NCBI RefSeq assembly: GCF_000143415.4
Contig: NW_003314402.1
Span: 73,804-137,803, forward strand
Length of the DNA stretch: 64,000 nucleotides
Reading direction: 5' to 3'
Origin: Selaginella moellendorffii
Taxonomy: Eukaryota > Plantae > Lycopodiophyta
Shown here: positions 1-64,000 of the stretch, piece by piece
How positions within the stretch are numbered: position 1 is the first letter of the stretch
How the letters are laid out: every line of letters begins with the position of its first letter
The notes under the pieces: generated by a model
The model's database searches: none
What the model saw: the letters and a program-made list of their open reading frames with translations, nothing else
What the model was told of the DNA's origin: nothing
Made by a program: the position numbers and the translations under genes

Positions 1-600
1 ATTGATTCACGGTGAGCACTGCAACGATTGCTACCTCGCCAATCTCATCGTCCAAAAGTATGGGGAGCTGTGGGGTGCTCGACGGATGTTCGCTGGAACA
101 TCTTTCTGGGAAAAATCGGTTGAGCGGAGATCCAAGAGGGATGTGGTCGCATGGAACTTGATCCTTGCAGCATATGCCTAAAACGCTCAGTCAAAAGAGA
201 TGTTTCTTTAGTTGATCGAGGAATGTTTTGATCATGGTGGGTTTGTGGTTGCCAGGAAGCAGCACTTGCCGGGACCAGGCATTGGAAGATGCAACAGTTT
301 TCGTTGACGGGATGCCTCAAGAAGATGTGCGCGCAAGAAAAACAATGATCATTCTTTGTTTTACGAACAGAAAACCTTGAGCACGCAAAGTACTTGTGTC
401 TTGGGCCTGTTTGAGAGTATGAGGCATCGTCTTGTCTCTTGTACGGCGTTGATGCAGGCGGTTTGAAATAGATGGCTCCTCTGCCGATCTTTGATGGGAT
501 CATGGCGATCTTGTCACCGACGTCTTGAAAGATCTTAGATTCGATCCACGATCGCCCCGTCGCCTCCTGGAACGCGATCATGGCGATGGGTGCTGCATAT
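1..600 (+). pseudogene. PPR-protein gene fragments
   Basis: Near-duplicate of 10546-11140; translates to YLANLIVQKYG..., RDVVAWNLILAAYA-type PPR motifs with stops and frameshifts. Confidence 0.65.
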
Positions 601-776
601 CATTCTATTCCCACCCGGACGTGATCTGCAATTGATTGGGACTTAGTTTCCCGCGCTATCGTCTTTACTTCTCCATTCTAGGGTTCTTTCTTGGAGGGGA
701 TGTAGGTTTTTAATTGCCCGCGTGATCGATGCGGCTTGCCGGCGGAGAAGGCTCAGAAATCCCCAGCGCCGTCTCC

Positions 777-2958
777 TTGACAACGAAAGCTTTCGGGCCG
801 TGCGGGATGTCCTTGGCAGCGATGTCTGCGACATGGATCTCGTCCACGCGCTACACTTGGCGAGGAACGATTTGCAAGTGGCCGCCCACATTGTGCTCGA
901 CACTCCGGGTTTTAGAAATAGGAAGAGGTTCCAGCGTAAGGCTCCGACGAGCAGTGCCAAGGCGAGGAACCCCAGCGTTGGTAGGGAGTTCTAGATCTAC
1001 GGTGACAACAAAGGCCCCTACGGCAAAATGTTCCATCGGCAGTGGATCGCCAAAAACTCCTGCAAAAGCTGAGGCTTCTAGGACAGCAAAAATTGCCGAG
1101 ATGAGCAATGATAGTGGAGCAGAGGATTTATATGATTCGGGAGTAGAAAGTGGAGCAATCGATGGTGGAGAAGAAGAGGTAAACAAGATCATGACTGGAG
1201 GAGGAAACGATGCCGAGGTGGAAAGAACAACAGTGGTGGAGAGCTCCATTGAGACTGTCAGGAAACATGGCGAGGCTGTTTCTAGCGCCTTAGCTGGACT
1301 TTCAATCAGTGGTAGTGCCTTGACCCACGGTAATCCCGTTAAGATGGAAGCTGGTTGTGGTTCCGTGAAAGCTGAAGCTTCGGTTTCAATCGCAGCTGGA
1401 TGTGATCCTATGAAGATGGAAGATGGAAGCTGGTTTTGAGTCTGCAAGAGCCGAAGCTCCGGTTGGCTCAGTGAAGATGGAACCTGGTTATGATACTGTG
1501 AAAGTTGAAACTCCATTCGGGGGTGGTACAGCTGCCCATTTGTCTGAAGCGAAGGTGGTTCCAATAGAAAATGACACGGCTAAAGCTGCAGAGAAGCAAC
1601 CGGTTGTTTTAGATGCAGAGAGGTGGTGGCTTCTCCAAGAGACTGAAGTTGCCGGGTACTCGACGTCCAGGGGATGCCGGATTCGTGTTGGCGAGTTCGT
1701 GTCCTTCAATTTTCCCAAGCCTGAAGCCGAAAGTAAGAAGAAGTTCTTTGAGCACAAGAAGGTACGGCCGAAAGCGAGCTCCGACATTGTAAGGTTCTTG
1801 ACAAAAGCTGCAGGAGAGGTACGTTTCACTTGACTTGTTTCTTCGTTTTAATTCTAACCATTTGCTCACAGAGAGGACGGCTTCCAGCCGACTGGTGATA
1901 CCTTTGGGAAGTGCAAAATGGCACCAGAGGCTCTTTCTCTTATGAGCAGCATAGTTCTCCATTTGAGGTAGAGTTTTCTGTGTTTACCAGAGACGTTACG
2001 TATATGATGTGCTTGCAGAGTTTAAAGCCTTACGAGGAGGGGGATGAGCGCGGATTGAAGCTTCTGCAAGCTATCTTGAAGCCGTTAATGCTTCGAAGAA
2101 CAAAAGATTCAACTGATAAAGAAGGAAGGTAAGCATTTTTTTCTTTGCACCGTGCCTTGTCTTGTATTCACTCACAAGTTGGATTCACAGACCAATTCTT
2201 GTTCTCCAACCGACTCAATGTGAAGTTATTGAATGCAAACTATCTGAGCCTGAACGTAATTTTTATGATGCCCTTTACCACAGATCTAAGGCATGAAGAA
2301 CTTCTCTTTCTTTTATTTTCTCTTTTTTCTGAACACGATTTTGCGTTTGTGATCAGGTAAAATTCGATCAGTTCGTTGAACAAGGTAAAGTTCTCCATAA
2401 CTATGCCTCGATCCTCGAACTGCTACTTCGATTACGGCAAGCTTGTGATCATCCTTTTCTTGTTCTGAGGTAGAAAATGCATCCTCTTATGTCTGAAGTT
2501 CCTGACGTTTTCTTCGTCACGCAGCCGTGGCGATACTGAAGACTTTGCAGACCTGGGAAAGCTGGCTACGTTTCTTGGACAAGAATTCCTCCCAGGTGCC
2601 TTCGACGGCGTATGTCAAAGAGGTGGTGGATGATATTCGTGAAGGAGAAAGTGCTGAGTGCCCAATTTTTTTGGAGATGCCAGAGGACGCAGTTCTTACA
2701 TTGAAAGTGCCGTGAGTGCCGAGAATGTGGACGAGCGAGCATCGGTCAGACGAAGAACGTATCGATCAAGCGATTCATCATCAAAGTAAGCGCCACTTGA
2801 AACTCTCTTTGACGTTTCTCATGTCTCTAGAGCAGGACTCGGTGGAGGAGAGAATGCAACAGGTCCAAGCGAGGAAGCAACGATTGATCGCGGGGGCTCT
2901 CACAGACGAAGAGGTGCGAAGCGCTCGAATCGAGGAGCTCAAAATGCTATTTAGATGA
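777..2958 (+). pseudogene. RAD5: RAD5-like (HIRAN-SNF2-RING) pseudogene, internally deleted
   Basis: VLGSDVCDMDLVHALHLARND..LDTPGF (plant RAD5A-like N-terminus), HIRAN WWLLQETEVAGYSTSRG..DIVRF, KPYEEGDERGLKLLQAILKPLMLRRTK, C-terminus EEVRSARIEELKMLFR. Frameshift at about 1420; helicase motifs I-III missing. Confidence 0.88.
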
Positions 2959-3135
2959 GAACTGGAGTCCTTCGCATTTTTTTTAACTTATATCAGTGTA
3001 CATAGTTAAAGAGGGGAATATGCTTCTAGCATCGGCGCGTATATTCTTCGGATAGTTCAATGAATGAATGTGTCATGGGCTATGGGTATAGGAGCTTTGG
3101 CTAGGGTACAAGCACTTCTAGGTTTCTTCGCGGCT

Positions 3136-5060
3136 ATGGCGGACAGCGAAGGAGCAGGCGATCGCGTCGCAAGCGGCGACGAGCAAGGTATGCATGCTAG
3201 GATCACCTCGAGAAGCAGCAGCAGCGCCAGCGCCGGCACCGCGCCGCGATTTCGCTGGCCTAGAGCCGGAGTAGCTGATCTAGATTCATGCAAGCATATG
3301 ATCTCACGGTCCCTGCCACAGCTTTGCTCCTTCTGGAGGACCTGGAGGAGGAGGAGAAGGTCCTCCTCCACGACCACTCTACCCAGCTTGTCCGCCTTGA
3401 CTGCCACTACTCAGGCCGAGGATGAACTGGGCGTGGATGTGTCGTCTCCCAGCGGCGATTTGCTACTCCATTTTCTCAAGAGCGGTGGGGGCGACGAGCA
3501 GCTGAGGAGCAGTAGCAGCTACAAGACCCAGCAGTCGCAGCTCACGGTCCCTGCCACAGCTTTGTTCCTTCTGGAGGACCTGGAGGAGGACCACTCTACG
3601 TCCCAGCAATAAGATTTGGTGGGTGGTCACCTCACTTCCAGCAGCACCAAGACCCACTTTTCCCTTCGGATCCATTCTTGGTCCTCTTCCAGTCGAGAGA
3701 CCGTTCCGTATCCTTTTCCAAACGCTCCGACTTTCCAGCCTGCTGCTAATGTGGTTCATCCGCCGCATTCCTCTGGGGAGCTTAAAGCTCGTCCTGGCCT
3801 TCACTTCGAGTCTCCGGTGTTTGGACCCAGCGCAGCAGAGACCTCGGACTCCAAACGCGCCCCAGAGCAGCCGAGGAGATCGGTTACACCTGCGAAGGAT
3901 GACAAGCAACAATTCCACGGCAATGGTTCCGAGCTCCTTCAGTTGTTACAGGGTGGTCCTGGTCGTGTGAAGCCCACAGCCTCCACAAAGGTGGATGCTA
4001 CACAGGACAGTGGAGATTCTGGAGAGCCATCAAAGAAAGGAAGTCCATCTGCTGTTCACGGCCCCATAGGACCGCCGAGGCGTCATGTCGTTTCTCCTCC
4101 GCAGAGTCCAAATGACCTCCTTGGACGTTTGTGGGCTGCTCTTCCGTCGTCAGGCCACACTTTGTTTGACGGAGAAAGCAAACGCAAGACGTCAGCCCGG
4201 AGCTTTGGCGTTGAAGTGAACGAGGTGTCCCGGGAAGTCGATGGCGGTGGAGCTGCTGGTTTCGCACTTTTGAAGCGAAGGGGATCGGAGCCTGCCGCCT
4301 CGCACTGCCTTTAAACGGCTACGCCTATAACGACTCTAAGACAAATGATAAGCCAAGGACAAACTCAGCATCCGGAAGACTACAGGACTATCGTGGGAGA
4401 TACGTAAATGGAGAGGCCGAAGTTGAGCCCGGAGGCGATGACTTTAGAGGTGCGGGAAGGCGTCGAGGTACCGGTCGTGCGGTGGTCGGGGTGCTGTTGG
4501 CCAGTGGATTGCGGTAAATGAGAGGCGATATCTTCAAACGGGACTTAGTCGAATGCTAGGAGAAAACATCAACAGGAATGGATGATAAAACAGGCTGACT
4601 CAAAGGCAGCATTTCCAGTGGAGAAAAAACCGGACTACAAGGTTCCAAAGGCACGGTCTTTGGCATCTCAACTTGAACGTCCAGGCTTGCCATCGGGAAG
4701 TACGCAAAACTCTTCCGTTGGTGCGGCTTTTGAGGAGTCCAAACAGAGGCTCCATAATCTAGATGCTTTGGAAGAAGAAGGCGTGACGACCTCTCTAGAA
4801 CTCGAGGAGCTACAAATTGACGGTCACCGTCGTGAGGGTAAAGCTCCACAGTTTTACAAGGTTTGTGCTTGCTTTTTTTCTTTCTTTATTTTCATGAGTT
4901 TGTATCTCTGGTTACAGCCGAAGGAGAACCGTTTCAGGGAGTCCAGACGCGTCATTCCCCTACGACGAGCTTATACCAACCGAAGAAGGGGAGGTCCGGA
5001 GAAGGAAGTTCTTCTCGAAGCTTGAGTCCCTTTTCGAGAAGAGCTCCCGGGAACACGGCT
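3136..5060 (+). pseudogene. URT1-like terminal uridylyltransferase 5' fragment
   Basis: Paralogous to 42699-45022; low-complexity N-terminus with GDLLLHFLK and ELLQLLQ; truncated before the catalytic motif. Confidence 0.7.
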
Positions 5061-5150
5061 CTTGTTTCTTCTTGTGATGTTTCAAGCTCACATTTAACTT
5101 CTGGCAGCAGCTATCTTCCAGACACGATCGACATTACAAATAACAATTGA
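5061..5150 (+). pseudogene. Rab7/RabG3 last intron and last exon remnant
   Basis: YLPDTIDITNNN*; matches 13853-13940. Confidence 0.7.
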
Positions 5151-5876
5151 TCTACTACTACTGTCCCTCTATCCATAAGTGTTTTCGTTTTCATTTTATA
5201 TGTTTTTTTTTAATTTCTTTTTATTTTTACTCTCTCCTTTCGATCGTTGGCCTTGGATTTTTTCCCTTCTCAAATTTTTTTTTTATTTTTGCTACGAAAT
5301 AAATTTTCTTCTTCGATCTTGTATCTTACTACTAGTAGTGCGCAAATTCTTGTGTTTGTGTATTATTAAATTTTCTTCGTTTCTAATGGATTGCTAGTTG
5401 ACGAGAATTGTGTCACAACATGCCTAGTTTTTCTCGATTCCGCAAGTCTGGGTTGAAAATAAGCAAAGGCTGTGATTGACACTAATCACAAGAGTTTCCA
5501 ATCCTTGGCAGCGATGCAACTTCGAAGCTGTGCAACCCTTTGATTGTCTTATCCAGCTGCCAACTTCATTGTCCAAAAGTATGGGGAATGTGTGGATGGC
5601 TTCCACAAACCAAACCAATCAGGATCGAGAGAGATCATATTCTTAATATTCCTATGTTTTCTATATTTTACCATTTAGGTTTTAAAATACTTAAAACCAC
5701 GAGAGTAAAGTAATATCCCGAGAATACAATTTGTAAGAAAAAAAGAAACTGTTTCTTCTTGACGCTGTGAAATCTCTGTTTTCGTTTTATGATGTCCTAC
5801 TTGTGATGCAAAATAGTGTAGCATTTGCGCAGATCTTCAAGAACCCAATCGATGTCCACTGAAGGAGCAAGGTTTA

Positions 5877-8800
5877 CTAGAGCCCGTATATCTTGAGATC
5901 CGGCCGCTCCTCAAGCCATGGTGGAACTTTCGTACCTTTTGGGCAGTATACGACTTTGAGCCTGGGAAATAAGCCAAGGCCGTGATTGTCTGAACTCAAT
6001 TGGGGCCACACTACATCATCATGATCAGAGAGCACAAGTTCCTCCAATCCTGGAAGGGATGCAATGGATGATGGAATATTTTCGATCCTAACCAAGGTTA
6101 CACCTCTTAGAGCAGTCATCTGGTCTGTTGGCTCAAAGAAATCATTGGGGAGCTGCCTCATACAGCCCTTCAGCAAAGATAATGTGAACCATTTCACCTT
6201 CAGCTGTGATCTCTCGGTTGGCATCAAGAGTCTCCTCATGTAACTTTTTATAACAACATCCAGTGTATCAAGGTCTTTGGGGAGTTGTGTCACAAAGAGA
6301 GGCAAATGCTCCCATGTATTATCAAGAGCCACAACGAATGTTAAACTCTTCAGATTTGGAAGACTTGCTGCCAAATCATCCTTGAACTCCGACTGTGCAA
6401 TGTGCAGATTTCGAAGCTCCAGACGTTCGAGGCATGGGAACGATCCTTCCAGACTGAAGAACTGGATACCACTGCAGTCTAGGTGAAGTTCTCGTAGCCA
6501 TTGAAAGCCCTTTAACGAAGACAGGTCTTTCATTGTCTCATTGTTTGTGATGGTTAAAAATTGTAGCTGTGGCCATTCATGGCTTTCGGCATTGTTTTCA
6601 CCGTCTTGTACCCCATCAATGGTAAAGTGCTGAAGTTGTTTGGAATTCTTAAACATTCGCTTCCAGTCAAGTTTGATAGTCGATTTCACGCAAATGTGAC
6701 ATCGTCTTAGGTTGACAAGTTGCCACAGGCCGGTGAAATCGCCAAAGTCCATGCTCTTTGCACGCAACACCAGTGTCTCAATGTCCACTAGTGCACCAAG
6801 GCTGTGAGGTATTTTTATTGTTGCATTGAGATGTAGCTCTAAATGTCTTAGCTTGTGTAGCCTTGAAATTGCACTCAGATCCACAGCTAACTCCTTACAG
6901 GATTCAAGCTCCAGTGTTTTTATTGTTGCATTGTAGAGTTTTAGCTCTAAATGTCTTAGCTTGTGTAGGCTTGAAATTCCACTCAAATCCAGAGCCAGAG
7001 CTAACTTCTTATAGGATTCAAGCTCCAGACGTTCAAGGCATGGGAACGATCCTTCCAGACTGAAGAACTGGATACCACTGCAGTCTAGGTGAAGTTCTCG
7101 TAGCCATTGAAAACCCTTTAACGAAGACAGGTCTTTCATTGTCTCATTGCTCCTGATGGTTAAAAATTGTAGCTGTGGCCATTCAAGGCTTTCGGCATTG
7201 TTTTCACCGTCTTGTACCCCGTCAATCGAAAAGTCCTGAAGCTGTTTGGAATTCTTAAACATTCGCTTCCAGTCAAGTTTGATAGTCGATTGCACACTAA
7301 TGTTACATCGTCTTAGATTGACAAGTTGCCACGGGCCGGTGAAATCGGCTAAGTCCATACTCTTTGCACGCAACACCAGTGTCTCAATGTCCACTAGTGC
7401 ACCAAGGCTGTGAGGTATTTTTATAGGTGTTGCACCATAGAGGTCTAGCTTTAAATGTCTTAGCTTGTGTAGGCTTGAAATTCCACTCAAATCCACAGCT
7501 AACTCCTCAGAGGAATGAAGCTCCAGCTCTTCCAAGTTGAATAATTGGGGCAGTAATCCAAAGTTGAGTTTTCTGATATGATTGCAATTCAAAACCTTCA
7601 GTGATGTCAAGCTGAAGAGCGCATCTGGCAATTGAGGCACACCTGAATATCGAAGGTCAAGCACTTGAAGGTTTCTCAGCTTGGATATGCTCTCTAGAAT
7701 AAAACGGACCTGATCATAACATCTATTCAAGCTCAATACCTTGACATTTTCGAAGTGATCTATAATAAGACTGTCATCCACACCAGAAATTACTTTACAT
7801 CCATCGAGAAGCAAGACATCTCGCACATGAATGTCAGACAAAAAGCTGCTTGTAACCTTCTTTCCAATGAATGAAACTTTAGAACATGTTGGAGAAATCC
7901 CAGGTGGACAATCATAGCCAAACAGGCATCCCTTCTCGTGCTCTTCCTGGGGTGGGTACTTCCCTTTCAAGATTCTTATGCACAGCTTGCGTACCATATC
8001 GTGCACAGTTACATGCTTATACCATTGAATCTGATCCGCGACTCTGAATCGAGAATCAGTTGTCTTCACTAGGCATCTTCGTTCCAGTTCACTAACAATC
8101 TGCAGAGGCGAGAGTTCTGACCCAACCGCTATCCAACATTTTCTCAGATCATCAAACTCGATTCGCCGATCTTCTGGAAACGCAGCCATATAGAGAAAGC
8201 ACTCTTGCAGCTTTTCATCCTTATTAGACAGCTCGTCATAGCTAAACTTCAAGCGCTGGAACATCTGCTTCTCAACGTCTGGGTCATTCAACAAATGCAT
8301 CTTCTGATAGCGTTCTTCCCACACCTGCGGCCCGTCATGCCTGTACTCAGCCATGGCACTGCCAATCACTTCAAGAGCTAAAGGGAGCCCCTCACATTTG
8401 CTAGCTATTCTCTCGGCAACTTTCACAATGTCCGGATCACTAGGTAGTGAATCATAAAAGGCAAACTTCCAAAACATCATTTTGCTCTCGTCCTCTGATA
8501 GCTCATGCACAGGAAGTGCCTTTGCACCCAGCATGCTCAAAATGCCTTTCTTTCTGGTTGTTACCAGCACCCGGCTGTAAGAGGACGGCCCTGCTATAAA
8601 ATCCAGTCCCTTGGCCTGGCTCATTTCCCACACATCATCCAGTATCAGCAAGACACAAATTCCACGAGCAACATTTTGTGCCAAGTGCTGCACATGCTCA
8701 AGGGTGCCTGCATTTTGGGCCCTCTCTTTCATGCCGCCCCATTCAAGAGCGTCGAGGAGCAGGGCCCTGAGATCATCCTCCGATGCATCTCTCTTGACAG

Positions 8801-9852
8801 TGATCCATACAATGTTGTCATGGAAATGCTGCCGGACCCTCTGGTCATTGTGCACGAAGCTTGCAAGGGTGGTCTTGCCACACCCTCCCATTCCCAGGAG
8901 TCCAAACCATTTCCCCGGGGCTTGTGGATCCAGGAGGGCATTCACCACCTCATCCAGCTGCTCCCCATGGCGGCCAAACATGTCGTTGGCCTCGGGAACA
9001 CCACGCCGTACATAGTTTACGAGACCTCTGTCTTGTGGACAACTCCGTACGGAAAAGCTGGTGCTCGGCCGTATCACTCTCAACTCTTCTCGCTCGTACC
9101 TTTCAATGTGCGGGAGGAGATCGTTCTCGCAAGTGCGTACCAGCTCCGAAATCGCGCCAGATCGCTTCTCCCTGCGCGAAAGATCCATCTTTTAGCTCCA
9201 TTGCTTCAAACATGAATTCGAATAAGCCTTACTGTGATCCAAGCAGCGCTTGCGCCTTCTTAGTCCATTCAGTCAGTCCAGTCAGCCACGCCTCAGCCTC
9301 ACCAGAGTAGCGGAAATCTGGATTCCTGTGCTTGGGAGCATTAAACTTGTCAAGCGTGGCCTGGATTCTGGATGCCCTCTTCTTTAGCTCCTCAATGTGG
9401 ACATTCAGCTCATGCTCGTGACCTTGGATCTGCGACAGGAGATCGTCGTAGGCACTTAAGGACTTCGCGATGTCGTTACTCCGCTTGTACCTATAGGAAG
9501 TGGAGAAGTTCAACCAGCTGCCTGCCATTTCTACACACACACACACACAAAAGATAAAATGCTACTGTACCCACCGCTTTATGGGGCTCCAGATCCTGTT
9601 GTGGCGTGATCCCAAGAGTGCTTGTGCCGTGGTGTTCCATTTCCTGACACGCTCCAAGCATTCCTCGGCCGCTTGAGAGAACGTGAAGCCAGGATTCTGC
9701 TGCTTGTGATCACTGAAAGCGTTGATCTTGTGCCGGATGTGGGGCGCCTTGTTCTCCAGCGTTTCAATGTTGGCATTGCAGTCCCATATCTTCTTAGCAG
9801 GGCGCAGAGCCAAGCCACACAAGGCGCTTGCCAAGGAGCCCACAACCTCCAT
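5877..9852 (-). CDS. NLR copy 1: tandem CC-CC-NB-ARC-LRR, about 1276 aa; exons 9852-9575, 9490-9233, 9171-5877
   Basis: ORF 5877-9188 has P-loop GMGGCGKTT, kinase-2 LLILDDVW, RNBS-B SRVLVTTR, CEGLPLAL, RNBS-D CFLYMAAFPED, VHD (MHD variant) and LRRs. GT-AG phase-2 introns 9574-9491 (84 nt) and 9232-9172 (61 nt) join the upstream ORFs in frame from ATG 9852 (MEVVGSL...). Confidence 0.9.
9533..9549. repeat. (AC/GT)n microsatellite in NLR intron 1; also 17788-17814 and 57211-57229
   Basis: Directly visible; length differs between copies. Confidence 0.9.
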
Positions 9853-9944
9853 GCCTGTAGACCTACAAGTCAAGGTCGTTTCCCTCTTGCAATGCCAGCT
9901 GTGGCTCTCTATCTCTCTCTCTCTCTCATACACAAAATAGCTGG

Positions 9945-10403
9945 GAGGCCTTGACAGATTTTCGATGGCCTGCACAAACCAAACCAGTTCTCGTGGAACA
10001 TCTTGCTGCGAACGTATGTTGCAAATCGTAGGATGCCCCCGATTCCATGGGAACAGGTTTATGGATGAGGAAAAGAAGCTGTTTGATTCGATCGCTTCTC
10101 GTGAAATATTATGATCAAGGGGCTCGACTTCGCAAAGAGGAAAGATGCTATCTCTTCTGGCAGCACCTGCTCGAATAAGGCATTTGGAAGAAGCAAAAAC
10201 TCTCCTTTTAATGCGATGCCTCGGAGGAAAAACGTGCTTGCAAGAAACACAATGATTGTCAACCATACGCTCTCAAAGAGCCTATTTGACCAGAGCCATA
10301 CAGGAATCTTGTGTCTTGGGCAGGCATGCTACAACGCATCTTTAAATGAAGGTGGAAGTTGCAACTTCGATGATGCCGAACTAAAACTCTCTCTCATAAC
10401 TCT

Positions 10404-10448
<45 letters not shown>

Positions 10449-11140
10449 AATAATAACGTTTTGAGCAGCTGTTCTTCCATCCAGGCATTTGCTGTATTCG
10501 TTCATCTTTGCATAAACCCCAGCGACCTTCACGACATAAGAGCTAGATTGATTCACGGTGAGCACTGCAACGATTGCTACCTCGCCAATCTCATCGTCCA
10601 AAAGTATGGGGAGCTGTGGGGTGCTCGACGGATGTTCGCTGGAACATCTTTCTGGGAAAAATCGGTTGAGCGGAGATCCAAGAGGGATGTGGTCGCATAG
10701 AACTTGATCCTCGCAGCGTATGCCTAAAACGCTCAGTCAAAAGAGATGTTTCTTTAGTTGATCGAGGAATGTTTTGATCATGGTGGGTTTGTGGTTGCCA
10801 GGAAGCAGCACTTGCCGGGACCAGGCATTGGAAGATGCAACAGTTTTAGTTGACGGGATGCCTCAAGAAGATGTGCGCGCAAGAAAAGCAATGATCATTC
10901 TTTGTTTTACGAACAGAAAACCTTGAGCACGCAAAGTACTTGTGTCTTGGGCCTGTTTGAGAGTATGAGGCATCGTCTTGTCTCTTGTAGGGCGTTGATG
11001 CAGGCGTTTTGGAATAGATGGCTCCTCTGCCGATCTTTGATGGGATCATGGCGATCTTGTCACCGATGTCTTGAAAGATCTTAGATTCTATCCACGATCG
11101 CCCAGTCACCTCCTGGAACGCGATCATGGCGATGGGTGCT
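9945..11140 (+). pseudogene. Mosaic of PPR-protein fragments upstream of NLR copy 1
   Basis: IFDGLHKPNQFSWNILLRTY at about 9957-10018; LANLIVQKYG and KRDVVA in ORF 10461-10700; interrupted by stops and a CT repeat. Confidence 0.65.
10406..10448. repeat. (CT)n microsatellite; similar tracts at about 9905-9927 and 18305-18331
   Basis: Directly visible. Confidence 0.9.
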
Positions 11141-11337
11141 GCATATCATTCTATTCCCACCCGGACGTGATCTGCAATTGATTGGAACTTCCCGCTACAT
11201 TTTCCCGCGCTATCGTCTCTACTTCTCCATTCTAGGGTTCTTTCTTGGGAGGCGACGTAGGTTTTCTATTGCCCGCGTGATCGAGGAGATGGCGCTGGGG
11301 GGCGGCCTTGATCGGCGTTCTGGAGCTGCACAAGGTA

Positions 11338-13710
11338 ATGGGGATTTCGGAGCCTTCTCCGCCGGCAAGCCGCATTGACAACGAAAGCTTTCGGGCCGTG
11401 CGGGATGTCCTTGGCAGCGATGTCTGCGACATGGATCTCGTCCACGCGCTACACTTGGCGAGGAACGATTTGCAAGTGGCCGCCCACATTGTGCTCGACA
11501 CTCCGGGTTTTACAAATAGGAAGAGGCTCCAGCTTAAGGCTCCGACGAGCAGTACCAAGGCGAGGAACCCCAGCGTTGGTAAATCACGACGACAGGGATC
11601 TCTAGATGTACGCTGACACCAAAGGCCCGTGCGGCAAAATGTTCCATCGGCAGTGGATCGCCAAAACTCCCGCAAAAGCTGAGGCTTCTAGGACAGCAAA
11701 AATTGCCGAGGTGAGCAATGATAGTGAGACTTTAGATGATTCGGGAGAGCAATCGATGGCGGGGAAGAAGAGGCAAATAAGATTAAGAGTGAAGGAGGAA
11801 ACGATGCCGAGGTGGAAAGAACAACAGTGGTCGAGAGCTGCATTGAGACTGTCAGGAAACATGGCGAGGCTGTTTCGTGTTGGCGAGTTCGTGTCCTTCA
11901 ATTTTCCCAAGCCTGAAGCCGAAAGTAAGAAGAAGTTCTTTGAGCACAAGAAGGTTCGGCCGAAAGCGAGCTCCGACATTGTAAGGTTCTCGACAAAAGC
12001 TTCAGGAGAGGTACGTTTCACTTGACTTGTTTCTTCGTTTTAATTCTAACCATTTGCTCACAGATAGGACGGCTTCCAGCCGTCTGGGCCAAGTGTTTGA
12101 TACCTTTGGTTCACTCAAATAAAATAAGCATACTCGGGAAGTGCAAAATGGCACCAGAGGCTCTTTCTCTTATGAGCAGCATAGTTCTCGATTTGAGGTA
12201 GAGTTTTCTGTGTTTACCAGAGACGTTACGGATATGATGTGCTTGCAGAGTTTATATCAACAAGTCGTTTTTTGTGAAATACAAGGGAACTGTATCGATT
12301 GAAGAGACAACCTTTCGCCCGCTTCCGTCGTTGATGGAGCTGCTAAAGATGACTCCTCAGAAAGGTACAACATGGTTTGGTTTAGCTGTTCTTATAGCAT
12401 AGTTTTGTTTTGTAGGCGCAGTTTACACCAGAAGATTTAAATGTCTACACTCGTCGACGTCCAGAGGTAGTTATTTCAAAGAGCCAGGCAATGTGTAGAC
12501 ATTTTTGTTAAACAGGAAGGGCCACCTTCGAAGCGTTCAAAACCTGAGCAGAAGGATAACGAAGATTCTGTTATGCTCGATTCGGAGGTTGATCACGTGG
12601 TTGGCACCAGTGACAGTCGCGAACTGAAGGTATGCATATGCTTATTGTTATGTTTTCCATGTTTTAACATTTTATACACCAGGAAATGGAGGAACCTCAA
12701 GATCTAGAATGCAAGCTGAGGCCTTACCAAAAGCAAGCGTTGTTTTGGATGTCTCAACTGGAAGATGGCGTCACTCGGGAGGATGCTGCTAAAGCGCTTC
12801 ATCCTTGCGAGCCTCTGCTTTTTACGTGAATTCTTTTTCTGGCGATTTCCGAGCGCACTGCAGGCTTCAAGAGGAGGGGTATTTTGCTCATAAATCTCAT
12901 TTGGTATCTTATGTTTTGATCAAATCAGATTCTCGCTGATGCTATAGGCCTTGGTAAAACGGTCATGACAATATCTCTTTTGCTCTCCAATCGCCGCAAA
13001 GGATGTAGTACATCTCAGGTGCAGCCAACACAGGCAAAAACGAAGTCTTTTAAGAGTTTAAAGGAAGGTGGCACTCTTATAATTTGTCCCATGACTTTAC
13101 TTAGTCAATGGCGGGTATGTATTTTTTCGCTGATGTCTGTGCAAGTTCTGAAGCCTGTGCTTGCAGTCAGAGCTGGAAGCGCACGTATCTCCTGGTACTG
13201 TCTCTGTTTTTGCTTATTACGGACCTGATAGATCAAGAGATGCTAAAACACTCTCGAAGTACGATGTCGTCTTGACTACCTATGGCGTTGTTCAATCGGA
13301 ATGCAACAATGTAAGTTAGTAGTTTGATTGGTAGTTTGAAACAGTTTCACACTCACGGTGTTTAACAGAGCGGAGGCGAAGGACCAATCCATAATGTTCA
13401 TTGGTTTAGAGTTGTACTGGACAAAGCTCATTCTATCAAGGCAAATAAGTCTTGTGTTGCTCAGGCTGTTTTCAAGCTTGTTGCCGACCGCAGATTGTGC
13501 CTTACTGGAACTCCTGTGCCAGTAAGAACCTCCTGCATATGTTTTGGGTTTAAATATCTTTTGTTTTTCAATGCAGATATTGAATGCCAACTATCTGAGT
13601 CTGGTGATTTTTATGATGCCCTTTACCAGGCATGAAGAACTTCTCTTTCTTTTTTTTTCTCTTTTTTCTGAACACGTTTTTACTTCTGTGATCAGGTAAA
13701 ATTCGATCAA
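11338..13710 (+). pseudogene. RAD5: RAD5-like pseudogene retaining HIRAN and SNF2 motifs I-III, lacking RING and HELICc
   Basis: ATG 11338 (MGISEP...). LRPYQKQALFWM at about 12716, ILADAIGLGKTV at about 12929, TLIICPMTLLSQW, RVVLDKAHSIK (DEAH mutated) at about 13408; small introns retained. Confidence 0.88.
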
Positions 13711-13972
13711 AGCCAAGGCCCGGTGTGCTTCCAAGGGAAACATTCCATACTTTGAGATGTCTGCCAAGGAAGACTACAACGTGGAGGCTGCGTTTCAATG
13801 CATTGCCAAGAATGCCTTGAGGAGCGAACCCGAGGAAGACTTGTAAGTTTTGCTTGTTTCTTCTTGTGATGTTTCAAGCTCACATTTAACTTCTGGCAGC
13901 AGCTATCTTCCAGACACGATGAAAATTACAAATAACAACAGACGGCCAAGATCGTCTGGCTGCGAGTGTTGA
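13711..13972 (+). pseudogene. RAB7: Rab7/RabG3 GTPase 3' fragment (last two exons)
   Basis: [42 protein letters not shown] / YLPDT..RRPRSSGCEC* (CxC prenylation end). Confidence 0.85.
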
Positions 13973-14755
13973 TCTACCACTACTGTCCCTCTATCAATAA
14001 GTGTTTTTGCTTTCATTTTATATGGTTTATTTCTTTCTTTTCTTTTTACTCTCTCCTTTCACTCATTGGCCATGGATTTTTTCCCTTCTCTTTTTTTTTT
14101 TTTTTTTTTTGCTACGAAATAATTTTTTTTCTTGGATCTTGTATCTAGTTACTACTAGTAGTGCAAAAATTCTTGTGTTTGTATATTATTAAATTTTATT
14201 TGTTTCTAATGGATTGCTAGTTGACAAGAATTGGGTCACCACATGCCTAGTTTTTCACGATTCCACAAGTCTGGGTTAAAAATAAGCGAAGCCTGTGATT
14301 GACACTGCATTATAAGAGTTTCCAATCCTTGGCAGCGATGCAACTTCGAAGCTGTGCAACCCTTTAATTATCTTATTCAGCCGCCAATTTCATTGTCCCA
14401 AAGTATGGGGAATGTGGCACAAACCAAAGCAATCAGGATCGAGAGAGATCGCTACATTGATCTCGAAAAGAGAAGAACTAAAGGTATGATGCATATTCTT
14501 AATAATTTTATGTTTTGCATGTTTTACCATTTACTCTATACACCAGGTTTTAAAATACTCAAAACCACGAGAGTAAAGTAATATCCTGAGAATACGATTT
14601 GTAAGAAAATAAATAAATGTTTCTTCTCCTAACGCTGCTGACGCTGTGAAATTTCTGTTTTCGTTTTTTGATGTTCTGCTTGTGATGCAAAATGGTGTAG
14701 CATTTGCGCAGATCTTTGAGAACCCAATCGATGTCCACTGAAGGAGCAAGGTTTA

Positions 14756-17700
14756 CTAGGGCCCATATATCTTGAGATCTGGCCGCTCCTCAAGCCATGG
14801 TGGAACTTTCGTATCTTTTTGGCAGCGTAGGACTTTGAGCCTAGGAAATAAGCCAAGGCCGTGATTGTCTGAACTCAATTGTGGCCACACTACATCATGA
14901 CGACCAAGGAGCTCAAGTTCCTCCAATCCTGGAAGGGATGAAATGGATGATGGAATATTTTCGATCCTACCCAAGGTTACACCTCTTAGAGCAGTCATCT
15001 GGTCTGTTGGCTCAAAGAAATCATTGGGGAGCTGCTTACTAATAGCCTCCCTTGCAAATAATTCGACCTGTTTCACCTTCAGCTGTGATCTCTCAGTTGG
15101 CATCAAGAGTCTCCTCATGTAACCTGCTATACAAACTTGCAGATCATCAAGGTCTTTGGGGAGTTGTGTCACAAAGAGAGGCAAATGCTCCCATGTATTA
15201 TCAGGAGCCAGATAGAATGTTAAACTCTTCAGGTTTGGAAGACTTGCTGCCAAATCATCCTTGAACTCCAACTGTGCAATGTGTAGATTTCGAAGCTCCA
15301 GACGTTCGAGGCATGGGAACGATCCATCCAGACTGAAGAACTGGATACCACTGCAGTCTATGTGAAGTTCTCGTAGCCGTTGAAAGCCCTTTAGCCAAGA
15401 CAGGTCTTTCATTGTCTCATTGTTTGTGATCCTTAAATATTGTAGCTGTAGCCATTCGAGGCTTTCGGCATTGTTTTCACCGTCTTGTACCCCATCAATC
15501 GAAAAGTGCTGAAGCTGTTTGGAATTCTTAAACATTCGCTTCCAGTCAAGTTTGATAGTCAATGCCACCCTAATGTCACATCGTCTTAGATTGACAAGTT
15601 GCCACGGGCCGGTGAAATCGCCAAAGTCCATGCTCTTTGCCCGCAACTCCAGTGTCTCAATGTCCTCTAGTGCACCAAGGCTGTGAGGTGTTTTTATTGT
15701 TGCCTTGTGGAGGCCTAGCTCTAAATGTCTTAGCTTGTGTAGGCTTGAAATTCCACTCAAATCCACAGCTAACTCCTCATAGGAATCAAGCTCCAGCTCT
15801 TCCAAGTTAAATAATTGGAGTAGTAATGCAAAGTTGAATTTCTTGATGTCATTGCATTTCAAAACCTTCAGTGATGTCAAGCTGAAGAGCGCATCTGGCA
15901 ATTGAGGCACACCTGAATATCGAAGGTCAAGCACTTGAAGGTTTCTCAGCTTGGATATGCTCTCTGTAATAAAACGGACCAAATTAGAGCATCTATTCAA
16001 GCTCAATACCTTGACATTTTGGATGTGATCTATACTAAGACTGACATCCACACCAGAAATTCCATAACATCCATCGAGAAGCAAGACATCTCGCACATGA
16101 ATGTCAGACAAAAGGCTGCTTGTAACCTTCTTTCCAATGAATGAAACTTTAGAAAATGTTGGAGAAATCCCAGGTGGACAATCATAGCCAAACAGGCATC
16201 CCTTCTCGTGCTCTTCCTGGGGTGGGTACTTCCCTTTCAAGATTCTTATGCACAGCTTGCGTACCATATCGTGCACAGTTACGGTTCTTCTCAGGGCCCA
16301 CCATCGAGAATCAGTTGTCTTCACTAGGCATCTTCGTTCCAGTTCACTAACAATCTGCAGAGGCGAGAGTTCTGACCCAACCGCTATCCAACATTTTCTC
16401 AGATTAGCAAACTGGATTCGCTTATCTTCTGGAAACGCAGCCACATAGAGAAAGCACTCTTGCAGCTTTTCATCCTTATTAAAGCGTCCCAGCTCGTCAT
16501 AGCTAAACTTCAAGCGCTGGAACATCCGCTTCTCAATGTCCCCATCATTCAACAAATGCATCTTCTGATAGCGTTCTTTCCACACCTGTGGCCCCTCATT
16601 CCTGTAGACAGCCATGGCACTGCCAATCACTTCAAGAGCTAAAGGGAGCCCCTCACATTTGCTAGCTATTCTCTCGGCAACTTTCACAATGTCCGGATCA
16701 CTAGGTAGCGAATCATAAAAGGCAAACTTCCAAAACATCTTTTTGCTCTCGTCCTCTGATAGCTCATGCACAGGAAATGCCTTTGCACCCAGCATGCTCA
16801 AAATGCCTTCCTTTCTGGTTGTTACCAGCACCCGGCTGTAAGAGGACGGCCCTGCTATAAAATCCAGTCCTTTTGCCCAGCTCGTGTTCCACATATCATC
16901 CAGTATCAACAAGACATGGTTGCCACGAGCAACATTTTGTGCCATCTGTTGCACATGCTCAATGGTGCCTGCATTTTGGGCCCTCTCCTTCATGTCGCCC
17001 CATTCAAGAGCGTTGAGGAGCTGGGCCCTGAGATCATCCTCCGATGCATCTTTCTTGACAGTAATCCACACAATGTTGTCATGGAAATGCTGCCGGACCC
17101 TCTCGTCATTGTGCACCCAGCTTGCAAGGGTGGTCTTGCCACACCCTCCCATTCCCAGGAGTCCAAACCATTTCCCCGGGGCTTGTGGATCCAGGAGGGC
17201 ATTCACCACCTCATCCAGCTGCTCCCCATGGCGGCCAAACATGTCGTTGGGAACACCACGCCGTACATACTTTACGAGACCTCTGTCTTGTGGACAACTC
17301 CGTACGGAAAAGCTGGTGCTCGGCTGTATCACTTTCAACTCTTCTCGCTCGTAACTTTCAATGTGCGGGAGGAGATCGCCCTCGCAAGTGCGTACCAGCT
17401 CCGAAATCGCGCCAGATCGCTTCTCCCTGCGCGAAAGATCCATCTTTTAGCTCCATTGCTTCAAACATGAATTCGAATAAGCCTTACTGTGATCCAAGCA
17501 GCGCTTGCGCCTTCTCAGTCCATTCAGTCAGTTCAGTCAGCCACGCCTCAGCCTCACCAGAGTAGCGGAAATCTGGATTCCTGTGCTTGGGAGCATTAAA
17601 CTTGTCAAGCGTGGCCTGGATTCTGGATGACCTCTTCTTTAGCTCCTCAATGTGGACATTCAGCTCATGCTCGTGACCCTGGATCTGCGACAGGAGATCG

Positions 17701-17787
17701 CCGTAGGCACTTAAGGACTTCGCGATCTCGTTACTCCGCTTGTACCTATAGGAAGTGGAGAAGTTCAACCAGCTGCCTGCCATTTCT

Positions 17788-17818
<31 letters not shown>

Positions 17819-18120
17819 ATAAAATGCTACTGTACCGACCGCTTTATGGGGCTCCAGATCCTGTTATGGCGTGATCCCAAGAGTGCTTGTGCCTTGGTGT
17901 TCCATTCCCTGACACGCTCCAAGCATTCCTCGGCCGCTTCAGAGAACATAAAGCCAGGTCCATTTCGCTCCTTGTGGCGACCGAAAGCGTTGATCTTGTC
18001 CCGGATGTGGGGCGCCTTGTTCTCCAGCGTTTCAATGTTGGCATTGCAGTCCCATATCTTCTTAGCAGGGCCCAGAGCCAAGCCACACAAGGCGCTTGCC
18101 AAGGAGCCCACAACCTCCAT
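14756..18120 (-). CDS. NLR copy 2: CC-CC-NB-ARC-LRR, about 1069 aa, single LRR block; exons 18120-17840, 17745-17488, 17426-14756
   Basis: Same motifs and splice sites as copy 1; ORFs 17827-18120, 17484-17813 and 14756-17443 join in frame. Confidence 0.9.
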
Positions 18121-18346
18121 GCCTGTAGACCTACAAGTAAACGTCGTCTCCCAGAACTCTTGGCCTTGGTACCCTCTCTTAAAATGAACAGTAATTTTCA
18201 GAGAGGTATAAGCTGTTACAAGTGACTTCAGTTTAATTGGAGTTGATTGCTTGCAGTAGAGCGAGTACTAAAGGGCCTCATCCCTCTTGCAATGCCAGCT
18301 GTGGCTCTCTCTCTCTCTCTCTCTCTCTCTCATCGCTCCGACAGGC

Positions 18347-18960
18347 ATGCTCCGACATTGTAAGTTTCTCCAGGAGAGGTAACTTTTGTCGCTTTGTTTT
18401 AGTTGCACACAGATAGGACGCCTTCCAGCTGACTGGGCCACGTGTTTGATTGCTTTGGGTCAAGAAAACGTACTCTGGGTCTGGGAGGTGCAAAATGGCA
18501 CCAGAGGCTTGCAGAGTTTGCATTGATAAACTCGTATTGACATCGATTGAAGAGACAACGATTCTGTCGTTGATAGAGCTTCTAAAGGTAACTCTTCCCA
18601 AAAAGTTAAAACACGGTTGACTTGGTTGTTCTCATAGCATCATTTTGTTTTGTAGACACACCAAAAGACTTAAATGTCTATACTCGTCGACCACCAGAGG
18701 TAGTAGCAAGCCAACGTGTGATACAATCTGTGACATTTTCTTGAAATAGAGAATGCCACCTTCAAAGTGTTCAAAATTTGAACAGAAGCTTTTGCTTATA
18801 CCTTTGAGGTTAATCACAGATCACAGTTGCAAATTACAAACTGAAGGTACACATATGCTTATTGCTATAGTTTCCATACAGCAGGAACCTAAAGGTCTAC
18901 CAAAGGCAACTTAACTAAAAGATCGCATCAACTTGGGAAGACACTATTATAAGTTCTTGC
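18347..18960 (+). pseudogene. RAD5: Older, more decayed RAD5 fragment (HIRAN end and linker)
   Basis: Colinear degenerate match to 11969-12810, e.g. gggaggtgcaaaatggcaccagaggc and atcgattgaagagacaac. Confidence 0.7.
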
Positions 18961-21900
18961 AGTTCACAACATTCTCCTAATTATGGTTTTTTTAAGACAT
19001 AGTTTTTTTATGTTTGATATAGCTTTCAATGTAGGGAATATGGTTTAGCAACCTGATTCTTATCATCCCATTGTTCACTATTTTTGAGACTAGAAATGTA
19101 TATGGTTTATTTTGTAATGGAAAATAATATACTTTTGAACTAGGATAGTTTATATGTTTTAATATAGTTAACACTCTGGAACTTGATTTATAATATTAAG
19201 GACATCAAAAATTATTGGTTTGCTTAAGCAAACCTATAGGGGGACTGAGATGGTAGTGAATATACCTAGAATATGCTTGGATATTCTGGGATATTCTACC
19301 ATCTAACGGTTGGTATTCATTTAGATTAATCTGGTATTTATAATTTATAAACATGTTTATAATTTATAAACTTTTCTAAACCCTTTCTAGTATATTCTTT
19401 TTTATTCTATTATCTAATGGTTGATATGCAATAAGATTAATCTTGTGTTTATAAATTACTAACATGCTTATGATTATAAACTTTATTTGATCAATTAGAT
19501 TAATAAGTAATAATAAAACTACCATTAAGCAAACCAAGTGTTGCTACATGCAATGCGTAGCAATTTATTTTAAAATTGGAGTAAAGTTTGGTTTTCCTTA
19601 TGGATGACATTGTAGTTGATGATTTCATGAACAATAGACTAATGAGAATGGGAAGTGTGTTATCTTCCTTCTAAAACCCATTTTCAACTACATATAAAAG
19701 ACGTATATTCATGTAATTTATCTGTGACAATATTCTTTTGATAAGAGCATAGGTTATGCTGTTTAACAAATGTATGATGTTTTCAGCTGGAACTAAATTC
19801 CCACACTTTAGTAAGAAAAAAAAAAAAAAATTTATTTTCATTTGCTGCTAAATGTCCTCTCCCAATTCTATATGAATTGGGATTGTTGGCTACAACTTCC
19901 ATTTATATGACATATAAATGTTCTATTGCAAACACTTTTACCACATATTTAATTCTTCCTTGGATCCTCATAATATAACTAATTGCCACTTCTATAAGAT
20001 TGTCCTTATTGTTACTTCTATAGGACTGTTTTTATTGTGGGCACTTCTTGGAAATTTGTGATAAACTACATCTAAAACTAAATAAAAGTAGTTCCAAACA
20101 TTGTTATAATCTGGCACAATGCAAACTTCTCTAACTAGAGCATCCATTAGTAAGATGCAAGTATGATTAAACTGTGTGGTGATATTTCATTAGAGTTCTT
20201 TTTGGTCCACTTGCATAATAACTAAGAAAAAATTATTAGTTTCTACCAAAGGAATAGACAAATAAGCAATTTTTCACTAGTAGTATTTAGCATAGATAAA
20301 GACTTCAATTGCATCCCTAATCCCAACTAAGAATATCTTTATAATTTAAGTAAAACATATATCACTTGGTAAACCATACAATTATAAGCATGAAATATAA
20401 TATGATTATTACAACCTAGATTGTATGGATCCATCATAGTTGTGTTTTGCTTTTGCATTATAGCCTTAGCATGTATAACCACAATTTTTAGCTCTTCTTC
20501 CTCCAAGACATTTTCTTCAACCAAATTATTATTAGATAAACTATTCATCATTACTTCTAACATTACTAGTGATAAATATAATATTCTCTTGCAAATCATA
20601 TCCAAACCTATTTATTGGATTATATGGTTCTAACTTCCCCTCATATCCACTCTATCATTTTCTATCGTGCTACCTTATATATTTTTAATGAGAATAAATG
20701 TTTGCCTATACCTATAAAAAGTAGATTTGGTGAAAAAATAACCTTTTGTTCCCCTTGTTGCAACATATGATAAACAATGACAATTTTTCTTTTTCTTTTT
20801 TGCTTTGGTTTGGTATGAACTATTAAGATGTGCTATCTTCTGGCCAATCCAATCCTCACATAAGTATTGCAACCAATATTACAAAGTAAACACATTCTTG
20901 TAAAACTTGTGAAACTTAAAAATACATGATTATCACATGTCTCTTAGTGTTTTTAATGTTGTCAGCCTTGTGGTTTTTTTGCCACTTTCTTTCAAAAACA
21001 TAATATTGTTACAAATATTATTTTCAAGGTATTTTTCAAATCTTTATTTAGCAAATTTATGATGGAGGTAGAGGAGATAGATTGCCTGATCTGTGATTCT
21101 TTTTAGGATTGAGTTCATATATAGTGTTGGATAAACATAGAATACAAAAAGGTTGAAACTTTTTACTTACTTTTATTGAAAAAAGTCTCTTTATTTTAGT
21201 ATCATGCTTACTTTAACAAAAATCTTTGGCCCTTTGAGCTAAGTAAAGACCACTTACATTTCTCTAAAACTATGAAGGTCTATTGAAGATTTGGCTTATA
21301 TCCTAGTGCATCTAGTGTGCTAACCATATTTTTAAATGATTTTTTATTTGGTTTTGGAAATCTTTTATCTACAATTCTCATATGCACTATTGTTTCTTGT
21401 TGTTAGATTTTACTATTGCATTCACAATAACGTTCATATGTCTTCAATTGATTTTGACATAATGCAAGCTATATAACTATATTCAAGGATGCCCCATGAC
21501 TTGCAAATGATTTTGGACTTAAAAAATAATTGAGGTTGGGATCAGTGGCATGGATGGCATGCTACTGTTTTACATTATAGTAAGGTCCACCCACCATAGT
21601 GTTATTTAGCCTACAAAACAGATAAAACTGATAAAGTGATGTTTTTAATTATACATTTTTTAAGATAGTTATGTGATTAGGGTATATGTTATGACTTGAC
21701 GTTTGAAAGAAATTCTATACCCCAAAAGTAATTGAAAAGAAAAAATGATTCAATGATGCAACTATGGAGATAGAAAGTCTCTCTAGACCATAATATTAGA
21801 TATGGTAACAAATAAATTTGATCTTAGACAAAGTGAAAAAAAAAAATTTAATGCACATAATTATGAGAGCATAAAATATTGAGTGAAGATTTAACTAAAA

Positions 21901-24900
21901 TTAATATAGATTTGTTAATCAATTTGTATATATTTTTTACATTTAAACTTCCCACATGTGAACTAAGGTTTAGTGGGCAGTGAAATTGTAGAAGTGCTAA
22001 GTTTTTTTATCTGCCCATCGTTTTGGTTGAATTGGCAAATTGAGATATGGTAAGCAATAAGTGAAAATGCATGAAATGAATCCCTTTTTTGTTTCCTCAA
22101 ATGTTAATAACCCAAGCAAAATTGAATGGACTATGTAGAAAAGCATTGTGTAAATATTAGCTGGAGTGTTGCCAAACTTCCTCAACAAGATTCAGAGTAA
22201 TAGATTTTTTGAAAAGGACCATTTCGATCTCAATATTCTAACATGGATGAACATTGGAGTAAAAACATGGGATGCAATCCAATTGATAAAGACATTCAAG
22301 AATCTCAATAATTCATCAGAGTAGGTATGCGATGAAAAGTAGGCCCAAAATGAAAGCCCTTCACAAAAACAATAGTGTCAGCTAACACCCACTTAGGAAC
22401 AAAACACTCTAAATCAAGGATTATGAGAGTGGCAACCAAGGTCTTTTTTTTTAACACCAATTTTTAATGTCAAGAAGTACTCTAAGCACTTATTAAATCT
22501 CCCATTAACTTTACTTAGCAAGAATCTACTTTATAAGTTATTATAGATCTTTCTCAACTACAAAAGAAGATACTTCAAATGTGAAAGACATGTAGAGTAG
22601 AGAATTAAGCTAATTGAGCGAGCTTACGAGCGTAAATTGGACAACCATTCCTTTTGTGTTTTTGAGCTTAAGATAGAAGAGACCTTCATTAGATTGTAAC
22701 ATTGATTTAAGAAAGTAGTGGTTGCTAAGATGGAACAAATAAAGGAATTCATAAAGTACTAGTATGACTAAAGTGTTGTGGAACTTCTTGCATTCAAGTC
22801 GAATATGAGATTAATATTGATAGATCTTGAGTTTTTGAATGTGCAAACCACATTAGTTTTAATGCAAAAAACTTCATAGTTTTCAATATAGCTTTTGCAA
22901 GATCTTCAAATAGCAAAGATCAGAATTTTAGATAAATGGCAATGAGTTAAAACTATAATAGTTGAGAAAGTTTATAGTGGCACACCCATTCGAAAGTACA
23001 GAGTCCTACAAATGAGGACAATTTCACTCATAAATGAGGATTTAATAGCCAATATAAAGATCTTTTCGCATGTGAGGTAAATCTATTTTAAAATGGCATT
23101 CTAAAATTATACTCAACATTGAAGAAAGAGGTATGCATTCATTTTAAAATTTAAGCTAAACATTATAGGAAATGTATTAATCCAAGTGCATAAGGGCCAT
23201 TGTTATTGACAAGGACAATAAGAAAACTATTAAAGGGGTATTTTTAAAAAAATAATTTTATAGTTTTTAATTTTTGTTTGTGTAGTTTCAAATTAAATCA
23301 TATGGCAATGGACGTGAGGAGCAACCTTTATACCCTAATAGATAGGATTAATAAAGAAATAGAGTGTGAAATTATAATTAAAGAAGAAAAAAATAATAGT
23401 TTAATTGTATATATGGATTATTTATTTTTTGGCTCTATTTAGAAATAGAGAAACACTGAAAGTGCTTCCTTAAGCAATTTTTTATTAAAATATAAATAAT
23501 ATTATAAAAAATTCTTCACTTGAAAAGAAAGATGTTAACAAAATAGAAGATTTGGCAAACAACACATAAAGAAAAGAGGTTTATTCCTTTTTGGCTTGTA
23601 TATATTAATTGTAACTAATTTGTATAATTTTATAATTTGCATCCATAATGGTAGGAGCCCAACCAATACCCACAAATATTCAAGTGTGTTGATTATTAGG
23701 CTTGTATATATTATATAATATAACTTTATTTACTTTTCTATGTAACATTAATAATATTGCAAAACAATGAAAGAGTCCAGCTAAATGATGAGACTACTCT
23801 TGCTGTGTATTAGGCAAAAAAGGTGGAAGACATTGTTAGGGCAATAACAAATCAATGTAAACTCAAGTAACAATCAACAGAATAGAATGAATGTGGTAAG
23901 ACCAATAAACACTTATTCATGCTAACTATCACATCAGCTAATCTAAATAGATTCCAGTCAACAATACCAAGGAACCAGAGTTGCTCAAGTGAGCGTTAGC
24001 AACATCCTACTAATATCTCAAACCCAAGAGACCAATCCAGAGCAAACCACAAAGAACATGTGATATTGCGAAAAGCTAGAAGCTATCAAAGAGAATAACT
24101 AACTATCACGAAAGATCATCAATCATCCCATCAATAAAGAAATGCATAATCATCGTCTAAGAAAGAATCCACCATCTCAAAGAGCAGCGAATCATTCTAT
24201 ATTAATAATAACCAAGCAAAACTTTTGACAAAGATAATCAACTATCTTAGATGATAGTCAATCATCATCAATGATTGCCATATGCAAATACTAACTTCAA
24301 TATCGAAGCTAACAAGCTAAAATGCCTTCCCCAACAACTCCCAATAAATGGAACAATGAACACAAAACTCAAAGAACTAAAAGCTCAAAGAAGTCTATAA
24401 CCAAGTCTTGACCAACAATGATCACAAGTCTCGCATGAATTAACTTCAATGTTAAAGATGAAAACCATGGTACAACCTACAATATCCTCCTCAACACATC
24501 CATAAGCTAAACTTCATAATACTAAGCTAATGAAGAGCATGTCTGCATCAATTCAAAAGCTAAACATAACGAAGTTATGCTCGACAAGTGATCATCAAAC
24601 GATCCTTCATGAATCCATCTATAGCAAGACGTAACTCACTTCATAACAAACACAAGAAAAAACTATCAATGATCAATATATTCCAACTCAAACCCAATAA
24701 AGATTCAAATATTCTAATATCGATCACTAACTCTTCCTCTCATAAAGTTAGCATCATCCACGACGAAATCACTTTTCAAGGAAAAGCCAAAGCTCAACCT
24801 TTACGAATTCATCTTATCTAAAACTCAACTAACTCAAACTTGCCACTCCGCTCGTTTGAACGTCAATACAGTTGCTAACTAACAAATACACAAATGTTAA

Positions 24901-27900
24901 TAACACAAAGCTACAACCGAATCATCAACACTATTTGCATCAAGACTAATGAAACTCAATGTCAATCATACGGATAGACACTTCATCTCACTCGAATCTC
25001 AACATTAACAATGTCAACAACAAAGCATCACTTTAGTGCCATCAACACCATAACAAAGCTAGAAGAAAGCACGAGTGAATCATCACTCAAAACTCCCTAA
25101 TAACTAAGCTGAATAAGGTCGAAGATACTTTACTTAGTATCTAAGATTAATCCTTCAGCAAAACTTAGTTATAGATAACACTTTATCAAGGAGTGATTCA
25201 CCATATCCAAAACTCAATGAAATCTAACACCACAAACTAAATGCAACCAAATGATATCGATAGAGGTAGAGTCGATATGCCAATATGGAAAACCCATGTA
25301 AGTCTAACGACACCATCTTCCGCAACACCATCCGGTAAAGCAAGCCTATCACTGCTAAATCTTCATTGAGCGAAGCAAGCATCATAAGTCTTCGACAAAG
25401 TCTATCAGCAATCACTAGTTGCAAAGCAACCAATAATCACTTTTCAACTTGCCTTCACAAAACCTAACACTAAACTCATGCCATCAAGCCAAATACTTGT
25501 CCAGCATGAACCTAATACCTCATGTATGAGATAAAAGTTCATAGACAAGCATAAACCAATGACCACTCGAATTCAACTCAACCGCGATAAGCTCACAAAT
25601 GCATTTAGCCAACAGCTCTGAGCATGCTTTGAAGAAGCTAGCTATGCATGATTAACACTCAGCCGAAACTAAAGTGAAAACCATGAGATAGACTCATATT
25701 GGTATACAACCTCCTCATAGACAAAACTATAGTATGGGTATTAACATCTCAAACTCAAATAACTAAGTTGGACATCACCATCCTCAGCCAAGGTGCAGGG
25801 CTACCAAGACCAAATCAAGATTAATGAGAGCTCACTACTCTCATAGAGTTTAACGAAATGCAAGGTGCAACTTGCCACCAAGCACAATGCTACAGAAGAA
25901 AGGCATAAGGGTCACCTTTCTTAGAAAAATGCAATAGCTACTTTTCTACACTAATTTTAGACTCTATCCAACTCAATTGCTTTAGCCTCAAGGTTAGCAT
26001 CCCTTTCGGGTCGCATCATACAAACTTTTTACTAAGGTTTAAGCTAACCGAAGTCAACTCCAACCCTTTCACTAGTTTGTATTAGCTTACGAAAACGGAA
26101 TGATTTTCAGACAAAGTGATCAACAAATCAACCATTAGAAGAGCCTAAGAAAATTTGTGGAAAATTTCCATCCTAGAGAAAGAATGACTCTCAGTCCAGG
26201 AATGCAAAATTTTCAAAACTCAACCAACTTCCTCCTACCAACAATTTCACATAGGTTCACCTCAACACAAATTCTCATGACCCATAGTATGCTTAAATCT
26301 CGAACATCTTTTTGCCTATACTTCCGACATTCAATCCCGACATCCGCAAAATGCAAAGTGAACATCCAAGGCTTGAACACAAAGACCATATCTTCGGATA
26401 TTCTTATTGCACTAACATCTTCTTCAACCATCTTCAAGATCCAATGTGAAGCCAAAACACTAACAAGAAAAATGACATGGAGAATCAAGCTCTAAGGAAA
26501 ATTCCTCATCACTCAAATTAACAATGCCACTTCCATTACCACAAATGCTAGTGATGTTAATGCCTCAACTACACATTTTCTCCATCCAATAATCTACTCT
26601 AAGTGCTAACGGATCAACCGACAAGTTATAGCAAGAGAATGCTATAACCTTTTCCAACACCGCATGGACAAACTCTCATGGAAACAAGGTACCAACTTAG
26701 GCTTAGCATCATAGACCACTATCGAGAATCTAGTTAAAGCTACTACAATGCTACTTTATGCAAGTAGACTAGCCTCACCATCAACCACTTTGGGGTGGAT
26801 CATCGTCTAACCAAGCAACTTCGTAAACACATTACTTATTATCACATAGATATGATATAAGTATCACAATGACTTGATCATCAATTGAGCAATACCATAA
26901 GCAATGCACATATCACTACTACAAAGGTTTATGTGAGTATCAAGTGTCAACTCGACTCGACAAAATGCAATATAAATGCCACACTCCACCGATAGAGACT
27001 TACAACACCCAACACCACTAACTTTTGTTCATAACATAGACAAGCTTATGCCATTCTCTTTCCAACCAAACTCAAAACTAATCCAACACCAAGCTACTCA
27101 AGGAGCAATAATAAGTTTCCCCGGAAAAGAATTGAGCATTGCAACATAAGTCTTTCAATAGCAAGCCTAGACAAAATGGTTTAGCGCTTCACTGCTATCC
27201 ATCCCACAACTCACCATTGTAAGACCATCATCTTCAACATGCATCAAGGTAGGGACTCTTGATTGCATAATATGAACACAAGTAATGAATTACACTTCAT
27301 TGCAAATCATTTCTCCAAGAGAAGATGTTTTATGTGTTTGATCCTTCGTTCTTGATGACTCTCCTTTCGGCCTCATCTTTGACTAAACCTCAAGCTTTGC
27401 TTTCGCACTGCCTTTAGTCCAATCCAAGAAAAGTTTATGAGAGAGCACGGCAATGACTACTTGAACCAATAGACTAATCCCTACAATCTTGATTGATTCA
27501 CTTATAGTCTTGCCTAGGAAGGATCTACTAGTGCCGTGCTAAACAGCTACGGACCAGCCTTTTTGCCACTCATAGCAAACCCAAGGATAGGTTTACTTTC
27601 ACCCATGGTACATGGAACAACTCACGGAACCATTAGAATAACTCATGGAACCACCGATAGGCTAACATTAATCTTGCCAACTCAAAGTGTAATATTGAGT
27701 TGCTAATGTGCTTCACTCATAAGCCCAAGCGTAAACTCGTGCAAATGGAACATCTCAAATCCCTCTTATGAGCCCAAGAGCAAGCTCACATTATCACGGT
27801 ACAAAAAGGTAACAAAAACCATACCCAAGGAACAATCGCAAAGCCTTGCACCCAAACATGTACCCACTCGGATCATCGTTTTCATCTCTGCATATGCAAT

Positions 27901-27947
27901 GAGACTAGTTGCCCAATCTCATTGAATAGTACTTGCTAAGACTCATC

Positions 27948-27958
27948 CTCTGATACTA
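27948..27958 (-). promoter_or_regulatory. Primer-binding site (tRNA-iMet type)
   Basis: The - strand reads TAGTATCAGAG, one mismatch from TGGTATCAGAG, 2 nt inside the LTR end. Confidence 0.7.
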
Positions 27959-27960
27959 AA

Positions 27961-29097
27961 TGTAGCGCACGTGGTTTTGACCCTTTATCCTATGGTGATT
28001 TACCATAGGATAACACCACGAAGCGGAACCTCAACCCTCTTTGTGCCACGTGATAGATGCCACATGTCACATGCCACGTGTCCAAAGGAATGTGGTGTGG
28101 AACCCGAGGTTCAGGGCCTTGAGCCACTAAACGAAGGAACGGTGCCAAACTCCCAAGCATGGATCCAAGGAGTGATAGAACCGAACCACGGAGCAACTCC
28201 CGAGCATACAGCCCAAGGAGTGAAGGGACAGGAGCCCAGAGCGACTTGGAATAGTCCTGGAGCAACCAGCATCCCAATGCCAGGACCAACACGCAAAACG
28301 GAGCCAAACAGAGTTTGGCACTATTTCGGCATACTGGTGGCCTAACGCGAGGATATGGTTACTCCACCAGCTAGCATGGAATGGAACTTGGGCTTAGACC
28401 CAAGCCGGACACAGAACAAAGACAGGCATGCAAACATGAGCTAGACTATGCCTCAGTTGGTCAGCCATGCCTGACCTACCCACTATCCCTACTGTACATT
28501 TGGAACCCCTCATAGCCCCCCCTCCCCTTGAGGAACACACGCTTTGGGCTTTCACCCCAAGCCTCCCTTAGTATCAAGAGTTAGTTTCTGGGACAAGCTC
28601 AAAACTTATTAAATATGGAATGGCATTAGATTGCGAATTTGGACACAGGATGAACACTATTGTGTTCAAGCCAATCTCTACATTCTGTAAATATGCCAAA
28701 TGAGCAAATCTAGACACTTTCCATAAATAGCATTTGGGACCGAAATGAGACTAACACAAGGGGCATGATAGCGAGGGTGTTTGGCAAACATGGTAAGCTA
28801 TCATTCAACGATATTGAGGGACCAATCTCAATACGTTAGGGTTCTTGTTAAGCTAGTGCAAGATAGAGCAAAAGAGAACTAAAAAGCTAGGCCAAGTATG
28901 CTTGGCTAAATAAACACTTAGGCTTATGCTCATCTAGCTAAGTAAAGATGCAAAGTCTAATTTATTAACATTTGAACAAAAGGGGCTGATAAAGGGTCTA
29001 GCAATACCGACCTCCTGCCATCGTGGCAGTCAGGAAAGAGTGTCCGTAAGGACTAGCCGATAGGTAATTTTCGATACCTGAAGTCACATTCGCAACA
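27961..29097 (-). repeat. 5' LTR, about 1137 bp
   Basis: Bounded by TGTAGCG...CGCAACA (6/7 inverted match, TG..CA); adjacent to the PBS; higher GC than its flanks. Confidence 0.75.
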
Positions 29098-30349
29098 ACA
29101 TTATTGAGCAGAATATAAAATTTGGACAGTTGATTATATTTAAAGACGTGTGGTCCATAAATACTTAAACTACACCACTATAACATTAAAAAATTAAAAT
29201 ATAACTAAAACCATATCTATAAATATGGTTGTATATATAAAAATTTATATGGAACACTATATCTGAATTGTGCTTAAAATTATGTGAACAAAATTGGTAA
29301 ACATCAGTTTCAAAACTATATAGGTATTGGTAAATTATATAGAAAGATATATGTACATTTATTCTCAAAATATAACTCAATCATACTCAAAACTATACAA
29401 GAAACCATTCCTTATGAAAACTAGTTATGAAACCATTAAAGTCACATATGGTTTAACCATAGGCATAACCATCTTGTTTTGGTACTAGTTATAGTAAAAA
29501 AACCATGTTGATGAGCGTGTTGTGGTTGGTGCTGGGCAACAGTATGCGGCATGGCCTCTGGCAGCCAGATGTCTTTCCCATGGAGATGAAGGCCAAGGTG
29601 TTGGAACCTTTGGTGGATCAAAGCTGGAAAAATCAAGGTACTTAATGATGGAGAAGAAAATTTGTGCACCTTGACTTGAATCATGATTTACTCCACAAGC
29701 TGCTGTGACAGCCATCAAGGCAATTTTGACACTAAATCATCTTTGCGACTGGCAAGAGCAGCGTTCTAGGAGCACTGGCTCAAGGTGCTATCTTAAATAT
29801 CCTTGCAAAATATTTCCACTGTGCAGAACACACAATACCCATTCCTCATTGAAATGACATCATTTGCTCTCACTCACTTGTTTTCTTTTGCATCTCCGCT
29901 CAGTGAGCTGCTGAGCTTCTTTAGATTATCATTTGGAGGAAGTAGGGAATTCACCGCATGGTGAGTTTTGGAGTTGAAGTGTTGTTGGGATGTTAAGTAT
30001 GAAGCTCAAATTGCATATGCATTGTATTTTTCTGGTATGTTGTTGTGGTATTTTTTTTCCCAATATTTCTGTGGTACAATGTGGCTTGGTTTTTAAGGAG
30101 TCATCGCATTTCCTCATCCATTTCTCGTCACAGGGTCTTTTAGTGGTAATAAATTCCCGCTCGCAGATAATATAAGCAAGGAACCAGTGGTTTCCAGAAG
30201 CCGAGTTTATTTGTCCCCAGTTTTTAAGTTGGAAAGTTGCGAGAGGGAGACTGCACAGGTGATGGAATTCTGCTGCTGTGCTCACCAGCAAAACTTGAGC
30301 ACCCGAGTTGGATTGACTGGGAATAAGAAACTGGGAGGCTGTATCAAAT

Positions 30350-30717
30350 GTCATCCTAGCGTATGCCGAAAACACTTAAGCAAAGAAGTTGTTTCTTTTG
30401 ATGATCTATCCAGAGAGATTGCTTCTCGTGGAACATTTTGATCAAGAGGTTTGTGGATGCCGGGAAGCAGCACTTGCCCTGGCATGGCATTTGGAAGAAG
30501 CAAAGGGTTTCGTTTGATGCAATGCCTCAATAAGACGTGCTCGCAAGAAACACAATGGTCACTCTATTTTATACAAACAGACAACCTTGAACACACAAAG
30601 TACAGGTTGTCTCTTTTTGCAAAGTTGAAAGGTGTTCTCCCAGAAAAAAGCACAATATTAACTCTTGGCCTTGTAGATCGGAATCATACTGTTCTTCACT
30701 TTTTTCAACTCTCTCTG

Positions 30718-30749
<32 letters not shown>

Positions 30750-31215
30750 TAATACCGTTTTGAGCAGCTGTTCTTCCATCCAGGCATTTGCTGTATTGGT
30801 TCAATTTTGCTTAAACACCAGCGACCTTCACGACATAAGAGCTAGATTGATTCACAGTGAGCACCACAATGATCGCTACCTCGCCAATCTCATCCTCCAA
30901 AAGTATGGGGAGCTGTGGGGTGCTCGACGGATCTTCGCTGGCTCTTGTGGAACATCTTGCTGGGAAAAATCGGTTGAGCGGAGATCCAAGAGGGATGTGG
31001 TCGCATGGAACATGATCCTCGCAGCGTATGCCTAAAACGCTTAGTCAAAACAGATGTTTCTTAGATGATCGAGGAATGTTTTGATCAAGGTGGGTTTGTG
31101 AATGCCATGCGAGAAAGCAGCAGTTGCCGGGACAAAAGATGCAAAAGTTTTAATTGACGGGATGCCTCAACAAAATGTGCTCGCAAGAAAAACAATGATC
31201 ATTCCTTGTTTTACG
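30350..31215 (+). pseudogene. PPR-protein gene fragments
   Basis: ORF 30451-31035 ends DRYLANLILQKYG...RDVVAWNMILAAYA; LIDGMPQQNVLARKTM. Confidence 0.65.
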
Positions 31216-31356
31216 AACATTTTCCCGCCCTATCGTCTTTACTTCTCCATTCTAGGGTTCTTTCTTGGAGAGGACGTAGGTTTTCTATTGCCCGCGTGAT
31301 CGAGGAGACGGCGCTGGGAGGCGGCCTTGATCGGCATGCTGGAGCTGAACAAGGTA

Positions 31357-33177
31357 ATGGGAATTTCTGAGCCTTGCCGCATTGACAACGAAAGCTTTCG
31401 GGCCGTCCTTGGCAGCGATGTCTGCGACATGGATCTCGTCCACGCGCTACACTTGGCGAGGAACGATTTGCAAGTGGCCGCCCACATTGTGCTCGACACT
31501 CCGGGTTTTAGAAATAGGAAGAGGCTCCAGCTTAAGGCTCCGACCCCAGCGTTGGTAAATCGTCGACGACAGGAGTTCTAGATCTACGGTGACAACAAAG
31601 GCCCCTGCGGCAAAATGTTCCATCGGCAGTGGATCGCCAAAAACTCCTGCAAAAGCTGAGGCTTCTAGGACAGCAAAAATTGCCGAGGTGAGCAATGATA
31701 GTGGAGCAGAGGATTTAGATGATTCGGGTGTAGAAAGTGGAGCAATCGATGGTGGGGAAGAAGAGGTAAACAAGATTAAGACTGGAGGAGGAAACGATGC
31801 CGAGGTGGAAAGAACAACAGTGGTGGAGAGCTCCATTGAGACTGTCAGGAAACATGGCGAGGCTGTTTCTAGCGCCTTAGCTGGACTTTCAATCAGAGGT
31901 AGTGCCTTGACCCACGGTAATCCCGTTAAGATGGAAGCTGGTTGTGGTTCCGTGAAAGCTGAAGCTTCGGTTTCGATCGCAGCTGGATGTGATCCTATGA
32001 AAGTAGATGGCTTGGTGAAGATGGAAGCTGGTTTTGAGTCTGCAAGAGTCAAAGCTCCGGTTGGCTCAGTGAAGATGGAACCTGGTTATGATACTGTGAA
32101 AGTTGAAACTCCATTCGGGGGTGGTAAAGCTGCCCATTTGTCTGAAGCAAAGGTGGTTCCAATAGAAAATGACACGGCCAAGGCTGCAGAGAAGCAACCG
32201 GTTGTTTTAGATGCAGAGAGGTGGTGGCTTCTCCAAGAGACTGAAGTTGCCGGGTACTCGACGTCCAGGGGATGCCGGATTCGTGTTGGCGAGTTCGTGT
32301 CCTTCAATTTTCCCAAGCCTGAAGCCGAAAGTAAGAAGAAGTTCTTTGAGCACAAGAAGGTTCGGCCGAAAGCGAGCTCCGACATTGTAAGGTTCTTGAC
32401 AAAAGCTTCAGGAGAGGTACGTTTCACTTGACTTGTTTCTTCGTTTTAATTCTAACCATTTGCTCACAGATAGGACGGCTTCCGGCCGACTGGGCCAAGT
32501 GTTTGATACCTTTGGGAAGTGCAAAATGGCACCAGAGGCTCTTTCTCTTATAAGCAGCATAGTTCTCCATTGGAGGTAGAGTTTTCTGTGTTTACCAGAG
32601 ACGTTACGTATATGATGTGCTTGCAGAGTTTATATCAACAAGTCAGAAGCCTTACAAAGAGGGGGATGAGCGCGGATTGAAGCTTCTGCAAGCTATCTTG
32701 AAGCCGTTAATGCTTCGAAGAACAACTGATAAGGAAGGAAGGTAAGCATTTTTTCCTTTGCACCGTGCCTTGTCTTGTATTCACTCACAAGTTCGATTCA
32801 CAGACCAATTTCTTGTTCTCCAACCGGCTCAATGTGAAGTTATTGAATGCAGACTATCTGAGCCTGAACGTGATTTTTATGATGCCCTTTACCACAGATC
32901 TAAGGCATGAAGAACTTCTCTTTCTTTTATTTTCTCTTTTTTTCTGAACACGTTTTTGCGTTTGTGATCAGGTAAAATTCGATCAGTTCGTTGAACAAGA
33001 TAAAGTTCTCCATAACTATGCCCCGATCCTCGAACTGCTACTTCGATTATGGCAAGCTTGTGATCATCCTTTTCTTGTTCTGAGGTAGAAAATGCATCCT
33101 CTTATGTCTGAAGTTCCTCACGTTTCTTCGTCACACAGCCGGTAGCGATACTGAATACTTTGCGGACGTGGGAAACC
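31357..33177 (+). pseudogene. RAD5: RAD5-like pseudogene, 3'-truncated by fusion to NLR copy 3
   Basis: ORFs 31327-31581 and 31589-32431 carry the N-terminus and HIRAN; same internal deletion as other copies. Confidence 0.85.
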
Positions 33178-34376
33178 TTCTACTCTCAGTTCATCAAGGT
33201 CTTTGGGGAGTTGTGTCACAAAGAGAGGCAAATGCTCCCATGTATTATCAGGAGCCAGATAGAATCTTAACCTCTTCAGGTTTGGAAGACTTGCTGCCAA
33301 ATCGTCCTTGAACTCGGACTGTGCAATGTGTAGATTTTGAAGGCCCAGAACTTCAAGGCATGGGAACGATCCATCCAGACTAAAGAACTGGATGCCACTG
33401 CAGTCTATGTGAAGTTCTCGTAGCCGTTGAAAGCCCTTTAGCCAAGACAGGTCTTTCATTGTCTCATTGTTTGTGATCTTTAAAAATTGTAGCTGTGGCC
33501 ATTCAAGGCTTTCGGCATACCGTCCTGAAGCTGTTTGGACTTCTTAAACATTCGCTTCCAGTCAAGTTTGATAGTCGATTCCACCCTAATGTCACATCGT
33601 CTTAGATTGACAAGTTGCCACAGGCCGGTGAAATCGCCAAAGTCCATGCTCTTTGCCTCCAACTCCAGTGTCTCAATGTCCACTAGTGCACCAAGGCTGC
33701 GAGGTATTTTTATTGTTGCACGATAGAGGTCTAGCGTTAAATGTCTTAGCTTGTGTAGGCTTGAAATTCCACTCAAATCCACAGCTAACTCCTTATCGAA
33801 ATGAAGCTCCAGCTCTTCCAAGTTGAATAATTGGGGCAGTAATGCAAAGTTGAATTTTGTGATGTCATTGCATTTCAAAACCTTCAGTGATGTCAAGCTG
33901 AAGAGCGCATCTGGGAATATTGTCACACTTGAACGTCGAAAGAGGGGCACATCTGAACATTGAAGGTCAAGCACTTGAAGGTTTCTCAGCTTGGATATGC
34001 TCTCTGGAATAAAACGTACCAAATTATAGCATCTATTCAAGCTCAATACCTTGACATTTTGGATGTGATCTATAATAAGACTGACATCCACACCAGAAAT
34101 TCCATGACATCCATCGAGAAGCAAGACATCTCGCACATGAATGTCAGACAAAAGGCTGCTTGTAACCTTCTTTCCAATGAATGAAACTTTAGAAAATGTT
34201 GGAGAAATCCCAGGTGGACAATCATAGCCAAACAGGCATCCCTTCTCGTGCTCTTCCTGGGGTAGGTACTTCCCTTTCAAGATTCTTATGCACAGCTTGC
34301 GTACCATATCGTGTACAGTTACATAACATCGATAATCAGTTGTCTTCACTAGGTATCTTCGTTCCAGTTCACTAAC
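33177..34376 (-). pseudogene. NLR copy 3: remnant (end of ARC plus LRR), truncated at both ends, frameshifted near 33480-33520
   Basis: ORFs 33480-34529 and 33118-33459 contain IVSELERR..VTVHDMVRK and LRRs. The 5' side is fused to transposon sequence and the 3' side to a RAD5 fragment. Confidence 0.85.
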
Positions 34377-37300
34377 TATGGCCCTAGCATGTATAACCAC
34401 AATTTTTAATTCTTCCTCCTCCAAGACATTTTCTTCAACCAAATTATCATTAAGTAAACTATCCATCACTACCTCCAACATCACTTGTGACAAATATAAT
34501 GTTCTTCCATAAATCATATCCAAACCCATTTACTGGATTATATAGTTTTTACTTTCCCTCTAAATCCACTCTATTATTTTCTATTGTGCTAACTTGTGCA
34601 TTTTTAGTGAGAATAAGTGTTTACCTATGGTTATAGAAAGTAGATTTGGTGAAAAAATAACCTTTTGGTGCTTTTGTTGCAACACATAATAGACAACAAT
34701 AATTTTTCTTTCTTTTTTGCTTTGGTTTGGTATAAACTATTGAGATGTGCCATCTTTTGGCTAACCTAGTGAACATTACAAGGCAAACACACTTTTGCAA
34801 AACTTGTGAAATTTAAAAATACACAATTATCACATATCTTTTAGTGTTTTTAATGTTGTCATCCTTGTAGTTTTTTGCTGCTTTCTTTCAAAAATATAAT
34901 ATTGTTACAAATATTTTTTTTGAGGTATTTTTTAAGTCCTTATTTAGCAAATTCATGATGGAGGTAAAGAAGATAAATTGCCCAATCCGTGATGCTTTTT
35001 GGGATTGAGCTCATAGGTAACGTTTGATAAATATAAAACATAGTAAGGTTAAGGCTTTGTACTTATTTTTATTGATATAAGTTTCTTTATTTTGGTATCA
35101 TGCTTACTTTAACAAATTTTTTTGACTCTTTGAGTTAAGTAAGGATCATTTGCTCTTCTCTAATGCTATAAAGGTTTTAGTAAAGATCCAGCTCATATCC
35201 TTGTACATCCAATGTGCCAACTATGTTTTTAAGTGATTTTTATTTGGTTTTGGAAATCTTTTATCTACAATTCACATATACACTACTATATGTGTTGCTA
35301 GAGCTTACCATTGCATCCACAATAACATTAACATGTCTTTAATTGATCTTGACATGATGCAAACTAAATGACTATATTCAAGAATGCCCTGTGATCTGCA
35401 AACCCACTATAGTGCTATTTTGCTTGCAAAGCAATTAAAACTAGTAAAGTGATGTTTTTAATTATACATTTTTTAAAATATTTATGTATTTAGATTATTA
35501 GGATATAAGTTGTGGCTTGATTTTAGAAGAAACTCCATACCCCAGAAGTAATTTAAGAAGAAAAATAGTCCAATAATGCAATTATGGAGATAGAAAGTCT
35601 CTCTAGAGAGACCACAATATTAGATATGGTAACAAATAAATTTGATTTTAGAGAAAGTGAAGCAGAAGTTTTTAGTGCACATAGTTATAATAGCATAATT
35701 AATTAAAATCAATATAGGTTTGTTAATCAATTTATATACATTTGAACTTCCCACATATGAGCTAAGATTTGCATAGTAGAGTTTAGTGGGTGGCAAGATT
35801 GTAGAGATGCTAAGTTTTGTATCTTTCCATTGTTGTAGTTAAATCAACGAGTTGAGATAAGGTAAGCAATGGGTAAAAATACATAAAGTGAATCCTTTTT
35901 TTTTCTTTAAATGTTTATGACCCTAGCAAGATTGAATAAACCATCTAGCAAGGGATTGTGTAAATATATTGAGAGTGTTTATTTAGCTAGAGTGTTGCCA
36001 AACTTCATTAACAAGATTAAGAGTGATGGATTTTTTAGAGAGGACCATTTCAAACTCAACATTTTGATATGGATGAGCATTGGAGCAAAAATGGGGGATG
36101 CAATCCAAATGACAAAGACACTCAAGAATCTCAATGATTCATCGGAGTAGGCATGCCCAAAATAAGAGCCCTTTACGAAGACAATAATGCGAGCTAACAC
36201 CCACTCAAAAACAAAACACACCAAGTCAAGGATTATAATAGTGGCAACCAAGGTTTGCAACACCAATTTTCAATGTTAAAAAATACTCCAAGCGCTTACT
36301 AAATTTCCCATTAGCTTTATTTGGCAAGAATTTACTTTATGAGTTATTATAAATCTTTCCTAACTACAAAAAAGGATACTTCAAATGTGAAAGGCAAGTG
36401 GAGCAAAGAATTAAGCTCAATCAAAAGAGGATACTTCAAATGTAAAAGGAAAGTGGAGCAAAGAACTAAGTTAATTAAGTCAGTTCATGAGTGCAAATTG
36501 GATAACCATGCCTTTTGTGTTTGTGAGTTCAAGATAAAAAAGATCTTCATTATATTGCGGTATCAACTTAAAAAAGCAATGGTTGTTAAAATAGAGCAAA
36601 TAAAAGTGTTTATAAAATACTTATATGACTAAAGTGTTATAGATCTCCTTGCATTTAAATCAAATATGAGGTTGGTATTGATAGATCTTGAGTTTTTTAA
36701 GGTACAAACCATATTAGTTTCAATGGAAAAAACCTCATAGTTTTAAATATGGCTTTTGCAATATCTTCAAATAGTAAGGATAAAATTTTTAAATAAATGG
36801 CAATGAGAAAATTACAATAGTTAAGAAAGTTTATAGTGGCACACTCATTTAAAAGTATAAATCCCTACGAGTGAGGATAATTTCACTTATAGATAAGGAT
36901 TTATTGGCCAATATAAAGATTTTTTTTGCATGTGAGGTAAATCTTTTTTAGGATGACATTTTAAAATTATGCTCAACACTAAAGAAAGAAGTATGCACTA
37001 ATTTTAAATTTTAAGTTCAGAAGATGTTTTGGCCTAAGTGCATAAAGGCCATTGTCATTGGTAAGGATAATGAAAAAACTATTAAAGAGGTATTCTTTTA
37101 AAAATGATTTTATAGTTTTTAATTTTTGTTTGTGCAGCTCCAGACTAAATCATATGGCAACGGATGTGAGGAGCAACCCCTATACCCTACTAAACAAGAT
37201 TGATGAAGACATAGAGTGTGAGATTATAACTAAAGAAAAAAAATGTAAATTTCATAGTATAACTTAATTTTATATATTGTCTAATATTTTTTGGCTCTAT

Positions 37301-38421
37301 TTACAAGTAGAAGAACACCTAAAGTGCTTCTTTAAATATTTTTTTATTAAAATATAGATAATATTATAAAACAATCTCATTATTTTGCAATAATCTTCAT
37401 TAAAAATTGTTGCTTTTTAACTTTTGTGTATTAACTGTAACTAATTTATATGACTTTGTAACTTTCATCCATAATAGTAGAAGTTCAACCAATAGCCACA
37501 AATATTTATAAGGAGGTTTAAGCTTGTATATATTATATAATATAACTTTATTTATTTTTTTAGTTAACATTAGCAAAATTACGAAAAAACAAAAAAGTCC
37601 AGATAAATGATAAGATTACTCTTCCTGTGTATGAGGCAAAAGAAGTGGAATACACTGTAAAGGCATAAAAAGAATCAACAACTATTAATAAAGTAATATA
37701 ATAACAAATTAATATAATTAGTTTTATTTTTTTCACTCAAACTTAGCAAAAACTTGCAAAAACTTTTTAAACTAAACATAGTAATTTTAGAAAATTAGTG
37801 AAATTGCTCTTTGAATTTAACCTTTCTTTTGCTAACATGAAGTAATTCTATAAGAATGAGAACCATATTTACAAGTTGCCAAATGCCCACAAAATTAAAA
37901 CTGAGTAAACCTTAAAGAATATTGTTGAGCAGAGTGTGAAGTTTGGATAACTGATTATATCTAAAGAGGCCTTATCCATAAATATTTGGATTACATTAAA
38001 AAATTAAAATGTAAATAAAACCATATCTATAAATATGGTTCTATATATAAAAATTTATATGCAACACTATATTTGAATTATGAATAAAATTATGTGAACA
38101 AAATTGGCAAACATTAGTTTCCAAACTATATATGTATCAGTAAACTATATACAAAAGTATATGTACATTTATTCTCAAAATACAACTCAATCATATTCAA
38201 AATTATACAAAAAGCCATTCCTCGTGATTGCCAAATAGCACATAAATCATGATGAAAACTATGTACAAAACCATTAGTGGTTGTGGTCCCAAAACCAATG
38301 CATTAACAATTAAGAAACCAGTCATAAAACCATTAAAATCACATATGGTTTAACCACAAACACAACCATTTTGTTTTGGTACTAGTTATAGTAAAAAAAC
38401 CATGTTGATGAGCATATTGTG
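34377..38421 (-). mobile_element. Second, left-truncated copy of the same DNA transposon, without the nested LTR element
   Basis: Colinear with 20458-23850 and 29098-29524; ends ...agcatattgtg followed by GTT and the same right flank. Confidence 0.75.
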
Positions 38422-39249
38422 GTTGTGGTGCTAGACAACACTATATGGCATGGCATCTGGCAGCCAAATGTCTTTCCCATGGAGATGAAGGCCAAGGTGT
38501 TGGAACCTTTGGTGGATCACAGCTGGAAAAATCAAAGTACTTGATAATGGAGAAGAAAATTTGTGCACCTTGACTTGAATCATGATCTGCTCCACAAGTT
38601 GTTGTGACAGCCATCAAGGCAATTTTGACGCTAAATCATCTTTGCAACCGGCAAGAACAACATTCTAGGAGTAGTGGCTCAAGGTGCTGTTTTAAATATC
38701 CTTGCAAAATGTTTGCACTATGCAAAACACACAATACCCATTCCTCATTGAAACGCCATCATTTGCTCTCACTCACTTGTTTTCTTTTGCATCTCCACTC
38801 AGTGAGCTGCTAAGCTTCCTTAGATTATCATCTGGAGGAAGTAGGGAATTCACAGCATAGAGTTTTGGAGTTGAAGTGTTGTTGGGATGTTAAGTATGAA
38901 GCTCAAATTGCATATGCATTGTATTTTTCTGGTATGTTGTTGTTGTGGTATTTTTTTTCCCAATATGTCTGTGGTACAATGTGGCTTGGTTTGTAAGGAG
39001 TCCTCGCACTTCCTAGTCCATTTCTCATCACAGGGTCTTTTAGTGGTAATAAATTCCCACTCGAAGATAATATAAGCAAGGAACTAGTGGTTTCCAGAAG
39101 CCGAGTTTATTCGTCCCCAGTTTTTAAGTTGGAAAGTTGCAAGAGGGAGACTGCACAGGTGATGGAATTCTGCTGCTGTGCTCATCAGCAAAACTTGAGC
39201 ACCCGAGTTGGATCGACCGGGGATAAGAAACTGGGAGGCTGTATCAAAC

Positions 39250-39603
39250 GTCATCCTGGCATATGACCAAAACGCTTAAGCAAAGAGGTTGTTTCTTTTG
39301 ATGATTTATCCAGAGAGTTGCTTCTCGTGTAACATTTTGATCAAGGGGTTTGTGGATGCCGGGAAGCAGCATTTGCCCTGGCATGGCATTTGGAAGAAGC
39401 AAAGGGTTTCGTTTGATGCAATGCCTCAGTATGACGTGCTCGCAAGAAACACAATGGTCACTCTATTTATACAAACAGAAAACCTTGAACACACAAAGTA
39501 CAGGTTGTCTCTTTTGCAAAGTTGAAAGGTTTTCTCCCAGAAAGAAGCACAATATTAACTCTTGGCCTTGTAGATCGGAATCATACTGTTCTTCACTTTT
39601 TTC

Positions 39604-39671
<68 letters not shown>

Positions 39672-40340
39672 TAGCGTTTTGAGCAGCTGTTCTTCCATCC
39701 AGGCATTTGCTGTTTTGGTTCAATTTTGCTTAAACACCAGCGACCTTCACGACATAAGAGCTAGATTGATTCACAGTGAGCACCACAACGATCGCTACCT
39801 CGCCAATCTCATCGTCCAAAAGTATGGGGAGCTGTGGGGTGCTCGACGGATCATCGCTGGCTCTTGCAGAACATCTTGCTGGGAAAAATCGGTTGAGCGG
39901 AGATCCAAGAGGGATGTGGTCGCATGGAACTTGATCCTCGCAGCGTATGCCTAAAACGCTCAGTCAAAAGAGATGTTTCTTTGGATGATCGAGGAATGTT
40001 TTGATCAAGGTGGGTTTGTGAATGCCATGCGAGAAAGCAGCAGTTGCCGGGACAAGGCATTTAGAAGACGCAAAAGTTTCAATTGACGGGATGCCTCAAC
40101 AGAATGTGCTCGCAAGAAAAACAATGATCATTCCTTGTTTTACGAACGGAGCACGCTCTTAAAGATGCGATACGCCTGTTTGAGAGTATGAGCATCGTCT
40201 TGTCTCTTGTACGGCGTTGATCCAGGCGTTTGGGAATAGAGGGCTCCTCTGCCGATCTTTGATGGGATCCGGGCGATCTTGTCACCGACGTCTTGAAAGA
40301 TCTTAGATTCTATCCGCAATCGCCCAGTCCTGGCGATGGG
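39250..40340 (+). pseudogene. PPR-protein gene fragments
   Basis: FDAMPQYDVLARNTMV and RDVVAWNLILAAYA; duplicate of 30350-31215. Confidence 0.65.
39606..39668. repeat. Compound (CT)n(CA)n microsatellite; shorter paralog at about 30708-30749
   Basis: Directly visible. Confidence 0.9.
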
Positions 40341-40582
40341 TGCTGCATATCATTCTGCGTGACGTGATCTCCAGGATTTGCGAAGAAGAAGCTCGTCGAT
40401 CAGATGCGCGATGCTGGCGCGCAATTGATTGGGGCTTCCCGCTACATTTTCCCGCGCTATCGTCTCTACTTCTCCATTCTAGGGTTCTTTCTTGGAGGCG
40501 ACGCAGGTTTTCTATTGCCCGCGTGGTCGAGGAGACGGCGCTGGGGGGCGGCCTTGATCGGCGTTGTGGAGCTGCACAGGTA

Positions 40583-42583
40583 ATGGGGCTCGACACTCCG
40601 GGTTTTAGAAATAGGAAGAGGCTCCAGCTTAAGGCTCCGACGAGCAGTGCCAAGGCGAGGAGCCCCAGCCAGCGTTGGTAAATCGTGGACGACAGGGAGC
40701 TCTAGATGTATGGTGACAACAAAGGTCCCTGTTCCATCGGCTGTGGATCGCCAAAAACTCCCGCAAAAGCTGAGGCTTCTAGGACAGCAAAAATTGCCGA
40801 GGTGATTATTGAAAGTGGAGCAGAGGATTTAGATGATTCGGGAGTAGAAGAAGAGGTAAACAAGAGGTAAACAAGATTAAGACTGGAGGAGGAAACGATG
40901 CCGAGGTGGAAAGAACAACAGTGGTGGAGAGCTCCATTGAGACTGTCAGGAAACATGGCGAGGCTGTTTCTAGCGCCTTAGCTGGACTTTCAATCAGAGG
41001 TAGTGCCTTGACCCACGGTAATCCCGTTAAGATGGAAGCTGGTTGTGGTTCCGTGAAAGCTGAAGCGTCGGTTTCGATCGCAGCTGGATGTGATCCTATG
41101 AAAGTAGATGGATTGGTGAAGATGGAAGCTGGTTTTGAGTCTGCAAGAGTCGAAGCTCTGGTTGGCTCGGTGAAGATGGACCCTCGTTATGATACTGTGA
41201 AAGTTGAAACTCCATTCGGGGGTTGTTTTAGATGTTGAGAGGTGGTGGCTTCTCCAAGAGACTGAAGTTGCCGGGTACTCGACGTCCAGGGGATGCCGGA
41301 TTCGTGTTGGCGAGTTCATTTCCTTCAGTTTTCCCAAGCCTGAAGCCGAAAGTAAGAAGAAGTTCTTTGAGCACAAGAAGGTTCGGCCAAAAGCGAGCTC
41401 CGACATTGTAAGGTTCTTGACAAAGCTTCAGGAGAGGTACGTTTCACTTGACTTGTTTCTTCGTTTTACTTCTAACCATTTGCTCACAGATAGGACGGCT
41501 TCCAGCCGACTGGGCCAAGTGTTTGATACCTTTGGGAAGTGCAAAATGGCACCAGAGGCTCTTTCTCTTATGAGCAGCATAGTTCTCCATTTGAGGTAGA
41601 GTTTCTGTGTTTACCAGAGACGTTACGTATATGATGTGCTTGCAGAGTTTATATCAACAAGTCAGAAGCCTTACGAGGAGGGGGTTGAGCGCGGATTGAA
41701 GCTTCTGCAAGCTATCTTGAAGCCGGTAATGCTTCGAAGAACAAAAGATTCAACTGATAAAGAGGAAGGTAAGCATTTTTTTCTTTGCACCGTGCCTTGT
41801 CTTGTATTCACTCACAAGTTGGATTCACAGACCAATTCCTGTTCTCCAACCGGCTCAATATGAAGTTATTGTATCCAGATCCATAGGTATCATGCAGGCG
41901 TTCCTGTACGAAATAGGAACTCATAACTGTACCAACAAGTAATCGGTTTCGAATAAATGTCGAGGAGCAGTGGAAGGAGTCGTCCAAAGTCGAGGCTCTG
42001 CTGCACCACCTCCAGACGTTAAGTGAGGCCGGGTCGAAAAGCGTTGTTTTTAGTCAGTGGACAGCGTTTCTCGACTTGTTAGAGATACCATTGAAAAGGT
42101 CCGAGCGTCTTTCCTTTTGGTGCTTTCTCTTTGTTTGTGTTTCTAACAATGCACTGCCAGGAAGAACTTCTGTTTCGTCCGCTTGGACGGAACACTATTG
42201 CAGCGTCAGCGAGAACAAGTGCTCAAAAGCTTCAGCAATATTCCAGCCGTGGTGGCCGTAAGCTTTTTGTGTTGCTTACCTCCAAGAAACCACTATTTTG
42301 TGGTCATGCTCAAGCTTTTCTCATGGTACGCGCTATAGTTTTCTTTTTTAGCCATCTTCCGAGTCGAGAATGTGGACGATCGAGCATCGGTCAGACGAAG
42401 AACGTATCGATCAAGCGCCAGTTGAAACTCTCTTTGACGTTTCTCATGTCTCTAGAGCAGGACTCGGTGGAGGAGAGAATGCAACAGGTCCAAGCGAGGA
42501 AGCAGCGATTGATCGCGGGGGCTCTCACAGACGAAGAGGTGCCAAGCGCTCGAATCGAGGAGCTCAAAATGCTATTTAGATGA
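40583..42583 (+). pseudogene. RAD5: RAD5-like pseudogene with several deletions
   Basis: HIRAN, LRRTK motif, SSKVEALL..KSVVFSQWTAFLDLLEIPL (41980-42097), C-terminus. Confidence 0.85.
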
Positions 42584-42698
42584 GAAGAGCTGGAGTCCTT
42601 AGCAACTTAAATCAGTGTACATAGTTAAAGAGGGGAATATGCTTCTAGCATCGGCGCGTATATTCTTCGGATAGTTCAATGTAGGTTTCTTCGCGGCT

Positions 42699-45022
42699 AT
42701 GGCGGACAGCAGGCGATCGCGTCGCAAGCGGCGACGAGCAAGGTATGGATGCTAGGATCGCCTCGAGAAGCAGCAGCAGCGCCGGCGCCGGCGCCGCGCC
42801 GCGATTTCGCTGGCCTAGAGCCGGAGTAGCCGATCTAGATTCATGCAAGCATATGATCTCTAGGAAATTGAGCTGAACGCTGAGGCTTTGCAGGCGATCG
42901 CGTCGATTCCTCTGGTCTCCGCGGCCGGGGCGGCTAGAAAGCCGGGGCGCATTCTAGAGTTTCGGGGTTTCTGGGGCGATCAGTCATGTAGCGCGCCTTG
43001 ACTGCCACTACTCAGGCCGACGATGAATTGGGCGTGGATGTGTCGTCTCCCAGCGGCGATTTGCTACTCCAATTTCTCAAGAGTGGTGGGGGCGACGAGC
43101 AGCTGAGGAGCAGTAGCAGCTACAGGACCCAGCAGTCGCAGCTCACGGTCCCTGCCACAGCTTTGCTCCTTCTGGAGGAGGAGGAGAAGGTCCTCCTCCA
43201 CGACCACTCTACGTCCCAGCAACAAGATTTGGTGGGTGGTCACCTCACTTCCAGCAGCACCAAGACCCACTTTTCCCTTCGGATCCATTCTTGACTCCGT
43301 CGGACCACTGATTTCTACGCTCGTTTGCTCCTCTTCCAGTCGAGAGACCGTTCCATCCGCCAGTGCCGTATCCTTTTCCAAATGCTCCGACTTTCCAGCC
43401 TGCTGATAATGTGGTTCATCCGCCGCATTCCTCTGGGGAGCTTAAAGCTCGTCCTGCCCTTCACTTCGAGTCTCCGGTGTTTGGACCCAGCGCAGCAGAG
43501 ACCTCGGACTCCAAGCGCGCCCCAGAGCAGCCGAGGAGATCGGTTACACCTGCGAAGGATGACAAGCAACAATTCCACGGCAATGGTTCCGAGCTCCTTC
43601 AGTTGTTACAGGGTGGTCCTGGTCGTGTGAAGCCCACAGCCTCCACAAAGGTGGATGCTACACAGGACAGTGGGGATTCTGGAGAGCCATCAAAGAAAGG
43701 AAGTCCATCTGCTGTTCACGGCCCCATAGGACTGCCGAGGCGTCATGTCGTTTCTCCTCCGCAGAGTCCAAATGACCTCCTTGGACGTTTGTGGGCTGCT
43801 CTTCCGGCCTCAAGCCACACTTCGTTTGACGGAGAAAGCGAACGCAAGACGTCAGCCCGGAGCTTTGGCGTTGAAGCGAACGAGATGTCCCGGGAAGTCG
43901 ATGGAGGTGGAGCTGCTGGTTTCGCACTTTTGAAGCGAAGGGGATCGGAGCCTGCCGCCTCGCACTACCTTTAAACGGCTACGACTATAACGACTCTAAG
44001 ACAAATGATAAGCCGAGGACAAACTCAGCATCCGGAAGACTACAGGACTATCGTGGGAGATACGTAAATGGAGAGGCCGAATTTGAGCCCGGAGGCGATG
44101 ACTTTAGAGGTGCTGGAAGGCGTCGAGGTCCCGGTCGTGCAGACGCCAGACGCGGTGGTCGGGGTGCTGTTTGCCAGTGGATTGCGGTAAATGAGAGGCA
44201 TAAAGATGCTGAGCCAAGTGACATCACCTCCTGCGATATCTCTGATGGAAGGGACGAGTCGCTTAAATCTTCAAACGGGACTTAGTCGAATGCTAGGAGA
44301 AAACATCAACAGGTATGGAGGATAAAACAGGCCGACTCAAAGGCAGCATTTCCAGCGGAGGAAAATCCGGACTACGAGGTTCCAAAGGCACGGTCTTTGG
44401 CATCTCAACTTGAACGTCCAGGCTTGCCATCGGGAAGTACGCAAAACTCTTCCGTTGGTGCGGCTTTTGAGGAGTCCAAACAGAGGCTCCATAATCTAGA
44501 TGCTTTGGAAGGAGAAGGCGTGACGACGTCTCTAGATCTCGAGGAGCTACAAATTGACGGTCACCGTCGTGAGGGTAAAGCTCCACAGTTTTACAAGGTT
44601 TGTGCTTGCGTTTTTTTCTTTCTTTATTTTCATGTGTTTGTATCTCTGGTTACAGCCGAAGGAGAACCGTTTCAGGGAGTCCAGACGCGTCATTCCCATG
44701 CACAGACGTGATCTTCTTTACCGACTGGATCTGCAATCTGGATATTTCACTCGTGAGCTTTTCTGCCTCTACGACGAGCTTATACCAACCGAAGAAGGGG
44801 AGGTCCGGAGAAGGAAGTTCTTCTCGAAGCTTGAGTCCCTTTTCGAGAGGGAGGTCCCGGGAACACGGCTCTTTCTTTTCGGATCGTGTGTTAATGCGTT
44901 TGGAGTTTGTAACAGTGACATCGATGTTTGCCTCTCCGTTGATCAGGAAGAACCAAACAAGATCGAGCTTGTTGTTCAAATGGCAACTATCCTCGAGTCA
45001 GATGCCATGTTAGACGTACAGG
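42699..45022 (+). pseudogene. URT1: URT1/Cid1-like terminal uridylyltransferase fragment including the nucleotidyltransferase motif
   Basis: LYDELIPTEE..LFLFGSCVNAFGVCNSDIDVCL (GS-x-DxD motif) in ORF 44554-45030, preceded by a long disordered N-terminus with stops and frameshifts. Whether the short MADSEG exon at 42699 belongs to this gene is uncertain. Confidence 0.78.
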
Positions 45023-45072
45023 AGGCGTAGGACTCAACGTGACTCATGGTATAGTTTCTTATCCGAATTCTT

Positions 45073-45448
45073 AGCCATCCTCCGATCCAGAGAACTTTCC
45101 TTTCATTGTTCTTGGCAACAGGGTCGATGTCGATGGAGAGAACAGTAGAGTGGTGAGCTCTTTTGTTTCATCTCTTGCCTCACTTTAAAGCTTGTGTGTC
45201 CAGGTTTCCGAGAATAAAGCCAAGGCCTGGTGTGCTTCCCAAGGAAAACATTCTATACTTTGAGGCGTCTGCCAAGGAAGACTACAACGTGGAGGCTGCG
45301 TTTCAATGCATTGCCAAGAATGCCTTGAGGAGCGAACCCGAGGAAGACTTGTAAGTTTTGCTTGTTTCTTCTTGTGATGTTTCAAGCTCACATTTAACTT
45401 CTGGCAGCTATCTTCCAGAGACGATCGACATTACAAATAACAATTGAT
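45073..45448 (+). pseudogene. RAB7: Rab7/RabG3 GTPase 3' fragment (three exons)
   Basis: [24 protein letters not shown] / ..[24 protein letters not shown]; GT-AG introns retained; CxC end deleted. Confidence 0.87.
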
Positions 45449-46145
45449 CTACTACTACTGTCCCTCTATCGATAAGTGTTTTCGCTTTCATTTTATATGG
45501 TTTTTTTTCTTTCTTTTTCTTTTTACTCTCTCCTTTCGCTCGTTGGCCTTGGATTTTTTTCCCTTCTCAATTTCCCAGTCGTTTTTTTATTTTTTCACTA
45601 CGAAATAACTTTTCTTCTTCGATCTTGTATCTAGTTACTACTAGTAGTACGCAAATTCTTGTGTTTGTGTATTATTAAATTTTCTTCGTTTCTAATGGAT
45701 TGCTAGTAGACGAGAATTGGGTCGCAACATGCCTAGTTTTTCTAGATTTCACAAGTCTGTTTTCTAGATTTCACAAGTCTGGGTGGAAAATAAGCTAAGG
45801 CTGTGATTGACACTGCATCACAAGAGTTTCCAATCCTTGGCAGCGAAGCTGTGCAACCCTTTCATTGTCTTATCCAGCCGCCAATTTCATCGTCCCAAAA
45901 TGGGGAATGTGGCACAAACCAAAGCAATCATTGATCTCGAAAAAAGGACCTCTGAAGAAGAACTAAAGGTATGCATATGCATATTTTTAATATTGTTATG
46001 TTTTCCATGTTTTACCATTTACTCTATACACCAGGTTTTAAAATACTCTTGGAAATCTCTGTTTTTGTTTTTTGATGATCTACTTGTGATGCAAAATAGT
46101 GTAGCATTTGCGCAGGGAGCGGCCGGATCTCGAGATATACAGGCG

Positions 46146-47635
46146 CTAGTAAACCTTCGAAGATTCAAGCCATGGTGGAACTTTCGTAACTATATCATCC
46201 CTGAAGTTTATCTGGAGATCCGGCCGCTCCTCAAGCCATGGTGGAACTTTCGTACCTTTTCGGCAGCGTAGGACTTTGAGCCTTGGAAATAAGCCAAGGC
46301 CGTGATTGTCTGAACTCAATTGGGGCCACACTACATCATCATGATCATAGAGCCCAAGCATCTCCAATCCTGGAAGGGATGCAATGGATGATGGAATATT
46401 TTCGATCCCCATCAAGTGCGCCCATCTTAAAAGAGTCATCTGGTCTGTTGGCTCAAAGAAATCATTGGGGAGCTGCCTCATACAGCCCTTCCGCAAAGAT
46501 AATGTGAACCGTTTCACCTTCAGCTGTGATCTCTCGGTTGGCATCAAGAGTCTCCTCATGTAACCTTCTACTCTCAGTCCATCAAGGTCTTTGGGGAGTT
46601 GTGTCACAAAGAGAGGCAAATGCTCCCATGTATTATCAAGAGCCACAACGAATGTTAACCTCTTCAGATTTGGAAGACTTGCTGCCAAATCATCCTTGAA
46701 CTCCGACTGTGCAATGCGCAGATTTCGAAGCTCCAGATGTTCGAGGCATGGGAACAATCCATCCAGACTGAAGAACTGGATACCACTGCAGTCTAGGTCA
46801 AGTTTTCGTAGCCGTTGAAAGCCCTTTAACCAAGACAGGTCTTTCATTGTCTCATTGTTTGTGATGGATAAAAATTGTAGCTGCAGCCATTCGAGGCTTT
46901 CGGCATTGTTTTCACCGTCTTGTACCCCATAAATGGTAAAGTTCTGAAGCTGTTTGGAATTCTTAAACATTCGTTTCCAGTCAAGTTTGATAGTCGATTC
47001 CACCCTAATGTGACATTGTCTTAGATTGACAAGTTGCCACAGGCCGGTGAAATCGGCAAAGTCCATGCTCTTTGCCTGCAACTCCAGTGTCTCAATGTCC
47101 TCTAGTGCACCAAGGCTGTGAGGTATTTTTATTGTTGCATTATTGAAGAGGTTTAGCTTTAAATGTCTTAGCTTGTGTAGGCTTGAAATTCCACTCAAAT
47201 CCACAGCTAACTCCTTACCGGAATGAAGCTCCAGCTCTTCCAAGTTGAATAATTGGGGCAGTAATGCAAAGTTGAATTTTGTGATCTCATCGCATTTCAA
47301 AACCTTCAGTGATGTCAAGCTGAAGAGCGCATCTGGCAATTGAGGCACATCATCGAAGGATCGAACGTCAAGCACTTGAAGGTTTCTCAGCTTGGATATG
47401 CTCTCTGGAATAGAACGGATAGAGCTTCCATTGAAGCTCAATACCTTGACATTTTGGATGTGATCTATAATAAGACTGACATCCGCACCAGAAATTCCAT
47501 GACATCTATCGAGAAGCAAGACATCTCGCACATGAATGTCGGACAAAAGGCTGCTTGTAACCTTCTTTCCAATGAATGAAACTTTAGAAAATGTTGGAGA
47601 AATCCCAGGTGGACAATCATAGCCAAACAGGCATC
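46146..47635 (-). pseudogene. NLR copy 4: LRR-only remnant with open frame (466 aa ORF) and a duplicated KVPPWLE tail
   Basis: Homologous to the LRR region of intact copies. Homology stops at about 47635, where a URT1 fragment begins; no NB-ARC. Confidence 0.8.
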
Positions 47636-47637
47636 CA

Positions 47638-47990
47638 TCTTAGTCGAATGCTAACAGCAATGGAGGATAAAACAGGCCGACTCAAAGGCAGCATTTCCAG
47701 CGGAGAAAAAACCGGACTACAAGGTTGCAAAGGCACGGTCTTTGGCATCTCAACTTGAACGTCTAGGCTTGCCATCGGGAAGTATGCAAAACTCTTCCGT
47801 TGGCGCGGCTTTTGAGGAGTCCAAACAAAGGCTCCATAATCTAGATGCTTTGGAAGGAGAAGGCGTGACGACCTCTCTAGATCTCGAGGAGCTACAAATT
47901 GACGGTCACCGTCGTGAGGGTAAAGCTCCACAGTTTTACTATTTTCATGTGTTTGTATCTCTGGTTACAGCCGAAGGAGAACCGTTTCAG
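47638..47990 (+). pseudogene. Short URT1-like internal fragment between two NLR remnants
   Basis: Matches 44281-44676. Confidence 0.75.
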
Positions 47991-48269
47991 GACCTCTGAA
48001 GAACTAAAGGTATGCATATGCATATTCTTAATATTGTTATGTTTTCCATGTTTTACCATTTACTCTATACACCAGATTTTAAAATACTCAAAACCACGAG
48101 AGTAAAGTAATATCCTGAGAATACGATTTGTAAGAAAAACAGAAACTGTGTCTTCTCCAAACGCTGCTGACGGCTTGGAAATCTCTGTTTTTGTTTTTTG
48201 AGTGATGCAAAATAGTGTAGCATTTGCGCAGATCGAGAACCCAATCGATGTCCACTGAAGGAGCAAGGT

Positions 48270-49381
48270 TTAAGCCCAGAAGATTATCTGGAGATCCGGC
48301 CGCTCCTCAAGCCATGGTGGAACTTTCGTACCTTTTGGGCAGTATACGACTTTGAGCCTGGGAAATAAGCCAAGGCCGTGATTGTCTGAACTCAATTGGC
48401 GCCACACTACATCATCATGATCAGAGAGCACAAGTGTTTCCAATCCTGGAAGGGATGCAACGGATGATGGAATATCTTCAATCCCAGACAAGTGCACCAA
48501 TCTTAAAAGAGTCATCTGGTCTGTTGGCTCAAAGAAATCATTGGGGAGCTGCCTCATACAGCCCTTCCGCAAAGATAATGTGAACCGTTCCACCTTTAGC
48601 TGTGATCTCTCGGTTGGCATCAAGAGTCTCGTCATGTAACCTTGTACATCCAGCAAATTAAGGTCATTGGGGAGTTGTGTCACAAAGAGAGGCAAATGCT
48701 CCCATGTATTATCAGGAGCCAGATTGAATGTTAAGGTCTTCAGGTTTGGAAGACTTGCTGCCAAATCATCCTTGAACTCCGACTGTGCAATGTGCAGATT
48801 TCGAAGCTCCAGCCATTCGAGGCATTGGAACGATCCATCCAGACTGAAGAACTGGATACCACTGAAGTCTAGGTGAAGTTCTCGTAGCCGTTGAAAGCCC
48901 TTTAACCAGGACAGGTCTTTCATTGTCTCATTGTTTCTGATCGTTAAAAATTGTAGCTGTGGCCATTCATGGCTTTCGGCATTGTTTTCACCATCTTGTA
49001 CCCCGTCAATTGAAAAGTGCTGAAGCTGTTTGGAATTCTTAAACATTCGCTTCCAGTCAAGTTTGATAGTCGATTCCACCCTAACGTCACATCGTCTTAG
49101 ATTGACAAGTAGCCATGGGTCGGTGAAATCGGCGAAGTCCATGCTCTTTGCCCGCAACTGCAGTGTCTCAATGTCCACTAGTGCACCAAGGCTGTGAGGT
49201 ATTTTTATTGTTGCATTGTGGAGGTCTAGCTCTAAATGTCTTAGCTTGTGTAGGCTAGCTAACTCCTCATTGTGAGGTATTTTTATTGTTGCATTGTAGA
49301 GACTTAGCTCTAAATGTCTTAGCTTGTGTAGGCTTGAAATTCCACTCAAATCCACATCCTCAGAGGAATGAAGCTCCAGCT
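48270..49381 (-). pseudogene. NLR copy 5: C-terminal LRR-only remnant with open frame (361 aa ORF)
   Basis: LRR homology; joined at about 49381 directly to RAD5 HIRAN sequence. Confidence 0.8.
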
Positions 49382-51244
49382 CGGATTCGTGTTGGCGAGT
49401 TCATTTCCTTCAGTTTTCCCAAGCCTGAAGCCGAAAGTAAGAAGAAGTTCTTTGAGCACAAGAAGGTTCGGCCAAAAGCGAGCTCCGACATTGTAAGGTT
49501 CTTGACAAAAGCTTCAGGAGAGGTACGTTTCACTTGACTTGTTTCTTCGTTTTAATTCTAACCATTTGCTCACAGAGAGGACGGCTTCCAGCCGACTGGG
49601 CCAAGTGTTTGATACCTTTGGGAAGTGCAAAATGGCACCAGAGGCTCTTTCTCTTATGAGCAGCATAGTTCTCCATTTGAGGTAGAGTTTTCTGTGTTTA
49701 CCAGAGACGTTATGTATATGATGTGCTTGCAGAGTTTATATCAACAAGTCAGAAGCCTTACGAGGAGGGGGATGAGCGCGGATTGAAGCTTCTGCAAGCT
49801 ATCTTGAAGCCGTTAATGCTTCGAAGAACAAAAGATTCAACTGATAGAGAAGGAAGGTAAGCATTTTTTTCTTTGCACCGTGCCTTGTCTTGTATTCACT
49901 CACAAGTTGGATTCACAGACCAATTCTTGTTCTCCAACCGGCTCAATGTGAGGTTATTGAATGCAAACTATCTGAGCCTGAACGTGATTTTTATGATGCC
50001 CTTTAGAACAGATCTAAGGCATGAAGAACTTCTCTTTCTTTTATTTTCTCTTTTTTCTGAACACGTTTTTGCGTTTGTGATCAGGTAAAATTCGATCAGT
50101 TCGTTGAACAAGGTAAAGTTCTCCATAACTATGCCTCGATCCTCGAACTGCTACTTCGATTACGGCAAGCTTGTGATCATCCTTTTCTTGTTCTGAGGTA
50201 GAAAATGCATCCTCTTATGTCTGAAGTTCCTGACGTTTTCTTCATCACGCAGCCGTGGCGATACTGAAGACTTTGCGGACCTAAGAATTCCTCCCAGGTG
50301 CCTTCGACGGCGTATGTCAAAGAGGTGGTGGATGATATTCATAAAGGAGAAAGTGCTGAGTGCCCAATTTGTTTGGAGATGCACGCAGTTCTTACACCAT
50401 GCGCTCATCGAATGTGCCGTGAGTGCCTATTTAATAGCTGGCGTACTAGCGCCGGAGGTCCCTGTCCAATATCCGAGGTAACATATTGTTTTTTTTCTCG
50501 AGCTCTTTTCCATATCCATAGCTATCATGCAGGCGTTCCTGTACGAAATAGGAACTCATAACTGTACCAACAAGTAATCGGTTTCGAATAAATGTCGAGG
50601 AGCAGTGGAAGGAGTCGTCCAAAGTCGAGGCTCTGCTGCACCACCTCCAAACGTTAAGTGAGGCCGGGTCGAAAAGCGTTGATTTTAATCAGTGGACAGC
50701 GTTTCTCGACTTGTTAGAGATACCATTGAAAAGGTACGAGCGTCTTTCCTTTTGGTGCTTTCTCTTTGTTTGTGTTTCTAACAATGCACCGCCAGGAAGA
50801 ACTTCTGTTTCGTCCGCTTGGACGGAACACTATCGCAGCGTCAGCGAGAACAAGTGCTCAAAAGCTTCAGCAATATTCCAGCCGTGGCCGTAAGCTTTTT
50901 GTGTTGCTTACCTCCAAGAAACCACTCTATTTTGTGGACAGGTCATGCTCTCATGCTTTTCTCATGGTACGCGCTATAGTTTTCTTTTTTAGCCATCTTC
51001 CGAGTCGAGAATGTGGACGATCGAGCATCGGTCAGACGAAGAACGTATCGATCAAGCGATTCATCGTCAAAGTAAGCGCCACTTGAAACTCTCTTTGACG
51101 TTTCTCATGTCTCTAGAGCAGGACTCGGTGGAGGAGAGAATGCAACAGGTCCAAGCGAGGAAGCAGCGATTGATCGCGAGGGCTCTCACAGACGAAGAGG
51201 TGCGAAGCGCTCGAATCGAGGAGCTCAAAATGCTATTTAGATGA
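49382..51244 (+). pseudogene. RAD5: RAD5-like pseudogene (5'-truncated) with RING and HELICc remnants
   Basis: CPICLEM..AVLTPCAHRMCRECLFNSWRTSAGGPCPI (ORF 50298-50561); C-terminus RIEELKMLFR. Confidence 0.87.
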
Positions 51245-51336
51245 GAAGAAGCATTTTAACTTAGTGTACATAGTTAAAGAGGAGAATATGCTTCTAGCAT
51301 CGGCGCTTGGGTACAAGCACTTTTAGGTTTCTTCCT

Positions 51337-53399
51337 ATGGCGGACAGCGAAGGAGCAGGCGATCGCGTCGCAAGCGGCGACGAGCAAGGTATGCATGCTA
51401 GGATCGAGAAGCAGCAGCAGCGCCAGCGCCGGCGCCGCGCCGCGATTTCGCTGGCCTAGAGAGCCGGAGTAGCCGATCTAGATTCATGCAAGCATATCAT
51501 CTCTAGGAAATTGAGCTGAACGCTGAGGCTTTGCAGGCGATCGCGTCGATTCCTCTCGTCTCCGCGGCCAGGGCGGCTAGAAAGCCGGGGCGCATTCTAG
51601 AGTTTCGGAGTTTCTGGGGCGATCAGTCATGTAGCGGGCAGTGATTCTCTCACATGGAGCTGGGAGTCAGCCATGACGTGGAATCCGCCACAAGTTCCTC
51701 CCAGCTTGTCCGCCTTGACTGCCACTACTCAGGCCGAGGATGAACTGGGCGTGGATGTGTCGTCTCCCAGCGGCGATTTGCTGCTCCATTTTCTCAAGAG
51801 CGGTGGGGGCGACGAGCAGCTGAGGAGCAGTAGCAGCTACAGGACCCAGCAGTCGCACCTTACGGTCCCTGCCACAGCTTTGCTCCTTCTGGAGGACCTG
51901 GAGGAGGAGGAGAAGGTCCTCCTCCACGACCACTCTACGTCCCAGCAATAAGATTTGGTGGGTGGTCACCTCACTTCCAGCAGCACCAAGACCCACTTTT
52001 CCCTTCGGATCCATTCTTGACTCCGTCGGACCACTGATTTCTACGCTCGTTTGCTCCTCTTCCAGTCGAGAGACCGTTCCATCCAGTGCCGTATCCTTTT
52101 CTAAATGCTCCGACTTTGCAGCCTGCTGATACAGTGGTTCATCCGCCGCATTCCTCTGGGGAGCTTAAAGCTCGTCCTGGCCTTCACTTCGAGTCTCCGG
52201 TGTTTGGACCCAGCGCAGCAGAGACCTCGGACTCCAAACGCGCCCCAGAGCAGCCGAGGAGATCGGTTACACACAAGCAACAATTCCACGGCAATGGTTC
52301 CGAGCTCCTTCAGTTGTTACAGGGTGGTTCTGGTCGTGTGAAGCCCACAGCCTCCACAAAGGTGGATGCTACACAGGACAGTGGAGATTCTGGAGAGCCA
52401 TCAAAGAAAGGAAGTCCATCTGCTGTTCACGGCCCCATAGGACCGCCGAGGCGTCATGTCGTTTCTCCTCCGCAGAGTCCAAATGACCTCCTTGGACGTT
52501 TGTGGGCTGCTCTTCCGTCGTCAGGCCACACTTTGTTTGACGGAGAAAGCAAACGCAAGACGTCAGCCCGGAGCTTTGGCGTTGAAGTGAACGAGGTGTC
52601 CCGGGAAGTCGATGGCGGTGGAGCTGCTGGTTTCGCACTTTTGAAGCGAAGGGGATCGGAGCCTGCCGCCTCGCACTGCCTTTAAACGGCTACGCCTATA
52701 ACGACTCTAAGACAAATGATAAGCCAAGGACAAACTCAGCATCCGGAAGACTACAGGACTATCGTGGGAGATACGTAAATGGAGAGGCCGAAGTTGAGCC
52801 CGGAGGCGATGACTTTAGAGGTGCGGGAAGGCGTCGAGGTACCGGTCGTGCAGACGCCAGACGCGGTGGTCGGGGTGCTGTTGGCCAGTGGATTGCGGTA
52901 AATGAGAGGCATAAAGATGCTGAGCCAAGTGACATCACCTCCTGCGATATCTCTGATGGAAGGGACGAGTCGCTTAAATCTTCAAACGGGACTTAGTCGA
53001 ATGCTAGGACAAAACATCAACAGGAATGGAGGATAAAACAGGCTGACTCAAAGGCAGCATTTCCAGCGGAGAAAAAACCGGACTACAAGGTTCCAAAGGC
53101 ACGGTCTTCGGCATCTCAACTTGGCATCTCAACTTGAACGTCCAGGCTTGCCATCGGGAAGTACGCAAAACTCTTCCGTTGGTGCGGCTTTTGAGGAGTC
53201 CAAACAGAGGCTCCATAATCTAGATGCTTTGGAAGGAGAAGGCGTGACGACCTCTCTAGATCTCGAGGAGCTACAAATTGACGGTCACCGTCGTGAGGGT
53301 AACACTCCACAGTTTGACAAGGTTTGTGCTTGCCTTTTTTCTTTCTTTATTTTCATGTGTTTGTATCTCTGGTTACAGCCGAAGGAGAACCGTTTCAGG
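51337..53399 (+). pseudogene. URT1-like 5' fragment
   Basis: Paralogous to 42699-44676. Confidence 0.72.
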
Positions 53400-53668
53400 A
53401 CCTCTGAAGAACTAAAGGTATGCATATGCATATTCTTAATATTGTTATGTTTTACCATTTACTCTATACACCAGATTTTAAAATACTCAAAACCACGAGA
53501 GTAAAGTAATATCCTGAGAATACGATTTGTAAGCAAAACAGAAACTATGTCTTCTCCAAACGCTGCTGACGGCTTGGAAATCTCTGTTTTTGTTTTTTGA
53601 GTTATGCAAAATAGTGTAGCATTTGCGCAGATCGAGAACCCAATCGATGTCCACTGAAGGAGCAAGGT

Positions 53669-56600
53669 TTAAGCCCAGAAGATTATCTGGAGATCCGGCC
53701 GCTCCTCAAGCCATGTTGGAACTTTCGAACCTTTTGGGCAGTATACGACTTTGAGCCTGGGAAATAAGCCAAGGCCGTGATTGTCTGAACTCAATTGGGA
53801 CCACACTACATCATCATGATCAGAGAGCACAAGTTCCTCCAATCCTGAAAGGGATGCAACGGATGATGGAATATCTTCGATCCCATAGAAGTGCACACGT
53901 CTTAAAAGAGTCATCTGGTCTGTTGGCTCAAAGAAATCATTGGGGAGCTGCCTCATACAGCCCTTCCGCAAAGATAATGCGAACCGTTTCACCTTCAGCT
54001 GTGATCTCTCGGTTGGCATCAAGAGTCTCCTCATGTAACCTTCTACTCTCAGTTCCTCAAGGTCTTTGGGGAGTTGTGTCACAAAGAGAGGCAAATGCTC
54101 CCATGTATTATCAGGAGCCAGATAGAATCTTAACCTCTTCAGGTTTGGAAGACTTGCTGCCAAATCATCCTTGAACTTCGACTGTGCAATGTGCAGGTTT
54201 CCAAGCTCCAGCCATTCGAGGCATGGGAACGATCCATCCAGACTGAAGAACTGGATACCACTGCAGTCTAGTTGAAGTTCTCGTAGCCGTTGAAAGACCT
54301 TTAGCCAAGACAGGTCTTTCATTGTCTCATTGTTTATGATCGTTAAAAGTTGTAGCTGTGGCCATTCAAGGCTTTCGGCATTGTTTTCACCGTCTTGTAC
54401 CCCGTCAATCGAAAAGTTCTGAAGCTGTTTGGAATTCTTAAACATTCGCTTCCAGTCAAGTTTGATAGTCGATTGCACGCTAATGTGACATCGTCTTAGA
54501 TTGACAAGTTGCCACGGGCCGGTGAAATCGCCAAAGTCCATGCTCTTTGCACGCAACTCCAGTGTCTCAATGTCCACTAGTGCACCAAGGTTGTGAGGTA
54601 TTTTTATTGTTGCACCTTTGAAGTCTAGCTTTAAATCTCTTAGCTTGTGTAGGCTTGAAATTCCACTCAAATCCATAGCCACAGCTAACTCCTTACAAGA
54701 TTCAAGCTCCAGACGTTTGAGGCATGGGAACGATCCATCCAGACTGAAGAACTGGATACCACTGCAGTCTAGGTGAAGGTCTCGTAGCCGTTGAAAGACC
54801 TTTAGCCAAGACAGGTCTTTCATTGTCTCATTGTTTGCGATGGATAAAGCTTGTAGCTGCAGCCATTCGAGGCTTTCGGCATTGTTTTCACCGTGTTGTA
54901 CCCCGTCAATCGAAAAGTGCTGAAGCTGTTTGGAATTCTTAAACATTCGCTTCCAGTCAAGTTTGATAGTCGATTTCACCCTAATCTCACATCGTTTCAG
55001 ATTGACAAGTTGCCACGGGCCTGTGAAATCGCCAAAGTCCATGCTCTTTGCACGCAACACCAGTGTCTCAATGTCCTCTAGTGCACCAAGGCCGTGAGGT
55101 ATTTTTATTGTTGCCTTGTGGAGGCCTAGCTCTAAATGTCTTAGCTTGTGTAGGCTTGAAATTCCACTCAAATCCACAGCTAACTCCTCAAAGGAATAAA
55201 GCTCCAGCTCTTCCAAGTTGAATAATTGGGGCACTAATCCAAAGTTGAGATTTCTGGTAGCCTTGCATTTCAAAACCTTCAGTGATGTCAAGCTGAAGAG
55301 CGCATCTGGTAATATTGTCACACTTGATGGTACAAGGCACATCTCTCGAAGGTCAAGCACTTGAAGGTTTCTCAGCTTGGATATGCTCTCTGGAATAAAA
55401 CGGACCAAATTATCGCATCCATTCAAGCTCAATACCTTGACATTTTGGATGTGATCTATAATAAGACTGACATCCACACCAGAAATTTTATGACATCGAT
55501 CGAGAAGCAAGACATCTCGCACATGAATGTCAGACAAAAGGCTGCTTGTAACCTTCTTTCCAATGAATGAAACTTTAGAAAATGTTGGAGAAATCCCAGG
55601 TGGACAATCATAGCCAAACAGGCATCCCTTCTCGTGCTCTTCCTGGGGTGGGTACTTCCCTTTCAAGATTCTTATGCACAGCTTGCGTACCATATCGTGC
55701 ACAGTTACATACTTGTCCCGAAGTATACTAGTTGTCTTCACTAGGCATCTTCGTTCCAGTTCACTAACAATCTGCAGAGGCGAGAGTTCTGACCCAACCG
55801 CTATCCAACATTTTCTCAGATCATCAAAGTTGATGTTCCAATCTTCTGGAAACGCAGCCACATAGAGAAAGCACTCTTGCAGCTTTTCATCCTTATTAAA
55901 GCGTCCCAGCTCGTCATAGCTAAACTTCAAGCGCTGGAACATCCGCTTCTCAATGTCCCCGTCATTCAACAAATGCATCTTCTGATAGCGTTCTTTCCAC
56001 ACCTGTGGCCCCTCATTCCTGTAGACAGCCATGGCACTGCCAATCACTTCAAGAGCTAGAGGGAGCCCCTCACATTTGCTAGCTATTCTCTCGGCAACTT
56101 TCACAATGTCCGGATCACTAGGTCGTGAATCACGAAAGGCAAACTTCCAAAACATCTTTTCGCTCTCGGCCTTTGATAGCATACACACACGAAATGTTTT
56201 TGCACCCAGCATGCTCAAAATGTCTTCCTTTCTGGTTGTTACCAGCACCCGGCTGTAAGAGGACGACCCTGCCATAAAATCCAGTCTCTCGGCCCAGCTC
56301 ATGTCCCACACATCATCCAGTATCAGCAAGACACAAATTCCACGAGCAACATTTTGTGCCAAGTGCTGCACATGCTCAAGGGTGCCTGCATTTTGGGCCC
56401 TCTCTTTCATGCCGCCCCATTCAAGAGCGTTGAGGAGCTGGGCCCTGAGATCATCCTCCGATGCATCTTTCTTGACAGTAATCCACACAATGTTGTCATG
56501 GAAATGCTGGCGGACCCTCTGGTCATTGTTCACGAATCTTGCAAGGGTGGTCTTGCCACACCCTCCCATTCCCAGGAGTCCAAACCATTTCCCCGGGGCT

Positions 56601-57532
56601 TGTGGATCCAGGAGGGCATTCACCACCTCATCCACCTGCTCCCCATGGCGGCCAAACATGTCGCTGGGCTCGGGAACACCATGCCGTACATACTTTACGA
56701 GACCTCTGTCTTGTGGACAGCTCCGTACGGAAAAGCTGGTGCTCGGCTGTATCACTCTCAACTCTTCTCGCTCGTACCTTTCAATGTGCGGGAGGAGATC
56801 GTTCTCGCAAGTGCGTACCAGCTCCGAAATCGCGCCAGATCGCTTCTCCCTGCGCGACAGATCCATCTTTTAGCTCCATTGCTTCAAACATGAATTCGAA
56901 TAAGCCTTACTGTGATCCAAGCAGCGCTTGCGCCGTCTTAGTCCATTCAGTCAGTTCAGTCAGCCACGCCTCAGCCTCACCAGAGTAGCGGAAATCTGGA
57001 TTCCTGTGCTTGGGAGCATTAAACTTGTCGAGCGTGGCCTGGATTCTGGATGCCCTCTTCTTTAGCTCCTCAATGTGGACATTCAGCTCATGCTCGTGAC
57101 CTTGGATCTGCGACAGGAGATCGTCGTAGGCACTTAAGGACTTCGCGATCTCGTTACTCCGCTTGTACCTATAGGAAGTGGAGAAGTTCAACCAGCTGCC
57201 TGCCATTTCTACACACACACACACACACAAAAGATAAAATGCTACTGTACCGACCGCTTTATGGGGCTCCAGATCCTGTTGTGGCGTGATCCCAAGAGTG
57301 CTTGTGCGTTGGTGTTCCATTTCCTGACACGCTCCAAGCATTCCTCGGCCGCTTGAGAGAACGTGAAGCCAGAATTCTGCTGCTTGTGATCACTGAAAGC
57401 GTTGATCTTGGCCTGGATGTGGTGCGCCTTGTTCTCCAGCGTTTCAATGTTGGCATTGCAGTCCCATATCTTCTTAGCAGGGGCCAGAGCCAAGCCACAC
57501 AAGACGCTTGTCAAGGAGCCCACAACCTCCAT
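53669..57532 (-). CDS. NLR copy 6: CC-CC-NB-ARC-LRR, about 1238 aa, duplicated LRR block; exons 57532-57255, 57168-56911, 56849-53669
   Basis: Same motifs and conserved splice sites; main ORF 53669-56866 is uninterrupted. Confidence 0.9.
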
Positions 57533-57649
57533 GGCTGTAGACCTACAAGTAAAGGTTGTCTCCCTCCCAGAAAGAAGCGCAATATTAACTCTTGACCTTG
57601 TAGATCGGAATTCTTCACTTTTTTCACAGCTGTGACTCACTCACTCTAA

Positions 57650-57920
57650 GAGATTCACAGTGAGCACCGCAACGATCGCTACATCGCTCGCAAGAAACAC
57701 CTCTATTTGTCCAAACAGACAAAGGTGAAGTACTTTTAAGACGCCCGAGAAGAACATCGTCTTTTCTCTTGTACGGCGTTGATCCAGGCGTACGGGAATA
57801 GAGGGCTCCTCTGCCGATCTTTGATGGGATCCGGGCGATCTTGTCACCGACGTCTTGAAAGATCTTAGATTCTATCCGCAATCGCCCAGTCAATGCGATC
57901 CTGGCGATGGGTGCTCCATA
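57650..57920 (+). pseudogene. Short PPR-fragment mosaic upstream of NLR copy 6
   Basis: Pieces match 39767-39800 and 40190-40340. Confidence 0.5.
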
Positions 57921-58154
57921 TCATTCTATTCCCGCCCGGACGTGATCTCCAGGATTTGCGAAGAAGAAGCTCTTCGATCAGATGCGCGATGCTGGCGCGC
58001 AATTGATTGGAGCTTCCCGCTACATTTTCCCGCGCTATCGTCTCTACTTCTCCATTCTAGGGTTCTTTCTTGGAGGCGACGTAGGTTTTCTATTGCCCGC
58101 GTGGTCGAGGAGACGGCGCTGGGGGGCGGCCTTGATCGGCGTTCTGGAGCTGCC

Positions 58155-60467
58155 CCTGCAAAAGCTGAGGCTTCTAGGACAGCAAAAATTGCCGAGGTGA
58201 GCAATGATAGTGGAGCAGAGGATTTATATGATTCGGGAGTAGAAAGTGGAGCAATCGATGGTGAGGAAGAAGAGGTAAACAAGATTATGGCTGGAGGAGG
58301 AAACGATGCTGAGGTGGAAAGAACAACAGTGGTCGAGAGCTCCATTGAGACTGTCAGGAAACATGGCGAAGCTGTTTCTACTTTCAATCAGAGGTAGTGC
58401 CTTGACCCACGGTAATCCCGTTAAGATGGAAGCTGGTTGTGGTTCCGTGAAAGCTGAAGCTTCGGTTTCGATCGCAGCTGGATGTGATCCTATGAAAGTA
58501 GATGGCTTGGTGAAGATGGAAGCTGGTTTTGAGTCTGCAAGAGTCGAAGCCCCGGTTGGCTCGGTGAAGATGGAACCTGGTTATCATACTGTGAAAGTTG
58601 AAACTCCATTCGGGGGTGGTAAAGCTGCCCATTTGTCTGAAGCGAAGGTGGTTCCAATAGAAAATGACACGGCTAAAGCTGCAGAAAAGCAACCGGTTGT
58701 TTTAGATGCAGAGAGGTGGTGGCTTCTCCAAGAGACTGAAGTTGCCGGGTACTCGACGTCCAGGGGATGCCGGATTCGTGTTGGCGAGTTCGTGTCCTTC
58801 AATTTTCCCAAGCCTGAAGCCGAAAGTAAGAAGAAGTTCTTTGAGCACAAGAGGGTTCGGCCGAAAGCGAGCTCCGACATTGTAAGGTTCTTGACAAAAG
58901 CTTCAGGAGAGGTACGTTTCACTTGACTTGTTTCTTCGTTTTACTTCTAACCATTTGCTCACAGATAGGACGGCTTCCAGCCGACTGGGCCAAGTGTTTG
59001 ATACCTTTGGGAAGTGCAAAATGGCACCAGAGGCTCTTTCTCTTATGAGCAGCATAGTTCTCCATTTGAGGTAGAGTTTCTGTGTTTACCAGAGACGTTA
59101 CGTATATGATGTGCTTGTGTTTATATCAACAAGTCAGAAGCCTTACGAGGAGGGGGTTGAGCGCGGATTGAAGCTTCTGCAAGCTATCTTGAAGCCGTTA
59201 ATGCTTCGAAGAAAAAAAGATTCAACTGATAAAGAAGAAAGGTAAGCATTTTTTTCTTTGCACCGTGCCTTGTCTTGTATTCACTCACAAGTTGGATTCA
59301 CAGACCAATTCCTGTTCTCCAACCGGCTCAATGTGAAGTTATTGAATGCAAACTATCTGAGCCTGAATGCCCTTTACCACAGATCTAAGGCATGAAGAAC
59401 TTCTCTTTCTTTTATTTTCTCGTTTTTTCTGAACACGTTTTTGCTTTTGTGATCAGGTAAAATTCGATCAGTTCGTTGAACAAGGTAAAGTTCTCCATAA
59501 CTATGCCTCGATCCTCGAACTGCTACTTCGATTACGGCAAGCTTGTGATCATCCTTTTCTTGTTCTGAGGTAGAAAATGCATCCTCTTATGTCTGAAGTT
59601 CCTGACGTTTTCTTCGTCACGCAGCCGTGGCGATACTGAAGACTTTGCGGACCTGGGAAAGCTGGCTAGACGTTTCTTGGACAAGAATTCCTCCCAGGTG
59701 CCTTCGACGGCTATGTCAAAGAGGTGGTGGATGATATTCGTAAAGGAGAAAGTGCTGAGTGCCCAATTTGTTTGGAGATGCACGCAGTTCTCACACCATG
59801 CGCTCATTGAATGTGAGCGCCGGAGGTCCCTGTCCAATATCCGAGGTAACATATTGTTTTTTTTCTCGAGCTCTTTTCCATATCCATAGCTATCATGCAG
59901 GCGTTCCTGTACGAAATAGGAACTCATAACTGTACCAACAAGTAATCGGTTTCGAATAAATGTCGAGGAGCAGTGGAAGGAGTCGTCCAAAGTCGAGGCT
60001 CTGCTGCACCACCTCCAGACGTTAAGTGAGGCCGGGTCGAAAAGCGTTGTTTTTAGTCAGTGGACAGCGTTTCTCGACTTGTTAGAGATACCATTGAAAA
60101 GGTACGAGCGTCTTTCCTTTTGGTGCTTTCTCTTTGTTTGTGTTTCTAACAATGCACTGCCAGGAAGAACTTCTGTTTCGTCCGCTTGGACGGAACACTA
60201 TCGCAGCGTCAGCGAGAACAAGTGCTCAAAAACTTCAGCAATATTCCAGCCGTGGCCGTAAGCTTTTCGTGTTGCTTACCTCCAAGAAACCACTCTATTT
60301 TGTGGACAGGTCATGCTCATGCTTTTCTCATGGTATGCGCTATAGTTATCTTTTTTAGCCATCTTCCGAGTCGAGCATCGGTCAGACGAAGAACGTATCG
60401 ATCAAGCGATTCATCGTCAAAGTAAGCGCCAGTTGAAACTCTCTTTGACGTTTCTCATGTCTCTAGA
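58155..60467 (+). pseudogene. RAD5: RAD5-like pseudogene lacking both termini
   Basis: ORF 58306-58926 (HIRAN); disrupted RING at 59745-59850; HELICc remnants. Confidence 0.85.
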
Positions 60468-60605
60468 GGCGAGACATGAGACAGAAGAACTGGAACATAG
60501 TTAAAGAGGGGAATATGCTTCTAGCATCGGCGCGTAGATAGTTCATAGGCTATGGATATAGGAGCTTTGGCTAGGTTACAAGCATTTCTAGGTTTCTTCG
60601 CGGCT

Positions 60606-62607
60606 ATGGCGGACAGCGAAGGAGCAGGCGATCGCGTCGCAAGCGCGTTTGATTCCGGCAGCATCGGCGACGAGCAAGGTATGCATGCTAGGATCGCCTC
60701 GAGAAGCAGCAGCAGCGCCGGCGCCGGCGCCGCGCCGCGATTTCGCTGGCCTAGAGCCGAGTATGATCTCTAGGAAATTGAGCTGAACGCTGAGGCTTTG
60801 CAGGCGATCGCGTTGATTCCTCTCGTCTCCGCGGCCGGGGCGGCTAGAAAGCCGGGGCGCATTCTAGAGTTTCGGGGTTTCTGGGGCGATCAGTCATGTA
60901 GCGGGCAGTGATTCTCTCACAGGGAGCTGGAAGTCAGCCATGACGTGGAATCCGCCACAAGTTCCTCCCAGCTTGTCCGCCTTGACTGCCACTACTCAGG
61001 CCGACGATGAACTGGGCGTGGATGTGTCGTCTCCCAGCGGCGATTTGCTACTCCAATTTCTCAAGAGTGGTGGGGGCGACGATTAGCTGAGGAGCAGTAG
61101 CAGCTACAGGACCCAGCAGTCGCAGCTCACGGTCCCTGCCACAGCTTTGCTCCTTCTGGAGGAGGAGGAGAAGGTCCTCCTCCACGACCACTCTACGTCC
61201 CAGCAACAAGATTTGGTGGGTGGTCACCTCACTTCCAGCGGCACCAAAACCCACTTTTCCCTTCGGATCCATTCTTGACTCCGTCGGACCACTGATTTCT
61301 ACGCTCGTTTGCTCCTCTTCCAGTCGAGAGACCGTTCCATCCGCCAGTGCCGTATCCTTTTCCAAATGCTCCGACTTTCCAGCCTGCTGATAATGTGGTT
61401 CATCCGCCGCATTCCTCTGGGGAGCTTAAAGCTCGTCCTGGCCTTCACTTCGAGTCTCCGGTGTTTGGACCCAGCACAGCAGAGACCTCGGACTCCAAGC
61501 GCGCCCCAGAGCAGCCGAGGAGATCGGTTACACCTGCGAAGGATGACAAGCAACAATTCCACGGCAATGGTTCCGAGCTCCTTCAGTTGTTACAGGGTGG
61601 TCCTGGTCGTGTGAAGCCCACAGCCTCCACAAAGGTGGATGCTACACGGGACAGTGGGGATTCTGGAGAGCCATCAAAGAAAGGAAGTCCATCTGCTGTT
61701 CACGGCCCCATAGGACCGCCGAGGCGTCATGTCGTTTCTCCTCCGCAGAGTCCAAATGACCTCCTTGGACGTTTGTGGGCTGCTCTTCCGTCGTCAAGCC
61801 ACACTTTGTTTGACGGAGAAAGCGAACGCAAGACGTCAGCCCGGAGCTTTGGCGTTGAAGTGAACGAGATGTCCCGGGAAGTCGATGGAGGTGGAGCTGC
61901 TGGTTTCGCACTTTTGAAGCGAAGGGGATCGGAGCCTGCCGCCTCGCACTACCTTTAAACGACTACGACTATAACGACTCTAAGACAAATGATAAGCCGA
62001 GGACAAACTCAGCATCCGGAAGAGTATCGTGGGAGATACGTAAATGGAGAGGCCGAATTTGAGCCCGGAGGCGATGACTTTAGAGGTGCGGGAAGGCGTC
62101 GAGGTCCCGGTCGTGCAGACGCCAGACGCGGTGGTCGGGGTGCTGTTGGCCAGTGGATTGCGGTAAATGAGAGGCATAAAGATGCTGAGCCAAGACATCA
62201 CCTCCTGCGATATCTCTGATGGAAGGGACGAGTCGCTTAAATCTTCAAACGGGACTTAGTCGAATGCTAGGAGAAAACATCAACAGGAATGGAGGATCCG
62301 GACTACAAGGTTGCAAAGGCACGGTCTTTGGCATCTCAACTTGAACGTCCAGGCTTGCCATCGGGAAGTACGCAAAACTCTTCCGTTGGCGCGGCTTTTG
62401 AGGAGTCCAAACAGAGGCTCCATAATCTAGATGCTTTGGAAGGAGAAGGCGTGACGACCTCTCTAGATCTCGAGGAGCTACAAATTGACGGTCACCGTCG
62501 TGAGGGTAAAGCTCCACAGTTTTACAAGGTTTGTGCTTGCTTTTTTTCTTTCTCTATTTTCATGTGTTTGTATCTCTGGTTACAGCCGAAGGAGAACCGT
62601 TTCAGGA
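60606..62607 (+). pseudogene. URT1-like 5' fragment
   Basis: Paralogous to 42699-44676. Confidence 0.72.
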
Positions 62608-62887
62608 CCTCTGAAGAACTAAAGGTATGCATATGCATATTCTTAATATTGTTATGTTTTCCATGTTTTACCATTTACTCTATACACCAGATTTTAAAAT
62701 ACTCAAAACCACGAGAGTAAAGTAATATCCTGAGAATACGATTTGTAAGAAAAACAGAAACTGTGTCTTCTCCAAACGCTGCTGACGGCTTGGAAATCTC
62801 TGTTTTTGTTTTTTGAGTGATGCAAAATGGTGTAGCATTTGCGCAGATCTTCAAAAACCCAATCGATGTCCACTGAAGGAGCAAGGT

Positions 62888-64000
62888 TTAATCCCTGAAT
62901 TTTATCTGGAGATCCGGCCGCTCCTCAAGCCATGGTGGAACTTTCGTACCTTTTTGGCAGCGTAGGTCTTTGAGCCTGGGAAATAAGCCAAGGCCGTGAT
63001 TGTCTGAACTCAATTGGGACCACACTACATCATCATGATCAGAGAGCACAAGTTCCTCCAATCCGGGAAGGGATGCAATGGATGATGGAATATTTTCGAT
63101 CCTATTCAAGGTTACATCTCTTAGAGCAGTCATCTGGTCTGTTGGCTCAAAGAAATCATTGGGGAGCTGCCTCATACAGCCCTTCCGCAAAGATAATGCG
63201 AACCGTTTCACCTTCAGCTGTGATCTCTCGGTTGGCATCAAGAGTCTCCTCATGTAACCTTCTACTCTCAGTTCATCAAGGTCTTTGGGGAGTTGTGTCA
63301 CAAAGAGAGGCAAATGCTCCCATGTATTATCAGGAGCCAGATAGAATCTTAACCACTTCAGGTTTGGAAGACTTGCTGTGAACTCGGACTGTGCAATGTG
63401 TAGATTTTGAAGGCCCAGAACTTCAAGGCATGGGAACGATCCATCCAGACTGAAGAACTGGATACCACTGCAGTCTAGGTGAAGTACTTGTAGCCGTTGA
63501 AAGCCCTTTAGCCAAGACAGGTCTTTCATTGTCTCATTGTTTGTGATCCTTAAATATTGTAGCTGTAGCCATTCGAGGCTTTCGGCATTGTTTTCACCGT
63601 CTTGTACCCCGTCAATCGAAAAGAGCTGAAGCTGTTTGGAATTCTTAAACATTCGCTTCCAGTCAAGTTTGATAGTCGATTGCACGCTAATGTGACATCG
63701 TCTTAGATTGACAAGTTGCCACGGGCCGGTGAAATCGCCAAAGTCCATGCTCTTTGCACGCAACTCCAGTGTCTCAATGTCCACTAGTGCACCAAGGTTG
63801 TGAGGTATTTTTATTGTTGCACCTTTGAAGTCTAGCTTTAAATCTCTTAGCTTGTGTAGGCTTGAAATTCCACTCAAATCCATAGCCACAGCTAACTCCT
63901 TACAAGATTCAAGCTCCAGACGTTTGAGGCATGGGAACGATCCATCCAGACTGAAGAACTGGATACCACTGCAGTCTAGGTGAAGGTCTCGTAGCCGTTG
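62888..64000 (-). CDS. NLR copy 7: 3' (LRR) part, continues beyond the window end
   Basis: LRR homology runs to the window edge; it contains the same duplicated-block junction as copy 6. Confidence 0.8.
   Translation of the reverse strand, partial: QRLRDLHLDCSGIQFFSLDGSFPCLKRLELESCKELAVAMDLSGISSLHKLRDLKLDFKGATIKIPHNLGALVDIETLELRAKSMDFGDFTGPWQLVNLRRCHISVQSTIKLDWKRMFKNSKQLQLFSIDGVQDGENNAESLEWLQLQYLRITNNETMKDLSWLKGFQRLQVLHLDCSGIQFFSLDGSFPCLEVLGLQNLHIAQSEFTASLPNLKWLRFYLAPDNTWEHLPLFVTQLPKDLDELRVEGYMRRLLMPTERSQLKVKRFALSLRKGCMRQLPNDFFEPTDQMTALRDVTLNRIENIPSSIASLPGLEELVLSDHDDVVWSQLSSDNHGLGLFPRLKDLRCQKGTKVPPWLEERPDLQIKFRD

Follow-up and report, generated by a model that had tools for sequence, protein, structure and literature searches.

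The window considered here comprises 64,000 nucleotides of the lycophyte Selaginella moellendorffii and contains, on its minus strand, an NLR gene whose N-terminal domain is encoded by two short exons and the beginning of a third. Reading and translating the pieces of this gene reproduces exactly the peptides and junctions of the original prediction. Its features are as follows, in window coordinates, with the helices of the first repeat unit numbered a1 to a4 and those of the second a2' to a4'.

9575..9852, minus strand: exon 1, with the ATG at 9852; 278 nt, ending in phase 2, donor GT at 9574-9573
9491..9574, minus strand: intron 1; 84 nt, GT..AG, phase 2, with a (GT)n microsatellite inside it
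9233..9490, minus strand: exon 2; symmetric, 258 nt, phase 2-2, donor GT at 9232-9231
9172..9232, minus strand: intron 2; 61 nt, GT..AG, phase 2, in a codon homologous to that of intron 1 (from the transcript joint and the alignment)
5877..9171, minus strand: exon 3, encoding a4' and a linker, the NB-ARC domain (about 8235-8960) and LRRs (about 5880-7847), with the stop at 5877 (ORF list, Pfam)
9607..9783, minus strand: repeat copy 1 (a2-loop-a3), residues 24-82 counted from the ATG at 9852 (BLASTP and tblastn)
9235..9411, minus strand: repeat copy 2 (a2'-loop-a3') (BLASTP, tblastn and alignment)

Exon 1 encodes the hydrophobic N-terminal helix a1, followed by a2, a loop and a3 of repeat unit 1, while exon 2 encodes a4 of that unit and then directly a2' and a3' of unit 2. 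In Pfam searches, exon 3 contains a clear NB-ARC domain (E 4.3e-37; 128 bits, with the cutoff at 23.5) with the P-loop G-M-G-G-C-G-K-T-T, as well as LRRs (LRR_14, E 4.8e-30; LRR_4, E 3.1e-15), which identifies the gene as a plant NLR. The LRR region (5880-7850) carries a large recent internal tandem duplication, in which a block of about 230 residues occurs twice with high identity. Copy number and length of the LRR block vary between paralogues, the models of which range from 1058 to 1399 aa.

The architecture, which the original prediction had described as hidden, indeed escapes a bacterial-style ORF list, yet it is found in the public annotation: NCBI had already modelled it in P0001, P0002 and P0004. 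Of these, P0001 ("disease resistance protein RPS5-like isoform X2") matches the window gene with 100% identity and shares its two junctions; the exon 1 peptide corresponds to its residues 124-216. P0001 and its paralogues served as the queries in the sequence and fold searches reported below. P0001 begins 123 residues upstream of the ATG at 9852, whereas its paralogues P0002 and P0004 start at this position, with M-E-V-V-G-S-L. The upstream extension was considered as coding sequence and rejected. Since two paralogues start at the proposed ATG, and since the depth of RNA-derived contigs drops 10- to 100-fold upstream of about position 9940, it is probably a 5' UTR, with the start codon mis-annotated in the NCBI models. 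The extensions of different models (window 9853-10266; residues 1-123 in P0001 and 1-163 in P0013) are alike only in part. A further public model, P0016 (L002, 3001-16637), takes in two tandem copies of the family, whose N-terminal exons lie at 3001 and 13328, and an ion-channel gene overlaps it on the opposite strand; it is probably a merged model.

Expression and splicing of the gene, with both introns removed, are confirmed by RNA-derived contigs from four runs of four separate studies, aligned to positions 5700-10400. The presence of spliced forms in all four runs implies that they hold RNA. The joint 9171/9233, from which the 61-nt intron has been excised, was found in all of them (CT..AC on the plus strand, corresponding to GT..AG on the minus strand). 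The joint 9490/9575, marking the removal of the 84-nt intron, occurs in three (X1, X6 and X8); in the fourth, loose ends fit the spliced partner. Both junctions are present in a single contig of 479 nt (X8, record 28), which reaches from the end of exon 1 across the complete exon 2 and 166 nt into exon 3. The GT-AG splice model put forward in the original prediction agrees with these contigs as well as with the junctions of P0001. Contigs retaining intron 1 (9462-9602) are also present in three runs, at a depth of about 100-256; as they carry a paralogue-type base at 9572, they are not counted against splicing of the copy that starts at 9852. If retained in the frame of exon 1, the intron would lead to a stop after W-V-Q. 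Two NCBI isoform models (P0003 and P0011) start within intron 1 (M-A-G-S-W-L...), and the corresponding receptors would have no a1-a3. Contigs tend to break at two simple repeats, the (GT)n microsatellite in intron 1 (9525-9561) and a (GA)n stretch shortly before the start codon (9897-9940).

The peptides of exons 1 and 2 are homologous to each other, as had been proposed: BLASTP aligns them without gaps, with 23 of 59 positions identical (E 6e-13), and tblastn detects the same cross-match between units 1 and 2 in all three intact copies in the window. In an alignment of 16 rows comprising unit 1, unit 2 and the more distant paralogue P0019 (alignment A4), 19 columns are invariant. The same alignment bears out two further points of the original prediction, namely that each segment is followed by a phase-2 intron at a homologous codon and then by a homologous helix, and that the second repeat has no first helix, since unit 2 begins at a2'. 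The layout of the domain is thus a1-a2-a3-a4-a2'-a3'-a4', with seven helices, and three of the four helices of the basic unit are duplicated.

The origin of this layout can be traced with the help of P0019, which is encoded on another scaffold and has its P-loop at residue 180, whereas that of the duplicated form lies at about 272. Unit 1 is matched by residues 1-127 of P0019 with 46% identity, and unit 2 together with the linker by residues 32-179 with 43%; judged from these alignments, the protein has the unduplicated layout a1-a2-a3-a4. Its gene (L001) is interrupted by a single phase-2 intron of 63 nt, located in an Arg codon just before Y-E-R-Y, at the codon position and in the phase of both introns of the window gene. 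The single-unit layout and the single intron at the same codon therefore speak for one duplication of a genomic segment that included the intron. The ancestral four-helix unit had the structure a1-a2-a3, phase-2 intron, a4; a tandem duplication of the stretch that begins with a2, crosses the intron and reaches into a4 yielded three coding segments (a1-a2-a3, a4-a2'-a3' and a4'), that is, a new symmetric exon of 258 nt between two introns at homologous codons. The symmetry of exon 2 would arise automatically from a tandem duplication through an intron. At the level of sequence, these steps from a four-helix ancestor to the seven-helix domain are shown by the comparison with P0019.

In the NB-ARC tree, the Selaginella family forms one clade (support 100), in which P0019 is sister to the seven duplicated members tested, all of them united in one clade (support 98), implying that the duplication occurred once. 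Over 91 shared columns, units 1 and 2 are 43% identical, whereas P0019 shares 50% with unit 1 and 43% with unit 2. As the two units resemble each other no more than either resembles P0019, the timing of the duplication rests on the NB-ARC tree and on an assumed acceleration of change after duplication. Accordingly, both units, and unit 2 especially, appear to have diverged fast.

Two further intact copies are present in the window, so that exon 1 starts at 9852, 18120 and 57532 (tblastn).

17488..18120, minus strand: paralogue 2, with the same layout of exon 1 and a 258-nt exon 2; the gene continues to about 14762 and encodes protein P0004
56911..57532, minus strand: paralogue 3, with the same layout of exon 1 and a 258-nt exon 2; the gene continues to about 53684

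Exon 2 measures 258 nt and has conserved splice signals in each of the three intact copies (9490-9233, 17745-17488 and 57168-56911), in agreement with the original prediction. Truncated or rearranged copies at 33181-34379, 46209-49382 and 62903-64000 comprise only NB-ARC-distal and LRR parts and are probably pseudogenes or fragments inside the tandem cluster. The receptor gene belongs to a lineage-specific Selaginella moellendorffii family with a dozen or more gene models, and exon 2 is intact, in frame and free of stops in every duplicated paralogue seen, across two subclades that are 64-70% identical. Among the window copies, the dS of exon 2 is only 0.02-0.04, while protein identity in the LRR parts is about 81-84%; such low divergence next to divergent LRRs suggests gene conversion of the N-terminal exons or diversifying change in the LRRs. 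Each pair of these three copies shows only 3-5 non-synonymous differences in exon 2, too few for an informative dN/dS. Comparison of the window gene with the more distant copies in L002, part by part, gives values of about 0.6 for exon 1, about 0.7 for exon 2, 0.36-0.48 for a4' and the linker, 0.39 for the NB-ARC domain and 0.49 for the LRRs. The constraint on exon 2 is weak, though its frame is kept in all duplicated members.

Structural predictions were obtained with AF2 for residues 1-221, using 13 paralogous rows (pLDDT 75, pTM 0.51), and for a single unit (pLDDT 80, pTM 0.69). In the former, helices are predicted at residues 3-52, 60-84, 90-148, 156-177 and 183-212; a4 and a2' are thus modeled as one continuous helix of 59 residues (90-148). 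The predicted shape thus differs both from one non-repeated domain and from two four-helix CC domains: two three-helix bundles follow one another, and the only a1 stands at the tip. The extended helical stalk envisaged in the original prediction is compatible with this model, whereas its designation of the protein as carrying two complete CC domains ("CC-CC") is overstated: it is a2-a3-a4 that is duplicated, the bundles are predicted to share one continuous helix, and unit 2 has no a1. Due to the shallow alignment (13-16 paralogous rows) and the pTM of 0.51, the placement of the bundles and of a1 relative to each other is uncertain.

Searches with VIA-align match residues 17-207 to a spectrin-like fragment of EzrA (Z 10.1, 186 residues aligned), and residues 19-118 and 118-213 to separate three-helix bundles. 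Residues 3-117 match the CC of the ZAR1 resistosome (Z 9.8) and residues 23-118 the wheat G10 resistosome (Z 8.9, rmsd 2.2). For the single-unit model, the top VIA-align match is the ZAR1 resistosome (Z 9.7), and the top 25 Foldseek matches include six chains of CC-NLR resistosomes (NRC3, two of NRC4, Sr35, NRC2 and ZAR1), all at E > 0.3. Foldseek searches of the PDB with both models returned no match at E 0.001 or better, and a shape search of the ESM Atlas yielded nothing beyond elongated helical regions of a generic kind. Between helical bundles, fold scores of this size often arise by chance. All of the fold matches lie within this chance range (Z < 13, Foldseek E > 0.3), in which generic bundles score alike.

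By sequence, the domain falls below the threshold of every Pfam family, whether the individual exon peptides, the whole N-terminus or 16 single units are searched. The best score of the whole N-terminus against Rx_N (PF18052) is 17.7 bits, with a cutoff of 27.7, and only one of the 16 single units scores against this family at all (E 0.13). None of the Selaginella N-termini matches RPW8 (PF05659) at E values up to 1, while moss proteins do so at 3.6e-16 to 3.1e-8. An exhaustive HMMER profile search with the 221-residue N-terminus against 1.84 billion representatives, among them few other lycophytes, recovered S. moellendorffii paralogues and, apart from these, just two spurious matches; the latter (P0121 and P0122) were rejected as relatives, being inflated by repeats. 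At the sequence level, the domain is thus an orphan. A profile search of the PDB sequences with the N-terminus yielded nothing meaningful, BLASTP of P0019 against a moss N-terminus gave no alignment, and a3 shows no EDVID-like motif.

More sensitive comparisons give a direction. With hhalign, the single-unit profile aligns in register from a1 to a3 with the N-termini of bryophyte MAE-type proteins (probability 64-69%, E 4.5e-5 to 6.7e-5), and in register from a3 to a4 with the CCs of the angiosperm G10 type (probability 16%, E 0.0015, and 45%, E 2.2e-4). The language-model neighbours of the domain are mostly clusters of Rx_N (scores 0.90-0.94). Together, the weak evidence from folds, profiles and language models points to a strongly diverged helical domain of the CC type. 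As the matches to CC domains stay below strict thresholds and helical bundles attain such scores by chance, the domain is called CC-like here and not a proven member of Rx_N. The Selaginella NB-ARC domains group with bryophyte sequences (SH-aLRT 88, in a quick tree with biased sampling and poor rooting), and the G10-like sequences form a clade of their own (support 99) that excludes the Selaginella family. The resemblance to the RPS2-type CC noted in the original prediction is therefore retained in part: it is weakly reflected in the hhalign probabilities of 16-45% against G10-type CCs, but the NB-ARC domain lies outside the G10 clade.

Taken together, the gene probably encodes an expressed Selaginella NB-ARC-LRR receptor in which a diverged CC domain has been lengthened by one tandem duplication of a2-a3-a4, with a putative spacer or regulatory mechanism. 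In known CC resistosomes, the membrane funnel is formed by a1. The lengthened domain keeps a single N-terminal a1, and behind it the two bundles would be arranged on one continuous a4-a2' helix in a spectrin-like manner, as predicted by the model. The NB-ARC-proximal bundle (a2'-a3'-a4') keeps the ancestral a4-linker sequence and probably replaces the ordinary CC body against the NB-ARC domain. The distal bundle with a1 might be pushed outward by roughly one bundle length, so that upon activation or oligomerisation a longer stalk would carry a1. The added bundle could instead supply an autoinhibitory or interaction surface. That the duplicated helices act either as a rigid spectrin-like spacer, altering the geometry of the resistosome by placing a1 about one bundle length farther from the NB-ARC ring, or as a built-in autoinhibitory bundle, is a tentative and rather doubtful proposal; we know of no solved counterpart of the spacer architecture.

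The extra helices might have no specific role at all, representing a neutral, tolerated insertion in a receptor that acts as an ordinary single-CC NLR. The dN/dS of exon 2, the highest of all gene parts, is in line with this explanation, as are the tolerance of helical bundles for in-frame helix insertions and the youth of the family, which is restricted to one species within the searched data. However, neither subclade of the duplicated paralogues has lost the frame of the exon or acquired stops in it, core positions are invariant in both units, and the dN/dS of exon 2 does not reach 1 and resembles that of exon 1, the presumed functional part of the CC; a neutral insertion is considered unlikely. 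Skipping of exon 2, which its phase symmetry would permit in frame, would restore an ancestral-like single CC, and the exon could in principle be a regulated cassette by which the gene makes long and short receptors. Several NCBI isoforms exist for these genes and intron-1-retaining contigs occur, but no exon-2-skipping joint (9171/9575) is listed among the contigs of the four runs, which can drop rare variants, and both constitutive joints are present at high contig depth. The cassette is accordingly held to be very improbable.

A true CC-CC arrangement, with two autonomous CC domains of which one is the executioner and the other an integrated decoy, as suggested in the original prediction, or a sensor, could account for the homology of the two segments and of the helix that follows each of them, and a division of labour between two CCs exists in the liverwort Marchantia polymorpha, where only the internal CC of a CC-CC-NLR triggers cell death (PMC11218826). 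Its probability is nevertheless judged to be quite low: a4 and a2' are predicted to form one helix that ties the units into a single rod, and the domain has only seven helices, not eight. As unit 2 has no a1, it cannot be a complete four-helix CC. The preferred reading remains that of a single CC-like domain lengthened by an internal duplication.

Among known systems, the closest in layout are the tandem CC-CC-NLRs Mp3g09180 and Mp3g09210 predicted in Marchantia (Chia et al. 2024, Plant Cell; PMC11218826), for which NLRtracker reports a CblN module. Like the Selaginella gene, they encode NLRs of non-flowering plants with more than one CC-type helical module before the NB-ARC domain. For Mp3g09210, HR was obtained with the internal CC only, so that the two modules are not equivalent (PMC11218826). 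In Marchantia, the external and internal CCs are handled and assayed as separate domains, whereas in Selaginella three of the four helices of one domain, together with an intron, are duplicated internally, and the second unit has no a1; the two duplicated layouts are of independent origin. With a multi-CC layout thus on record, albeit as separate external and internal domains, the earlier suggestion of an undescribed NLR subclass does not hold in its strong sense: the Selaginella gene is a lineage-specific variant of CC-type NLRs and not a new receptor class.

The CCs of resistosomes (ZAR1, 6j5t; Sr35, 7xc2; NRC2, NRC3 and NRC4; wheat G10, 9h2l) resemble unit 1 in their position before the NB-ARC domain and in a hydrophobic a1 followed by three long helices. 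They are its best or near-best structural matches, at scores within the chance range of helical bundles, and the Selaginella domain differs from them in having three extra helices and no significant sequence match. Bryophyte CC-NLRs of the MAE type (P0022, P0024-P0026, P0028 and P0030), which score for both Pfam RPW8 and Rx_N, share with it the motif A-K-K-x-W-x-C after a1, but have a single unit, while the Selaginella domains stay below the Pfam thresholds of both families. EzrA (4uy3), which is built of spectrin-like repeats, resembles the predicted domain in its consecutive three-helix bundles, the last helix of one repeat continuing as the first of the next. This likeness is an analogy of shape only, between proteins of different biology and with no relation in sequence.

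The Selaginella N-terminus appears to be unannotated by standard tools. For S. moellendorffii v1.0, the supplementary NLRtracker summary (PMC11218826) gives, in the columns shown, 10 NBARC, 3 NBARC-LRR, 1 HET and 2 NBARC-ARM entries and two TIR-type entries. The absence of a CC-type class from these columns suggests that the per-class counts of lycophyte NLRs are underestimates.

The significance of the gene is bounded by the fact that its models are already public and that a multi-CC layout is already known from a liverwort; the spacer or regulatory function is one that we infer. The N-terminal domains of NLRs execute cell death, and to our knowledge almost all structural knowledge about them comes from flowering plants. 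If the extra helices do act as a spacer or an autoinhibitory bundle, the family would represent a lycophyte-specific executioner architecture and would indicate that CC executioner domains can be lengthened modularly. A CC-like domain has here been lengthened by an exact duplication of three helices, and an unduplicated sister gene persists in the same genome. The duplicated family and its surviving sister thus constitute a natural experiment on variation in the geometry that links the pore-forming helix to the NB-ARC ring.
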